Source: Armatimonadota bacterium
GTDB taxonomy: Bacteria > Armatimonadota > UBA5829 > DTLH01
Length of the DNA: 39,943 nucleotides
Direction: 5' to 3'
NCBI GenBank assembly: GCA_039680575.1
Contig: JBDKSP010000014.1
Span: 1 to 39,943, forward strand
The notes beneath the pieces were generated by a model that saw nothing but the letters and a program-made list of their open reading frames with translations, made no database searches and had not been told where the DNA came from. The translations under genes were made by a program, and so were the position numbers. Shown piece after piece: positions 1 through 39,943 of the stretch. The first letter of the stretch is position 1, and every line of letters starts with the position of its first letter.

Positions 1-60
1 ACACAACTTGCTAAAACTAAAGCAAACAACAGACAACAGAAGCGTAAGACGCAAGATTAA
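1..60 (+). CDS. possible 3' end of an upstream gene (…TQLAKTKANNRQQKRKTQD*)
   Basis: Frame 1 is open from the window edge to TAA at 58-60; too short to identify. Confidence 0.3.
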   Translation, partial: TQLAKTKANNRQQKRKTQD

Positions 61-144
61 CCTGTGCTGCTGGGACAATGACTTCCTGGCTTCCGTAGTT
101 GCTGGATTTTAGTGCGTAAGCCCTGCCTTTAGCCCAGCCGTTTA

Positions 145-173
145 TTGACTTTTACTACGGCTGGGCCTAAAAT
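145..173 (+). promoter_or_regulatory. sigma70-type promoter of the TPR gene, overlapped by an inverted repeat (128-141/157-171)
   Basis: TTGACT(145-150)-N17-TAAAAT(168-173); AAGGAG RBS before ATG 209. Confidence 0.7.
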
Positions 174-208
174 TTCGTCAGTAAATATCGGTTCAAGGAG
201 AGATAACA

Positions 209-3200
209 ATGCTCAAACGAGGCGTGTTTTGTGCGTCTGTGGCCTTGCTGTTCACATTTATGTTTTCCTTCGGCGCTCTTTGCCAACCCAAAAGCCCTGG
301 AGCCGACCACTTCAACAAGGCACTGGGTCTACATAAAAGCGGTAAAATTGATGCTGCAATTGTCGAGTATAAACAAGCAATCGAGGCTGACCCAAAACTT
401 CAATCCGCCTTACTGAACCTGGCAAGTATCTACCTGGCAAAAAACAGCCCGGATGCAGCCCTTCCGCTGCTCGTCAAGCTGTCCGGGCTTAATCCCCGGA
501 ACACTCAGGTGCTGTCGGAAATCTCCAGGATTTACCTTTCGAAAAACCATCTGAGCGACGCAGAGAAATATGCCCGAAAAGCTGTAAAGATAGATCCAAG
601 GGACTCAACAGCGATCTTTACACTGGGGATCATAGCCGTAAAAGAAGAAGACTATACCGGCGCGGCAGTACAATTCAAAAAATCTGTTGACCTGAACCCC
701 AAAGACCTGGTTGCGCGGCGTAACCTGGCCTGGTGCTATCTCAAACTCAAAAAATACGATCAGGCGCTTCCCCAGTACAACCGTATACTGGCCGCTTTAC
801 CCTCAGACATAGAAACCCGCCGCGTTGCCGCGGATATTGCCGCAAGGCTGGGCAAGTCCGATGAAGTCATTAACCACCTGAAGATCATCCGCAAGGCTGA
901 TCCGAAAGACTCTATGGCGCTTGTAGGACTTGCAGAGGCCTACGAACGCAAGGCCTTGTCGAGCAGGGATACCAAAACCAAAGCCACTTATCAGGAAAAG
1001 GCTGTCAAATACTGGAACGACCTGCTGGCTGTAGATGCGAAGAATTTCAGCGCCTTGTCCGCGCTTGGAAGATATGCATACGAAAAAGAGGATTTCGCAT
1101 CCGCCAAGAAGTATTTTTACAGCGCCTGCATGGCAGACCCCAAAAGTGCGGGCGCGAAGTATAACCTTGCGCTGGCCGAGACCCAGCTAAAAGACTTCGC
1201 TGCAGCTGAGAAGCATTATATGGCTGCCTTGAACGCTGACCCGAAAAACTCTTTCATCGCACCTGCGTTGGCGGGTCTCTTTGAGCAGCAGGGGAAGTTC
1301 GAAGACGCAATAAAGTACCTCAAGATTGCGGCTGATCGGAATCCAAAGGATGAGAGCCTGCCTATTCGCATCGCTTCCGATTATTCGGCGGCTGAGAAGT
1401 ACCCGGACGCAGAGCGCGAATACCAGGCGATCCTCAAGAAAAACCCCAGGAACCAAATGGTCATGAGCGCCCTGGCCGGCATTTACCGGCAGCAGAAGAA
1501 GTATGATGAAGCCATAGCGGAACTGCGGCTGATTGCAAAAACATTCCCGGATGACAAAGCCGCCGGTAACCAGCTATTCGCTATGATGTCGCCGGTCGAC
1601 CAGATCGCCGACATCAGGATAGAACAGGGCAAATTCGATGAAGCGATAGCGGAATACAAGTCACTTCTCGCCAAAAACCCGAATGACCGAAAAGCCCTCG
1701 AGGGTATAGCGCGGGTCTACCAGAGCCAGAACAAGTTCGATGAAGCGATTGGGGAGTGGCGGAAGATCGAAGCCATCTCTCCCAAGGATACGGAAATCAA
1801 CCATAGGATCGCTTCGCTTTACCTGTCGAAACCGGACAAAGGCAAGCAGGATAACGCCATAGCCGAATACAATGCTGCCCTAAAGAAGGACCCCAAGGAC
1901 CGGTTCGCCATGAATGAACTGGCGCGGATATACCGTGATAGGAAAGAATATGACAAAGCCATAGAGCAGTATCGGCAGATGTCTGCTGATCTGCCGAAAG
2001 GGGTTCTTGAACCGTCCGGGTTTTCATCGCCGGAAAGCCAGATCATCAATATCATGATCGAGGAGAAAAAGTTCGACGAAGCCGCTGCGGAATGCATCAA
2101 AATGCTTGAGCAGGATCCCAAAGACGAGATGGCATTCCAGTGCATAGACCAGATTGCCAATCAGGTAAATGACCCGGATAAAGCTGCCGGCTACTGGCAG
2201 AAACTGATCGAACTGGACCCCAAGAACCCGGAACCGCGCAAGCGCATGGCGAACTATTACGCAAGACAGAAAAAATACGACCTCGCTATCGCGCAGCTTG
2301 AGGATATTCTGAAGGTAAACCCGAAAGATGCGACCTCGATCGACTGTATCGGGAACCTGTTGGCGAGACAGGGCAAGAAAGAAGAAGCTATTGCCAAGTA
2401 TCGCGAAGCGGCGGAGATCGATCCAAAGGATATTCAGCCTCACATTCTCATTGCGAATGCGTTCGAATCGATGGGTAAAATGGACGAAGCCCAGGCGGAG
2501 CTTGAAAAGACATGCGAGGCAAACCCGAAGAACCCTGCAGCATATGAGGCTCTGGCCGGGTTCTACGAAAAACGGCTGAAGCCGGATGAAGCGATCAAAG
2601 TATATGAAAAGATCCTTACGTTCGACAGCAAAAACCCGGATGCACAGCGAAGCCTGATCGAACTGAATAGGCGTGCCGGACGGTATGACAAAGCTATCGA
2701 GTATCAGAAGGAATTATCGAAGTGGCATCCGCAATACACCAGCCCGACTGATCTCGGGAAGCTGCTGGCAGCGGCCGGAAGGACGGACGAAGCCATAGCC
2801 GAATACAATAAACAGATCAGCCAGAACGGCCCCGGCGCAGCTTCGCTCAAGATGGAGCTTGGCGCGATGCTCCTGGGAAAACAGCAGTTGGATGAGGCAC
2901 TGGCGGTCTACACCGACGCTTCCAGAGACCCGCAGACAGCGGCTGAGGCACTTTCTGCGATGGCCGATATTCATACAAAGCAGGGTAAGGTAGACCAGGC
3001 CGCAGATGAGCTCAAACAGGTGCTCAAGCTGCAGCCGTCTAACGGAACAGTGCTGAATCAGCTCGGCAAGGTCTACAAGGACAAAAACCAGGAGAACGAA
3101 TGGCTGGAGCTTCTCAATGAGACGGTAAAAAACTCCAGTCAGATTCCGCTTTACAGCTTTTTGATGACGGAGTACAAGTCCGCAAACAAGGTGAACGAAG

Positions 3201-3610
3201 GAATAGCCTTCCTTGAGACACTCCTCCCTGAACGGGATAAGGACCGCGGGCTCAATCTGACACTCGTATATTGGCTGCAGGAAACGGGTGAGCACCAGAA
3301 AGCCATCGATCTATGCAAAAAACTGATCGATGCGGACCCAAACGGCAACTGTGACGTCCACTCCGTGCTCGGCGATATCTATGAGAGTCAAAATAAACCG
3401 GAGGACGCGGTTTCCGAATACAAAGCGTTCCTCGGCAAGTTCGATAACCCCGTATACCGGATGAAATACGCCGCGCTTCTCGAGAAATGCGGCAAGACTG
3501 CTGAGGCGCTTGACGAGTACAGAAAGATAAAGAAGACAGACCCGGCAAATGAGGAAGCTGCCAAGGCAATCAAGCGGCTGGAGCCACAATCGAAGCCTGC
3601 TGAACAGTAA
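209..3610 (+). CDS. large exported tetratricopeptide-repeat protein (1133 aa)
   Basis: Hydrophobic N-terminal signal-like segment followed by tandem TPR motifs (e.g. LG..Y...G..DEAI..Y.K.L..DP) over nearly the whole length. Confidence 0.92.
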   Translation: MLKRGVFCASVALLFTFMFSFGALCQPKSPGADHFNKALGLHKSGKIDAAIVEYKQAIEADPKLQSALLNLASIYLAKNSPDAALPLLVKLSGLNPRNTQVLSEISRIYLSKNHLSDAEKYARKAVKIDPRDSTAIFTLGIIAVKEEDYTGAAVQFKKSVDLNPKDLVARRNLAWCYLKLKKYDQALPQYNRILAALPSDIETRRVAADIAARLGKSDEVINHLKIIRKADPKDSMALVGLAEAYERKALSSRDTKTKATYQEKAVKYWNDLLAVDAKNFSALSALGRYAYEKEDFASAKKYFYSACMADPKSAGAKYNLALAETQLKDFAAAEKHYMAALNADPKNSFIAPALAGLFEQQGKFEDAIKYLKIAADRNPKDESLPIRIASDYSAAEKYPDAEREYQAILKKNPRNQMVMSALAGIYRQQKKYDEAIAELRLIAKTFPDDKAAGNQLFAMMSPVDQIADIRIEQGKFDEAIAEYKSLLAKNPNDRKALEGIARVYQSQNKFDEAIGEWRKIEAISPKDTEINHRIASLYLSKPDKGKQDNAIAEYNAALKKDPKDRFAMNELARIYRDRKEYDKAIEQYRQMSADLPKGVLEPSGFSSPESQIINIMIEEKKFDEAAAECIKMLEQDPKDEMAFQCIDQIANQVNDPDKAAGYWQKLIELDPKNPEPRKRMANYYARQKKYDLAIAQLEDILKVNPKDATSIDCIGNLLARQGKKEEAIAKYREAAEIDPKDIQPHILIANAFESMGKMDEAQAELEKTCEANPKNPAAYEALAGFYEKRLKPDEAIKVYEKILTFDSKNPDAQRSLIELNRRAGRYDKAIEYQKELSKWHPQYTSPTDLGKLLAAAGRTDEAIAEYNKQISQNGPGAASLKMELGAMLLGKQQLDEALAVYTDASRDPQTAAEALSAMADIHTKQGKVDQAADELKQVLKLQPSNGTVLNQLGKVYKDKNQENEWLELLNETVKNSSQIPLYSFLMTEYKSANKVNEGIAFLETLLPERDKDRGLNLTLVYWLQETGEHQKAIDLCKKLIDADPNGNCDVHSVLGDIYESQNKPEDAVSEYKAFLGKFDNPVYRMKYAALLEKCGKTAEALDEYRKIKKTDPANEEAAKAIKRLEPQSKPAEQ

Positions 3611-3628
3611 TTCGTGAGTAATAAAAGC

Positions 3629-3658
3629 CTCCCCCTGGACCTGCCGGTCCAGGGGGAG
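3629..3658. terminator. GC-rich hairpin between the convergent TPR and WD40 genes
   Basis: ctccccctggacc-tgcc-ggtccagggggag, perfect 13-bp stem. Confidence 0.7.
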
Positions 3659-3690
3659 AAGCACGAATCTCCACTAATCCGAAAAGTTGG

Positions 3691-3716
3691 CTTCGGCGCG
3701 AAATACGCGCGCGAAG
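3691..3716. repeat. imperfect palindrome, copy 1 (related to 4890-4916)
   Basis: cttcggcgcg-aaata-cgcgcgcgaag. Confidence 0.55.
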
Positions 3717-3758
3717 ATTCAAGTGATTCATGGACTTACGTTATACTTATTTCAAACC

Positions 3759-4880
3759 TTATCTTAACAGCCATACATTTATCTTCCCATGGTTATCCCC
3801 AATGGCTAATAGCTTATTATTCATTGAATAGCAAGCCTTCGGATTATAGGGGTTGCAGTTTTTCCCAATTCCCTGCCAGCGCTTTTCCGATTTGTTCTGG
3901 CTTACATCCCATAGCTCCAGAATATCTGGCTTATTTCTATTCAGAAATAACATCAGCTTTCCTCCCTTTGAATATAGTCCGATCGATGTCATTTCTTCAT
4001 CTTCAAAGAATGACACAAATTTACCTTTAGGCGCTTTTAAATCTAGGGATAACTCACCCCAAACAAGTACATCGTTATCAAGAAAAAACATTGGCCCAAA
4101 TGGAGTCGTTTTCATATCATCACCAGAGTAATATCTGAGTCTCCTTGTTGTTCGTACATCCCAGATACTCAAGTCTGCTATGCCAACCTCACCAGCTACA
4201 GATTCTGCTGCAATCAATGTCCCATCTGGTGAAAACGCAATTTGAGAGATATGCCCGCCTTCAAAGCCTTTCAGAACATTCTTTTGTTTCCAGGTCTTTA
4301 TGTCATATAAAAAAATAACTTGCCCTCTTTCTCCACCATTGATAGAATCTCCCACAGCAAGGGTTTCTCCATCAGGTGAAAAGGCTAAGCCTGAGTCATT
4401 GGATGGGTAATGATGGATTGTATGCTTTAGCTTGCCTGATTCCAAATCCCAAATCCGTACATCCGATTGTATTTTATCTTGTTGCCGGGAAGGATAATAT
4501 GCCTGATTTGAACTTGCAATAATTCTACTATCGGGGGAAATTGCAAATGACTGTATCTTTGTTCCAATTGGAATACGATGCAGTAGCTTATCGTTTTTTA
4601 TATCCCAGATACTTAGTGTGCTTTTTGATTCGCAATCTTTAGCTGAAGTTGCTGGATTTGTTCCTCGCGGCCAGTCATAGCTGGCAGATACCAATATTTT
4701 GCCATCCATAGAGAATGCTATTGCATTTATCCCGCCTGGGTTCTCCAATATATGCAAAGGAGAGCCCAAATGTGCAGTTTGCACCTGCCGTGCGAAAACT
4801 AAGTCTGTAAGGACTAATAACATAAACACTGATGCATAGAACCATTTATGCTTAATATACATATTCTTCACTGTTATCAC
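3759..4880 (-). CDS. exported WD40-repeat (beta-propeller) protein
   Basis: Repeated AFSPDG/ISPDS…IWD motifs and an N-terminal hydrophobic segment; DNA is visibly more AT-rich than the flanks. Confidence 0.88.
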   Translation of the reverse strand: MITVKNMYIKHKWFYASVFMLLVLTDLVFARQVQTAHLGSPLHILENPGGINAIAFSMDGKILVSASYDWPRGTNPATSAKDCESKSTLSIWDIKNDKLLHRIPIGTKIQSFAISPDSRIIASSNQAYYPSRQQDKIQSDVRIWDLESGKLKHTIHHYPSNDSGLAFSPDGETLAVGDSINGGERGQVIFLYDIKTWKQKNVLKGFEGGHISQIAFSPDGTLIAAESVAGEVGIADLSIWDVRTTRRLRYYSGDDMKTTPFGPMFFLDNDVLVWGELSLDLKAPKGKFVSFFEDEEMTSIGLYSKGGKLMLFLNRNKPDILELWDVSQNKSEKRWQGIGKNCNPYNPKACYSMNNKLLAIGDNHGKINVWLLR

Positions 4881-4889
4881 CTTTGTATA

Positions 4890-4916
4890 CTTCGGGCGCG
4901 GTTTTTACGCGCGAAG
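4890..4916. repeat. imperfect palindrome, copy 2
   Basis: cttcgggcgcg-gttttta-cgcgcgaag. Confidence 0.55.
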
Positions 4917-4928
4917 CATCACGATTCT

Positions 4929-5469
4929 TTATCTCAGTTTCTCGTCCATATGCTGTTCCAGATCCTCAAGAGCATCCTTCACTGCTCGCGTCCTATCGGT
5001 TGAAGAAAGCTTCTTATTACCAATGTCAATTGTGTCCACCTCAACCACAGCCTCGCGATCACTTATCGGAGGATTCGTTTTCGGAGCGAAAGCTACTACC
5101 ACAAGGCATGGCAGCGGGAGCATAGAATAGATACGCCTTCTTACCGGGGTTGGACCTAACCTCGGCAGTCCGTAAAGACTGAGATATAGAAAGCCACTGG
5201 CGTACTTTGGGAATATCCGCCCTGAAGCTCCAGTGTCCATATATCTCATAGCTCGACGCGCCACCTGCGTATTTCGCATGTTCGGGGACCTCATCCAATC
5301 CAATCTTTCGGAACTCCCTACTCCATTCAGTACGCGCATGCTTCGTGAGTTCGTGTTTATCTGGGCCGTAGTAGATCGCGTAACAAAGCAAGAGCAACAG
5401 GATACCGAGTGCACCTGCACAACCAACAGAGACTTTAGCCAGATTTCTCCAACTCACTCTACTCAACAT
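4929..5469 (-). pseudogene. hypothetical membrane-anchored protein, probably frameshifted near 5090-5130
   Basis: ORF 5059-5469 has an N-terminal TM helix. A protein-like C-terminus (…VVVAFAPK…EAVVEVDTIDIG…KDALEDLEQHMDEKLR) continues in the adjacent frame to stop 4929. Confidence 0.5.
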
Positions 5470-5514
5470 TCCACTCCGGGTACCAATTAGTATAAAATAG
5501 ATGACTGTCGGACT

Positions 5515-5690
5515 TTATATAAGTCCTGTCTCTGGATTGTAATACCGCACCTTTAGGTATGTTAGCCCGGTCGCATCAGTATAATAACGATAATCGCCCA
5601 CATATCCAAAGTTTGGTGCATTAAGAGAATAAACCGCTGCAACATTACCATAGGCATTATAGATAGCTGCTTCGATCTGTTCAAGATTCC
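5515..5690 (-). pseudogene. RHS repeat-associated core domain fragment
   Basis: Manual translation gives …IYNAYGNVAAVYSLNAPNFGYVGDYRYYTDATGLTYLKVRYYNPETGLI*, matching the RHS core signature YxxxG…FGYxG…TGLxYxxxRYYxPxxG; no start codon and a premature stop. Confidence 0.85.
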
Positions 5691-5706
5691 GAAGGCAGAA
5701 TTTTCA

Positions 5707-5735
5707 TTGACTTAGCAGCCTGGGTGTGGTAAAAT
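5707..5735 (+). promoter_or_regulatory. sigma70 promoter of tRNA-Met
   Basis: TTGACT-N17-TAAAAT with an extended -10 TG. Confidence 0.8.
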
Positions 5736-5751
5736 AACCTGCAACTGAAAT

Positions 5752-5828
5752 GGCGGAGTACCTCAGTTGGTTAGAGGACCCGGCTCATACCCGGGGCGTC
5801 GTCAGTTCGAGCCTGACCTCCGCTACCA
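5752..5828 (+). tRNA. tRNA with CAT anticodon, probably elongator tRNA-Met
   Basis: Cloverleaf: acceptor GGCGGAG/CTCCGCT, D-stem CCTC/GAGG, anticodon arm CCCGG-CTCATAC-CCGGG, T-arm GTCAG-TTCGAGC-CTGAC, encoded CCA. Positions 1:72 are paired, so it is not an initiator tRNA. Confidence 0.95.
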
Positions 5829-5838
5829 TATGGCAACA

Positions 5839-5880
5839 AAACCTGCTTTCAATTAAGCTGAAAGCAGGTTTATTTATTTT
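5839..5880. terminator. bidirectional intrinsic terminator (tRNA / smc)
   Basis: aaacctgctttca…tgaaagcaggttt followed by a T-rich run. Confidence 0.85.
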
Positions 5881-5893
5881 GGGGTATATTGCT

Positions 5894-8800
5894 CTAATTC
5901 TTCGATGCAACCGGGACTGCGACGACTTCCTGGCCCAGTTCCTTGCGCTCTTTTTCATCCGTCAGCCGAACTGAGATCAGCTTGGATATCCCCGGTTCCT
6001 GCATCGTGACTCCGTAGAGCGTATCCGCAGCCTCCATCGTAGCGCGGTTGTGCGTGACTACGATGAACTGGGAGTTAACCGTGAACTCCCTCAGTACATC
6101 GGCAAATCTCTCGACATTCGTATCATCGAGCGGAGCATCGACCTCGTCGAACATTACGAACGGGCTCGGCCTGACCATAAGGAGCGCGAAAAGAAGCGCG
6201 GATGCCGTGAGCGCCCGCTCTCCGCCCGAAAGCAGCAGCAGGTTTTGCAGTTTCTTGCCCGGAGGCTGAACGATGACCTCAACCCCAGTCTCGAGCAAGT
6301 TGTTCGGGTCAGTCAAAACCAGCTCAGTCCGTCCTCCTCCGAAAAGCCGCTTGAACATCTTGTCGAAGTGCTCGCCCACCGCGTTGAAGGTAGTCATGAA
6401 CAGGTCTTTCGTCCCGGCGTCTATCTCTTTTATGGCGTCATGCAGCTTCACCCTAGCGTTTTCGAGATCGGTCTTCTGGGTCGTGAGGAACTCCCACCGC
6501 TCGCTCACCCGCTCGTATTCCTGAATTGCGCCGGTGTTCACCGGTCCCATCATCTTGATATCTCGTCTAAGCCTGCCGACTTCAGTGGCGGTCCCGCGTT
6601 CCACTTGCTCCGGTTCCTCGCGGGCAAGAGCTTCCTCGGCGGAGATCTCATACTCCTCCATCAGCCGGTCCGATGTCTGAGTCATCTGTATTTCCAGTCT
6701 GGCTTCGCGTACATCGCTGTCCCTGAGTATCTCGGCGGCCTCAGCCCTGGCTCGATGGAGCGATTTCAGCTCGGAATCCACGTTCGACACGGACTGAGAT
6801 ATCTCTGTCCGCCTTGCGAGCTGAGCGTCGAGCTCCTTTTGAGCCGCCGCAAGCGCAGCCTCGGTCTTTTCCGCGTCCGATAGCAGCGTTCCCTTTTCTT
6901 CTATGTTCGATGCGGAGTCTGTCGAATGTCTGTCTATCTCACTCTTTATCGTTACAAGCTCGGTATCCATTTCGGAAAGTGATACAGTGGTCTGGCGGAT
7001 CGATTGCTCGAACCCAACGCGGCGTTCCCGGATGGATGCCAGAGTGACCGACATCTCCATCAACTCTTCCGAAAGGGTCTCGCGTCTTGCCGTAAGCTCC
7101 TCGACCCGCTTCTGAGCCGCTGCAACATATTCATCCAGATCGGTGTTTTCCTTGCCCGCGGCTGAAAGCCCGACTTCGAGCGACGCGAGTGCCTCCGAAT
7201 CCTTAACGAGGGCGGCCTCGACCTCTCCTTTTTCGATCCCCACTACCTCGATCTGCCCGGCAAGCCGTTTCTCTTCCTGCGTAAGGAACTCGAACTGCCT
7301 TTCAGCCTCGACAAGCGCCAGCTTATCGGCGGAGTAGGCTTTTTCAAGCTCGTTTATCCTGCCGCCGGCCTTAGCGAACGAGTCGGCTGCCTCCGACGCC
7401 TCTTTTTCTGTCCTAGAGCGCGCGGAATCGAGCGACGAAAGCTCCTTTGTGAGTGTATTGATCTCCTGTTTTCTTCCGAGGAGGTTCGGTCCCTTACCCT
7501 GCCTTACACCGCCTGTCATCGCGCCCGTCGGGACGATGACTTCGCCGTCGAGCGTGACTATCCGCCCCCAGCCCGACGCATTGCGCGAGAACTGGACCGC
7601 GTTATCGATGTTATCGGCGACAACCACCCGCCCCAGAAGCACATTTATCGCCGCGTCGTATTTTCTGTCGCAGGAGATGATGTCGCTCGCGATCCCCAGG
7701 ACACCTTTTTGCTTGAGACCACCCGAAACGGACGCCGCTGTCGGTCGAACACCGTTCAATGGCAGGAAGGTCGCGCGTCCTGCCCGGTTTTCCTTGAGAA
7801 ACTGTATCGCCTCTTTTGCGTCATCGACTGTGTCTGCGATAATGTCCTGGATCGAGCCGCCGAGCGCGACGTCTATTGCCATTTCGAACCCTGCGGGAAC
7901 GGTAATGACATCCGCTACGACGGCGAAGCCTCCGCCGATCTTATGGTGCTTTTTGGCGGCCATCACAGCCCGGACACCCTCATAGAACCCTTCATGCGAC
8001 TCCGCCATCTCTTTCAGGGTCGAAAGCCGCGATGATTTTCCGACAGCCTGCCGGTTGATATCGTCGAGCCGGTTTTTGGCGGTTGATATTTTCGACTGAA
8101 GCCCCAGGTACTGCTCCTTAAGCGGCGGAAGCTCCCTGTCTCTGTCGGCCTGATGCTTTCTCAGCTCATCTGCGCGGGCGGTGACCTCGGACAACTTGCG
8201 GGCTGCGTCGTCCCGGCTTGCCGTAAGGGACTCAAGCTCGGCTCCGTACTTCGCAAGCGCCGTTTTAAGCTCTTCCTGCCGTGTCTGAAGTCCCTCGAAC
8301 TCGGTGCGTTTGGCCGCCTGCTCCCTGGCGAGTTCCACATAAGCTGATTTGCGGTCATCGACGATCCTCGAAGCCGATTCGAGCTCTGCCGTGACCTGCT
8401 CCAGCGCTTTCGACTTCTCGGACGTGTCGGATGCCAACCTGGTCTCACGCTCCGAACACCCGGCCTTCTCAGCCTCAAGCCGCTCGAGCCGCTCGCGGGC
8501 TTCGGTTATCTTGCGCTCGAGCTGAACGATTTCTGCGTCGAGCCGGTGGCGGGCTTCCTCTGAGGCTCGCCCTCTCTCTTCGGCCAGGGCGAGCCTGCTT
8601 TTGATGCGCTGCGCCGAAGTACTCGCTTCCTGATGGCATGCGCGTGCCCCATCGACGGCGCGGTCAAGCTCTGTGAGCTGGCCGGAGAGCTTTTCCTTCT
8701 CCCATTCCAGGTCGGAAATCCGCTTGTCCTGCTCTTTTACCCGCTCGGCTTCGTCTGTTTTGGTCTGGCGAACCTTATCGAGCTCGCCGGTCCAGCGTCT

Positions 8801-9502
8801 GAGGTCGTTGATCAGGAGTCCTGTCTCTATCTCCCTTAGGCGCGAAGTCAGCTCCTCGTAACGGCTGGCGATCTCCGCCTGTTCTGCGAGCGGTTCGACC
8901 TGTCCGGAGAGTTCCGAGATTATGTCGTTCACCCTTCTCAGGTTGGTCTCCGTGTTATCGAGCCTTCTCGCGGCTTCCTTCCGGCGGAACCGGTATTTTT
9001 TGATCCCGGCGGCCTCCTCGAAGAGCGACCTGCGGTCTTCGGATTTTACCGAAAGAATCGCGTCGATCTCCCCCTGGCTGACCATCGAATAAGCCTCGCG
9101 GCCCATCCCTGTGTCCAAAAACAGCTCGAAGATGTCTTTCAGCCTGCAGGACGACTTGTTGATGAGATACTCGCTCTCGCCGGAGCGATAGACGCGGCGG
9201 GTGACGGTGACTTCGGAGAAATCTATGGGAAGCGACCCGCAGGTGTTGTCTACGGTGAGCGAGACCTCCGCCAAGCCGAGCGGTTTCCGCCGCTCGCTGC
9301 CTGCAAAGATGACATCCTGGGACTTCGAACCGCGCAGGTTGCGCACATTCTGCTCTCCCAGCACCCATGAGATGGCGTCGGCTATGTTGCTCTTCCCGCT
9401 GCCGTTCGGCCCCACTACGGCGGTAATCCCAGAAGTGAGTTCCAGCTCGGTGCGGTCGGCAAAGGTCTTGAACCCCTGGATTTCGAGTCGCTTGATATGC
9501 AT
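5894..9502 (-). CDS. smc: chromosome segregation protein SMC
   Basis: GFKTF, Walker A GPNGSGKSN, long coiled coils, hinge GRATFLPL, signature LSGGE, Walker B FDEVDAPLD. Confidence 0.98.
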   Translation of the reverse strand: MHIKRLEIQGFKTFADRTELELTSGITAVVGPNGSGKSNIADAISWVLGEQNVRNLRGSKSQDVIFAGSERRKPLGLAEVSLTVDNTCGSLPIDFSEVTVTRRVYRSGESEYLINKSSCRLKDIFELFLDTGMGREAYSMVSQGEIDAILSVKSEDRRSLFEEAAGIKKYRFRRKEAARRLDNTETNLRRVNDIISELSGQVEPLAEQAEIASRYEELTSRLREIETGLLINDLRRWTGELDKVRQTKTDEAERVKEQDKRISDLEWEKEKLSGQLTELDRAVDGARACHQEASTSAQRIKSRLALAEERGRASEEARHRLDAEIVQLERKITEARERLERLEAEKAGCSERETRLASDTSEKSKALEQVTAELESASRIVDDRKSAYVELAREQAAKRTEFEGLQTRQEELKTALAKYGAELESLTASRDDAARKLSEVTARADELRKHQADRDRELPPLKEQYLGLQSKISTAKNRLDDINRQAVGKSSRLSTLKEMAESHEGFYEGVRAVMAAKKHHKIGGGFAVVADVITVPAGFEMAIDVALGGSIQDIIADTVDDAKEAIQFLKENRAGRATFLPLNGVRPTAASVSGGLKQKGVLGIASDIISCDRKYDAAINVLLGRVVVADNIDNAVQFSRNASGWGRIVTLDGEVIVPTGAMTGGVRQGKGPNLLGRKQEINTLTKELSSLDSARSRTEKEASEAADSFAKAGGRINELEKAYSADKLALVEAERQFEFLTQEEKRLAGQIEVVGIEKGEVEAALVKDSEALASLEVGLSAAGKENTDLDEYVAAAQKRVEELTARRETLSEELMEMSVTLASIRERRVGFEQSIRQTTVSLSEMDTELVTIKSEIDRHSTDSASNIEEKGTLLSDAEKTEAALAAAQKELDAQLARRTEISQSVSNVDSELKSLHRARAEAAEILRDSDVREARLEIQMTQTSDRLMEEYEISAEEALAREEPEQVERGTATEVGRLRRDIKMMGPVNTGAIQEYERVSERWEFLTTQKTDLENARVKLHDAIKEIDAGTKDLFMTTFNAVGEHFDKMFKRLFGGGRTELVLTDPNNLLETGVEVIVQPPGKKLQNLLLLSGGERALTASALLFALLMVRPSPFVMFDEVDAPLDDTNVERFADVLREFTVNSQFIVVTHNRATMEAADTLYGVTMQEPGISKLISVRLTDEKERKELGQEVVAVPVASKN

Positions 9503-9754
9503 ATCAAAGATTATCTCTTATTTTATGGCTTCCCGGCAATAGTTAACTTTGGGTTTGTATGGGGAAATGTTGGTCGGGGATATCGCTAAAGGGGACTCAG
9601 GTGCAAAAGACCCGCGTAAAGCATGCCTCTTCAAAATTATTGCAGATATTTTCTATTTTTCTGTCAATTTGGGTTGTAGTCAGATGCTCATAAAGGTAGA
9701 ATCACTGTACTTGCTGCCGGGCGTACGCGCGGCATTAAAAGTCTTGTTGCAAAG

Positions 9755-11536
9755 TTGGGGTATTTTCTTGTGAAACGGGCACACAGCAGCTCAAAGTCGA
9801 AAAGGTCTCGGGATAATTGGCGGCTCATACGCCGCACTTTTCCGATGCTGAGAGTGCATCGGTGGCGCTTTGTGGTAGCCGGGATATTCACGGCGTTTTC
9901 GGCATCGACCGTTCCCACGATGCCGATGTTCACGAGATACGTGATTGATAACGCCATTCCTAAAAAGAACATCAGGCTGGTTATTTACGTTATGGTATTT
10001 TTTGTGGTGCTGATGCTTTTGCGGATCATCACTTACTACATAGCGCAATCTCTTCTGCTGTTTGTTCGGGAAAAACTGATATTCGATCTGCGGAAACTGG
10101 TCTTCACGCGTATGCAGGAGCTCTGCCTGCGTTTTCACCAGCGCTATACACCTGGGTACCTGTATGACCGCACACTGGGCGCAACCTCGACTTCTATCGG
10201 GATATTCCTTAATGCGTTCTTTCAAATTGTAGTCAACTCAGGTTCAAGTATGGTCATTTCGATCTTGTTCTGCTGGCACTTGAGTCCGTTAATGACGCTC
10301 ATTGAGCTGAGCATGAGTATAGTCTATGTCTTCATCAGCAAACACTACGGAGGAATTATCCGGTCACTCAGCAGGGAGTTCAATGTAGAATCAAACGAGC
10401 TTGCAGGAAGACTCACGGATCTGCTTCGCGGCATAAAGACCATCAAAGCATTTACTATGGAAGGCTGGGTGATTGAAGAGTTCGAAGAACGCACCTGGCC
10501 GCTCCAGATGCGGAGCCTGGATATCAACAAGACGACATTGAGATTGGGTCTCTCCGGGGAGTCCGTCACCTATTTTATTACCGCTATCATAACGGTGATG
10601 AGTGCGCATTTGGTAATTCAACAAGAAATTACGATTGGAACGATGGTCGCATTTCTCGCCTATCAGACAATGCTCATGGGCAGTGTTGCATCGTTATCCA
10701 ACACTGCTGCAACCTATGGTTCAGCCATAGCCGGTCTTGAGCAGTTGTTTGAGGTCGTAGATGAAAAATCCTCGGTGGCGATAAAACCGGATGCAGCTAT
10801 GCCGGACAAGCTGGACGGAAGACTCTCGCTCGATGATGTCTATTTTGCCTACGATGACAAGCCGATAATAGATGGACTGAGCGTAGATTTTGAGCCTGGG
10901 CAATCTGTGGCGATTGTGGGGCCGAGCGGCGGAGGAAAGACTACGCTTATAAACCTGCTGCTTCGTCTATACGACCCTGAAAAAGGCTGTATAAGGCTTG
11001 ACGGGCATGATATACGGGAACTGCCGCTTTCGGGCTATCGCAGCCTTTTTGGAGTGGTCTTACAGGACCCGTTTCTGTTCAACGATACTATCTATAATAA
11101 CCTGCTGGCCGTCAAGCCGGATGCGACTCATGCGGAGATCCGTGAAGCGTTGGAACGCGCGCATGCGTGGGAATTCGTCAATAATCTGGACGGCAATTGG
11201 TCTTTCAATGTCGGCGAGAACGGCGGCCAACTCTCCGGGGGACAGCGCCAGAGGATCGCCATCGCGCGCTGTATACTGACAAACCCTCACATACTCTTGT
11301 TTGATGAGGCAACATCCGCGCTGGATAACCAGTCAGAAGCCCTTGTGCAAAGTGAGATCGAGGAGATAATGCATGACCGGACGGTCTTTATAGTGGCTCA
11401 CCGCCTCAGTACAGTGCGGAAGGTAGACCGGATACTAGTCCTGGAAGACGGGAAACTTGTACAGGATGGGACTTACGATCAGCTTGCAAAAGAACCCGGG
11501 CTATTTCACGATCTTGATGCTCTGAGCTTGCGATGA
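9755..11536 (+). CDS. ABC exporter, fused permease/ATP-binding (MsbA/Sav1866-like); start could be GTG 9770
   Basis: N-terminal multi-TM domain, GPSGGGKTT, LSGGQRQRIAIAR, FDEATSALD, AHRLST. Confidence 0.93.
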   Translation: MGYFLVKRAHSSSKSKRSRDNWRLIRRTFPMLRVHRWRFVVAGIFTAFSASTVPTMPMFTRYVIDNAIPKKNIRLVIYVMVFFVVLMLLRIITYYIAQSLLLFVREKLIFDLRKLVFTRMQELCLRFHQRYTPGYLYDRTLGATSTSIGIFLNAFFQIVVNSGSSMVISILFCWHLSPLMTLIELSMSIVYVFISKHYGGIIRSLSREFNVESNELAGRLTDLLRGIKTIKAFTMEGWVIEEFEERTWPLQMRSLDINKTTLRLGLSGESVTYFITAIITVMSAHLVIQQEITIGTMVAFLAYQTMLMGSVASLSNTAATYGSAIAGLEQLFEVVDEKSSVAIKPDAAMPDKLDGRLSLDDVYFAYDDKPIIDGLSVDFEPGQSVAIVGPSGGGKTTLINLLLRLYDPEKGCIRLDGHDIRELPLSGYRSLFGVVLQDPFLFNDTIYNNLLAVKPDATHAEIREALERAHAWEFVNNLDGNWSFNVGENGGQLSGGQRQRIAIARCILTNPHILLFDEATSALDNQSEALVQSEIEEIMHDRTVFIVAHRLSTVRKVDRILVLEDGKLVQDGTYDQLAKEPGLFHDLDALSLR

Positions 11537-11610
11537 CCAGGTGTATCTATTCGCGACCGGGCATTGTTTCCGTAAATCCTGATAAGTCATCTTCCCGCAC
11601 CGAAAAAGAT

Positions 11611-11638
11611 GCAGGAAGATTCGTGATAGATGTGGAAA
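11611..11638 (+). promoter_or_regulatory. sigmaH-like promoter candidate for the structured RNA
   Basis: GCAGGA(11611-16)-N18-GAAA(11635-38), resembling the AGGA-N17/18-GAAT consensus. Confidence 0.4.
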
Positions 11639-11644
11639 GGGTAC

Positions 11645-11844
11645 ATGTTCGGTAGATGTGGTGGCCTATGAGGCTGCGACTCGGCGTTTGGGATGAGGAG
11701 ATGCGGGACTATCCTCTTGGCGAAAGCCTCCCCCGACTCTCCATCGTTTGAGGCGTCGAAGATCAGCATCAAGAGAGGGTCCATTTTGGGCCTGCGGGCT
11801 AGACCACGAGCCCCATATCCTCTTAAAGATGGGACGCCGGATGT
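11645..11844 (+). ncRNA. candidate structured non-coding RNA, unassigned
   Basis: Nested stems with many G-U pairs on the + strand, a GAAA tetraloop and 5'/3' end pairing; no credible ORF. Confidence 0.6.
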
Positions 11845-11903
11845 GAGCCGGGCACGGGAGACGTTCGGGGTAACTTCGAGTCTTTCGCGCCGGGCTCTTT
11901 ATT
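11845..11903 (+). terminator. long terminator-like hairpin closing the candidate ncRNA
   Basis: gagccgggcacgggagac…gtctttcgcgccgggctc followed by TTTATT. Confidence 0.6.
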
Positions 11904-11916
11904 GTACCAGACCCTT

Positions 11917-12903
11917 ATGGAACCCCGAATAGAGACGATTACAGTTGAAGACGGAGCAGGCGAACGCATCGACGCGTTCATAGCTGCAAGAATACCGGAA
12001 CTCACCCGGTCCGCGGTCGGCCGTCTCATAGATGAGGAGCGGGTCACTATCGGCGGCGCGCCGGTCAAGGCCAAGCACAAGGTGAAAACAGGCGATGAGA
12101 TAGTTGTCGAGATCCCCCCACCCGCGCCAACGGACATCAAAGCTGAGGAAATTCCTCTCGAAGTTGTCTACGAAGACTCCGATATAATCGTAGTTAACAA
12201 GCCCAAGGGCATGACGACCCATCCCGCCCCCGGTTCTCCCGCCGGAACGCTCGTCAACGCGCTCCTTGGCCGCACTACCGGTCTTTCCGCTGTCGGCGGA
12301 GTACAGCGGCCTGGAATAGTCCACCGGCTGGACAAAGACACATCCGGTCTGATAGTCGTTGCAAAAAACGATGCGGCTCATACGAGCCTCCAGTCCCAGA
12401 TTCAGAAAAAAACGGCTGGCAGGAAGTACATCACGCTCGTCTGGGGCGACACGAAGTTCGAAAAGGCGGTAGTAGACGCGCCCATAGGACGCCATCCGGG
12501 TGATCGAAAGAAGATGGCAGTCGTCATGAACGGCCAGGCAAGACCGGCTGTGACGGACCTCAGGGTGATGGAACGGCTTTCCGGGTTTACGCTTCTTGAA
12601 GCCTCGCTTCGGACCGGCAGGACACACCAGATAAGGGTCCACTGCGCGTATATCGGCCACCCGGTGGTCGGCGACCCCGTCTACTGCGGCAGGAGGCATC
12701 CTCCCGGCAGGTTCGGTCCCAAAGACAGGCTGGAGTTCGAGCGATTAGTCGAAACTCTTAAAGGGCAGGCGCTTCACGCATACAGGCTTTCGTTCGACCA
12801 CCCACGCACCGGGGAACCGATGTCGTTCGAGACTCCCATCCCCGATAATATGGCCTCGCTGATCGACTGGCTGAGAGCGCGGACGGGGAGCAGCGGGAAG
12901 TGA
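11917..12903 (+). CDS. rluD: RluA/RluD-family 23S rRNA pseudouridine synthase
   Basis: S4 domain (RIDAFIA…TRS), VNKPKGM, catalytic HRLDKDTSG, TGRTHQIRVH, GDPVY, QALHA; ATG 11917 preferred. Confidence 0.95.
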   Translation: MEPRIETITVEDGAGERIDAFIAARIPELTRSAVGRLIDEERVTIGGAPVKAKHKVKTGDEIVVEIPPPAPTDIKAEEIPLEVVYEDSDIIVVNKPKGMTTHPAPGSPAGTLVNALLGRTTGLSAVGGVQRPGIVHRLDKDTSGLIVVAKNDAAHTSLQSQIQKKTAGRKYITLVWGDTKFEKAVVDAPIGRHPGDRKKMAVVMNGQARPAVTDLRVMERLSGFTLLEASLRTGRTHQIRVHCAYIGHPVVGDPVYCGRRHPPGRFGPKDRLEFERLVETLKGQALHAYRLSFDHPRTGEPMSFETPIPDNMASLIDWLRARTGSSGK

Positions 12904-12919
12904 TGAGCAGAGAAGAATC

Positions 12920-12978
12920 TATTGAGTTTTGGCTGAAATGATATTGCTTACTCGTTACATCGACTGCCAAACTCAATA
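12920..12978. terminator. inverted repeat between convergent rluD and maa
   Basis: tattgagttttggc … gccaaactcaata with a large loop. Confidence 0.45.
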
Positions 12979-12986
12979 AACCCTGC

Positions 12987-13553
12987 TTATGCAATAACAC
13001 CGAGAACTCGGATGACGCTGGCGGGATTGCCGGCGGCTACTACATTCGGCGGAATATTTTTCGTCACTACAGCGCCGGCTCCTATTGTGGTGTTCCTGCC
13101 GATTGTTACTCCCGGGCAAATTATCGCTCCGCCGCCGATCCATACATTCTCTTCTATTGTGATTGGTTTCGCGAGTTCCGGGCCAGCAATTCTGAGGACA
13201 GCTTCAACCGGGTGGGTCGCGGAGTAGATCTGGACGTTCGGACCGATCATAACATTATCACCGATCCTGACTTCCGCACAGTCGAGTATCGTGCAGCCGA
13301 GGTTCATATAGACACAGTCGCCCAGATATATATTTGAGCCGTAGTCAACATAAAAAGGGGGATTTATCGAAACACCTGCGCCCATCCGGCCAAGGAGGTC
13401 GCAAAGGATGGCAAGCTGTTCATCCTCGTCATCGGTCGCATTGAACCGACGGTACAGGCTTCTAGCCCTGCGGCGGGCTGAGACAAGCTCCGGGGCATTT
13501 GCGTCGTACAGTTCCCCGGAAAGCATCTTCTCCCGCTCAGTCTTTTCAGTCAT
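12987..13553 (-). CDS. maa: maltose/sugar O-acetyltransferase (hexapeptide repeat)
   Basis: EKMLSGELY, PPFYVDYGSNI, VWIGGGAIICPGVTIG, AGNPA. Confidence 0.93.
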   Translation of the reverse strand: MTEKTEREKMLSGELYDANAPELVSARRRARSLYRRFNATDDEDEQLAILCDLLGRMGAGVSINPPFYVDYGSNIYLGDCVYMNLGCTILDCAEVRIGDNVMIGPNVQIYSATHPVEAVLRIAGPELAKPITIEENVWIGGGAIICPGVTIGRNTTIGAGAVVTKNIPPNVVAAGNPASVIRVLGVIA

Positions 13554-13605
13554 ATCTACAGATTTCCGGTTGCTCCGTTAACAACCAATCGTATACCGCG
13601 AGAGA

Positions 13606-13944
13606 TCAGAGCTTTTCTTTCTCGCCGCTGATATCGAACAACTGGTCCAGCCCCACAAGCCGCATTATGCGCATAACATTAGGCCGAACACCCACTATAC
13701 GCGCCGGACCATTGCTGTTTGTTTCTATTATTCTTGCGTCGACAAGGGCTTGAACACCAGAGGAATCGAAGTAGGTCACGCCGCCGAGATCGATAGTGGG
13801 CAGGCATCCGGTATCTTTTGCGCATGCGACCAGAGCATCGTAAAGCGTAGACGCTGTGTTCATATCCACCTCGCCGCTTACGTGCACTGTCCCATCTTCG
13901 ACCGTGCAGGTAAAGAACATATCAGAGTAATCTAAATCGAACAC
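13606..13944 (-). CDS. STAS-domain anti-sigma-factor antagonist
   Basis: VSGEVD…IDLGGVTYFDSSG (phosphorylatable Ser motif)…RIMRLVGLDQLF. Confidence 0.9.
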   Translation of the reverse strand: MFDLDYSDMFFTCTVEDGTVHVSGEVDMNTASTLYDALVACAKDTGCLPTIDLGGVTYFDSSGVQALVDARIIETNSNGPARIVGVRPNVMRIMRLVGLDQLFDISGEKEKL

Positions 13945-13995
13945 TCCTGAAGTCTCCCATCCCTGACAACAAAACGCTTGCCTGCGTTACTGACC

Positions 13996-14024
13996 ACTAT
14001 AGCGCGACAGGCGGCATAGGTCAA
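13996..14024 (-). promoter_or_regulatory. sigma70 promoter of the STAS gene
   Basis: TTGACC-N17-TATAGT on the minus strand. Confidence 0.65.
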
Positions 14025-14087
14025 GCAGATTGTTTCTAAATTCGCATAAAATATCGACTCTGATCTTTGATGAAAGAGAGGGGTGGA

Positions 14088-14432
14088 CTATTTAGCGGTC
14101 TTTTTATCTTCTATAATTACGGAAACCTCACCGGGACGGACGTACCCGAGCTTGCGAGCTTCCGCTTCGGAACCTGACGGAGTAAGCAGGTAGCGGCGTT
14201 TTCTGCGAAGGGCTGCATTTTCGGCCTTATCCTTAGCATACTGGGCTTCCATCCGGCGGACCTCGGACTTGCCTTCACAGAGAAGATCTATCGGGCGAAT
14301 TGCTTTACGAATGACAGCGAACGCGCAAAAGACGATGGCTGCGGCCAAAATGCCGCAGACCACCTTCTGCAAAACCGTCAATTTTCGCCTTCTACGCCGC
14401 TCTCCGGGAGCGGGGTATTTCTTTCGAGCCAT
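14088..14432 (-). CDS. septum formation initiator (FtsB/DivIC family)
   Basis: Basic N-terminus, one TM helix, coiled coil and C-terminal EAEARKLGYVRPGE motif; ATG 14432 preferred. Confidence 0.8.
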   Translation of the reverse strand: MARKKYPAPGERRRRRKLTVLQKVVCGILAAAIVFCAFAVIRKAIRPIDLLCEGKSEVRRMEAQYAKDKAENAALRRKRRYLLTPSGSEAEARKLGYVRPGEVSVIIEDKKTAK

Positions 14433-14620
14433 ACCGGAAATTCCTAAAGGGCGGAGATGACCGCCTGATAATAATCTTAGGATGCTTTCGAACAAGCACT
14501 TACACGTTCATGCTAGTTGAGCTTGGCGTACGTGTCAAGTGGGTTCACGCAGCAGGACAATTGTAAAAAATATCAAATCTCTGCTGCAGTAACTATATAT
14601 AATATTCTCAGCGGACATAG

Positions 14621-15499
14621 ATGATGAATTATTACGAGCGCATACAAAAGGCCATAGATTACATTGAAGACCACCTGCAGGACGATATCGAACTGAAGCA
14701 TGTCGCTGCAGAGGCTTGCATGTCGTTGTCCAGCCTATACCGGCTGTTCTTTTCAATGACGGGATATCGGCTGAAAGAGTATATCCGGGCCCGGCGCATC
14801 AGCGAAGCTGCGCTGGAGCTGATCGGAACGGACCGCCGGATTCTGGACATCGCGCTCGATTATAGTTTCGAAAGCCATGAGGCTTTTACTCGGACTTTCA
14901 GGCAGCTCACCGGCCATACTCCGCTGGCTTGCCGACATCAGCGTGCCGCGTTTCGCATTGAGAGGATGAATATAATGGAGATGTACTTTGAACAGCAAGA
15001 CCCGCAACTCGTATCCAGCTACCCGGAGATCAAGGTGCTGAAGGAACTCTCTCCGATGCGTGTGGCTTTCTACCGCCACATTAGTAACACTCCTGAACTC
15101 GATGCTCTTGCCGTGATACGTGAGTGGACGGCGAAGGCCGGTCTGGATGCCGGACAGGCAAAGACACGGTATTTCGGATTCAATAACCCAAACCCGCCCG
15201 CTGATTTCACTCCCGGCGTAAGCGAATACGGATATGAAGTGTGGGTGACTGTCGACGACGATTTTAATATAGCCGATGAGCGTATCCGTGAGAAGGTAGT
15301 ATCCGGCGGAAAATATGCAGTGATGACCGTCAACGCAGAAAACGGTAAAAGTATCGAGGAATCATGGCAGCGATTTTGTGCATGGCTGAAAACCAGCCCG
15401 TATGCGCTTGGCAGCCATCAGTGGCTGGAAGAACACCTGGACTTCGGTGATAATCAGGGACACGATATGAAGCTGGACCTGTATATGCCGCTGAAGTGA
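14621..15499 (+). CDS. AraC-family regulator with GyrI-like effector-binding domain
   Basis: IQKAIDYIEDHL…EYIRARR…ILDIALDYSFESHEAFTRTF; C-terminal GGKYAV…W…WL…LE. Confidence 0.92.
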   Translation: MMNYYERIQKAIDYIEDHLQDDIELKHVAAEACMSLSSLYRLFFSMTGYRLKEYIRARRISEAALELIGTDRRILDIALDYSFESHEAFTRTFRQLTGHTPLACRHQRAAFRIERMNIMEMYFEQQDPQLVSSYPEIKVLKELSPMRVAFYRHISNTPELDALAVIREWTAKAGLDAGQAKTRYFGFNNPNPPADFTPGVSEYGYEVWVTVDDDFNIADERIREKVVSGGKYAVMTVNAENGKSIEESWQRFCAWLKTSPYALGSHQWLEEHLDFGDNQGHDMKLDLYMPLK

Positions 15500-15573
15500 G
15501 CTTTTTGCAAGAAACTGCTATATCATCTGACAGGCAAGCTGGGTTTTAACCCAGCTTGCCTGTTGTACAAGCC

Positions 15574-16572
15574 CTAAAGCTTCGAATTCTTCTTTATGAA
15601 GTCGATCAGTTCGTCCACCTGCGCGAAGGCGAGACCTGTGACCGTGTCGGCACAGCCATAATAGATGGCAATGCGGCCGGTTGGGGCGTCCACAAGCGCG
15701 GCGCATGGGAATGTGACGTTCGGGACATCTCCAACGCATTCGTAGATCATCTGCGGGGAGAGGATGTAAGGCTCGGCGCGGTAGATCACCTTCCAGGGCT
15801 CATCTATATCCAAAATAGCGGCTCCGGCGCTGTAGGTGAACCCGTTGCAGGAGTTCAGCACGCCGTGGTAGATCAGGAGCCAGCCTTCTTTTGTCTCTAT
15901 CGGGATCGGGCCGGCGCCGATCTTTGTGCTCTCCCAGCAGCCTCTGGTCCCCATCACATGGCGATGCCGCCCCCAGAACGTCAAGTCCGGGCTTTCACTG
16001 TAGAAAATATCTCCGAACGGGGTGTGGCCGTCGTCGCTCGGGCGGCTCAACATCGCGAACCTTCCGTTTATCTTTTTAGGGAACATCACTCCGTTCCTGT
16101 TGAACGGAAGATAGGCGTTTTCGAGCTGATGGAATGTCTCGAAATCGTATGTGTAGCCGACGCCGATGGTCGGGCCGTGGTAGCCGTTGCACCAGGTGAC
16201 ATAGAATCTATCGTCGATCCAGCAGACTCTCGGATCGTAGCCGAATTTCCAGTTGTTGATCTCCGGGTCATCGCACTTGAAGTGGATTCTCTCGTGATTG
16301 ATCTGCCAATTGATCCCGTCCTCGCTTTTGCCTGCGTAGAGCTGCATCCTGCGGCAGGTGTCATCGCAGCGGAAGACTCCGGCATATTTCCCCTTGTAGG
16401 GCACTACCGCGCTGTTGAAAATGCTGTTGGATGTAGGGATCAGGTCGCGCGGGATGATCGGGTTCTTGCTGTAACGCCATACAACGCCGTTATAACCTTC
16501 CGGTTTGTCCTCCCACGGAATATTAGGCAGCGCCGAGCCGATTATGGTCGACGAAGTCGATACGACACTCAT
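15574..16572 (-). CDS. glycoside hydrolase family 130 beta-mannoside phosphorylase
   Basis: [59 protein letters not shown]. Confidence 0.95.
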
Positions 16573-16649
16573 TAATAGCTGTCCTTTCTAAACTAACGGA
16601 ATATATAGACCCCCGCAAAGAGGTATTTACACACTTGCGGCTCAACAGT

Positions 16650-16679
16650 ATTCTATGGTGGTAAGGATGTGCTTGTCAA
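16650..16679 (-). promoter_or_regulatory. sigma70 promoter of the GH130 gene
   Basis: TTGACA-N18-TAGAAT on the minus strand. Confidence 0.65.
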
Positions 16680-16779
16680 TCGAGGTAAGACTCAGGGCCA
16701 ACGCATCTATATATAGAAGGGGCAAGTTTGCGAATAGAGGTTAGTGTGAATGGTGCAAGTCTTCACTAATCTCTTTGGA

Positions 16780-17087
16780 TTGCGGAAGCGGCAGCTTCCG
16801 CTTTTCTATCGGCATCCACTATCCGTCATTTTGAAACGCAAATTACGCGGATTTAACGAATTAACGCGAATGGTGGAGACTTGATGAACCTGGGGATCAT
16901 GCCCAGGTCTTGTTTCTTGGGCATCCATGCCCCATGAGTAGTATCGATAATGTTGGGCTGCGTGTATTATTTTATGCTTCGGGATCGCTTTTCATCCACC
17001 CCGTGGACCCACCGGACCACGGGGAGAAGCACGACATTCACCGATCTATTTCGCGTCTTTTGCGCTTCTTCGCGCATTTCGCGATTC
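16780..17087. repeat. cluster of REP-like palindromes and inverted 9-bp-period tracts
   Basis: gcggaagc-ggca-gcttccgc; tract acgcaaatt/acgcggatt/taacgaatt/aacgcgaat and an inverted counterpart near 17048-17087; internal hairpins. Confidence 0.55.
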
Positions 17088-17196
17088 AGAATCTTTGGTA
17101 ACGCTTCGAAATAAGATGCGTTCGCCCTCGCTTAAGCCATCTTGACCGGAAAGCTCTGCTATTGTTAATATTTATTGATAGAAAGGGCTGGAGTTT

Positions 17197-18279
17197 ATGA
17201 AGAACAGATCGTCGAAAAAGCAGTTCAGGAACAGTATTCCACCGCGAGATGTCATAAATGACGATTTTCGAGAGCTTACATCGAAGGTCACGATGCGCAC
17301 GTCTTGGGATGTCCAGCATATCGTGCTCATAGACTCGGTCACTAGTCACGCACATATGGGGCATGGTATCTTCCACGGCCGCCAGTTCAAGAATACAACG
17401 GAAGACGATATCGTCCGGGCGCTCAGAATGAACCCGGACATAGTCAAAAGCGACCGCCAGTCGCTTATCGATGAAATCAAGGACTACATAGACAGGACCG
17501 TCGCCGGAAAGACGGACAGCTCACTTTCCAATGCCGACGGTGAGCCGCTTTTCCGGGTCGGCACATTCAGATATTTGCAGGTAGATCCGAAAGGTGTGCT
17601 GCAGGGGCTGTATGTGGGTGGACTGCGAGACGAACCATCCGTCAGGCTGGAAACGGAAAAAATCTACGGAGCTGAAATCGGCTCCGGACAGAATTATCCC
17701 GTAAACAAGCAGGTCATGCATGAGATGGGGCTGACGGGAGACGTGCTCGCTCATGAAGCGCATGCAAACAGGCTCAATAAGTTCCGCGAATGCGGGCTTA
17801 TAGCCGATCATCCCGATGGGAACACTGCAAATATGTTCATCAGGCACACCGGCGGGCCTGGACAATCGGACGACGCAGCAATCGTAATAGCAGGAAAACT
17901 CCACGGGCTCTCAGCCGCAGTCGGAGCGTTTCTTTCAGATGCGATAGATACTATCGAAAAATTCGCCGGTCACAACGGCAACCAGGACGGACAGTTGGCC
18001 AGGTACATCGAAACCAGTTATCCCGATCTCGGAATAACCAGGGATGATGTGTACAGGCTTACATTCCTCGCAGCAATCCCTCACGAGTTGAAAGGCAAGA
18101 TCCCCGATAGTTCGCTTCGCAGCCTCCTGGAGATCGACAGAAAGTACGATCTCTGCGCCCTCGAAAGCCACCTGTTGTATGTCATGAACAGGCCTATGCC
18201 TGAGATCGATCTCGATCATGGGGAGTCTACCAACCTCGAATTCTATGATTACATAGAAAACAGGCTTTCAAAGGAGTAG
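17197..18279 (+). CDS. hypothetical protein (360 aa)
   Basis: Long ORF with a GGAG RBS and natural composition; no family recognised. Confidence 0.8.
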   Translation: MKNRSSKKQFRNSIPPRDVINDDFRELTSKVTMRTSWDVQHIVLIDSVTSHAHMGHGIFHGRQFKNTTEDDIVRALRMNPDIVKSDRQSLIDEIKDYIDRTVAGKTDSSLSNADGEPLFRVGTFRYLQVDPKGVLQGLYVGGLRDEPSVRLETEKIYGAEIGSGQNYPVNKQVMHEMGLTGDVLAHEAHANRLNKFRECGLIADHPDGNTANMFIRHTGGPGQSDDAAIVIAGKLHGLSAAVGAFLSDAIDTIEKFAGHNGNQDGQLARYIETSYPDLGITRDDVYRLTFLAAIPHELKGKIPDSSLRSLLEIDRKYDLCALESHLLYVMNRPMPEIDLDHGESTNLEFYDYIENRLSKE

Positions 18280-18475
18280 GCTCCATCCAGATATTTCTAC
18301 TATTCTACTGTTTTTTTAATCAAAGCCCTAAAGATTCCTGGTAAATTTACTGAATAAACAAACGGCAGCAGCCCAACAAGTGTTTACCCAGCGAAGATGA
18401 TGGATTGCACTGTATCACTATACACATTACACGCAACCGCTGTAATACAATAAAAATCTAAAAGGCTTTAACTAA

Positions 18476-18940
18476 ATGATAATCGAGACTACGCGTTTTG
18501 GACAGATAGAAGTCGATGGAAAATCGTTGATCCACCTGCAAAGGGGGATCATCGGCTACGAGGATGCTGCGGAGTTCTGTATTCTGCGCGAGCATCCGGA
18601 TAGTGTATTCAATTGGCTGCAATGCACTACCCGTCCAGGCCTTGCATTCATGGTCGTGGACCCCTGGGAAGTCGCGCCCGATTATCACATTGAGTTAAGC
18701 CCGGTTGAAGCCGATTATCTGGATGCTTATAATTCAGAGGACATTCTAGCCTTGACTGTTGTGGATGCTGGTTCGAATGATTGCGAAGTGACCATCAACT
18801 TCGCTTGTCCGATAATTATAAACAGCAAATCAATGACCGGCCTCCAGGTAGTGTTAGATGCCGAGCGCCAAAATACTGGCCAACCAAAGCCCCGGAAATC
18901 TACGACCGGAGCAGCGAAACATGCAGCAAAGGCGGCCTGA
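18476..18940 (+). CDS. fliW: flagellar assembly factor FliW (CsrA antagonist)
   Basis: MIIETTRFGQIEVD, GIIGYE, WLQ, LAFMVVDP, PDY, TINFACPIIIN, QVVL. Confidence 0.93.
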   Translation: MIIETTRFGQIEVDGKSLIHLQRGIIGYEDAAEFCILREHPDSVFNWLQCTTRPGLAFMVVDPWEVAPDYHIELSPVEADYLDAYNSEDILALTVVDAGSNDCEVTINFACPIIINSKSMTGLQVVLDAERQNTGQPKPRKSTTGAAKHAAKAA

Positions 18941-18952
18941 AAGGACAGCACA

Positions 18953-19177
18953 ATGTTGGTCTTAGCCAGAAAAGTAGGCCAATCGATCATCATAGGCGAA
19001 AATATTGAGCTTACCGTCATCGAAGTGCGCGGAGAACAGGTGAGAATCGGTATCAATGCGCCGAAGGCTATCTCCGTACATCGCAAGGAACTGCTGGAGC
19101 AGATCAAAGCCGAGAACATCCGGGTCGCTCAACAAACAATCAACAGCGAAGAATTGCCGGATGTGTTAAGGAAATAG
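18953..19177 (+). CDS. csrA: carbon storage regulator CsrA
   Basis: MLVLARKVGQSIIIG…VRIGINAPK…VHRKE, with the C-terminal extension (I..EN) of FliW-regulated CsrAs. Confidence 0.97.
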   Translation: MLVLARKVGQSIIIGENIELTVIEVRGEQVRIGINAPKAISVHRKELLEQIKAENIRVAQQTINSEELPDVLRK

Positions 19178-19223
19178 ATTCATATACAAAGTTTCAGACC
19201 TGAACCATTTCTGGAAATTTGTG

Positions 19224-19256
19224 AAAATGAGCCGGCGGTCCCGCCGGCTCATTTTT
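19224..19256 (+). terminator. intrinsic terminator of fliW-csrA
   Basis: aaaatgagccggcgg-tc-ccgccggctcattttt. Confidence 0.85.
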
Positions 19257-19363
19257 CGATGCTGCGCTCTCGCTTCCTGCAGTTGTTTGGCGGAATAGAC
19301 ATAATCGCTCTACATATACATTCCTATCATATCTGGGCCATCAACAGGCCATCATATTTGGCA

Positions 19364-19392
19364 TTGACCACTCCTTAACGGCAAGCTATACT
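19364..19392 (+). promoter_or_regulatory. sigma70 promoter
   Basis: TTGACC-N17-TATACT; AAGGAGG RBS downstream. Confidence 0.7.
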
Positions 19393-19418
19393 AGCCTTGG
19401 GATAAGGAGGCACAGTGC

Positions 19419-20426
19419 ATGATGCTAAACGACGTGCCGAGACTTAAACTCGGGCATTTACCCACTCCACTGGACGAAGCGCCGAGGCTCGCAAAAGCGC
19501 TGGGACTTCGGCGGCTTCTAGTAAAGCGCGATGATCAGACCGGGCTCGGACTTGGAGGAAACAAGGTCCGAAAACTCGAATTTCTGATGGCGGATGCCGT
19601 CCGTAAAAATGCTGATGTGGTCTTGACGATTGGCGGCCCTCAGTCGAACCATGCCCGCCTTACCGCCGCCGCAGCGCGGCGTCTCGGGATGGATTCCGTG
19701 CTGGTGCTCGCCGGTCCTCGCTTCAAAAACTTCGATGGAAACCTTCTACTTGATATAATCTTCGACGCTGAAATCCGTTATCTCCCTGATGCCGGTGTGG
19801 CTCCGATGGAAAAAGCCATGGATGAGACGGCTTTGGAGCTGGAGCAGACTGGCAGGCGGCCGTATGTCATCCCGATGGGAGGATCGTCTCCGCTCGGCGT
19901 GCTCGGCTATGCGAACGCCGTGAAGGAGCTTGCCGGACAGCTCGGAGATGAAAAAGAACCTCAGATAATAGCCGCCGTCGGATCGGGCGGCACACTTGCA
20001 GGGCTCACTCTCGGCGCGAAGATGTTTTTGCCGGGCGCGAGGATAATCGGAATCAGCGTAGCCAGACCGATAGAACCATTTGAAGTAGTTGTGAGTAGAG
20101 TTGCAGCCGGCGGCGCGGAGCTTATCGGGGAAGACACGGCGTTCGATTCGGCAAAAATAGAGATCAGCTGCGATTATGTCGGGGATAGTTACGGTGTCCC
20201 ATCCGAAGCCGGAGTAGAGGCGATACTTCTTGCTGCTCGGACGGAGGCGCTCGTTCTCGACCCTGTATACACAGGAAAAGCCATGTCCGGGTTGATCGGT
20301 ATGGCGCAAAAAGGCACAATCGACCGTGACAGGACCACGGTTTTCATCCATACAGGCGGGTCTCCCGCTCTCTTCGCAAACGAGCGGTATTTTCACGAGA
20401 TGGCGAAATATACGGAAGTCAAATAG
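19419..20426 (+). CDS. D-cysteine desulfhydrase / ACC deaminase family PLP enzyme
   Basis: PTPL, KRDD, GGNKVRKLEF (PLP lysine), QSNH, GSGGTLAG, LDPVYTGKA, FIHTGG. Confidence 0.93.
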   Translation: MMLNDVPRLKLGHLPTPLDEAPRLAKALGLRRLLVKRDDQTGLGLGGNKVRKLEFLMADAVRKNADVVLTIGGPQSNHARLTAAAARRLGMDSVLVLAGPRFKNFDGNLLLDIIFDAEIRYLPDAGVAPMEKAMDETALELEQTGRRPYVIPMGGSSPLGVLGYANAVKELAGQLGDEKEPQIIAAVGSGGTLAGLTLGAKMFLPGARIIGISVARPIEPFEVVVSRVAAGGAELIGEDTAFDSAKIEISCDYVGDSYGVPSEAGVEAILLAARTEALVLDPVYTGKAMSGLIGMAQKGTIDRDRTTVFIHTGGSPALFANERYFHEMAKYTEVK

Positions 20427-20453
20427 AAAATAACCAACGGGGGAAGGATTGTT

Positions 20454-20915
20454 ATGAACAAATACGATGAAGTTATCGGGAAGTGCGGGATGTATTGTGG
20501 TGTATGCGAAGTCTATCTGTCACAGAAAAACCCCGAGTGGAGACAGCGAGTCGCGGAAAAGCATGGAATGGATGTCGAGCAGGTCAGGTGCTACGGCTGC
20601 GGCGGACTCAGCCCCAGGTGCTGCGGGTTCAACTGCGAGATACTGAAGTGCCTGCATGAACGGGAATATGAACACTGCTACGAGTGCCCGAACTACGACA
20701 CAAGATCATGCCACATGTTCGAAGACCTCGTAAAGAAATACTTCGAGCGCGGCATCGACATTAGAAGCAACTATGAGATGATCCAGGACGACAAGACCGA
20801 GGATATGGTCAACCGTATCGAGCGGTATTTTGCCTGTAAAAAATGCGGCAAGCTCCTTTCTACCGCGTCATCTGTCTGCGAGTATTGCGGCGCTGAACCG
20901 GACCATAGTCACTGA
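20454..20915 (+). CDS. DUF3795-like cysteine-rich protein
   Basis: CGMYCGVC…CYGC…CEILKC…HCYEC..Y..C and a C-terminal CxxC…CxxC. Confidence 0.8.
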   Translation: MNKYDEVIGKCGMYCGVCEVYLSQKNPEWRQRVAEKHGMDVEQVRCYGCGGLSPRCCGFNCEILKCLHEREYEHCYECPNYDTRSCHMFEDLVKKYFERGIDIRSNYEMIQDDKTEDMVNRIERYFACKKCGKLLSTASSVCEYCGAEPDHSH

Positions 20916-21029
20916 TTGCTGAGTTTGGCTGTCGAATAAGGTTTCTCCAACCGCCGGACTGTTTTGCAGCACTTCATTAAGGGCAAAATAGTTTGGAGAG
21001 TTGCATTTATTGAACGAGGAGGGACCACG

Positions 21030-21251
21030 ATGACGTTCGAGGACATGTCGATCACGGCCAAGGTGAAAGCCGCCCTTGCGCGCGCGGAAGACGTAAGCGC
21101 GCTGGATATCAATGTCGACGTCAATAGAGGTGTCGTGACATTGAAGGGAAACGTAAGCCGAAAGGCACACGATAAGGCGCTCCAGGTAGCCCAAGGCATT
21201 GACGGCGTGGAGTCCGTCAACGACGATCTGAACATCACATCAAACGAATAG
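21030..21251 (+). CDS. single BON-domain protein
   Basis: D.SITAKVKAAL…INVDV..GVVTLKG…A..IDGVESVNDDL; GAGGAGG RBS before ATG 21030. Confidence 0.9.
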   Translation: MTFEDMSITAKVKAALARAEDVSALDINVDVNRGVVTLKGNVSRKAHDKALQVAQGIDGVESVNDDLNITSNE

Positions 21252-21263
21252 GTTTTCAATCGT

Positions 21264-21300
21264 AAAGGCCGCTGCGGTGATGCTGTCGCGGCGGCCTTTT
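21264..21300. terminator. bidirectional terminator (BON / hemB)
   Basis: aaaggccgctgcgg…tcgcggcggcctttt. Confidence 0.75.
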
Positions 21301-21339
21301 ATCACCTATTACACGTGGAAATCTTGCGTATCTTTCCCA

Positions 21340-22326
21340 TTATCTCCCTGCACTTCGCTTCATCCACCTGGCGGCGTCTTTGGCGTGGTAGGTAAGGATC
21401 AAATCCGCCCCGGCTCGCTTTATGGAGGTCAAAATCTCCATCACGGCGCGCTCTTCGTCCAGCCAGCCGTTCTTCGCGGCTGCTTTGACCATAGAATACT
21501 CACCCGAGACATTGTAAGCCGCAACCGGAACGTCGAAACGCATCACGGCGTCGCTAATCACATCGAGGTACGGAAGTGCAGGTTTCACCATCACGATGTC
21601 CGCGCCTTCCTCTATGTCGAGTGCGATTTCCATAGCTGCTTCGCGCCGGTTGGCGGGGTCCATCTGGTAGCCGCGGCGGTCGCCGAACTGCGGAGCGCTC
21701 TCTGCTGCGTCCCTGAACGGGCCGTAGAACGCAGACGCATATTTAGCGGAATAAGCCATGATCGAAGTCTCGGTGAAGCCGTTATTATCGAGAGTTTCGC
21801 GGATAGCAAGCACGCGGCCGTCCATCATGTCCGAAGGCGCAACGATGTCTGCCCCGGCCTCGGCATGAGAAAGCGCAGTGCGAGCGATATATTCCAGCGT
21901 CTCATCGTTTAAAACGTTCTCATCCTGAACTATCCCGCAGTGGCCATGTGAAGTATACTCGCACATACACACATCCGTGATGACCACCATCTCCGGTATA
22001 CATTTTTTGATCTCACGGACTGCACGCTGGACTATCCCATCGGATACGTAGGCCTCGCTCCCGACCTCGTCCTTATGAGCCGGAATTCCGAATAGGAGAA
22101 CGGCGGGAACACCCAGCTCCGCCGCTTCGTTGATCTCATGGCAGATCGTATCTACCGAAAAATGATACACTCCGGGCATGGAAGCTATTTCCATCTTCAC
22201 ATCCAGCCCGTGCGTTACGAAAAGCGGGTAGATGAGATCATCCGGCGTGATTTTCGTCTCGCGGACCATCCGCCTGATGCCCTCTGTTCTCCTAAGTCTT
22301 CTGCCTCTGGTTATAGGAAAGCTCAT
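21340..22326 (-). CDS. hemB: porphobilinogen synthase (Zn-type)
   Basis: [49 protein letters not shown]. Confidence 0.98.
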
Positions 22327-22440
22327 TTTTTACCTCGTTATTTAGGATATAGGATTCAGGATTTAGGGATGGGATTCTCTCGGGCTGTATTTGCAATGCA
22401 GCCCAGAATGGCCGGATAGGGATCTATAGATCCCGGTCAA

Positions 22441-23631
22441 TTAACTATAATCGATCTCCTCGTCCGTCAAATAACATGCCGGGTCCGGCGCCCAAATGTC
22501 GTTATGCACCGCAATTGCGCGGGAGCGGAAGTTGCCGTTGCAGATGTCGGCCCACTTGCAGTTCTTCTCGGCGCACCTACCCTTCAAAAGCGGCCTGCGG
22601 TTCTTCAGCCCGGCCATCACGGGGTCCGATGTGTCCATCCATATCTCGCTGAACTTGCGGTCCCGGACATTGCAGAAGGTGTGACCCTGCCAGAACTGGT
22701 CCGGGTGGACATTTCCGACATTGTCTATGCACCCGATTCCTACCCCGGACTGGTTTCCGCCGTTCCACTTGAGGAGCTGCATGACCTCGTCCAGCCTCTC
22801 GGACTTCTCCCGCTGCATCCTCATATAGAGATACGGTCCGTCGCAGTGGTTGTCGACAGTCAGTATGTCTTTGTTTAGTCCCCGGCGGTGGAAGTCCATC
22901 GTGCGGTCCATAATCAGGTCGACGGCTTTTCTCGACTCCTCATGGGTAAGGTCTTCTTTCACCATTTCGCTTCCCCTGCCGGTGTAGGCGAGGTGATAGA
23001 AGCACGCGCGGGGGATTCTTTCTTCTTCTATGAAGTCAAAAATGGCGTTAAGGTCGTTATAATTGCGGCGGGTCATCGTGAGCCGTAGTCCGACCTTCTG
23101 ACCGGCATCTACGCATGACTGAAACCCTCGCATGGCAGCGTCGAACGCGCCTGTCACCCCACGGAACTGGTCATTGATCTCTCCGATGCCGTCCAGGGAG
23201 ATTCCGACATAGCCGAACCCGGTTTCTTTGATCTTTTGCGCGACTTTCGGCGTAATGAGCGTCCCGTTCGTCGAGATTACCGGTCTGATTCCGAGTTTTA
23301 CAGCGAGTTCAGCCAGTTCGAACAGGTCTTCCCTCATTAAAGGCTCGCCGCCGGAGAAAAGGAGCACCGGAACGCCGAATTCACTGAGGTCTGCGATCAT
23401 CCGCTTCGCTTCTTCGGTCGAAAGCTCGCCGTCATAGCAGCGGTTTTCGGAACTAGAGTAGCAGTGGACGCATTTCAAATTGCACCGGCGGCTCATGTTC
23501 CAGACAATTACCGGTTTTTTGTCCGATGAATACTGGAGCAGGCGCGAGGGCATCTTCCCGCTCTCCCTGCCGTAGCGCAGAGCATCACCCGGCGTCGCCG
23601 TACCGCAGTATAGTTTGGTTATTCCGATCAA
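22441..23631 (-). CDS. ahbC: radical SAM/SPASM 12,18-didecarboxysiroheme deacetylase (AhbC/NirJ1)
   Basis: Characteristic MIGITKLYCG start, CNLKCVHC, FSGGEP, LTVDNHCDG, HPDQFW, CNGNFR…DPACYL; located between cobA/hemD and hemB. Confidence 0.88.
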   Translation of the reverse strand: MIGITKLYCGTATPGDALRYGRESGKMPSRLLQYSSDKKPVIVWNMSRRCNLKCVHCYSSSENRCYDGELSTEEAKRMIADLSEFGVPVLLFSGGEPLMREDLFELAELAVKLGIRPVISTNGTLITPKVAQKIKETGFGYVGISLDGIGEINDQFRGVTGAFDAAMRGFQSCVDAGQKVGLRLTMTRRNYNDLNAIFDFIEEERIPRACFYHLAYTGRGSEMVKEDLTHEESRKAVDLIMDRTMDFHRRGLNKDILTVDNHCDGPYLYMRMQREKSERLDEVMQLLKWNGGNQSGVGIGCIDNVGNVHPDQFWQGHTFCNVRDRKFSEIWMDTSDPVMAGLKNRRPLLKGRCAEKNCKWADICNGNFRSRAIAVHNDIWAPDPACYLTDEEIDYS

Positions 23632-25142
23632 TTCTCTATTCCCCCAACCAGCCCTTTCACCAGCCCGTCAATCGTATACTCCTCCGCCACGACCGTTGGG
23701 TTCAGACCGAGTTCGCGGGCGGTTTGAGCAGTTATGGGTCCGATACAGGCGATGGTGATGTTCTCAGGCAGTGTTGCACGGCCTAAAAGGCTTATAAAAT
23801 TCCTGACAGTAGATGAGCTGGTGAATGTGATCGCGTCGATCTTGCCTTTCTCGATCATATCCCGAACAAAAGCAGCGTCTGAGTCCTCAATTACGGTCTC
23901 ATATACGGCTGCGACATGCACATCCGCACCTCTTTCCCGAAGCATATCGGGAAACACATCGCGCGTTTCTTTCGCACCTGGAATAAGGACCGTCTTATGT
24001 TTAAGGTCAACTGGAAAGTCACGGACAATGGCTTCAGCAACATATTCCGAAGGAACGTACGCTGCTCTTAACCCGTGTTCCCGAAGTGCAGATGCTGTGG
24101 ACGGACCAATCGCTGCCAGGTTAATGCCATATAAAGAGCGGACATCGAATCCGATCTCAAATAGCCTCTTTACAAACAAATTCACGGCATTCACACTGGT
24201 GAATATAATCCATTCAGTCGCATCCAGATTATCAATCGCGCTATTGAGCGCAGATACATCTTTAGTCGGAACAATCTTGATGACAGGAAACTCTATAACC
24301 TCTGCCCCAAGCGCTTCCAACTTTTCCGAAAGCACGCTCGCCTGCTCGCGGCTGCGGGTGACGATTACTTTTTTACCGAAAAGCGGGCGGTTATCGAACC
24401 ATCTGAGCCCGTCACGCAGGTTTACAACTTCACCGACGACCGTTACGGCTGGAGATTTAAACCCTGTCTCTTCCACCTGCCGCGCTATTGTCTCAAGCGT
24501 CCCGATCAGAGTCTCCTGCTCTGCCCTGGTTCCCCACCGGATGAGCGCAACCGGTGTTTCCTTCGGTCTTCCGTGCTTCATAAGCGCCGAGGCGATATTC
24601 GGCAGGTTTTCGACACCCATCAAAAAGACCAGCGTGTCGATTCCGGTTGCAACCTTGTCCCAATTGATTGAAGACTCGGTCTTTGATGGGTCCTCATGGC
24701 CGGTGATTATCCCAAAAGTAGAGCAGAGCTTTCGATAAGTGACCGGAATGCCAGCGTAGGCCGGGACAGCGATGGCCGATGTGATGCCTGGGATGATCTC
24801 GAACTCTATCCCTTCCCGCGACAACTCTTCGGCCTCTTCGCCGCCTCTGCCGAAGACAAACGGATCGCCGCCCTTCAGCCGCGCGACGGTCTTCCCTTCC
24901 TTTGCCTTATCGACGAGCAGCCGGTTTATCTCTTCCTGCTTCATCGTGTGCCGGTTCGATTCCTTGCCGGCATAGACCAGCTCGGCATCGGGCTTCGCAT
25001 GCCTCAAAATAGCCGGATGGACCAATCTGTCGTAGACGATGACGTCCGCATGCGCGAGAACCTCCGCTCCTCTTATGGTAAGGAGCTTGGGGTCCCCCGG
25101 ACCTGCGCCTATAAGATAGACTTTAGCAGTAGTTTTACTCAT
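23628..25142 (-). CDS. cobA: uroporphyrinogen-III C-methyltransferase / uroporphyrinogen-III synthase fusion (CobA-HemD)
   Basis: GAGPGDP, RLKGGDPFVFGRGGEE; HemD half VTRSREQA, FTSVNAV, AIGPST, FTSSSTV, CIGPITA. Confidence 0.95.
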   Translation of the reverse strand: MSKTTAKVYLIGAGPGDPKLLTIRGAEVLAHADVIVYDRLVHPAILRHAKPDAELVYAGKESNRHTMKQEEINRLLVDKAKEGKTVARLKGGDPFVFGRGGEEAEELSREGIEFEIIPGITSAIAVPAYAGIPVTYRKLCSTFGIITGHEDPSKTESSINWDKVATGIDTLVFLMGVENLPNIASALMKHGRPKETPVALIRWGTRAEQETLIGTLETIARQVEETGFKSPAVTVVGEVVNLRDGLRWFDNRPLFGKKVIVTRSREQASVLSEKLEALGAEVIEFPVIKIVPTKDVSALNSAIDNLDATEWIIFTSVNAVNLFVKRLFEIGFDVRSLYGINLAAIGPSTASALREHGLRAAYVPSEYVAEAIVRDFPVDLKHKTVLIPGAKETRDVFPDMLRERGADVHVAAVYETVIEDSDAAFVRDMIEKGKIDAITFTSSSTVRNFISLLGRATLPENITIACIGPITAQTARELGLNPTVVAEEYTIDGLVKGLVGGIEN

Positions 25143-25236
25143 ATCAGCCTGAACAATATACCCGGCATATCAAAAAATCACACTCGGAACTCATTATAGC
25201 ATACGGTCTAACGGGGATGGGGGCTGGTATAGAATA

Positions 25237-25420
25237 GTAACAGTTCACTCTAAATGAGAATTATATATCACCCTGAACAACCAGCACGTCATCATGGATG
25301 GGAGCACGTCACCCTTGAACTTGATTCAGGGTCCATTCTTTTCCTGGATTCCGAGTCAAGCTCGGAATGACGTTGTGTCAGCCCGGAATGATGTTGCACT
25401 CATCAACTCTGAACTCTTAC
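25237..25420 (+). mobile_element. MITE copy A (184 bp, GTAA-ended imperfect TIRs, internal REP-like palindromes)
   Basis: Ends GTAACAGTTCAC…CTGAACTCTTAC; flanking 7-bp direct repeat TAGAATA (25230-36, 25421-27); inverted homolog at 34504-34687. Confidence 0.8.
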
Positions 25421-25427
25421 TAGAATA

Positions 25428-25441
25428 GTAACAGTTCACTC
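25428..25441 (+). repeat. orphan second left end of the same MITE family
   Basis: GTAACAGTTCACTC repeated immediately after the right target duplication. Confidence 0.65.
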
Positions 25442-25502
25442 ATCCATAGCATGTAAAAAAAATTAAGTATTGTACGAATAGAAGAAGGTACAAATTGATG
25501 GC

Positions 25503-25531
25503 TTGCCGAAGTAATATGTGTGGATATAGAA
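25503..25531 (+). promoter_or_regulatory. sigma70 promoter of the glycosyltransferase operon
   Basis: TTGCCG-N17-TAGAAT. Confidence 0.6.
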
Positions 25532-25560
25532 TACTCGATGTTTGACTGAGCACTACTGGC

Positions 25561-26694
25561 ATGGTAGAATCTGGCGTGATTGATGACAAATCCCTCAGGA
25601 TTTTCCATATAGTCAGACGCGCCGAGGGCGGAATACGCAGGCATGTGATTGAACTTCTCTCAGGACTTCGAGGGCAGTTCAAACACATGCTCGCGGCTTC
25701 TCCTGAATTCTATCAGTCGCTTCCTGATGAAGTCCTGCAAAATGTGGATTATATGCAGTTCGACGTCGGGGATGGAGCGGGAATAGGCTATATTCCGCAG
25801 TTGTACCGGCTTGCAAGCTACGTGAAACGCAGAAAGCCGGACATCATCCATTGCCACGGCTACAAGACCGTTTTGCCCGGCATCATCTGTTCCAGGCTCT
25901 TTGGAACAGGCCTCGTTATCACAGGCCATAACATGTTCCCGACAAACGCGCCGAGGCTGGCCAAAATCCTGATCAGGCTTGCAGGCAGGGTTTCGAACCG
26001 TATGATTGCGGTATCCCCAAGTCTCAAGGCTTCTCTGGTCGCGGCAGGGGTCGACGAGCAAAAGATCGAGGTTATTCCAAACGGGATTAACCTGTCGGAC
26101 TACGGAAATGCCGGAAAAAGCGTAAAATACATGGTCGATGAGCTCGGGATAGATGTATCATCCAAAGTGATATTTACCGCTGCCAGGCTGACGAAGGTGA
26201 AGGGTGTCGAGACGCTTATCCTCGCCGTCCCGATCATTGCTGAGCGGCGCCCGAACGTCAGGGTGCTGATCGCGGGCGACGGCCCGGACAGGCAGTCGCT
26301 TATGGAACTGGCGGAAAAGGCCGCGGATGGCCGGGTTGTCTTCCTCGGCCATCGGCGCGATGTGCCGCGGCTCCTCGCGGCAGCGGATGTCGTTGCTATC
26401 CCGTCTCTTTCGGAGGGACATCCGCTGATTCTAGTCGAAGCGATGGCATCCGAAAAGCCGGTGGTCGCGTCCTCTGTCGGCGGACTTGCCGATACGTTGA
26501 GAGACGGAGACACCGGGATTCTGGTCCCGCCTGCCGATCCGAAAGCGCTTGCCGAAGGGATAATATCCGTGCTGGATTCGCCCGATCTGGCATCGAGACT
26601 CAGCCGATCAGCCCGCTGTTACGCTGAAGAAGAGTTTTCGGTAGAAAAAATGATCGCTGATATAAAAGAGGTATATCTTTGCGCCGCAGTATAA
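25561..26694 (+). CDS. glycosyltransferase family 4
   Basis: GGIRRHV, PDIIHCH, IPNGI, ARL..VKG, GDGP, PSLSEGHPLILVEAMA (EX7E). Confidence 0.95.
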   Translation: MVESGVIDDKSLRIFHIVRRAEGGIRRHVIELLSGLRGQFKHMLAASPEFYQSLPDEVLQNVDYMQFDVGDGAGIGYIPQLYRLASYVKRRKPDIIHCHGYKTVLPGIICSRLFGTGLVITGHNMFPTNAPRLAKILIRLAGRVSNRMIAVSPSLKASLVAAGVDEQKIEVIPNGINLSDYGNAGKSVKYMVDELGIDVSSKVIFTAARLTKVKGVETLILAVPIIAERRPNVRVLIAGDGPDRQSLMELAEKAADGRVVFLGHRRDVPRLLAAADVVAIPSLSEGHPLILVEAMASEKPVVASSVGGLADTLRDGDTGILVPPADPKALAEGIISVLDSPDLASRLSRSARCYAEEEFSVEKMIADIKEVYLCAAV

Positions 26695-28871
26695 TCATAT
26701 TCGCCGCTTTGGTATTTATAATTGCTATATCAGGAGCTACAGCCGCCGGAGGAAAGCTGGTCCTGGTCGTAATGGGCGGTGTTTCTCTGGATGAAATCGC
26801 AATCCCGGAGCTTCACAATATTTCTTTCCTTGTCGAAAAAGGGGCAATAGGAATTATGAATGCCCGTCCGGCAAGCACCAGGTCATTTTCCGACGATACC
26901 GCTGTGGGGCGTTACTCGATGGAAGGCGGATGTGCGACCATCGGAGCAGGAACAAGAGCCGCGGTTACTACGGACGCAAGAAAAGCGCATAACATCTCGG
27001 ATGTAATCGATGGCCGTCCGGCAGCCCAGCTTTACGAAAGCCTCTACGGCGCTGCACCCGCCCGCGCGGAGGTGCTGCATCTTGGCATGAACCGGCTTCG
27101 GTTTATCAATGAAGAGGCCAGATACCCTATCGAGCCAGGCGCGCTTGGCGGTGCACTCAGGAAAGCCGGACTGAAGACTGCTGCAGTGGGAAACAGCGAT
27201 ACAGCGATGGAACCGCGCAGAGAAGCGGCGCTCACCGCAGCCGATCCCGAAGGGATCATCGATTTTGGTGATGTCGGGGAGAAAATGATCCTGCACGATC
27301 CTTCAGCTCCCTATGGAATCCGCACCGATACCGGCGCGCTCCTAAATGCGTTTCGGTCAGCCATAAGGCATGCTGATTTCGTAGTCGTGGATGTTGGAGA
27401 TACGGCAAGAGCCTCGAGTTACGCACAGCACTGTGTGGACATACAGGGTGCGAAACACCAGCGGCGGGCGTTGATGTCCGCAGATGAGATCGTGGGAGGC
27501 CTGGTTCAGAGCCTTGACCTGTCACGGGACCGCATCATTCTCGTTTCCCCTAATCCTTCTCCGCTGGCCATAGATAATTTCGATTTTCTGCCGCCTGTCA
27601 TCATTGCGGGCAGCGGCATCGAGCATGGTTTGCTTTCGTCCGGCTCGACACACCGGACGGGGATCATCACTAACGCCGATATTACGGCTTCTGTTCTAAA
27701 TTTCTTTAATATTGAGCCGCCATATTCGTTTGTTGGCAGCCCGGTTATGGTCTGCAAAGGGTCAGAAAACAACCTGATCGATACGAACAAACACATCATG
27801 CTGCAGATACAGCGCCAGCCGATGATGCGCGGCTTAGCGGTCTTTCTGGTGGCCTATGTTATAGTTCTTTCCCTTTATATACTGAAACACGGACAGAATG
27901 CGCCCGGACGGCTTTCATGGGCGGTGCTCCTGCCGGTCTCGCTTATGCTTGCTGTCTTGTGGCTGCCCGCGATCACCAATCTTGAGATGATAGGTTCCAT
28001 AATAGCGCTCGTATGTCTGGTCGCGGTGATACTGGGCGCGCTGAGGCTTGTAAGCCGTTCGCCGGTGAAGGCATTCGGCCTGGTTTGCGGCGCTGTGGTG
28101 GCTACAATGATCGTAGATATACCTAGAGGAGCCATCCTGCTGCGTGATTCGATCCTCAGCTATACTCCAGTCGATGGCGCGAGGTATTACGGCATAGGTA
28201 ACGAACACATGGGGAGTATGATAGGGGCTGCCATGATCGGCGTGGGGTTTGTCGCGGCTATGATGGACAGGAAAGCCCTCAAAATGCCGCTTATTACCGT
28301 TTTGCTCGGAGTAGTCGTAGCCGTTATCGGGCTTCCCCCACTTGGAGCCAATGCAGGCGGAGCGATGTCCGCCGTGGCTGCCGCAGTAGCAGGGTTTATT
28401 TTGTGGAAAGGCCAGAAAATGGACAAAAAGCGCATAATCATAGCTGCAGCCTCAGTACTGGGTGCGCTTGGCCTTCTGGTAGTTGTGGACTCAATTCTTC
28501 CCGGATCGACACAGTCGCATGTGGGCAAGGCTGCTCACCTTATCGCCACGGGCGGGATAGGTGAGATTGGCACGATCATTGGACGCAAGCTGGTCATGAA
28601 CCTGATGCTGCTTCGAAACAGCACCTGGAGTAAACTGCTCATAGTTTCCGCTGCAGCGGTCATTGCATTTCTCTCCGTCCGGAACAGGGATGCGCTTACC
28701 CGGCTGAGGGGGATGCCCCATATCCACTCCGGGGTAATAGCTGCGACGGTTGGGACGGCCGCGGCATTTCTTTTGAACGATTCCGGTGTAGTAGCGGCAG
28801 CAACAGCTTTTATCTACGTGTGGACCTTTGTGGCGATTATATATCTAAAGAGTTTCGGGTGTAAATGTTGA
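26679..28871 (+). CDS. membrane protein with an extracytoplasmic alkaline-phosphatase-like domain and a C-terminal multi-TM domain
   Basis: Signal-like N-terminus; GAIGIMN, TIGAG, STHRTGIITNADITASVL; TM motifs GARYYGIGNE, LGANAGG, NDSGV; overlaps the GT4 stop. Confidence 0.75.
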   Translation: MRRSIIIFAALVFIIAISGATAAGGKLVLVVMGGVSLDEIAIPELHNISFLVEKGAIGIMNARPASTRSFSDDTAVGRYSMEGGCATIGAGTRAAVTTDARKAHNISDVIDGRPAAQLYESLYGAAPARAEVLHLGMNRLRFINEEARYPIEPGALGGALRKAGLKTAAVGNSDTAMEPRREAALTAADPEGIIDFGDVGEKMILHDPSAPYGIRTDTGALLNAFRSAIRHADFVVVDVGDTARASSYAQHCVDIQGAKHQRRALMSADEIVGGLVQSLDLSRDRIILVSPNPSPLAIDNFDFLPPVIIAGSGIEHGLLSSGSTHRTGIITNADITASVLNFFNIEPPYSFVGSPVMVCKGSENNLIDTNKHIMLQIQRQPMMRGLAVFLVAYVIVLSLYILKHGQNAPGRLSWAVLLPVSLMLAVLWLPAITNLEMIGSIIALVCLVAVILGALRLVSRSPVKAFGLVCGAVVATMIVDIPRGAILLRDSILSYTPVDGARYYGIGNEHMGSMIGAAMIGVGFVAAMMDRKALKMPLITVLLGVVVAVIGLPPLGANAGGAMSAVAAAVAGFILWKGQKMDKKRIIIAAASVLGALGLLVVVDSILPGSTQSHVGKAAHLIATGGIGEIGTIIGRKLVMNLMLLRNSTWSKLLIVSAAAVIAFLSVRNRDALTRLRGMPHIHSGVIAATVGTAAAFLLNDSGVVAAATAFIYVWTFVAIIYLKSFGCKC

Positions 28872-28980
28872 TCCTGCACCTGAAATTAAGTAACATCCGC
28901 TAGATAATTCTGCCTCGTAAATACCTCATCAGGCACTTCTTGTTAAATTCCGCAGGCTAAGCTCTGCAGCACCAATTGAA

Positions 28981-28996
28981 TGGCATACTTTTTGCA
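28981..28996 (+). promoter_or_regulatory. sigma54 (-24/-12) promoter
   Basis: TGGCAT-ACTTT-TTGCA, exact GG-N10-GC spacing, 145 nt upstream of the REC-PilZ gene. Confidence 0.7.
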
Positions 28997-29140
28997 ATAA
29001 TAGGTAATTGAGAAAGTATTTCAAGAATAGCGCACTTCCGAATAAAGATTGCCGTGTCATAATGTCCGGCATAGATAGCGCGCAAGCCCGGTAGTGGAAC
29101 AAGCGGTTCTTGCAAAGAGTTGAGTGGAGGCTCCTGCAGG

Positions 29141-30133
29141 ATGTTAAATAAAGGCAGTATTTTAGTAGTTGACGATGAGATAAACCTCTGTCGCATAATC
29201 GGTGCAAAGTTGGCCAGGAACGGTTACAGCGTCGTGGCGGTTCATGACGGCCAGCAGGCTATCGATAAGGTACGAGAGTCGAGTTTTGACGTCGTGTTGC
29301 TGGACCTGATACTGCCAAAGGTGGACGGACTGTCCGCTCTTGCGGAGATTCGGAACCTGGATAGAGACCTCCCTGTGATAGTTATGACGGCATGTGAGAG
29401 TTCCGAATCGCTTGATAAAGCCCGCAGCCATGGTGTTTCGGCTTATGTCAATAAACCGTTCGACCTCGATAACCTGATCGACCTGGTGCGGACTACTTCA
29501 GCCGGTTCTGCTAAACGAGAAGAAAAACAATCGCAGAACAACAGCATCCTCTTTGGAAAGAGCCAGCCGATATCGCTCGAGATATTGAACGGCAGTACGA
29601 GCGGGGTTTTCCCCACTATGATAGAAAGCAGGGATGATCGAACGCTTTCGGTCCTTGCCCCGGTCTCCGGCGGCAGGATAATCGAAGTCGCTCCGCGCAC
29701 GCCGGTCCGCGTCGGCCTGTCGGCTAATGATGCATATTATAGTTTTAATAGCTATGTCCTCGCCTTTAAACCGGCTGATGTGCCTGTCCTCCTGCTCGAC
29801 AAACCGGGTGTTATCTACAGGACACAGAGACGCCAGTCGGCACGTGTTCCCGTGAGCATGGACCTCCGCTATGGTAAAATCGACAGCGAGGATGCACGTC
29901 CTCAGGCGTTTGCGGAAGGCAAGTCCTGCGATCTCAGCTCAGGCGGGATCAAAATAATCGCCACGACCCGGTTGGAACCATGCGATCTGGTATATATAGA
30001 AGCCGATCGGTTCGGCTCATTCGGCCCGATCACCGCAGTTGCTGAGGTACTCCGCTCGGCGTCGGGAAAATCGGACTCAGAGTACGAGGTCTCGATGCGG
30101 TTCAGGAAACTTGACGGAAACCTGGGCGATTAA
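29141..30133 (+). CDS. response regulator with REC, YcgR-like N-terminal and PilZ domains
   Basis: REC: ILVVDDE, VLLDLILP, MT, NKPF. PilZ: QRRQSAR (RxxxR) and DLSSGG (DxSxxG). GGAGG RBS before ATG 29141. Confidence 0.9.
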   Translation: MLNKGSILVVDDEINLCRIIGAKLARNGYSVVAVHDGQQAIDKVRESSFDVVLLDLILPKVDGLSALAEIRNLDRDLPVIVMTACESSESLDKARSHGVSAYVNKPFDLDNLIDLVRTTSAGSAKREEKQSQNNSILFGKSQPISLEILNGSTSGVFPTMIESRDDRTLSVLAPVSGGRIIEVAPRTPVRVGLSANDAYYSFNSYVLAFKPADVPVLLLDKPGVIYRTQRRQSARVPVSMDLRYGKIDSEDARPQAFAEGKSCDLSSGGIKIIATTRLEPCDLVYIEADRFGSFGPITAVAEVLRSASGKSDSEYEVSMRFRKLDGNLGD

Positions 30134-30161
30134 ACTGTCGGAGATTGAAAGCAGCAACTGT

Positions 30162-30905
30162 ATGAAGATCAAACTGATAGCTTGCGAGGTGCTTACACGC
30201 GAGCTTGGCTTAGTCGCGGCTGAAAGCAGGCACATATTCGATAACACATTCCTGCCCTTCGGGCTTCACTGCACCCCGGATAAACTCAGAACCACGATTC
30301 AATCCGAGATCGATTCCGCGGAAGGCGGCGGCTACGGTTTTATCGCGCTTGGCTACTGTCTTTGCAGCAGGGGGACTGTGGACATTACCGCCCGTAGCGT
30401 ACCGGTCCTTATTCCGAGAGGTCACGACTGCATAACCATGTTCCTCGGCTCAAGAAAGCGTTATGCCGGTGAATTTACGTCTCATCCGGGAACCTACTAC
30501 TACAGCTCCGGCTGGATAGAGCGGAGCGACGGCGACGTCGAGCAGGGTAATATCACCGCGAAAAAAGACCGCGAGACCAGCGAGCGTTACGAGGAATACG
30601 TCCGCAAATACGGCGAAGACAACGCCAAATTTCTGATCGAACAGGAAACCCTTTGGCTCGCCAACTACACCCGCGCCGCGCTGATCGATATGGGGATCGG
30701 GGACATCGAGGCTTACAGGAGCTTCGTCAATAATGTGGCATCGACTCACAGCTGGGAATGCTCCGAGTTGAGTGGTGACTGGTCTCTGATAAGAAAACTC
30801 GCCGACGGCGAATGGAGCGACGAAGATTTTCTTACCGTCAAGCCCGGCGAGCGAACTGTGGAGACATTCGACGACCGGATAATGACTTCAAAGAACGCTG
30901 GATAA
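30162..30905 (+). CDS. DUF1638-like protein
   Basis: KLIACEVL.RE, GLH..PDKLR..IQ, GYCLCS.G, PRGHDCIT.FLGS, GTYYYSSGW. Confidence 0.82.
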   Translation: MKIKLIACEVLTRELGLVAAESRHIFDNTFLPFGLHCTPDKLRTTIQSEIDSAEGGGYGFIALGYCLCSRGTVDITARSVPVLIPRGHDCITMFLGSRKRYAGEFTSHPGTYYYSSGWIERSDGDVEQGNITAKKDRETSERYEEYVRKYGEDNAKFLIEQETLWLANYTRAALIDMGIGDIEAYRSFVNNVASTHSWECSELSGDWSLIRKLADGEWSDEDFLTVKPGERTVETFDDRIMTSKNAG

Positions 30906-30970
30906 CTCCAATACGGCATAACAGCCCTTTGCAGGTGATTTTCTTCGCGTAAATGCCGCCAGAGTCCAAC

Positions 30971-31004
30971 AAAAAAGGGGCGGTCACTGGACCACCCCCC
31001 TTTT
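30971..31004. terminator. bidirectional terminator
   Basis: aaaaaaggggcggtc…gaccaccccccttttt-like hairpin between convergent genes. Confidence 0.7.
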
Positions 31005-31027
31005 AGCTGCTTCAAATTACGTTCTTA

Positions 31028-33328
31028 TTAGAATTTCTTCGCTACACCGAGTGTAAAGAATCTCGGCGTTGTCCAACTACTGGCCTCTTTGCTGCCATCG
31101 GGATAGACGTAATATTGGGTGGCCTTACCCGTATTGAATATATTCCAGATATCCAGGTAGACCTGATCGCCGATGCTTGAGCCCTCCGGCAGTTTTTTAA
31201 TTATATTCCAGGAGACTATAGCTCTGCCGCTCGCATAGTCCTGATACTGGGTGTTGGATGCTGTTACGGAGTCTGCAAGGCCGCTTCCATAGCTGATCTG
31301 CCAGTTATGTTCCCAGTCATTATGTTTATAGGCTAATACGACGTTCAGCGTGTGGCGCTGGTCCCAATCGCAGTAGCTCCAGATCGACGGGTCTATCGAC
31401 GAGGTTAAGCTGGAAGCATTTGCCCTAGCGCGCTGCCATGTGTAGGAAAGCCAACCTTCCCAGTTGTTACTCATCCTCTTGGACACGTACCACTCCACTC
31501 CGGTGCTCTTGCCGTCGCCCGAGTTCACGTACATTCTGGCCATCGAATCGGGATCGTTAGGATTGACTGCCTGGCTTTGCAGGAGATCGGTGTAAGTCCT
31601 GTAGTAGGGAGTGATCCTCATAAGCGTGTCGTCGTTAAGCTGCCGCTCCCAGGATATGTCCCAGGATATGCTTCTCTCCGGTTTGAGGTCGAGGTTGCCG
31701 AGTCTGTAATCATTCCATCCGGAGTTGACGTAATTTCGCTCGATTACGTAGCTCGGAGGGAACTGGATAAACCTTCCCCAGCTTGCCTTGAGGACGTTTT
31801 TGCTGTCCAGTTTATAAGTCATGCCAAGTCTCGGGCTTACCTGAGATTCAGCAGTATCAGGATTTGCGACCTTGTTGAACTTCATCCCATCATAGCGGAG
31901 GCCGAGCTCGGCATGCCACTTGTTGCCCAATCTGGTCTGGTCCTGTATGAATATACCGGTCTGGGTTGTCTTGACGTTTGAATTGTAATGATAATCGCCC
32001 CACTCAGGATGCCCCAGCATCTCGCCGAGGTCAGGCATCCAGGCCATGTACCTGTTTTTGCTGGAGACTACGCTCGCACCTGTCTTTAGAAGGTGGTCTT
32101 CGGAAAACTGGTTCGTATACTCCACCTGAAGCCCCCTCTGGTTCGTACCATAGTCCAGGTAGGTTCCCATCGGGCTATCGGGTGCCAGCGCGTCGGTGAT
32201 CGCCCGGGTATCATACATGTACGGCCGGACCGTAATGAATGACGATGAGCTGAAGTTTCGGCTCCAGGTGAGACTGGTGATGCCGTAACCCTGATGACCG
32301 TGGTCGTTTTCGGGGGTCACGGACTGTCTCATATAGGTGGTATCGTGTATTGTGGGGAGTATATACTTGGCGCTGCCCTGGTTTACGAGCAGAGTCCACT
32401 TGTCTTTTCCAATGGGGTACACGAATTTTCCGATATTGTCGGAGCTTTCGCACCCTGAGAAGAGCATTTTTTCGAAATCCGTCCGCCAGAGGTAGCTTCC
32501 GACGTAGTAGTCCAGCCCTGAGGGGCTGACTCCGCCATATTCGTAGTAGCTTCCCTTGTAGTTTTGCGCGCCGCTGGTCATCTCCAGCCTGCCGCCGGGC
32601 ATTTCGCTTCCGGTTTTCTTGATCTCGTTGAAAACGCCGGAGATGGCATTGCCGTACTCTGCGCGGTATCCGCCCGTGTAGATCTGCATTTTGCTCATTC
32701 CGACAGTAACCGTATTGGTGCCGAAGGCATTTGTCAGAGGCTCGGTCACGGGGATTCCTTCGAGCATGTAGCCGATCTCATCGTTACGGCCGCCCCGGAT
32801 GTGAGGAGAACCGTTACCGTCGATGGTGATTCCCGGCTGAGTCCCTACGACTCCGGGGATCTGATAGAGGTTGTTAGGCTGGTTCTTAACCATTTTCTCC
32901 TGCCGGGCTGGCACCATATAAAGAGTTGGCGCCATATCCGGTTGAAGAAGGGTCTTTTTACCGGTAACGACTACCTCCTTTTCATCTATCTCAACCTTGG
33001 AAAGGTTGATGTCGGTGGCGCTGGTCGCATCCATCATGACCTGCACATCCGCTCTGGAGGCATTACCGTAACCTACCAGGCTGGCTTCTACCTTGTAAGC
33101 GCCTGGAGGCACATTCGTGATAACGAAGTAGCCTCTGGCATCGGTCACCGTAGTCAGGTTGGTGCCTTTGACGACGATGTTGACGCCGGACAATTTGGCT
33201 CCGGTCTCGGAGTCCGTCACAGTGCCTGAAATAATACCGGTTGTGCTTGCGACTGCCGGCATTACCATTAACGTCATTATCGTCACGATAGCCAGCAGCG
33301 TGAACAACTTAGTTGCTGAGAAACTCAA
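31028..33328 (-). CDS. TonB-dependent outer-membrane receptor with an N-terminal carboxypeptidase-regulatory-like domain
   Basis: Signal peptide; GIISGTVTD…TDARGYF..NVPPGAY; plug HIRGGR…GGYRAEYGNAISGV; barrel SPRLG, NLDLKPE, C-terminal Phe. TTG 33328 follows the RBS AAGGGAGGGG (ORF track start is 33412). Confidence 0.92.
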   Translation of the reverse strand: MSFSATKLFTLLAIVTIMTLMVMPAVASTTGIISGTVTDSETGAKLSGVNIVVKGTNLTTVTDARGYFVITNVPPGAYKVEASLVGYGNASRADVQVMMDATSATDINLSKVEIDEKEVVVTGKKTLLQPDMAPTLYMVPARQEKMVKNQPNNLYQIPGVVGTQPGITIDGNGSPHIRGGRNDEIGYMLEGIPVTEPLTNAFGTNTVTVGMSKMQIYTGGYRAEYGNAISGVFNEIKKTGSEMPGGRLEMTSGAQNYKGSYYEYGGVSPSGLDYYVGSYLWRTDFEKMLFSGCESSDNIGKFVYPIGKDKWTLLVNQGSAKYILPTIHDTTYMRQSVTPENDHGHQGYGITSLTWSRNFSSSSFITVRPYMYDTRAITDALAPDSPMGTYLDYGTNQRGLQVEYTNQFSEDHLLKTGASVVSSKNRYMAWMPDLGEMLGHPEWGDYHYNSNVKTTQTGIFIQDQTRLGNKWHAELGLRYDGMKFNKVANPDTAESQVSPRLGMTYKLDSKNVLKASWGRFIQFPPSYVIERNYVNSGWNDYRLGNLDLKPERSISWDISWERQLNDDTLMRITPYYRTYTDLLQSQAVNPNDPDSMARMYVNSGDGKSTGVEWYVSKRMSNNWEGWLSYTWQRARANASSLTSSIDPSIWSYCDWDQRHTLNVVLAYKHNDWEHNWQISYGSGLADSVTASNTQYQDYASGRAIVSWNIIKKLPEGSSIGDQVYLDIWNIFNTGKATQYYVYPDGSKEASSWTTPRFFTLGVAKKF

Positions 33329-33554
33329 TCTAACGTCCCCTCCCTTATGCCAGGTACGCCCTCGTAAGTCCATTAAGGCATGCATTTCGGGCGACAAACA
33401 TGCACCTGACATTGATTGATGTATGGCTTGCAGCCATACTGAAGATTCTCCAGTCAGAGATTATCGGAGAAAACAGGTAATTTCCTCAGGTCTGTGATCC
33501 TCTCAACTCTGGCATAAGCTTTATGGAAGTTGAGATAGTAAGTGGTAGAGCTTA

Positions 33555-33648
33555 AGATAATGGCAAACTCGTCGAAAGGCGGGGACGCAAAGCCAATGGG
33601 GCTAAAGTCCGGGAACTGACCCGGATAATGCTTGCCAGGTTGCCGAAG
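33555..33648 (+). promoter_or_regulatory. cyclic di-GMP-I (GEMM) riboswitch aptamer
   Basis: GGCAAAC-tcgtc-GAAA-ggcgg-GGACGCAAAGCC…GGGGCTAA…GCCAGGTTGCC matches the class-I consensus. Confidence 0.93.
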
Positions 33649-33718
33649 CTGATATGCGAACATCCTCAGGTCACGCCAATGGGCTGCAGGCGGTTGTACA
33701 GAGAATGTTCGTATGCAA

Positions 33719-33744
33719 GCCAGGACAACCTGGCATATTTTTTT
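33719..33744 (+). terminator. riboswitch expression-platform terminator
   Basis: gccagg-acaa-cctggc-ata-TTTTTTT; its 3' arm is complementary to aptamer nucleotides 33633-33642. Confidence 0.8.
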
Positions 33745-33759
33745 GGGAGGTGCGGTACG

Positions 33760-33942
33760 GTGTGGGCGTTGTATAGTCCATTAATACATCCGGCGCAGGC
33801 GAAAACCCCAAAGGCTGCGCAGTTGAGATCGTCTGCCGGTTCATCACACGGCAAAATAGCTGCGGCAACGGTTGAAGGATCACGGTATTTTCTTGATCTA
33901 TCTAACCTGTTTTCCTGTTGCCTCAGCCGGACTCAGAAATGA
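33760..33942 (+). CDS. riboswitch-controlled small hypothetical protein (60 aa)
   Basis: Strong RBS GGGAGGTG (33745-52) lies 7 nt before GTG 33760, directly after the terminator; 3' part of track ORF 33628-33942. Confidence 0.6.
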   Translation: MWALYSPLIHPAQAKTPKAAQLRSSAGSSHGKIAAATVEGSRYFLDLSNLFSCCLSRTQK

Positions 33943-33982
33943 GCTGAGCTGAAGAATCAGCATCATACTGAACGACCACTAT

Positions 33983-34004
33983 GTCATGCTGAGCTTGACT
34001 CAGC
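33983..34004. repeat. isolated REP-like palindrome identical to the one inside MITE copy B
   Basis: gtcatgctgagcttgactcagc, also at 34553-34574. Confidence 0.7.
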
Positions 34005-34217
34005 TCGTGGAGGGGGTGGTTATCCCAATTTTTACTGCTTGAGACCTTTTCTTTCAGTCGGTTTTAGCCAATTATTCCTATAAGCAAGGCTGGGAATCAT
34101 GTCCGCCGCTTTTCGTTCGCGAATTGCGGGTGGAGTGGTTATGTATGAGGATAAGAGGGCAAGGAAGGGACATTCCATGGCTGCCTGATCGGTCAGGCGC
34201 GGAAAGACGTGAACACC

Positions 34218-34415
34218 ATGACGACCCTTTGCAGAAACAAAAAGGTTCGCGGGTGCCCCGCGAGTTTCTATTTATCCTGCCCGGCCTACCTTGACAAAAA
34301 AAACTGTTGGGAGGTTCAAAGTAAGCCGTGCTGTCCTGTAGGGAACTTGGTGCAGTGCAGCGGGTGTGCAATCTTCACCAAGGGGCATTCCGGAAATGGC
34401 GCCAGGATGCCTTAG
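34218..34415 (+). CDS. small cysteine-rich protein (8 Cys; two-CW-domain-like)
   Basis: C…CP…CPAY…NCWE…CC…CxxC pattern. Confidence 0.65.
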   Translation: MTTLCRNKKVRGCPASFYLSCPAYLDKKNCWEVQSKPCCPVGNLVQCSGCAIFTKGHSGNGARMP

Positions 34416-34503
34416 TTACTGTGTTTCAGGTGACACCTGGAACTCTCCCGGAAGATTTTTGGCTATAGCTGAAAATCTATATATTGGGTTGTGCTGCAGG
34501 CTG

Positions 34504-34687
34504 GTAAGTGTTCAGAGTTGATGATTACAACATCATGCTGAATTATCACAACGTCATGCTGAGCTTGACTCAGCATCCAGGAAGAAAATGGACCCTGAAT
34601 CAAGTTCAGGGTGACGTGCTTTCATCTATGGTGATGTGTTGGTTGTGCAATTTGATGTAAGATCTCTCATTAAGAGTGAACTGTTAC
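34504..34687 (-). mobile_element. MITE copy B (inverted relative to copy A)
   Basis: GTAAGTGTTCAG…GTGAACTGTTAC; flanks GCAGGCTG (34496-503) and GCAGGCTC (34688-95); colinear with the reverse complement of 25237-25420. Confidence 0.8.
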
Positions 34688-34719
34688 GCAGGCTCACAGC
34701 CTGCAGCTAATGACTGAAA

Positions 34720-35946
34720 ATGATACCTGAATCGGTAAACTATATCAAAAGTAGAGTGTCTGTCCGGCCTTTAGTGCGGATAACCGGGCTTCTCGTCCGG
34801 GCAGCCGGGTTTTACCTGATCGCAGCGTTTGCATTGAGTGGCTACATAGACGCTGTAGTCGCAGCGTTGTCGATTATTGCGTTCATAGCTGGAGGAATCA
34901 GGGTCAGCCTGGGGTCTCCCAGCAACACGCGGAAGGTAGAGATAGACGCAGGAAGCGCGGTTGTGATTGGAGCTGCGCTTGCCTGCGGACCGGTCTCCGC
35001 CGCAGGTCCCGCCGCGATGGCTGCTCTCGGCAGTATACTTCTGGATTTCAACCACCGTGACTCACTCGCCAACTCTACTTATACCGTAGCCCGGATGCCG
35101 ATCTCGGCAGCCCTGGCTTCGCTGGTCTTCGGTTGGGCGGGCGGAAACACGGTATACACGGCAGGCGCCGAATCGCTCCCCGCCGCACTTGCCGCCGCGG
35201 CAGCATACATCGTGCTGGACAGCGCCCTTGCAGGCAGCATCAGGCTTGTAAAGACCCGGTGGATTTCAGCGGGACTCGGTTACGGGCTCGGCTGCGCTGC
35301 AAGAACGATGCCTCCGTTTGTCATGCTCGCAGTGATTCTCCCGGCAGCTCTGGCTGTTCTCGGCCTGCTTCGAGACGCACGAAGAAACAGTAAGATCGAA
35401 TCAGAGCCGAAGGCGGAGGAAGATGAAAGCCCAACTGAGGTTGCAAAGACGTCGTTCACCGATCCTTTGACCGGACTTGCCAACCAGCGTTATCTTGAAA
35501 TGTTCCTTCGGCAGGAGATCAGCCGGGCGGAACGCAGCGGGCATCCGATATCTGTTATCCTGATAGACATAGACAACTTCGAGCAGTTGAACGAGTTGGA
35601 CGGCAGAGAGTCCGCTGACCGGTGTCTCGTGGCTATCGGCGCGGGAGTTAAGCGGATGCTTCGTGAATATGATGTTATAGCCCGCTACAAAGATGATGAG
35701 TTCGTTGTAGTGCTTCCCGAGTGTGATATCACGGCGGCTCATGATGCGGCTGCAAGACTGCACGCGGCGCTTTCCGGCCAGGTGCTGCCGCTCCGGGCCC
35801 ATTTCTCCGCTGGAGTTGCTACATATCCGGCCTACGGCACATCCATCGATGATCTGCTCTCCTCCGCCCATCATGCACTAAACCGAGCCAAGTTCGCCGG
35901 AAAAAACACAATCCGGAGCTGCCACGAACTCGCCAAAGCAGGATAA
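34720..35946 (+). CDS. membrane-bound GGDEF-domain protein with a degenerate active site
   Basis: Multiple TM helices; TDPLTGLAN.R, IDIDNF..LN, REYD (RxxD I-site), RYKDDEF in place of RYGG(D/E)EF. Confidence 0.9.
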   Translation: MIPESVNYIKSRVSVRPLVRITGLLVRAAGFYLIAAFALSGYIDAVVAALSIIAFIAGGIRVSLGSPSNTRKVEIDAGSAVVIGAALACGPVSAAGPAAMAALGSILLDFNHRDSLANSTYTVARMPISAALASLVFGWAGGNTVYTAGAESLPAALAAAAAYIVLDSALAGSIRLVKTRWISAGLGYGLGCAARTMPPFVMLAVILPAALAVLGLLRDARRNSKIESEPKAEEDESPTEVAKTSFTDPLTGLANQRYLEMFLRQEISRAERSGHPISVILIDIDNFEQLNELDGRESADRCLVAIGAGVKRMLREYDVIARYKDDEFVVVLPECDITAAHDAAARLHAALSGQVLPLRAHFSAGVATYPAYGTSIDDLLSSAHHALNRAKFAGKNTIRSCHELAKAG

Positions 35947-35962
35947 ACACGCCTAAATGGGG

Positions 35963-36607
35963 TCAGTTGACGGCAGCGGAGAGATAATCCATCACTTCCT
36001 CATCCGTCAAGTCGTGCCATGTGAGGTAATAATCGGCGACCGCGAAAGGCAGCCTGTGGCTTTCTACTATGCAGATAATCTCGTCTGCTGCTTCTCCGAG
36101 CAATCGCATCGCTGATTCCGATGCGACCGGAACGGCTACTGTCACTCGTTCTGCTCCCGACTGCCTTGCGGACTGTACCGCCGCGAGCATCGTATAGCCG
36201 CTTGCCAGCCCATCATCGACGATAATTACCTGCTTTCCGCGCACGGTCTGTTTCGGAATCCGGTCTCTCAACACGTGCTCCCGGTTCTGGATGTCCTCCA
36301 TAACCCGGTTGGCTATCGATTTTATCAGCTTCTTGCTGAGTCCCATCCCTTTGACGATAGCTTCGTTCAGGACCAGCGCGCCGTCGCTCGTCACAGCTCC
36401 GAATCCGGCTTCGGGGTTCCATGGGATGGGCAGCTTTCTCAAGATGATGAAGTCAAGCGGTAGCCCCAGGCGGCAGGATATCTCGACGGCGACGGGAACC
36501 CCTCCCAGTGGAATAGCAAGGACTACGGCATCCGTCGATCTATACTTTTCCAGACGTTCCGCGAGACGTCTTCCCGCATCAGACCTGTCTCTGAATAGCT
36601 CTGACAT
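35963..36607 (-). CDS. type I phosphoribosyltransferase-family protein
   Basis: FRDRSDAGRRLA, LAIPLGGVPVA, VDDGLASGYT (PRPP loop), VAVPV; ATG 36607 preferred. Confidence 0.92.
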   Translation of the reverse strand: MSELFRDRSDAGRRLAERLEKYRSTDAVVLAIPLGGVPVAVEISCRLGLPLDFIILRKLPIPWNPEAGFGAVTSDGALVLNEAIVKGMGLSKKLIKSIANRVMEDIQNREHVLRDRIPKQTVRGKQVIIVDDGLASGYTMLAAVQSARQSGAERVTVAVPVASESAMRLLGEAADEIICIVESHRLPFAVADYYLTWHDLTDEEVMDYLSAAVN

Positions 36608-36715
36608 AATCCGCCGTCGCTGCTTGCGATAACTCGTATCACAAGAGCGGCTCCTCATAAGCGCTGCCCATTAATACCATCTATGGGACTGATGCTAAAC
36701 AAAATGTGGGTCTAT

Positions 36716-36749
36716 AAAAAAATAAGCTCCCCTGCATTCCGCAGGGGAG
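36716..36749 (-). terminator. intrinsic terminator on the minus strand with no upstream CDS
   Basis: Minus strand ctcccctgc-ggaat-gcaggggag-cttaTTTTTTT. Confidence 0.75.
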
Positions 36750-37035
36750 GATAAAAGAGGGTGGGAAGGTTTGCTATATTATTTACGACTGAAAGCTCCA
36801 TATTGTTCCAGCAAACAGGCTAATTTTGTTATTTCCTGTTGTAACAACCATGTAACAATGCAATCCGGCACACATGTACGGCTGAAAACAGGCCGCCTGC
36901 TATGAAACGTTTTTCATCGATGTCCGTCTACTGACTCGGATATAGTGTTCGGTTGCTTTAGTTTAGCCCTTGTATTGACACGGGTAGTACCCGGATGCGG
37001 TATATCCTGGCTTTATATGTAGTCCGGAGATATAA

Positions 37036-37413
37036 ATGATGGAATTAGGGCGTTTGCCTGAATTACGTATTAAGCTGGCCCGGTTTAGAAATATCAGGCC
37101 TGCAGTTGAGAAATATATGCTGTTTATCACGGTCCTTGTTGCGGCGCTTGCAGTGGCCTGCTCAGTCGTTGCCTTTTCTTCGAATAATGCCGCATCGGCG
37201 GGCACGGTTCGCGTGACGGTCCACCAGGGTGACAGCCTGTGGACTTTTGCCAGTCAGTATGGCAATCCCAACGAGTATATACTCAAGAGAGTACACAGGA
37301 TAGCGAGAATAAACAACATAAAAACGAGCCGCCCGCTTGAACCAGGCGAGGAACTGATCATCCCATGCGAGCGGAAAACAGTCTGTGCTTCAACAAACAG
37401 GCAAATGCCTTGA
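37036..37413 (+). CDS. membrane-anchored LysM-domain protein (YneA-like)
   Basis: One TM helix, then VTVHQGDSLWTFA…IARINNI…LEPGEELIIP. Confidence 0.85.
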   Translation: MMELGRLPELRIKLARFRNIRPAVEKYMLFITVLVAALAVACSVVAFSSNNAASAGTVRVTVHQGDSLWTFASQYGNPNEYILKRVHRIARINNIKTSRPLEPGEELIIPCERKTVCASTNRQMP

Positions 37414-37419
37414 ATAGTA

Positions 37420-37520
37420 TTCAGCTATCAGCTTTCAGCCGTCAGCAGGAAAGCTTTTGGAATGTTTTAGCACGGATTTTGTTTGCATGATAAAAAGCTG
37501 ATTGCTGAAGGCTTGAAGCT
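37420..37520. repeat. inverted pair of heptamer tandem tracts
   Basis: tcagcta-tcagctt-tcagccg-tcagc … gctgatt-gctgaag-gct. Confidence 0.55.
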
Positions 37521-37534
37521 CCGGAGCGAAGATT

Positions 37535-39208
37535 GTGAGGGTTTGTAACCGGCTAATGGCGGCTGCGATATTCAGCGCGTTTTTTGCGCTGTATATCGCC
37601 ACTCCTACCAGCAGCTATACCTTCGACGCGGTCAACTATGGGCACATGATCCGGCTTTCGCAGACATCCGGGCCGCTTCCGCTGTTTCATCCGCACCACA
37701 TCCTGTTTAACAGCCTTGGACTCATTACCTGGAAGACGCTCGGTTTCCTGTACCCCGGTATCGATCCTCTGATGGCGCTTCAGGTAATGAACTCCTTCAC
37801 AGGGGCGCTTGGGCTTGCCGTTCTCTTCCTGGTTTTGAGGAGGCTGCTTGCGGATACAGCGTCGGATGGCTCCGCATGGTGGCCGTCCACTGCTGTGGCG
37901 GCAGCAGCCACGGCTGCGGTCGGGTTGACCTTCGGCTGGTGGGTGGCGAGCACTGACGGAAGGCCATATATCCCCCCGATGACTGCGGTTTTGGGAGCGT
38001 TTTATTTCGCTTACCTGACCGTACGGACCGCCTCCGGCTGGTCGGCTGCCGGAATGGGGCTAATGATCGCGGTTGCCACACTGCTTCATCAGAGCCACGC
38101 GCTTTTTCTTGTTGTCGGCGCTGCGGCCATTATAATCTCTCCCACACTGCTCAGGGAAAAGCTTAGGCTGTCGGTTATCGCAATTGGCGTGTTCCTGATC
38201 GTAACACTCATCCCCTATACCGTGGTTTTCAGGCTGCGGGAAACGCAGACGGTCTCGGAAGCGGTAAACTGGGCGCTCACTTACGCCAAATTGGGAGTCT
38301 GGTGGAACTTCGATGTCCTGGGCAACATCGATGCCGATCTTTCGGGCTTAAGACATGCGTTTTTAGCCGATATAACCGCAAAATCGGCCTATATACCGTT
38401 TTTATCCGCCCTAATAGGGCATGCGGTGATCCTTTTTGCATCTGCATTTGTGGTTCTCGGACTGCTGGACGGAACGATGGGGCATATCCGGCGCCACCAT
38501 ACACCCAGGACGAGGCGGGTCTACATACTCGACGGCATCAAGGGAGGCTCATTCGGCGCACCGCCCAATCCGCTTTATGTGTTCAATGTGCTAGCGCTCG
38601 TCTGGGTCGTCAGTTATTCGGCGTTCTTCACGGTGTGGACTCCGGGTTATTTCGTATTCTGGATCCCCGTAGCGGCGGCATGGGTGATGCTCCTTACAGT
38701 GAACGGCTCAGCGCGGCGCGATAGAAGGTTTACGTTCGGATTGGCCTCACTGGCTGCTCTCTGCTTCGCCGCAGCGAACCTTTGGCTCTACGTGCTGCCC
38801 AGGATGCCGGTGGAATCCAACCCGTCGATCGTGATAGCGCGGAAGATACGGGAAAGTACGCCTCCCAAGTCGCTCGTGATCGTCACGGGGATGGGTTACA
38901 TCGCCGATATGGAGGTCTATATCCCGTATTTCGGCAAGCGGGAGACCATATCGCTCCACCAGACGATGCTCCGTCACGGCGGCGAGGGCATAGACCGGCT
39001 TCAGCGGAAGATACGCGGCGAGCTTTCGGAAGGAAACCATGTGTACGTGCTCGGCGAGGTCTTCGATTCCCCGAAAGCCTGGCGGGAGTTGACTGGGCGC
39101 TACGGACTGAAAAAGCAGGATGTCCGCGCTGCGCTCATCCCTTTTCGACCGGTAAAGCGCTTTCGAGTCTCCGACCAGCCAGTCTACGAGCTGCGGGGCA
39201 GCCGCTGA
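37535..39208 (+). CDS. multi-pass membrane protein, GT-C / ArnT-like glycosyltransferase
   Basis: About 11 TM helices, first-loop motif TFDAVNY…HPHHILF, soluble C-terminal domain. Confidence 0.7.
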   Translation: MRVCNRLMAAAIFSAFFALYIATPTSSYTFDAVNYGHMIRLSQTSGPLPLFHPHHILFNSLGLITWKTLGFLYPGIDPLMALQVMNSFTGALGLAVLFLVLRRLLADTASDGSAWWPSTAVAAAATAAVGLTFGWWVASTDGRPYIPPMTAVLGAFYFAYLTVRTASGWSAAGMGLMIAVATLLHQSHALFLVVGAAAIIISPTLLREKLRLSVIAIGVFLIVTLIPYTVVFRLRETQTVSEAVNWALTYAKLGVWWNFDVLGNIDADLSGLRHAFLADITAKSAYIPFLSALIGHAVILFASAFVVLGLLDGTMGHIRRHHTPRTRRVYILDGIKGGSFGAPPNPLYVFNVLALVWVVSYSAFFTVWTPGYFVFWIPVAAAWVMLLTVNGSARRDRRFTFGLASLAALCFAAANLWLYVLPRMPVESNPSIVIARKIRESTPPKSLVIVTGMGYIADMEVYIPYFGKRETISLHQTMLRHGGEGIDRLQRKIRGELSEGNHVYVLGEVFDSPKAWRELTGRYGLKKQDVRAALIPFRPVKRFRVSDQPVYELRGSR

Positions 39209-39305
39209 ATTAATCATTGCGTCGTCATTATGGAGCGCAATTGCAAATCGCGCTCCAACTACATTAGGCTATTCGTTTATGGCACCTGCCCTGATAGGCC
39301 GTTTA

Positions 39306-39787
39306 TCACTTTCTGTTACTTCTCTTGGTTCTGGCCTCGGTGGCGGAGGTGATGTTGTCGATGGTGGCGACTGGACTGGTTTCGGATTTTCCTCTGGACA
39401 CACTATGTTTATTCACCTCCTTTTGCTCTATTCCGACTAAATGCACATTCTGGATGTCGGAACGCGATTTCTCGACTCTGTAGGCTGGATAGGATATCAA
39501 AAATATGAAAACTATTGCAGCCCAAATAGTAAGCTTCTTTGTTTTGCTCAACCATAGAACCTTATCGTCATTATGCTTTGCATTAATGCTTGCACATTCA
39601 ATAAAATGACCTGTCAGAGTTTGTCGCATTTCCCTAATAAGCGAGTACTCTATGGCAGAACCTGTGTTTTGATTGCACCATTCCTTCCAATCATCCGAAT
39701 ACTTTGCCAACTTTTCAGCATAAGGCAAATGCCTATACTTGCGATCGATATAATAAGCGCGCCTAAGAGCAAACAGTGCAACTACTA
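39306..39787 (-). pseudogene. 3' part of a hypothetical membrane-protein gene interrupted by IS630
   Basis: The frame of ORF 39306-39728 stays open (VVALFALRRAYYIDRKYRHLPYAEK…) up to the TA at the IS boundary. Confidence 0.7.
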
Positions 39788-39943
39788 GTGCTCTGTAAAG
39801 TTAATTATATATCATTGCTGGATAGAGCCTCTTGAGCTTGATTCTTGCGTCTTTTGTTCTGAACTGCCAGTCAATGGTCGTAGGCGACTGATTCCGATCC
39901 CGGTTGTATGCAACAACTTCCCGGGTTAACGTGTCTATATCAG
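39788..39943 (-). mobile_element. IS630-family element, right end (continues beyond the window)
   Basis: Minus-strand frame ending at stop 39801-39803 reads …LTREVVAYNRDRNQSPTTIDWQFRTKDARIKLKRLYPAMIYN*, the typical IS630 C-terminus; end sequence TA|GTGCTCTGTAAAG with a TA target. Confidence 0.88.

What the first reader, a model, noticed from the sequence alone, without database searches (positions are those of the whole stretch)
11611..11903. Unassigned ~200-nt multi-stem RNA with its own promoter and terminator upstream of rluD
Seen: the 380-nt ABC-rluD gap folds almost entirely on the + strand, where G-U pairs fix the strand. Closing stem: atgttcggt(11645-53)/gccggatgt(11836-44). Hairpin: gtggcct/aggctgc (11661-77). 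Long arm: tcggcgttt(11681-89)/aggcgtcga(11751-59), ggatga/tcgttt, ggaga/tctcc and cggg/cccg, capped by ggc-GAAA-gcc (11719-28). Junction: catc/gatg and aagag/ctctt enclose ggtcca/tgggcc (11778-92) and gggct/agccc (11796-813). A 9-mer TATCCTCTT (anti-SD-like) occurs twice, at 11710-18 and 11816-24. A sigmaH-like promoter precedes the fold and a terminator hairpin follows. It lacks the hallmark motifs of tmRNA, RNase P, SRP, 6S, T-box and the riboswitches I know. Inference: a stand-alone structured ncRNA, possibly undescribed.
Basis: partly seen in the sequence, partly recalled or inferred. Interest (0 to 1): 0.8.

Follow-up and report, generated by a model that had tools for sequence, protein, structure and literature searches.

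The report
Conserved unnamed structured RNA before rluD
This is a folded non-coding RNA gene of about 250 bases, kept next to a ribosome-modifying enzyme gene across one order of Armatimonadota bacteria; it matches no RNA family in Rfam and its job is untested.

Summary
The element is real: a single-copy structured RNA gene, predicted 11647 to about 11900 (+). It has no Rfam match, nor do 20 homologs. 6S, SRP, RNase P and tmRNA lie elsewhere in this genome. Homologs occur in 30 of 36 genomes of this Armatimonadota order (plus one cut by a contig end), upstream of rluD, and were not found outside the order. Upstream genes vary. That hairpin, the supposed terminator, is the most conserved part, with a near-invariant 17-nt tip ending in a GNRA tetraloop. 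The 11661-77 hairpin, the TATCCTCTT repeat and the GAAA loop are not conserved. A sigmaH-type promoter (AGG-N19-KAA) precedes it in 30 of 30 genomes. In 32 of 53 loci rluD has its own promoter downstream, which favours a stand-alone RNA. RNA-library contigs from three studies cover it. Best reading: a sigmaH-driven, trans-acting stable RNA recognised by shape, working like raiA/ModT or Ms1 but belonging to neither. Partner and function are inferred, not shown.

The parts
11611..11619 (+). -35 element of a sigmaH-type promoter (AGG at 11613-15)
   Evidence: AGG-N19-(G/T)AA ends 8-9 nt before the U preceding P1 in 30 of 30 genomes; background 4.6e-4 per position; spacing fits the sigmaH consensus quoted in PMC4754846
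11632..11637 (+). -10 element (GTGGAA)
   Evidence: Same alignment: AA invariant; G in 22 of 30 and T in 8 of 30 before it
11647..11900 (+). Predicted ncRNA; +1 inferred at G11647, the first paired base of P1; 3' end inferred
   Evidence: The G of P1 lies 9-10 nt after the -10 in 53 loci, the same gap as to the open ATG/GTG after the downstream promoter in 32 of 32; z -3.09; RNA-library contigs cover 11665-11862
11647..11842 (+). P1 closing stem, 11647-53 with 11836-42
   Evidence: 97.8% of cells paired; one pair with a two-sided change; lost in G010 and G013
11658..11807 (+).
   Evidence: 85-88% of cells paired in A8
11672..11767 (+). P3: near-invariant GGCUGC; GCUG 11673-76 pairs with CAGC 11764-67
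   Evidence: GGCUGC invariant in 46 of 46 rows of A8; divergent in G003
11681..11759 (+). P4 variable arm: long in this family and in f3, short in f2
   Evidence: whole-RNA lengths 173-197 nt (46) versus 234-264 nt (8)
11777..11793 (+). P5 hairpin
   Evidence: 96.5% of cells paired, one pair with a two-sided change
11812..11833 (+). P6 variable hairpin
   Evidence: 6 of 6 pairs show two-sided changes but only 71.6% of cells are paired (alignment poor); absent in G023 and L235
11845..11897 (+). P7, the 3' domain: GAGCC/GGCUC base, variable internal loop, covarying middle stem
   Evidence: 96% paired, 9 of 19 pairs with two-sided change, 0 of 500 shuffles reach the score; model R1
11863..11879 (+). 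Near-invariant tip: GU bulge, UCG/CGA, bulged U or G, GG/CU, GNRA tetraloop at 11870-73
   Evidence: Loop GCAA 31, GUAA 11, GAAA 9, GCGA 2, GUGA 1 of 54; bulge U 48, G 6. The tip's five pairs never vary, so its register is inferred from where variation falls
11898..11903 (+). U-rich tail, possible intrinsic terminator
   Evidence: One terminator-like site (shuffle mean 0.4); at least 5 T in 8 nt in 25 of 53 loci
11917..12903 (+). RluA-family pseudouridine synthase, closest to RluD
   Evidence: TIGR00005 289.6 bits, over cut-off; RluD equivalog 277.5 bits, under its cut-off of 351
9755..11536 (+). MsbA-like ABC exporter; incidental upstream neighbour
   Evidence: upstream ORFs fall into 18 clusters among 29 genomes

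Best explanation
A stand-alone, trans-acting, stable non-coding RNA specific to one Armatimonadota order. A sigmaH-like RNA polymerase starts at the first base of P1. The RNA folds into a 5' domain of two nested three-way junctions (P1/P2/P6 and P2/P3/P5, with a variable P4 arm) and a 3' hairpin with a bulged GNRA tip. Shown by computation: the gene, its conservation, the secondary structure, the promoter motif and presence in RNA libraries. Inferred: sigmaH control and hence transition or stationary-phase expression; docking of the GNRA tip to make a compact fold; and action by binding a protein or complex through shape rather than pairing with mRNAs. My best guess for the partner is the transcription or translation machinery during growth slowdown, as with Ms1 or raiA/ModT. 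The link to rluD is then shared sigmaH regulation of two adjacent transcription units.
For: Conserved in 30 of 36 order genomes plus a cut copy in G015; 36 of 53 metagenome and viral pattern loci score above 54 bits. Covariation: A5 96% paired, A8 90% paired, 0 of 500 shuffles, slid controls far lower. RNAalifold recovers the same helices. Own promoter in 30 of 30. A second promoter of the same type lies between the RNA and rluD in 32 of 53 loci, against about 0.13 expected per locus, each with an open ATG/GTG 9-10 nt on. About 1.3 kb separates the RNA from rluD in G033. A sigH-like gene is present in all 31 RNA-bearing genomes and missing in 4 of the 5 RNA-less ones. Conserved unpaired columns run at most 2 in a row, so there is no seed. 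Near-identical RNA-library contigs cover 11665-11862 in 4 of 4 runs from 3 studies.
Against: No partner, phenotype, 5' or 3' end, strand or expression level is measured; one search holds contigs only, its runs were picked because they hold this stretch, one is only guessed to be RNA, and no DNA control was laid. None of the 8 long-arm loci, this genome included, has the second promoter, and rluD starts 19 nt after the hairpin. The RNA is always upstream of rluD (35 of 36 metagenome loci, the other cut by a contig end). The sigH and RNA co-loss is one event on the rluD tree, and G002 lost the RNA while keeping sigH. The sigH hit is under its curated cut-off, and a SigB/F/G gene also exists. A genome-wide promoter scan was weak: 39 hits against 23 in the control. 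Tree-aware two-sided changes are only 1-3 per pair. On A6, pairs with two-sided change did not beat shuffles (224 of 500).
Confidence: 0.55

Rival explanations
1. A cis-acting rluD leader (riboswitch or attenuator): the 5' domain senses a ligand or protein and sets read-through past P7 into rluD.
For: Fixed position upstream of rluD while upstream genes vary. P7 ends in a U-rich tail in 25 of 53 loci. No second promoter in the 8 long-arm loci. This genome has two folds 2 kcal/mol apart.
Against: Second promoter with a leaderless start downstream in 32 of 53 loci; insertion in G033. Opening the 3' strand of P7 costs a median 15.2 kcal/mol, and under 5 in only 2 of 54. The alternative fold dominates in only 3 of 29. 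A terminator does not need a near-invariant tip.
Confidence: 0.15
2. A dedicated RNA partner of the neighbouring pseudouridine synthase (substrate, decoy or 50S-assembly cofactor), co-expressed with it from twin sigmaH-type promoters.
For: The two genes were never found apart beyond the G033 insertion; both have the same promoter type in 32 loci. In the sister order the enzyme follows a protein-coding gene directly (recognised by eye as lgt-like).
Against: The enzyme is kept in all 5 RNA-less genomes and in 16 of 17 sister-order genomes. No similarity or complementarity to 23S or 16S rRNA above shuffles. The internal loop of P7, a would-be guide pocket, is variable.
Confidence: 0.12
3. A far-diverged member of a known family such as raiA/ModT, Ms1 or a second 6S, beyond the reach of Rfam models.
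For: Similar size and multi-junction build; Rfam models are built mostly from other phyla (own knowledge).
Against: No such family at E <= 10 for this region or for 20 homologs. A canonical 6S lies elsewhere. No pseudoknot emerged from the covariation scans, whereas raiA has two (PMC10861870).
Confidence: 0.08
4. An mRNA for a small peptide, or a decoy ribosome-binding site: P5 hides a GGAGG-like stretch before an ATG, TTG or GTG.
For: A start-type codon sits at that place in 39 of 54.
Against: 15 of 54 have no start codon there; the peptides run 7-54 residues in different frames and diverge after the first few residues; the GGAGG stretch is weak in the long-arm families.
Confidence: 0.05
5. 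A domesticated remnant of a mobile or catalytic RNA, such as a group II intron domain V-like hairpin.
For: P7 starts with GAGCC, carries a 2-nt bulge and ends in a GNRA loop, a recalled resemblance to domain V.
Against: No intron family hit. Single copy at one locus. No match in phages or plasmids; both viral pattern hits are false. P7 is over 50 nt with the 2-nt bulge on the 5' side.
Confidence: 0.05

Closest known systems
raiA motif RNA / ModT (Bacillota, Actinomycetota)
   Same: About 200-260 nt, multi-stem, own promoter, variable peripheral arms; ModT acts in trans around the transition phase (passages of PMC10861870 and PMC11706538)
   Different: No Rfam match; no pseudoknots detected; sigmaH-type promoter instead of ModT's sigA promoter; one order of Armatimonadota; neighbour is rluD
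Ms1 RNA and 6S RNA
   Same: Stand-alone structured RNAs; Ms1 is stationary-phase and binds RNA polymerase core (search listing and abstract starts only)
   Different: This RNA is branched, not a rod with a central bubble; the genome already has a 6S; no Rfam match; polymerase binding untested
Group II intron domain V
   Same: Hairpin starting GAGCC, with a 2-nt bulge and a GNRA cap (recalled)
   Different: Longer, bulge on the other strand, no intron context, no Rfam match
Riboswitch or attenuator leaders
   Same: Structured 5' domain followed by a hairpin with a U-rich tail, upstream of a fixed gene
   Different: Downstream gene often has its own promoter; no conserved anti-terminator fold; the hairpin tip is near-invariant
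Bacterial Y RNA (YrlA)
   Same: 5' GUCCG stem resembles the Ro-binding stem (recalled)
   Different: TROVE/Rsr found in only 3 of 53 class genomes and not in this one

Membership tests
Any Rfam 15 family | Score at or above the gathering threshold | tested here: not met
   the only window hit is c-di-GMP-I at 33552; best E 1; 20 homologs, one hit, mir-2009 at E 4.6
6S RNA | Rod with a central bubble; RF00013 match | tested here: not met
   Branched consensus; the genome's 6S is at G000:C42, 78.9 bits
SRP RNA, RNase P RNA, tmRNA | Match to RF01854, RF00010, RF00023 | tested here: not met
   Each has its full-length hit on another contig; none of the listed places is this locus
raiA motif / ModT | Rfam model match | tested here: not met
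   Absent from the E <= 10 lists
raiA motif / ModT | Two covarying pseudoknots | tested here: inconclusive
   None seen in the column-pair scans, but power is low with 27-46 related rows
Ms1 RNA | Binding to RNA polymerase core | not testable with these tools
   No Rfam match; binding needs co-immunoprecipitation
Y RNA | Co-occurrence with Ro60/Rsr (TROVE) | tested here: not met
   3 of 53 class genomes; 3 of the 31 RNA-bearing ones
Transcriptional attenuator / riboswitch | Conserved alternative fold that opens the terminator | tested here: not met
   Median cost 15.2 kcal/mol; under 5 in 2 of 54
Transcriptional attenuator / riboswitch | Ligand binding | not testable with these tools
   Needs in-line probing
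Base-pairing sRNA | Conserved single-stranded seed | tested here: not met
   8 of 60 highly conserved columns are unpaired; longest run 2
H/ACA-like rRNA guide | Conserved complementarity to rRNA | tested here: not met
   Tip-rRNA duplexes matched or beaten by 10-55 of 60 shuffles; longest exact matches within the shuffle range
Repeat / mobile element | Multiple dispersed copies | tested here: not met
   One copy here; one per genome, where the extra weak hits in four genomes are the opposite strand of the same hairpin
sigmaH-dependent gene | AGG, 18-19 nt, GAA promoter and a sigH gene | tested here: met
   30 of 30 promoters with G or T before AA; sigH-like gene E 6e-69, under the curated cut-off; dependence itself not shown

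The most novel reading that the evidence does not exclude
The RNA is a dedicated partner of the adjacent RluD-like pseudouridine synthase: a bacterial RNA cofactor, decoy or 50S-maturation factor switched on with the enzyme by twin sigmaH-type promoters. Bacterial pseudouridine synthases are known to work without RNA partners (own knowledge), so this would be a new kind of system. Antisense guiding of rRNA was tested and is not supported; recognition by shape is not excluded.
Probability: 0.1. Interest if true: 0.85.

Novelty: new variant of a known kind. Interest (0 to 1): 0.6.

Why it matters
Large, well-conserved bacterial RNAs have often turned out to do basic jobs, and few are known from Armatimonadota. 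This one comes with more than 50 distinct sequences, a covariation-backed fold, a predicted start site, an alternative-sigma promoter and natural loss lineages, so it can be synthesised, probed and imaged now. It also points to a sigmaH-type regulon, with leaderless rluD transcripts, outside Bacillota. Limits: it is confined to one order known here only from assembled genomes, and no function is shown.

Tried and rejected

Known housekeeping RNAs: found elsewhere. Y RNA: no TROVE link.

rRNA mimicry or antisense guiding: an 11-nt complement of the tip in the 23S of G023 looked striking, but shuffles do as well. The location test for a sense match is void because its anchor was not found; the mean score, 19.3 against 18.5 +/- 1.8 for shuffles, shows nothing. 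This genome gave no hit to three of four rRNA marker motifs and only near-matches to the fourth, so relatives' rRNAs were used.

Small peptide: no conserved frame.

Flanking genes have no near-identical contig in the four RNA runs. Contigs cannot show absence or level, so this is not counted as evidence.

Distant homologs: R1 found 6 of 150 phylum genomes, all in the order. Sequence-only R2 added 8 weak hits at 14.7-18.7 bits; the 6 inspected lack the hallmarks and 2 were not inspected. R1 found 0 of 150 genomes in the phylum of G320, with no positive control. In the genome-wide pattern scan, 30 of 56 hits lack the P7 stem. No phage or plasmid match.

No covariance model of the whole RNA or of the 5' domain was obtained, so a homolog that kept only the 5' fold could be missed.

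Promoter regulon scan: inconclusive.

Earlier scan findings: three look-ups, nothing.

Literature: searches listed no paper describing such an RNA; one search returned 0 papers. The main texts of PMC11109978 and PMC8632094 do not name Armatimonad genomes. The supplement of PMC11109978 could not be read; it and other unseen motif supplements could hold this motif.

Full report
Observation. The window is contig C14 of G000. The + strand folds better than 200 of 200 shuffles (z -2.88) and the - strand does not (z -0.18). Rfam gives nothing at gathering score here and nothing better than E 1. The stretch is single copy. 6S, large SRP, RNase P and tmRNA all have full hits on other contigs.

Homologs. 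BLAST found matches in 11 of 61 related genomes, this one included; 9 of the 11 lie next to rluD. I then took the rluD locus of 52 of 53 class genomes. The conserved 17-nt motif lay upstream of rluD in 29 order genomes, and 1.3 kb further upstream in G033. A model of the 3' hairpin, R1, built from these 30, finds 30 of 36 order genomes at 57-75 bits, which is circular for these, and one weak 30-nt hit among 17 sister-order genomes. G015 holds the 5' third at a contig end. G002, G011, G014, G024 and G029 lack it. The quick rluD tree needs three changes, for example one gain and two losses. In a scan of 185,579 species genomes, 26 of 56 pattern hits carry the flanking stem; 16 of these are titled Armatimonadota and 10 are unclassified. 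In metagenomes, 36 of 51 hits are true by R1, and 35 of the 36 have rluD within 700 nt; the last is cut by a contig end. Both viral hits are false. After removing duplicates and three copies without a locatable 5' end, 54 distinct RNAs remained. Upstream ORFs fall into 18 clusters among 29 genomes.

Structure. The homologs change the fold. P1 (11647-53/11836-42) closes a junction of P2 and P6. P2 (11658-67/11796-807) leads to a second junction of P3 and P5. P3 (GCUG/CAGC) carries the variable arm P4. RNAalifold recovers these helices on the 46 short-type members. There, 90% of cells pair, 26 of 62 pairs show two-sided changes (8 of 500 shuffles as high), and 0 of 500 shuffles reach the covariation score; slid controls pair 39-47%. 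Against this, the shuffles ignore relatedness, tree-aware two-sided changes are only 1-3 per pair, and on the mixed 5'-domain alignment the count of covarying pairs did not beat shuffles (224 of 500). The 3' hairpin P7 (11845-97) is the best-conserved part: 96% paired, 9 of 19 pairs with two-sided changes. Its tip varies at three places only, and these fit a GNRA loop and one bulged base. The tip's pairs never vary, so that register is inferred. GNRA loops commonly dock into helices (own knowledge); no receptor was identified.

Promoter and ends. AGG-N19-(G/T)AA stands at a fixed distance before P1 in 30 of 30 genomes, against a background of 4.6e-4 per position. The sigmaH consensus quoted in PMC4754846 (passages seen) puts 18-19 nt between AGG and GAA. 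The sigmaB consensus in PMC9847131 (passages seen) resembles many of the -10 boxes but not the -35. G000 has a sigH-like gene under the curated cut-off and a SigB/F/G gene. The sigH-like gene is in 49 of 53 class genomes; the four without it all lack the RNA, but they form one clade. In 32 of 53 loci, all of the short type, a second such promoter follows the RNA. Each has an open ATG or GTG 9-10 nt after the -10, which suggests a leaderless rluD message. The same gap places the RNA's +1 at the G of P1. None of the 8 long-type loci has this second promoter, so in this genome rluD may rely on read-through or on another promoter.

Transcription. Of 24 listed runs, 5 hold part of 11500-12100. I laid 4 of the 5. 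Each has one near-identical contig inside the RNA: 11665-11862, 11667-11852, 11694-11849 and 11667-11850, from three studies. These are contigs, so strand, ends and level are unknown. One run is only guessed to be RNA, and no DNA control was laid.

Mechanism. Conservation sits in helices, junction bases and the hairpin tip; the longest run of conserved unpaired columns is 2. That argues against an mRNA-pairing sRNA. Opening P7 costs a median 15.2 kcal/mol, which argues against an attenuator, as does the downstream promoter. Complementarity to rRNA is at chance level. There is no conserved peptide and no Ro60 link. What remains, at 0.55, is a stable trans-acting RNA recognised by shape and made under a sigmaH-type promoter. 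That it accumulates as growth slows and binds RNA polymerase or ribosomes is inference by analogy. The unbroken tie to rluD keeps the leader (0.15) and enzyme-partner (0.12) readings alive.

Comparison with what is known. It works most like raiA/ModT (passages of PMC10861870 and PMC11706538) or Ms1 (listing and abstract starts only), but it fails membership: 20 homologs give one chance Rfam hit at E <= 10, and ModT uses a sigA promoter. Six literature searches aimed at this RNA listed no description, and the main texts of two motif surveys do not name the phylum. The library lacks most subscription papers and one relevant supplement could not be read, so prior listing as an unnamed motif is not excluded.

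Verdict. A real, conserved, probably transcribed and apparently undescribed structured RNA family of narrow range. Interest 0.6.

Noticed in passing
window 33552-33647 (+): c-di-GMP-I riboswitch, 76.3 bits.
   Followed up: no
30 to 19 nt upstream of the promoter's AGG in homologs, e.g. L172, L105, L110: Imperfect palindrome RGYA-N4-TACY at a fixed position in 29 of 52 loci; a likely transcription-factor site; not evident in this window.
   Followed up: partly
Between the RNA and rluD in short-type loci, e.g. L099, L102: Second sigmaH-type promoter giving an apparently leaderless rluD message in 32 of 53 loci.
   Followed up: yes
window 11904-11907 and homologs: GTAC within 20 nt after the 3' hairpin in 37 of 53 loci; role unexplained (RNA tail, processing site or promoter part).
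   Followed up: partly
L078, upstream of rluD in G002: Promoter and the first bases of the RNA survive, but the rest has decayed: a natural loss of the RNA.
   Followed up: partly
L172 1663-1980 (-): About 1.3 kb inserted between the RNA and rluD, with a 105-aa ORF that looks like an HTH antitoxin by eye; not searched.
   Followed up: no
G000:C60:6403-6984 and class genomes: sigH-like genes in 49 of 53 genomes of this Armatimonadota class, with 2-3 paralogs in many of family f2.
   Followed up: partly
L280 (G013 23S rRNA gene): The gene spans 3414 nt against 2971 in G023, with about 440 extra nt before helix 69: a possible intervening sequence.
   Followed up: no
L083, L086 (G010, G013) and L079 (G003): Variants that lost P1 pairing (G010, G013) or the GGCUGC motif (G003) while keeping the 3' hairpin intact.
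   Followed up: partly
P5 in short-type members: GGAGG-like stretch and an ATG/TTG/GTG at P5 (start-type codon in 39 of 54), without a conserved peptide.
   Followed up: yes
window 13606-13944 (-): Anti-sigma factor antagonist (STAS) gene near the locus.
   Followed up: no
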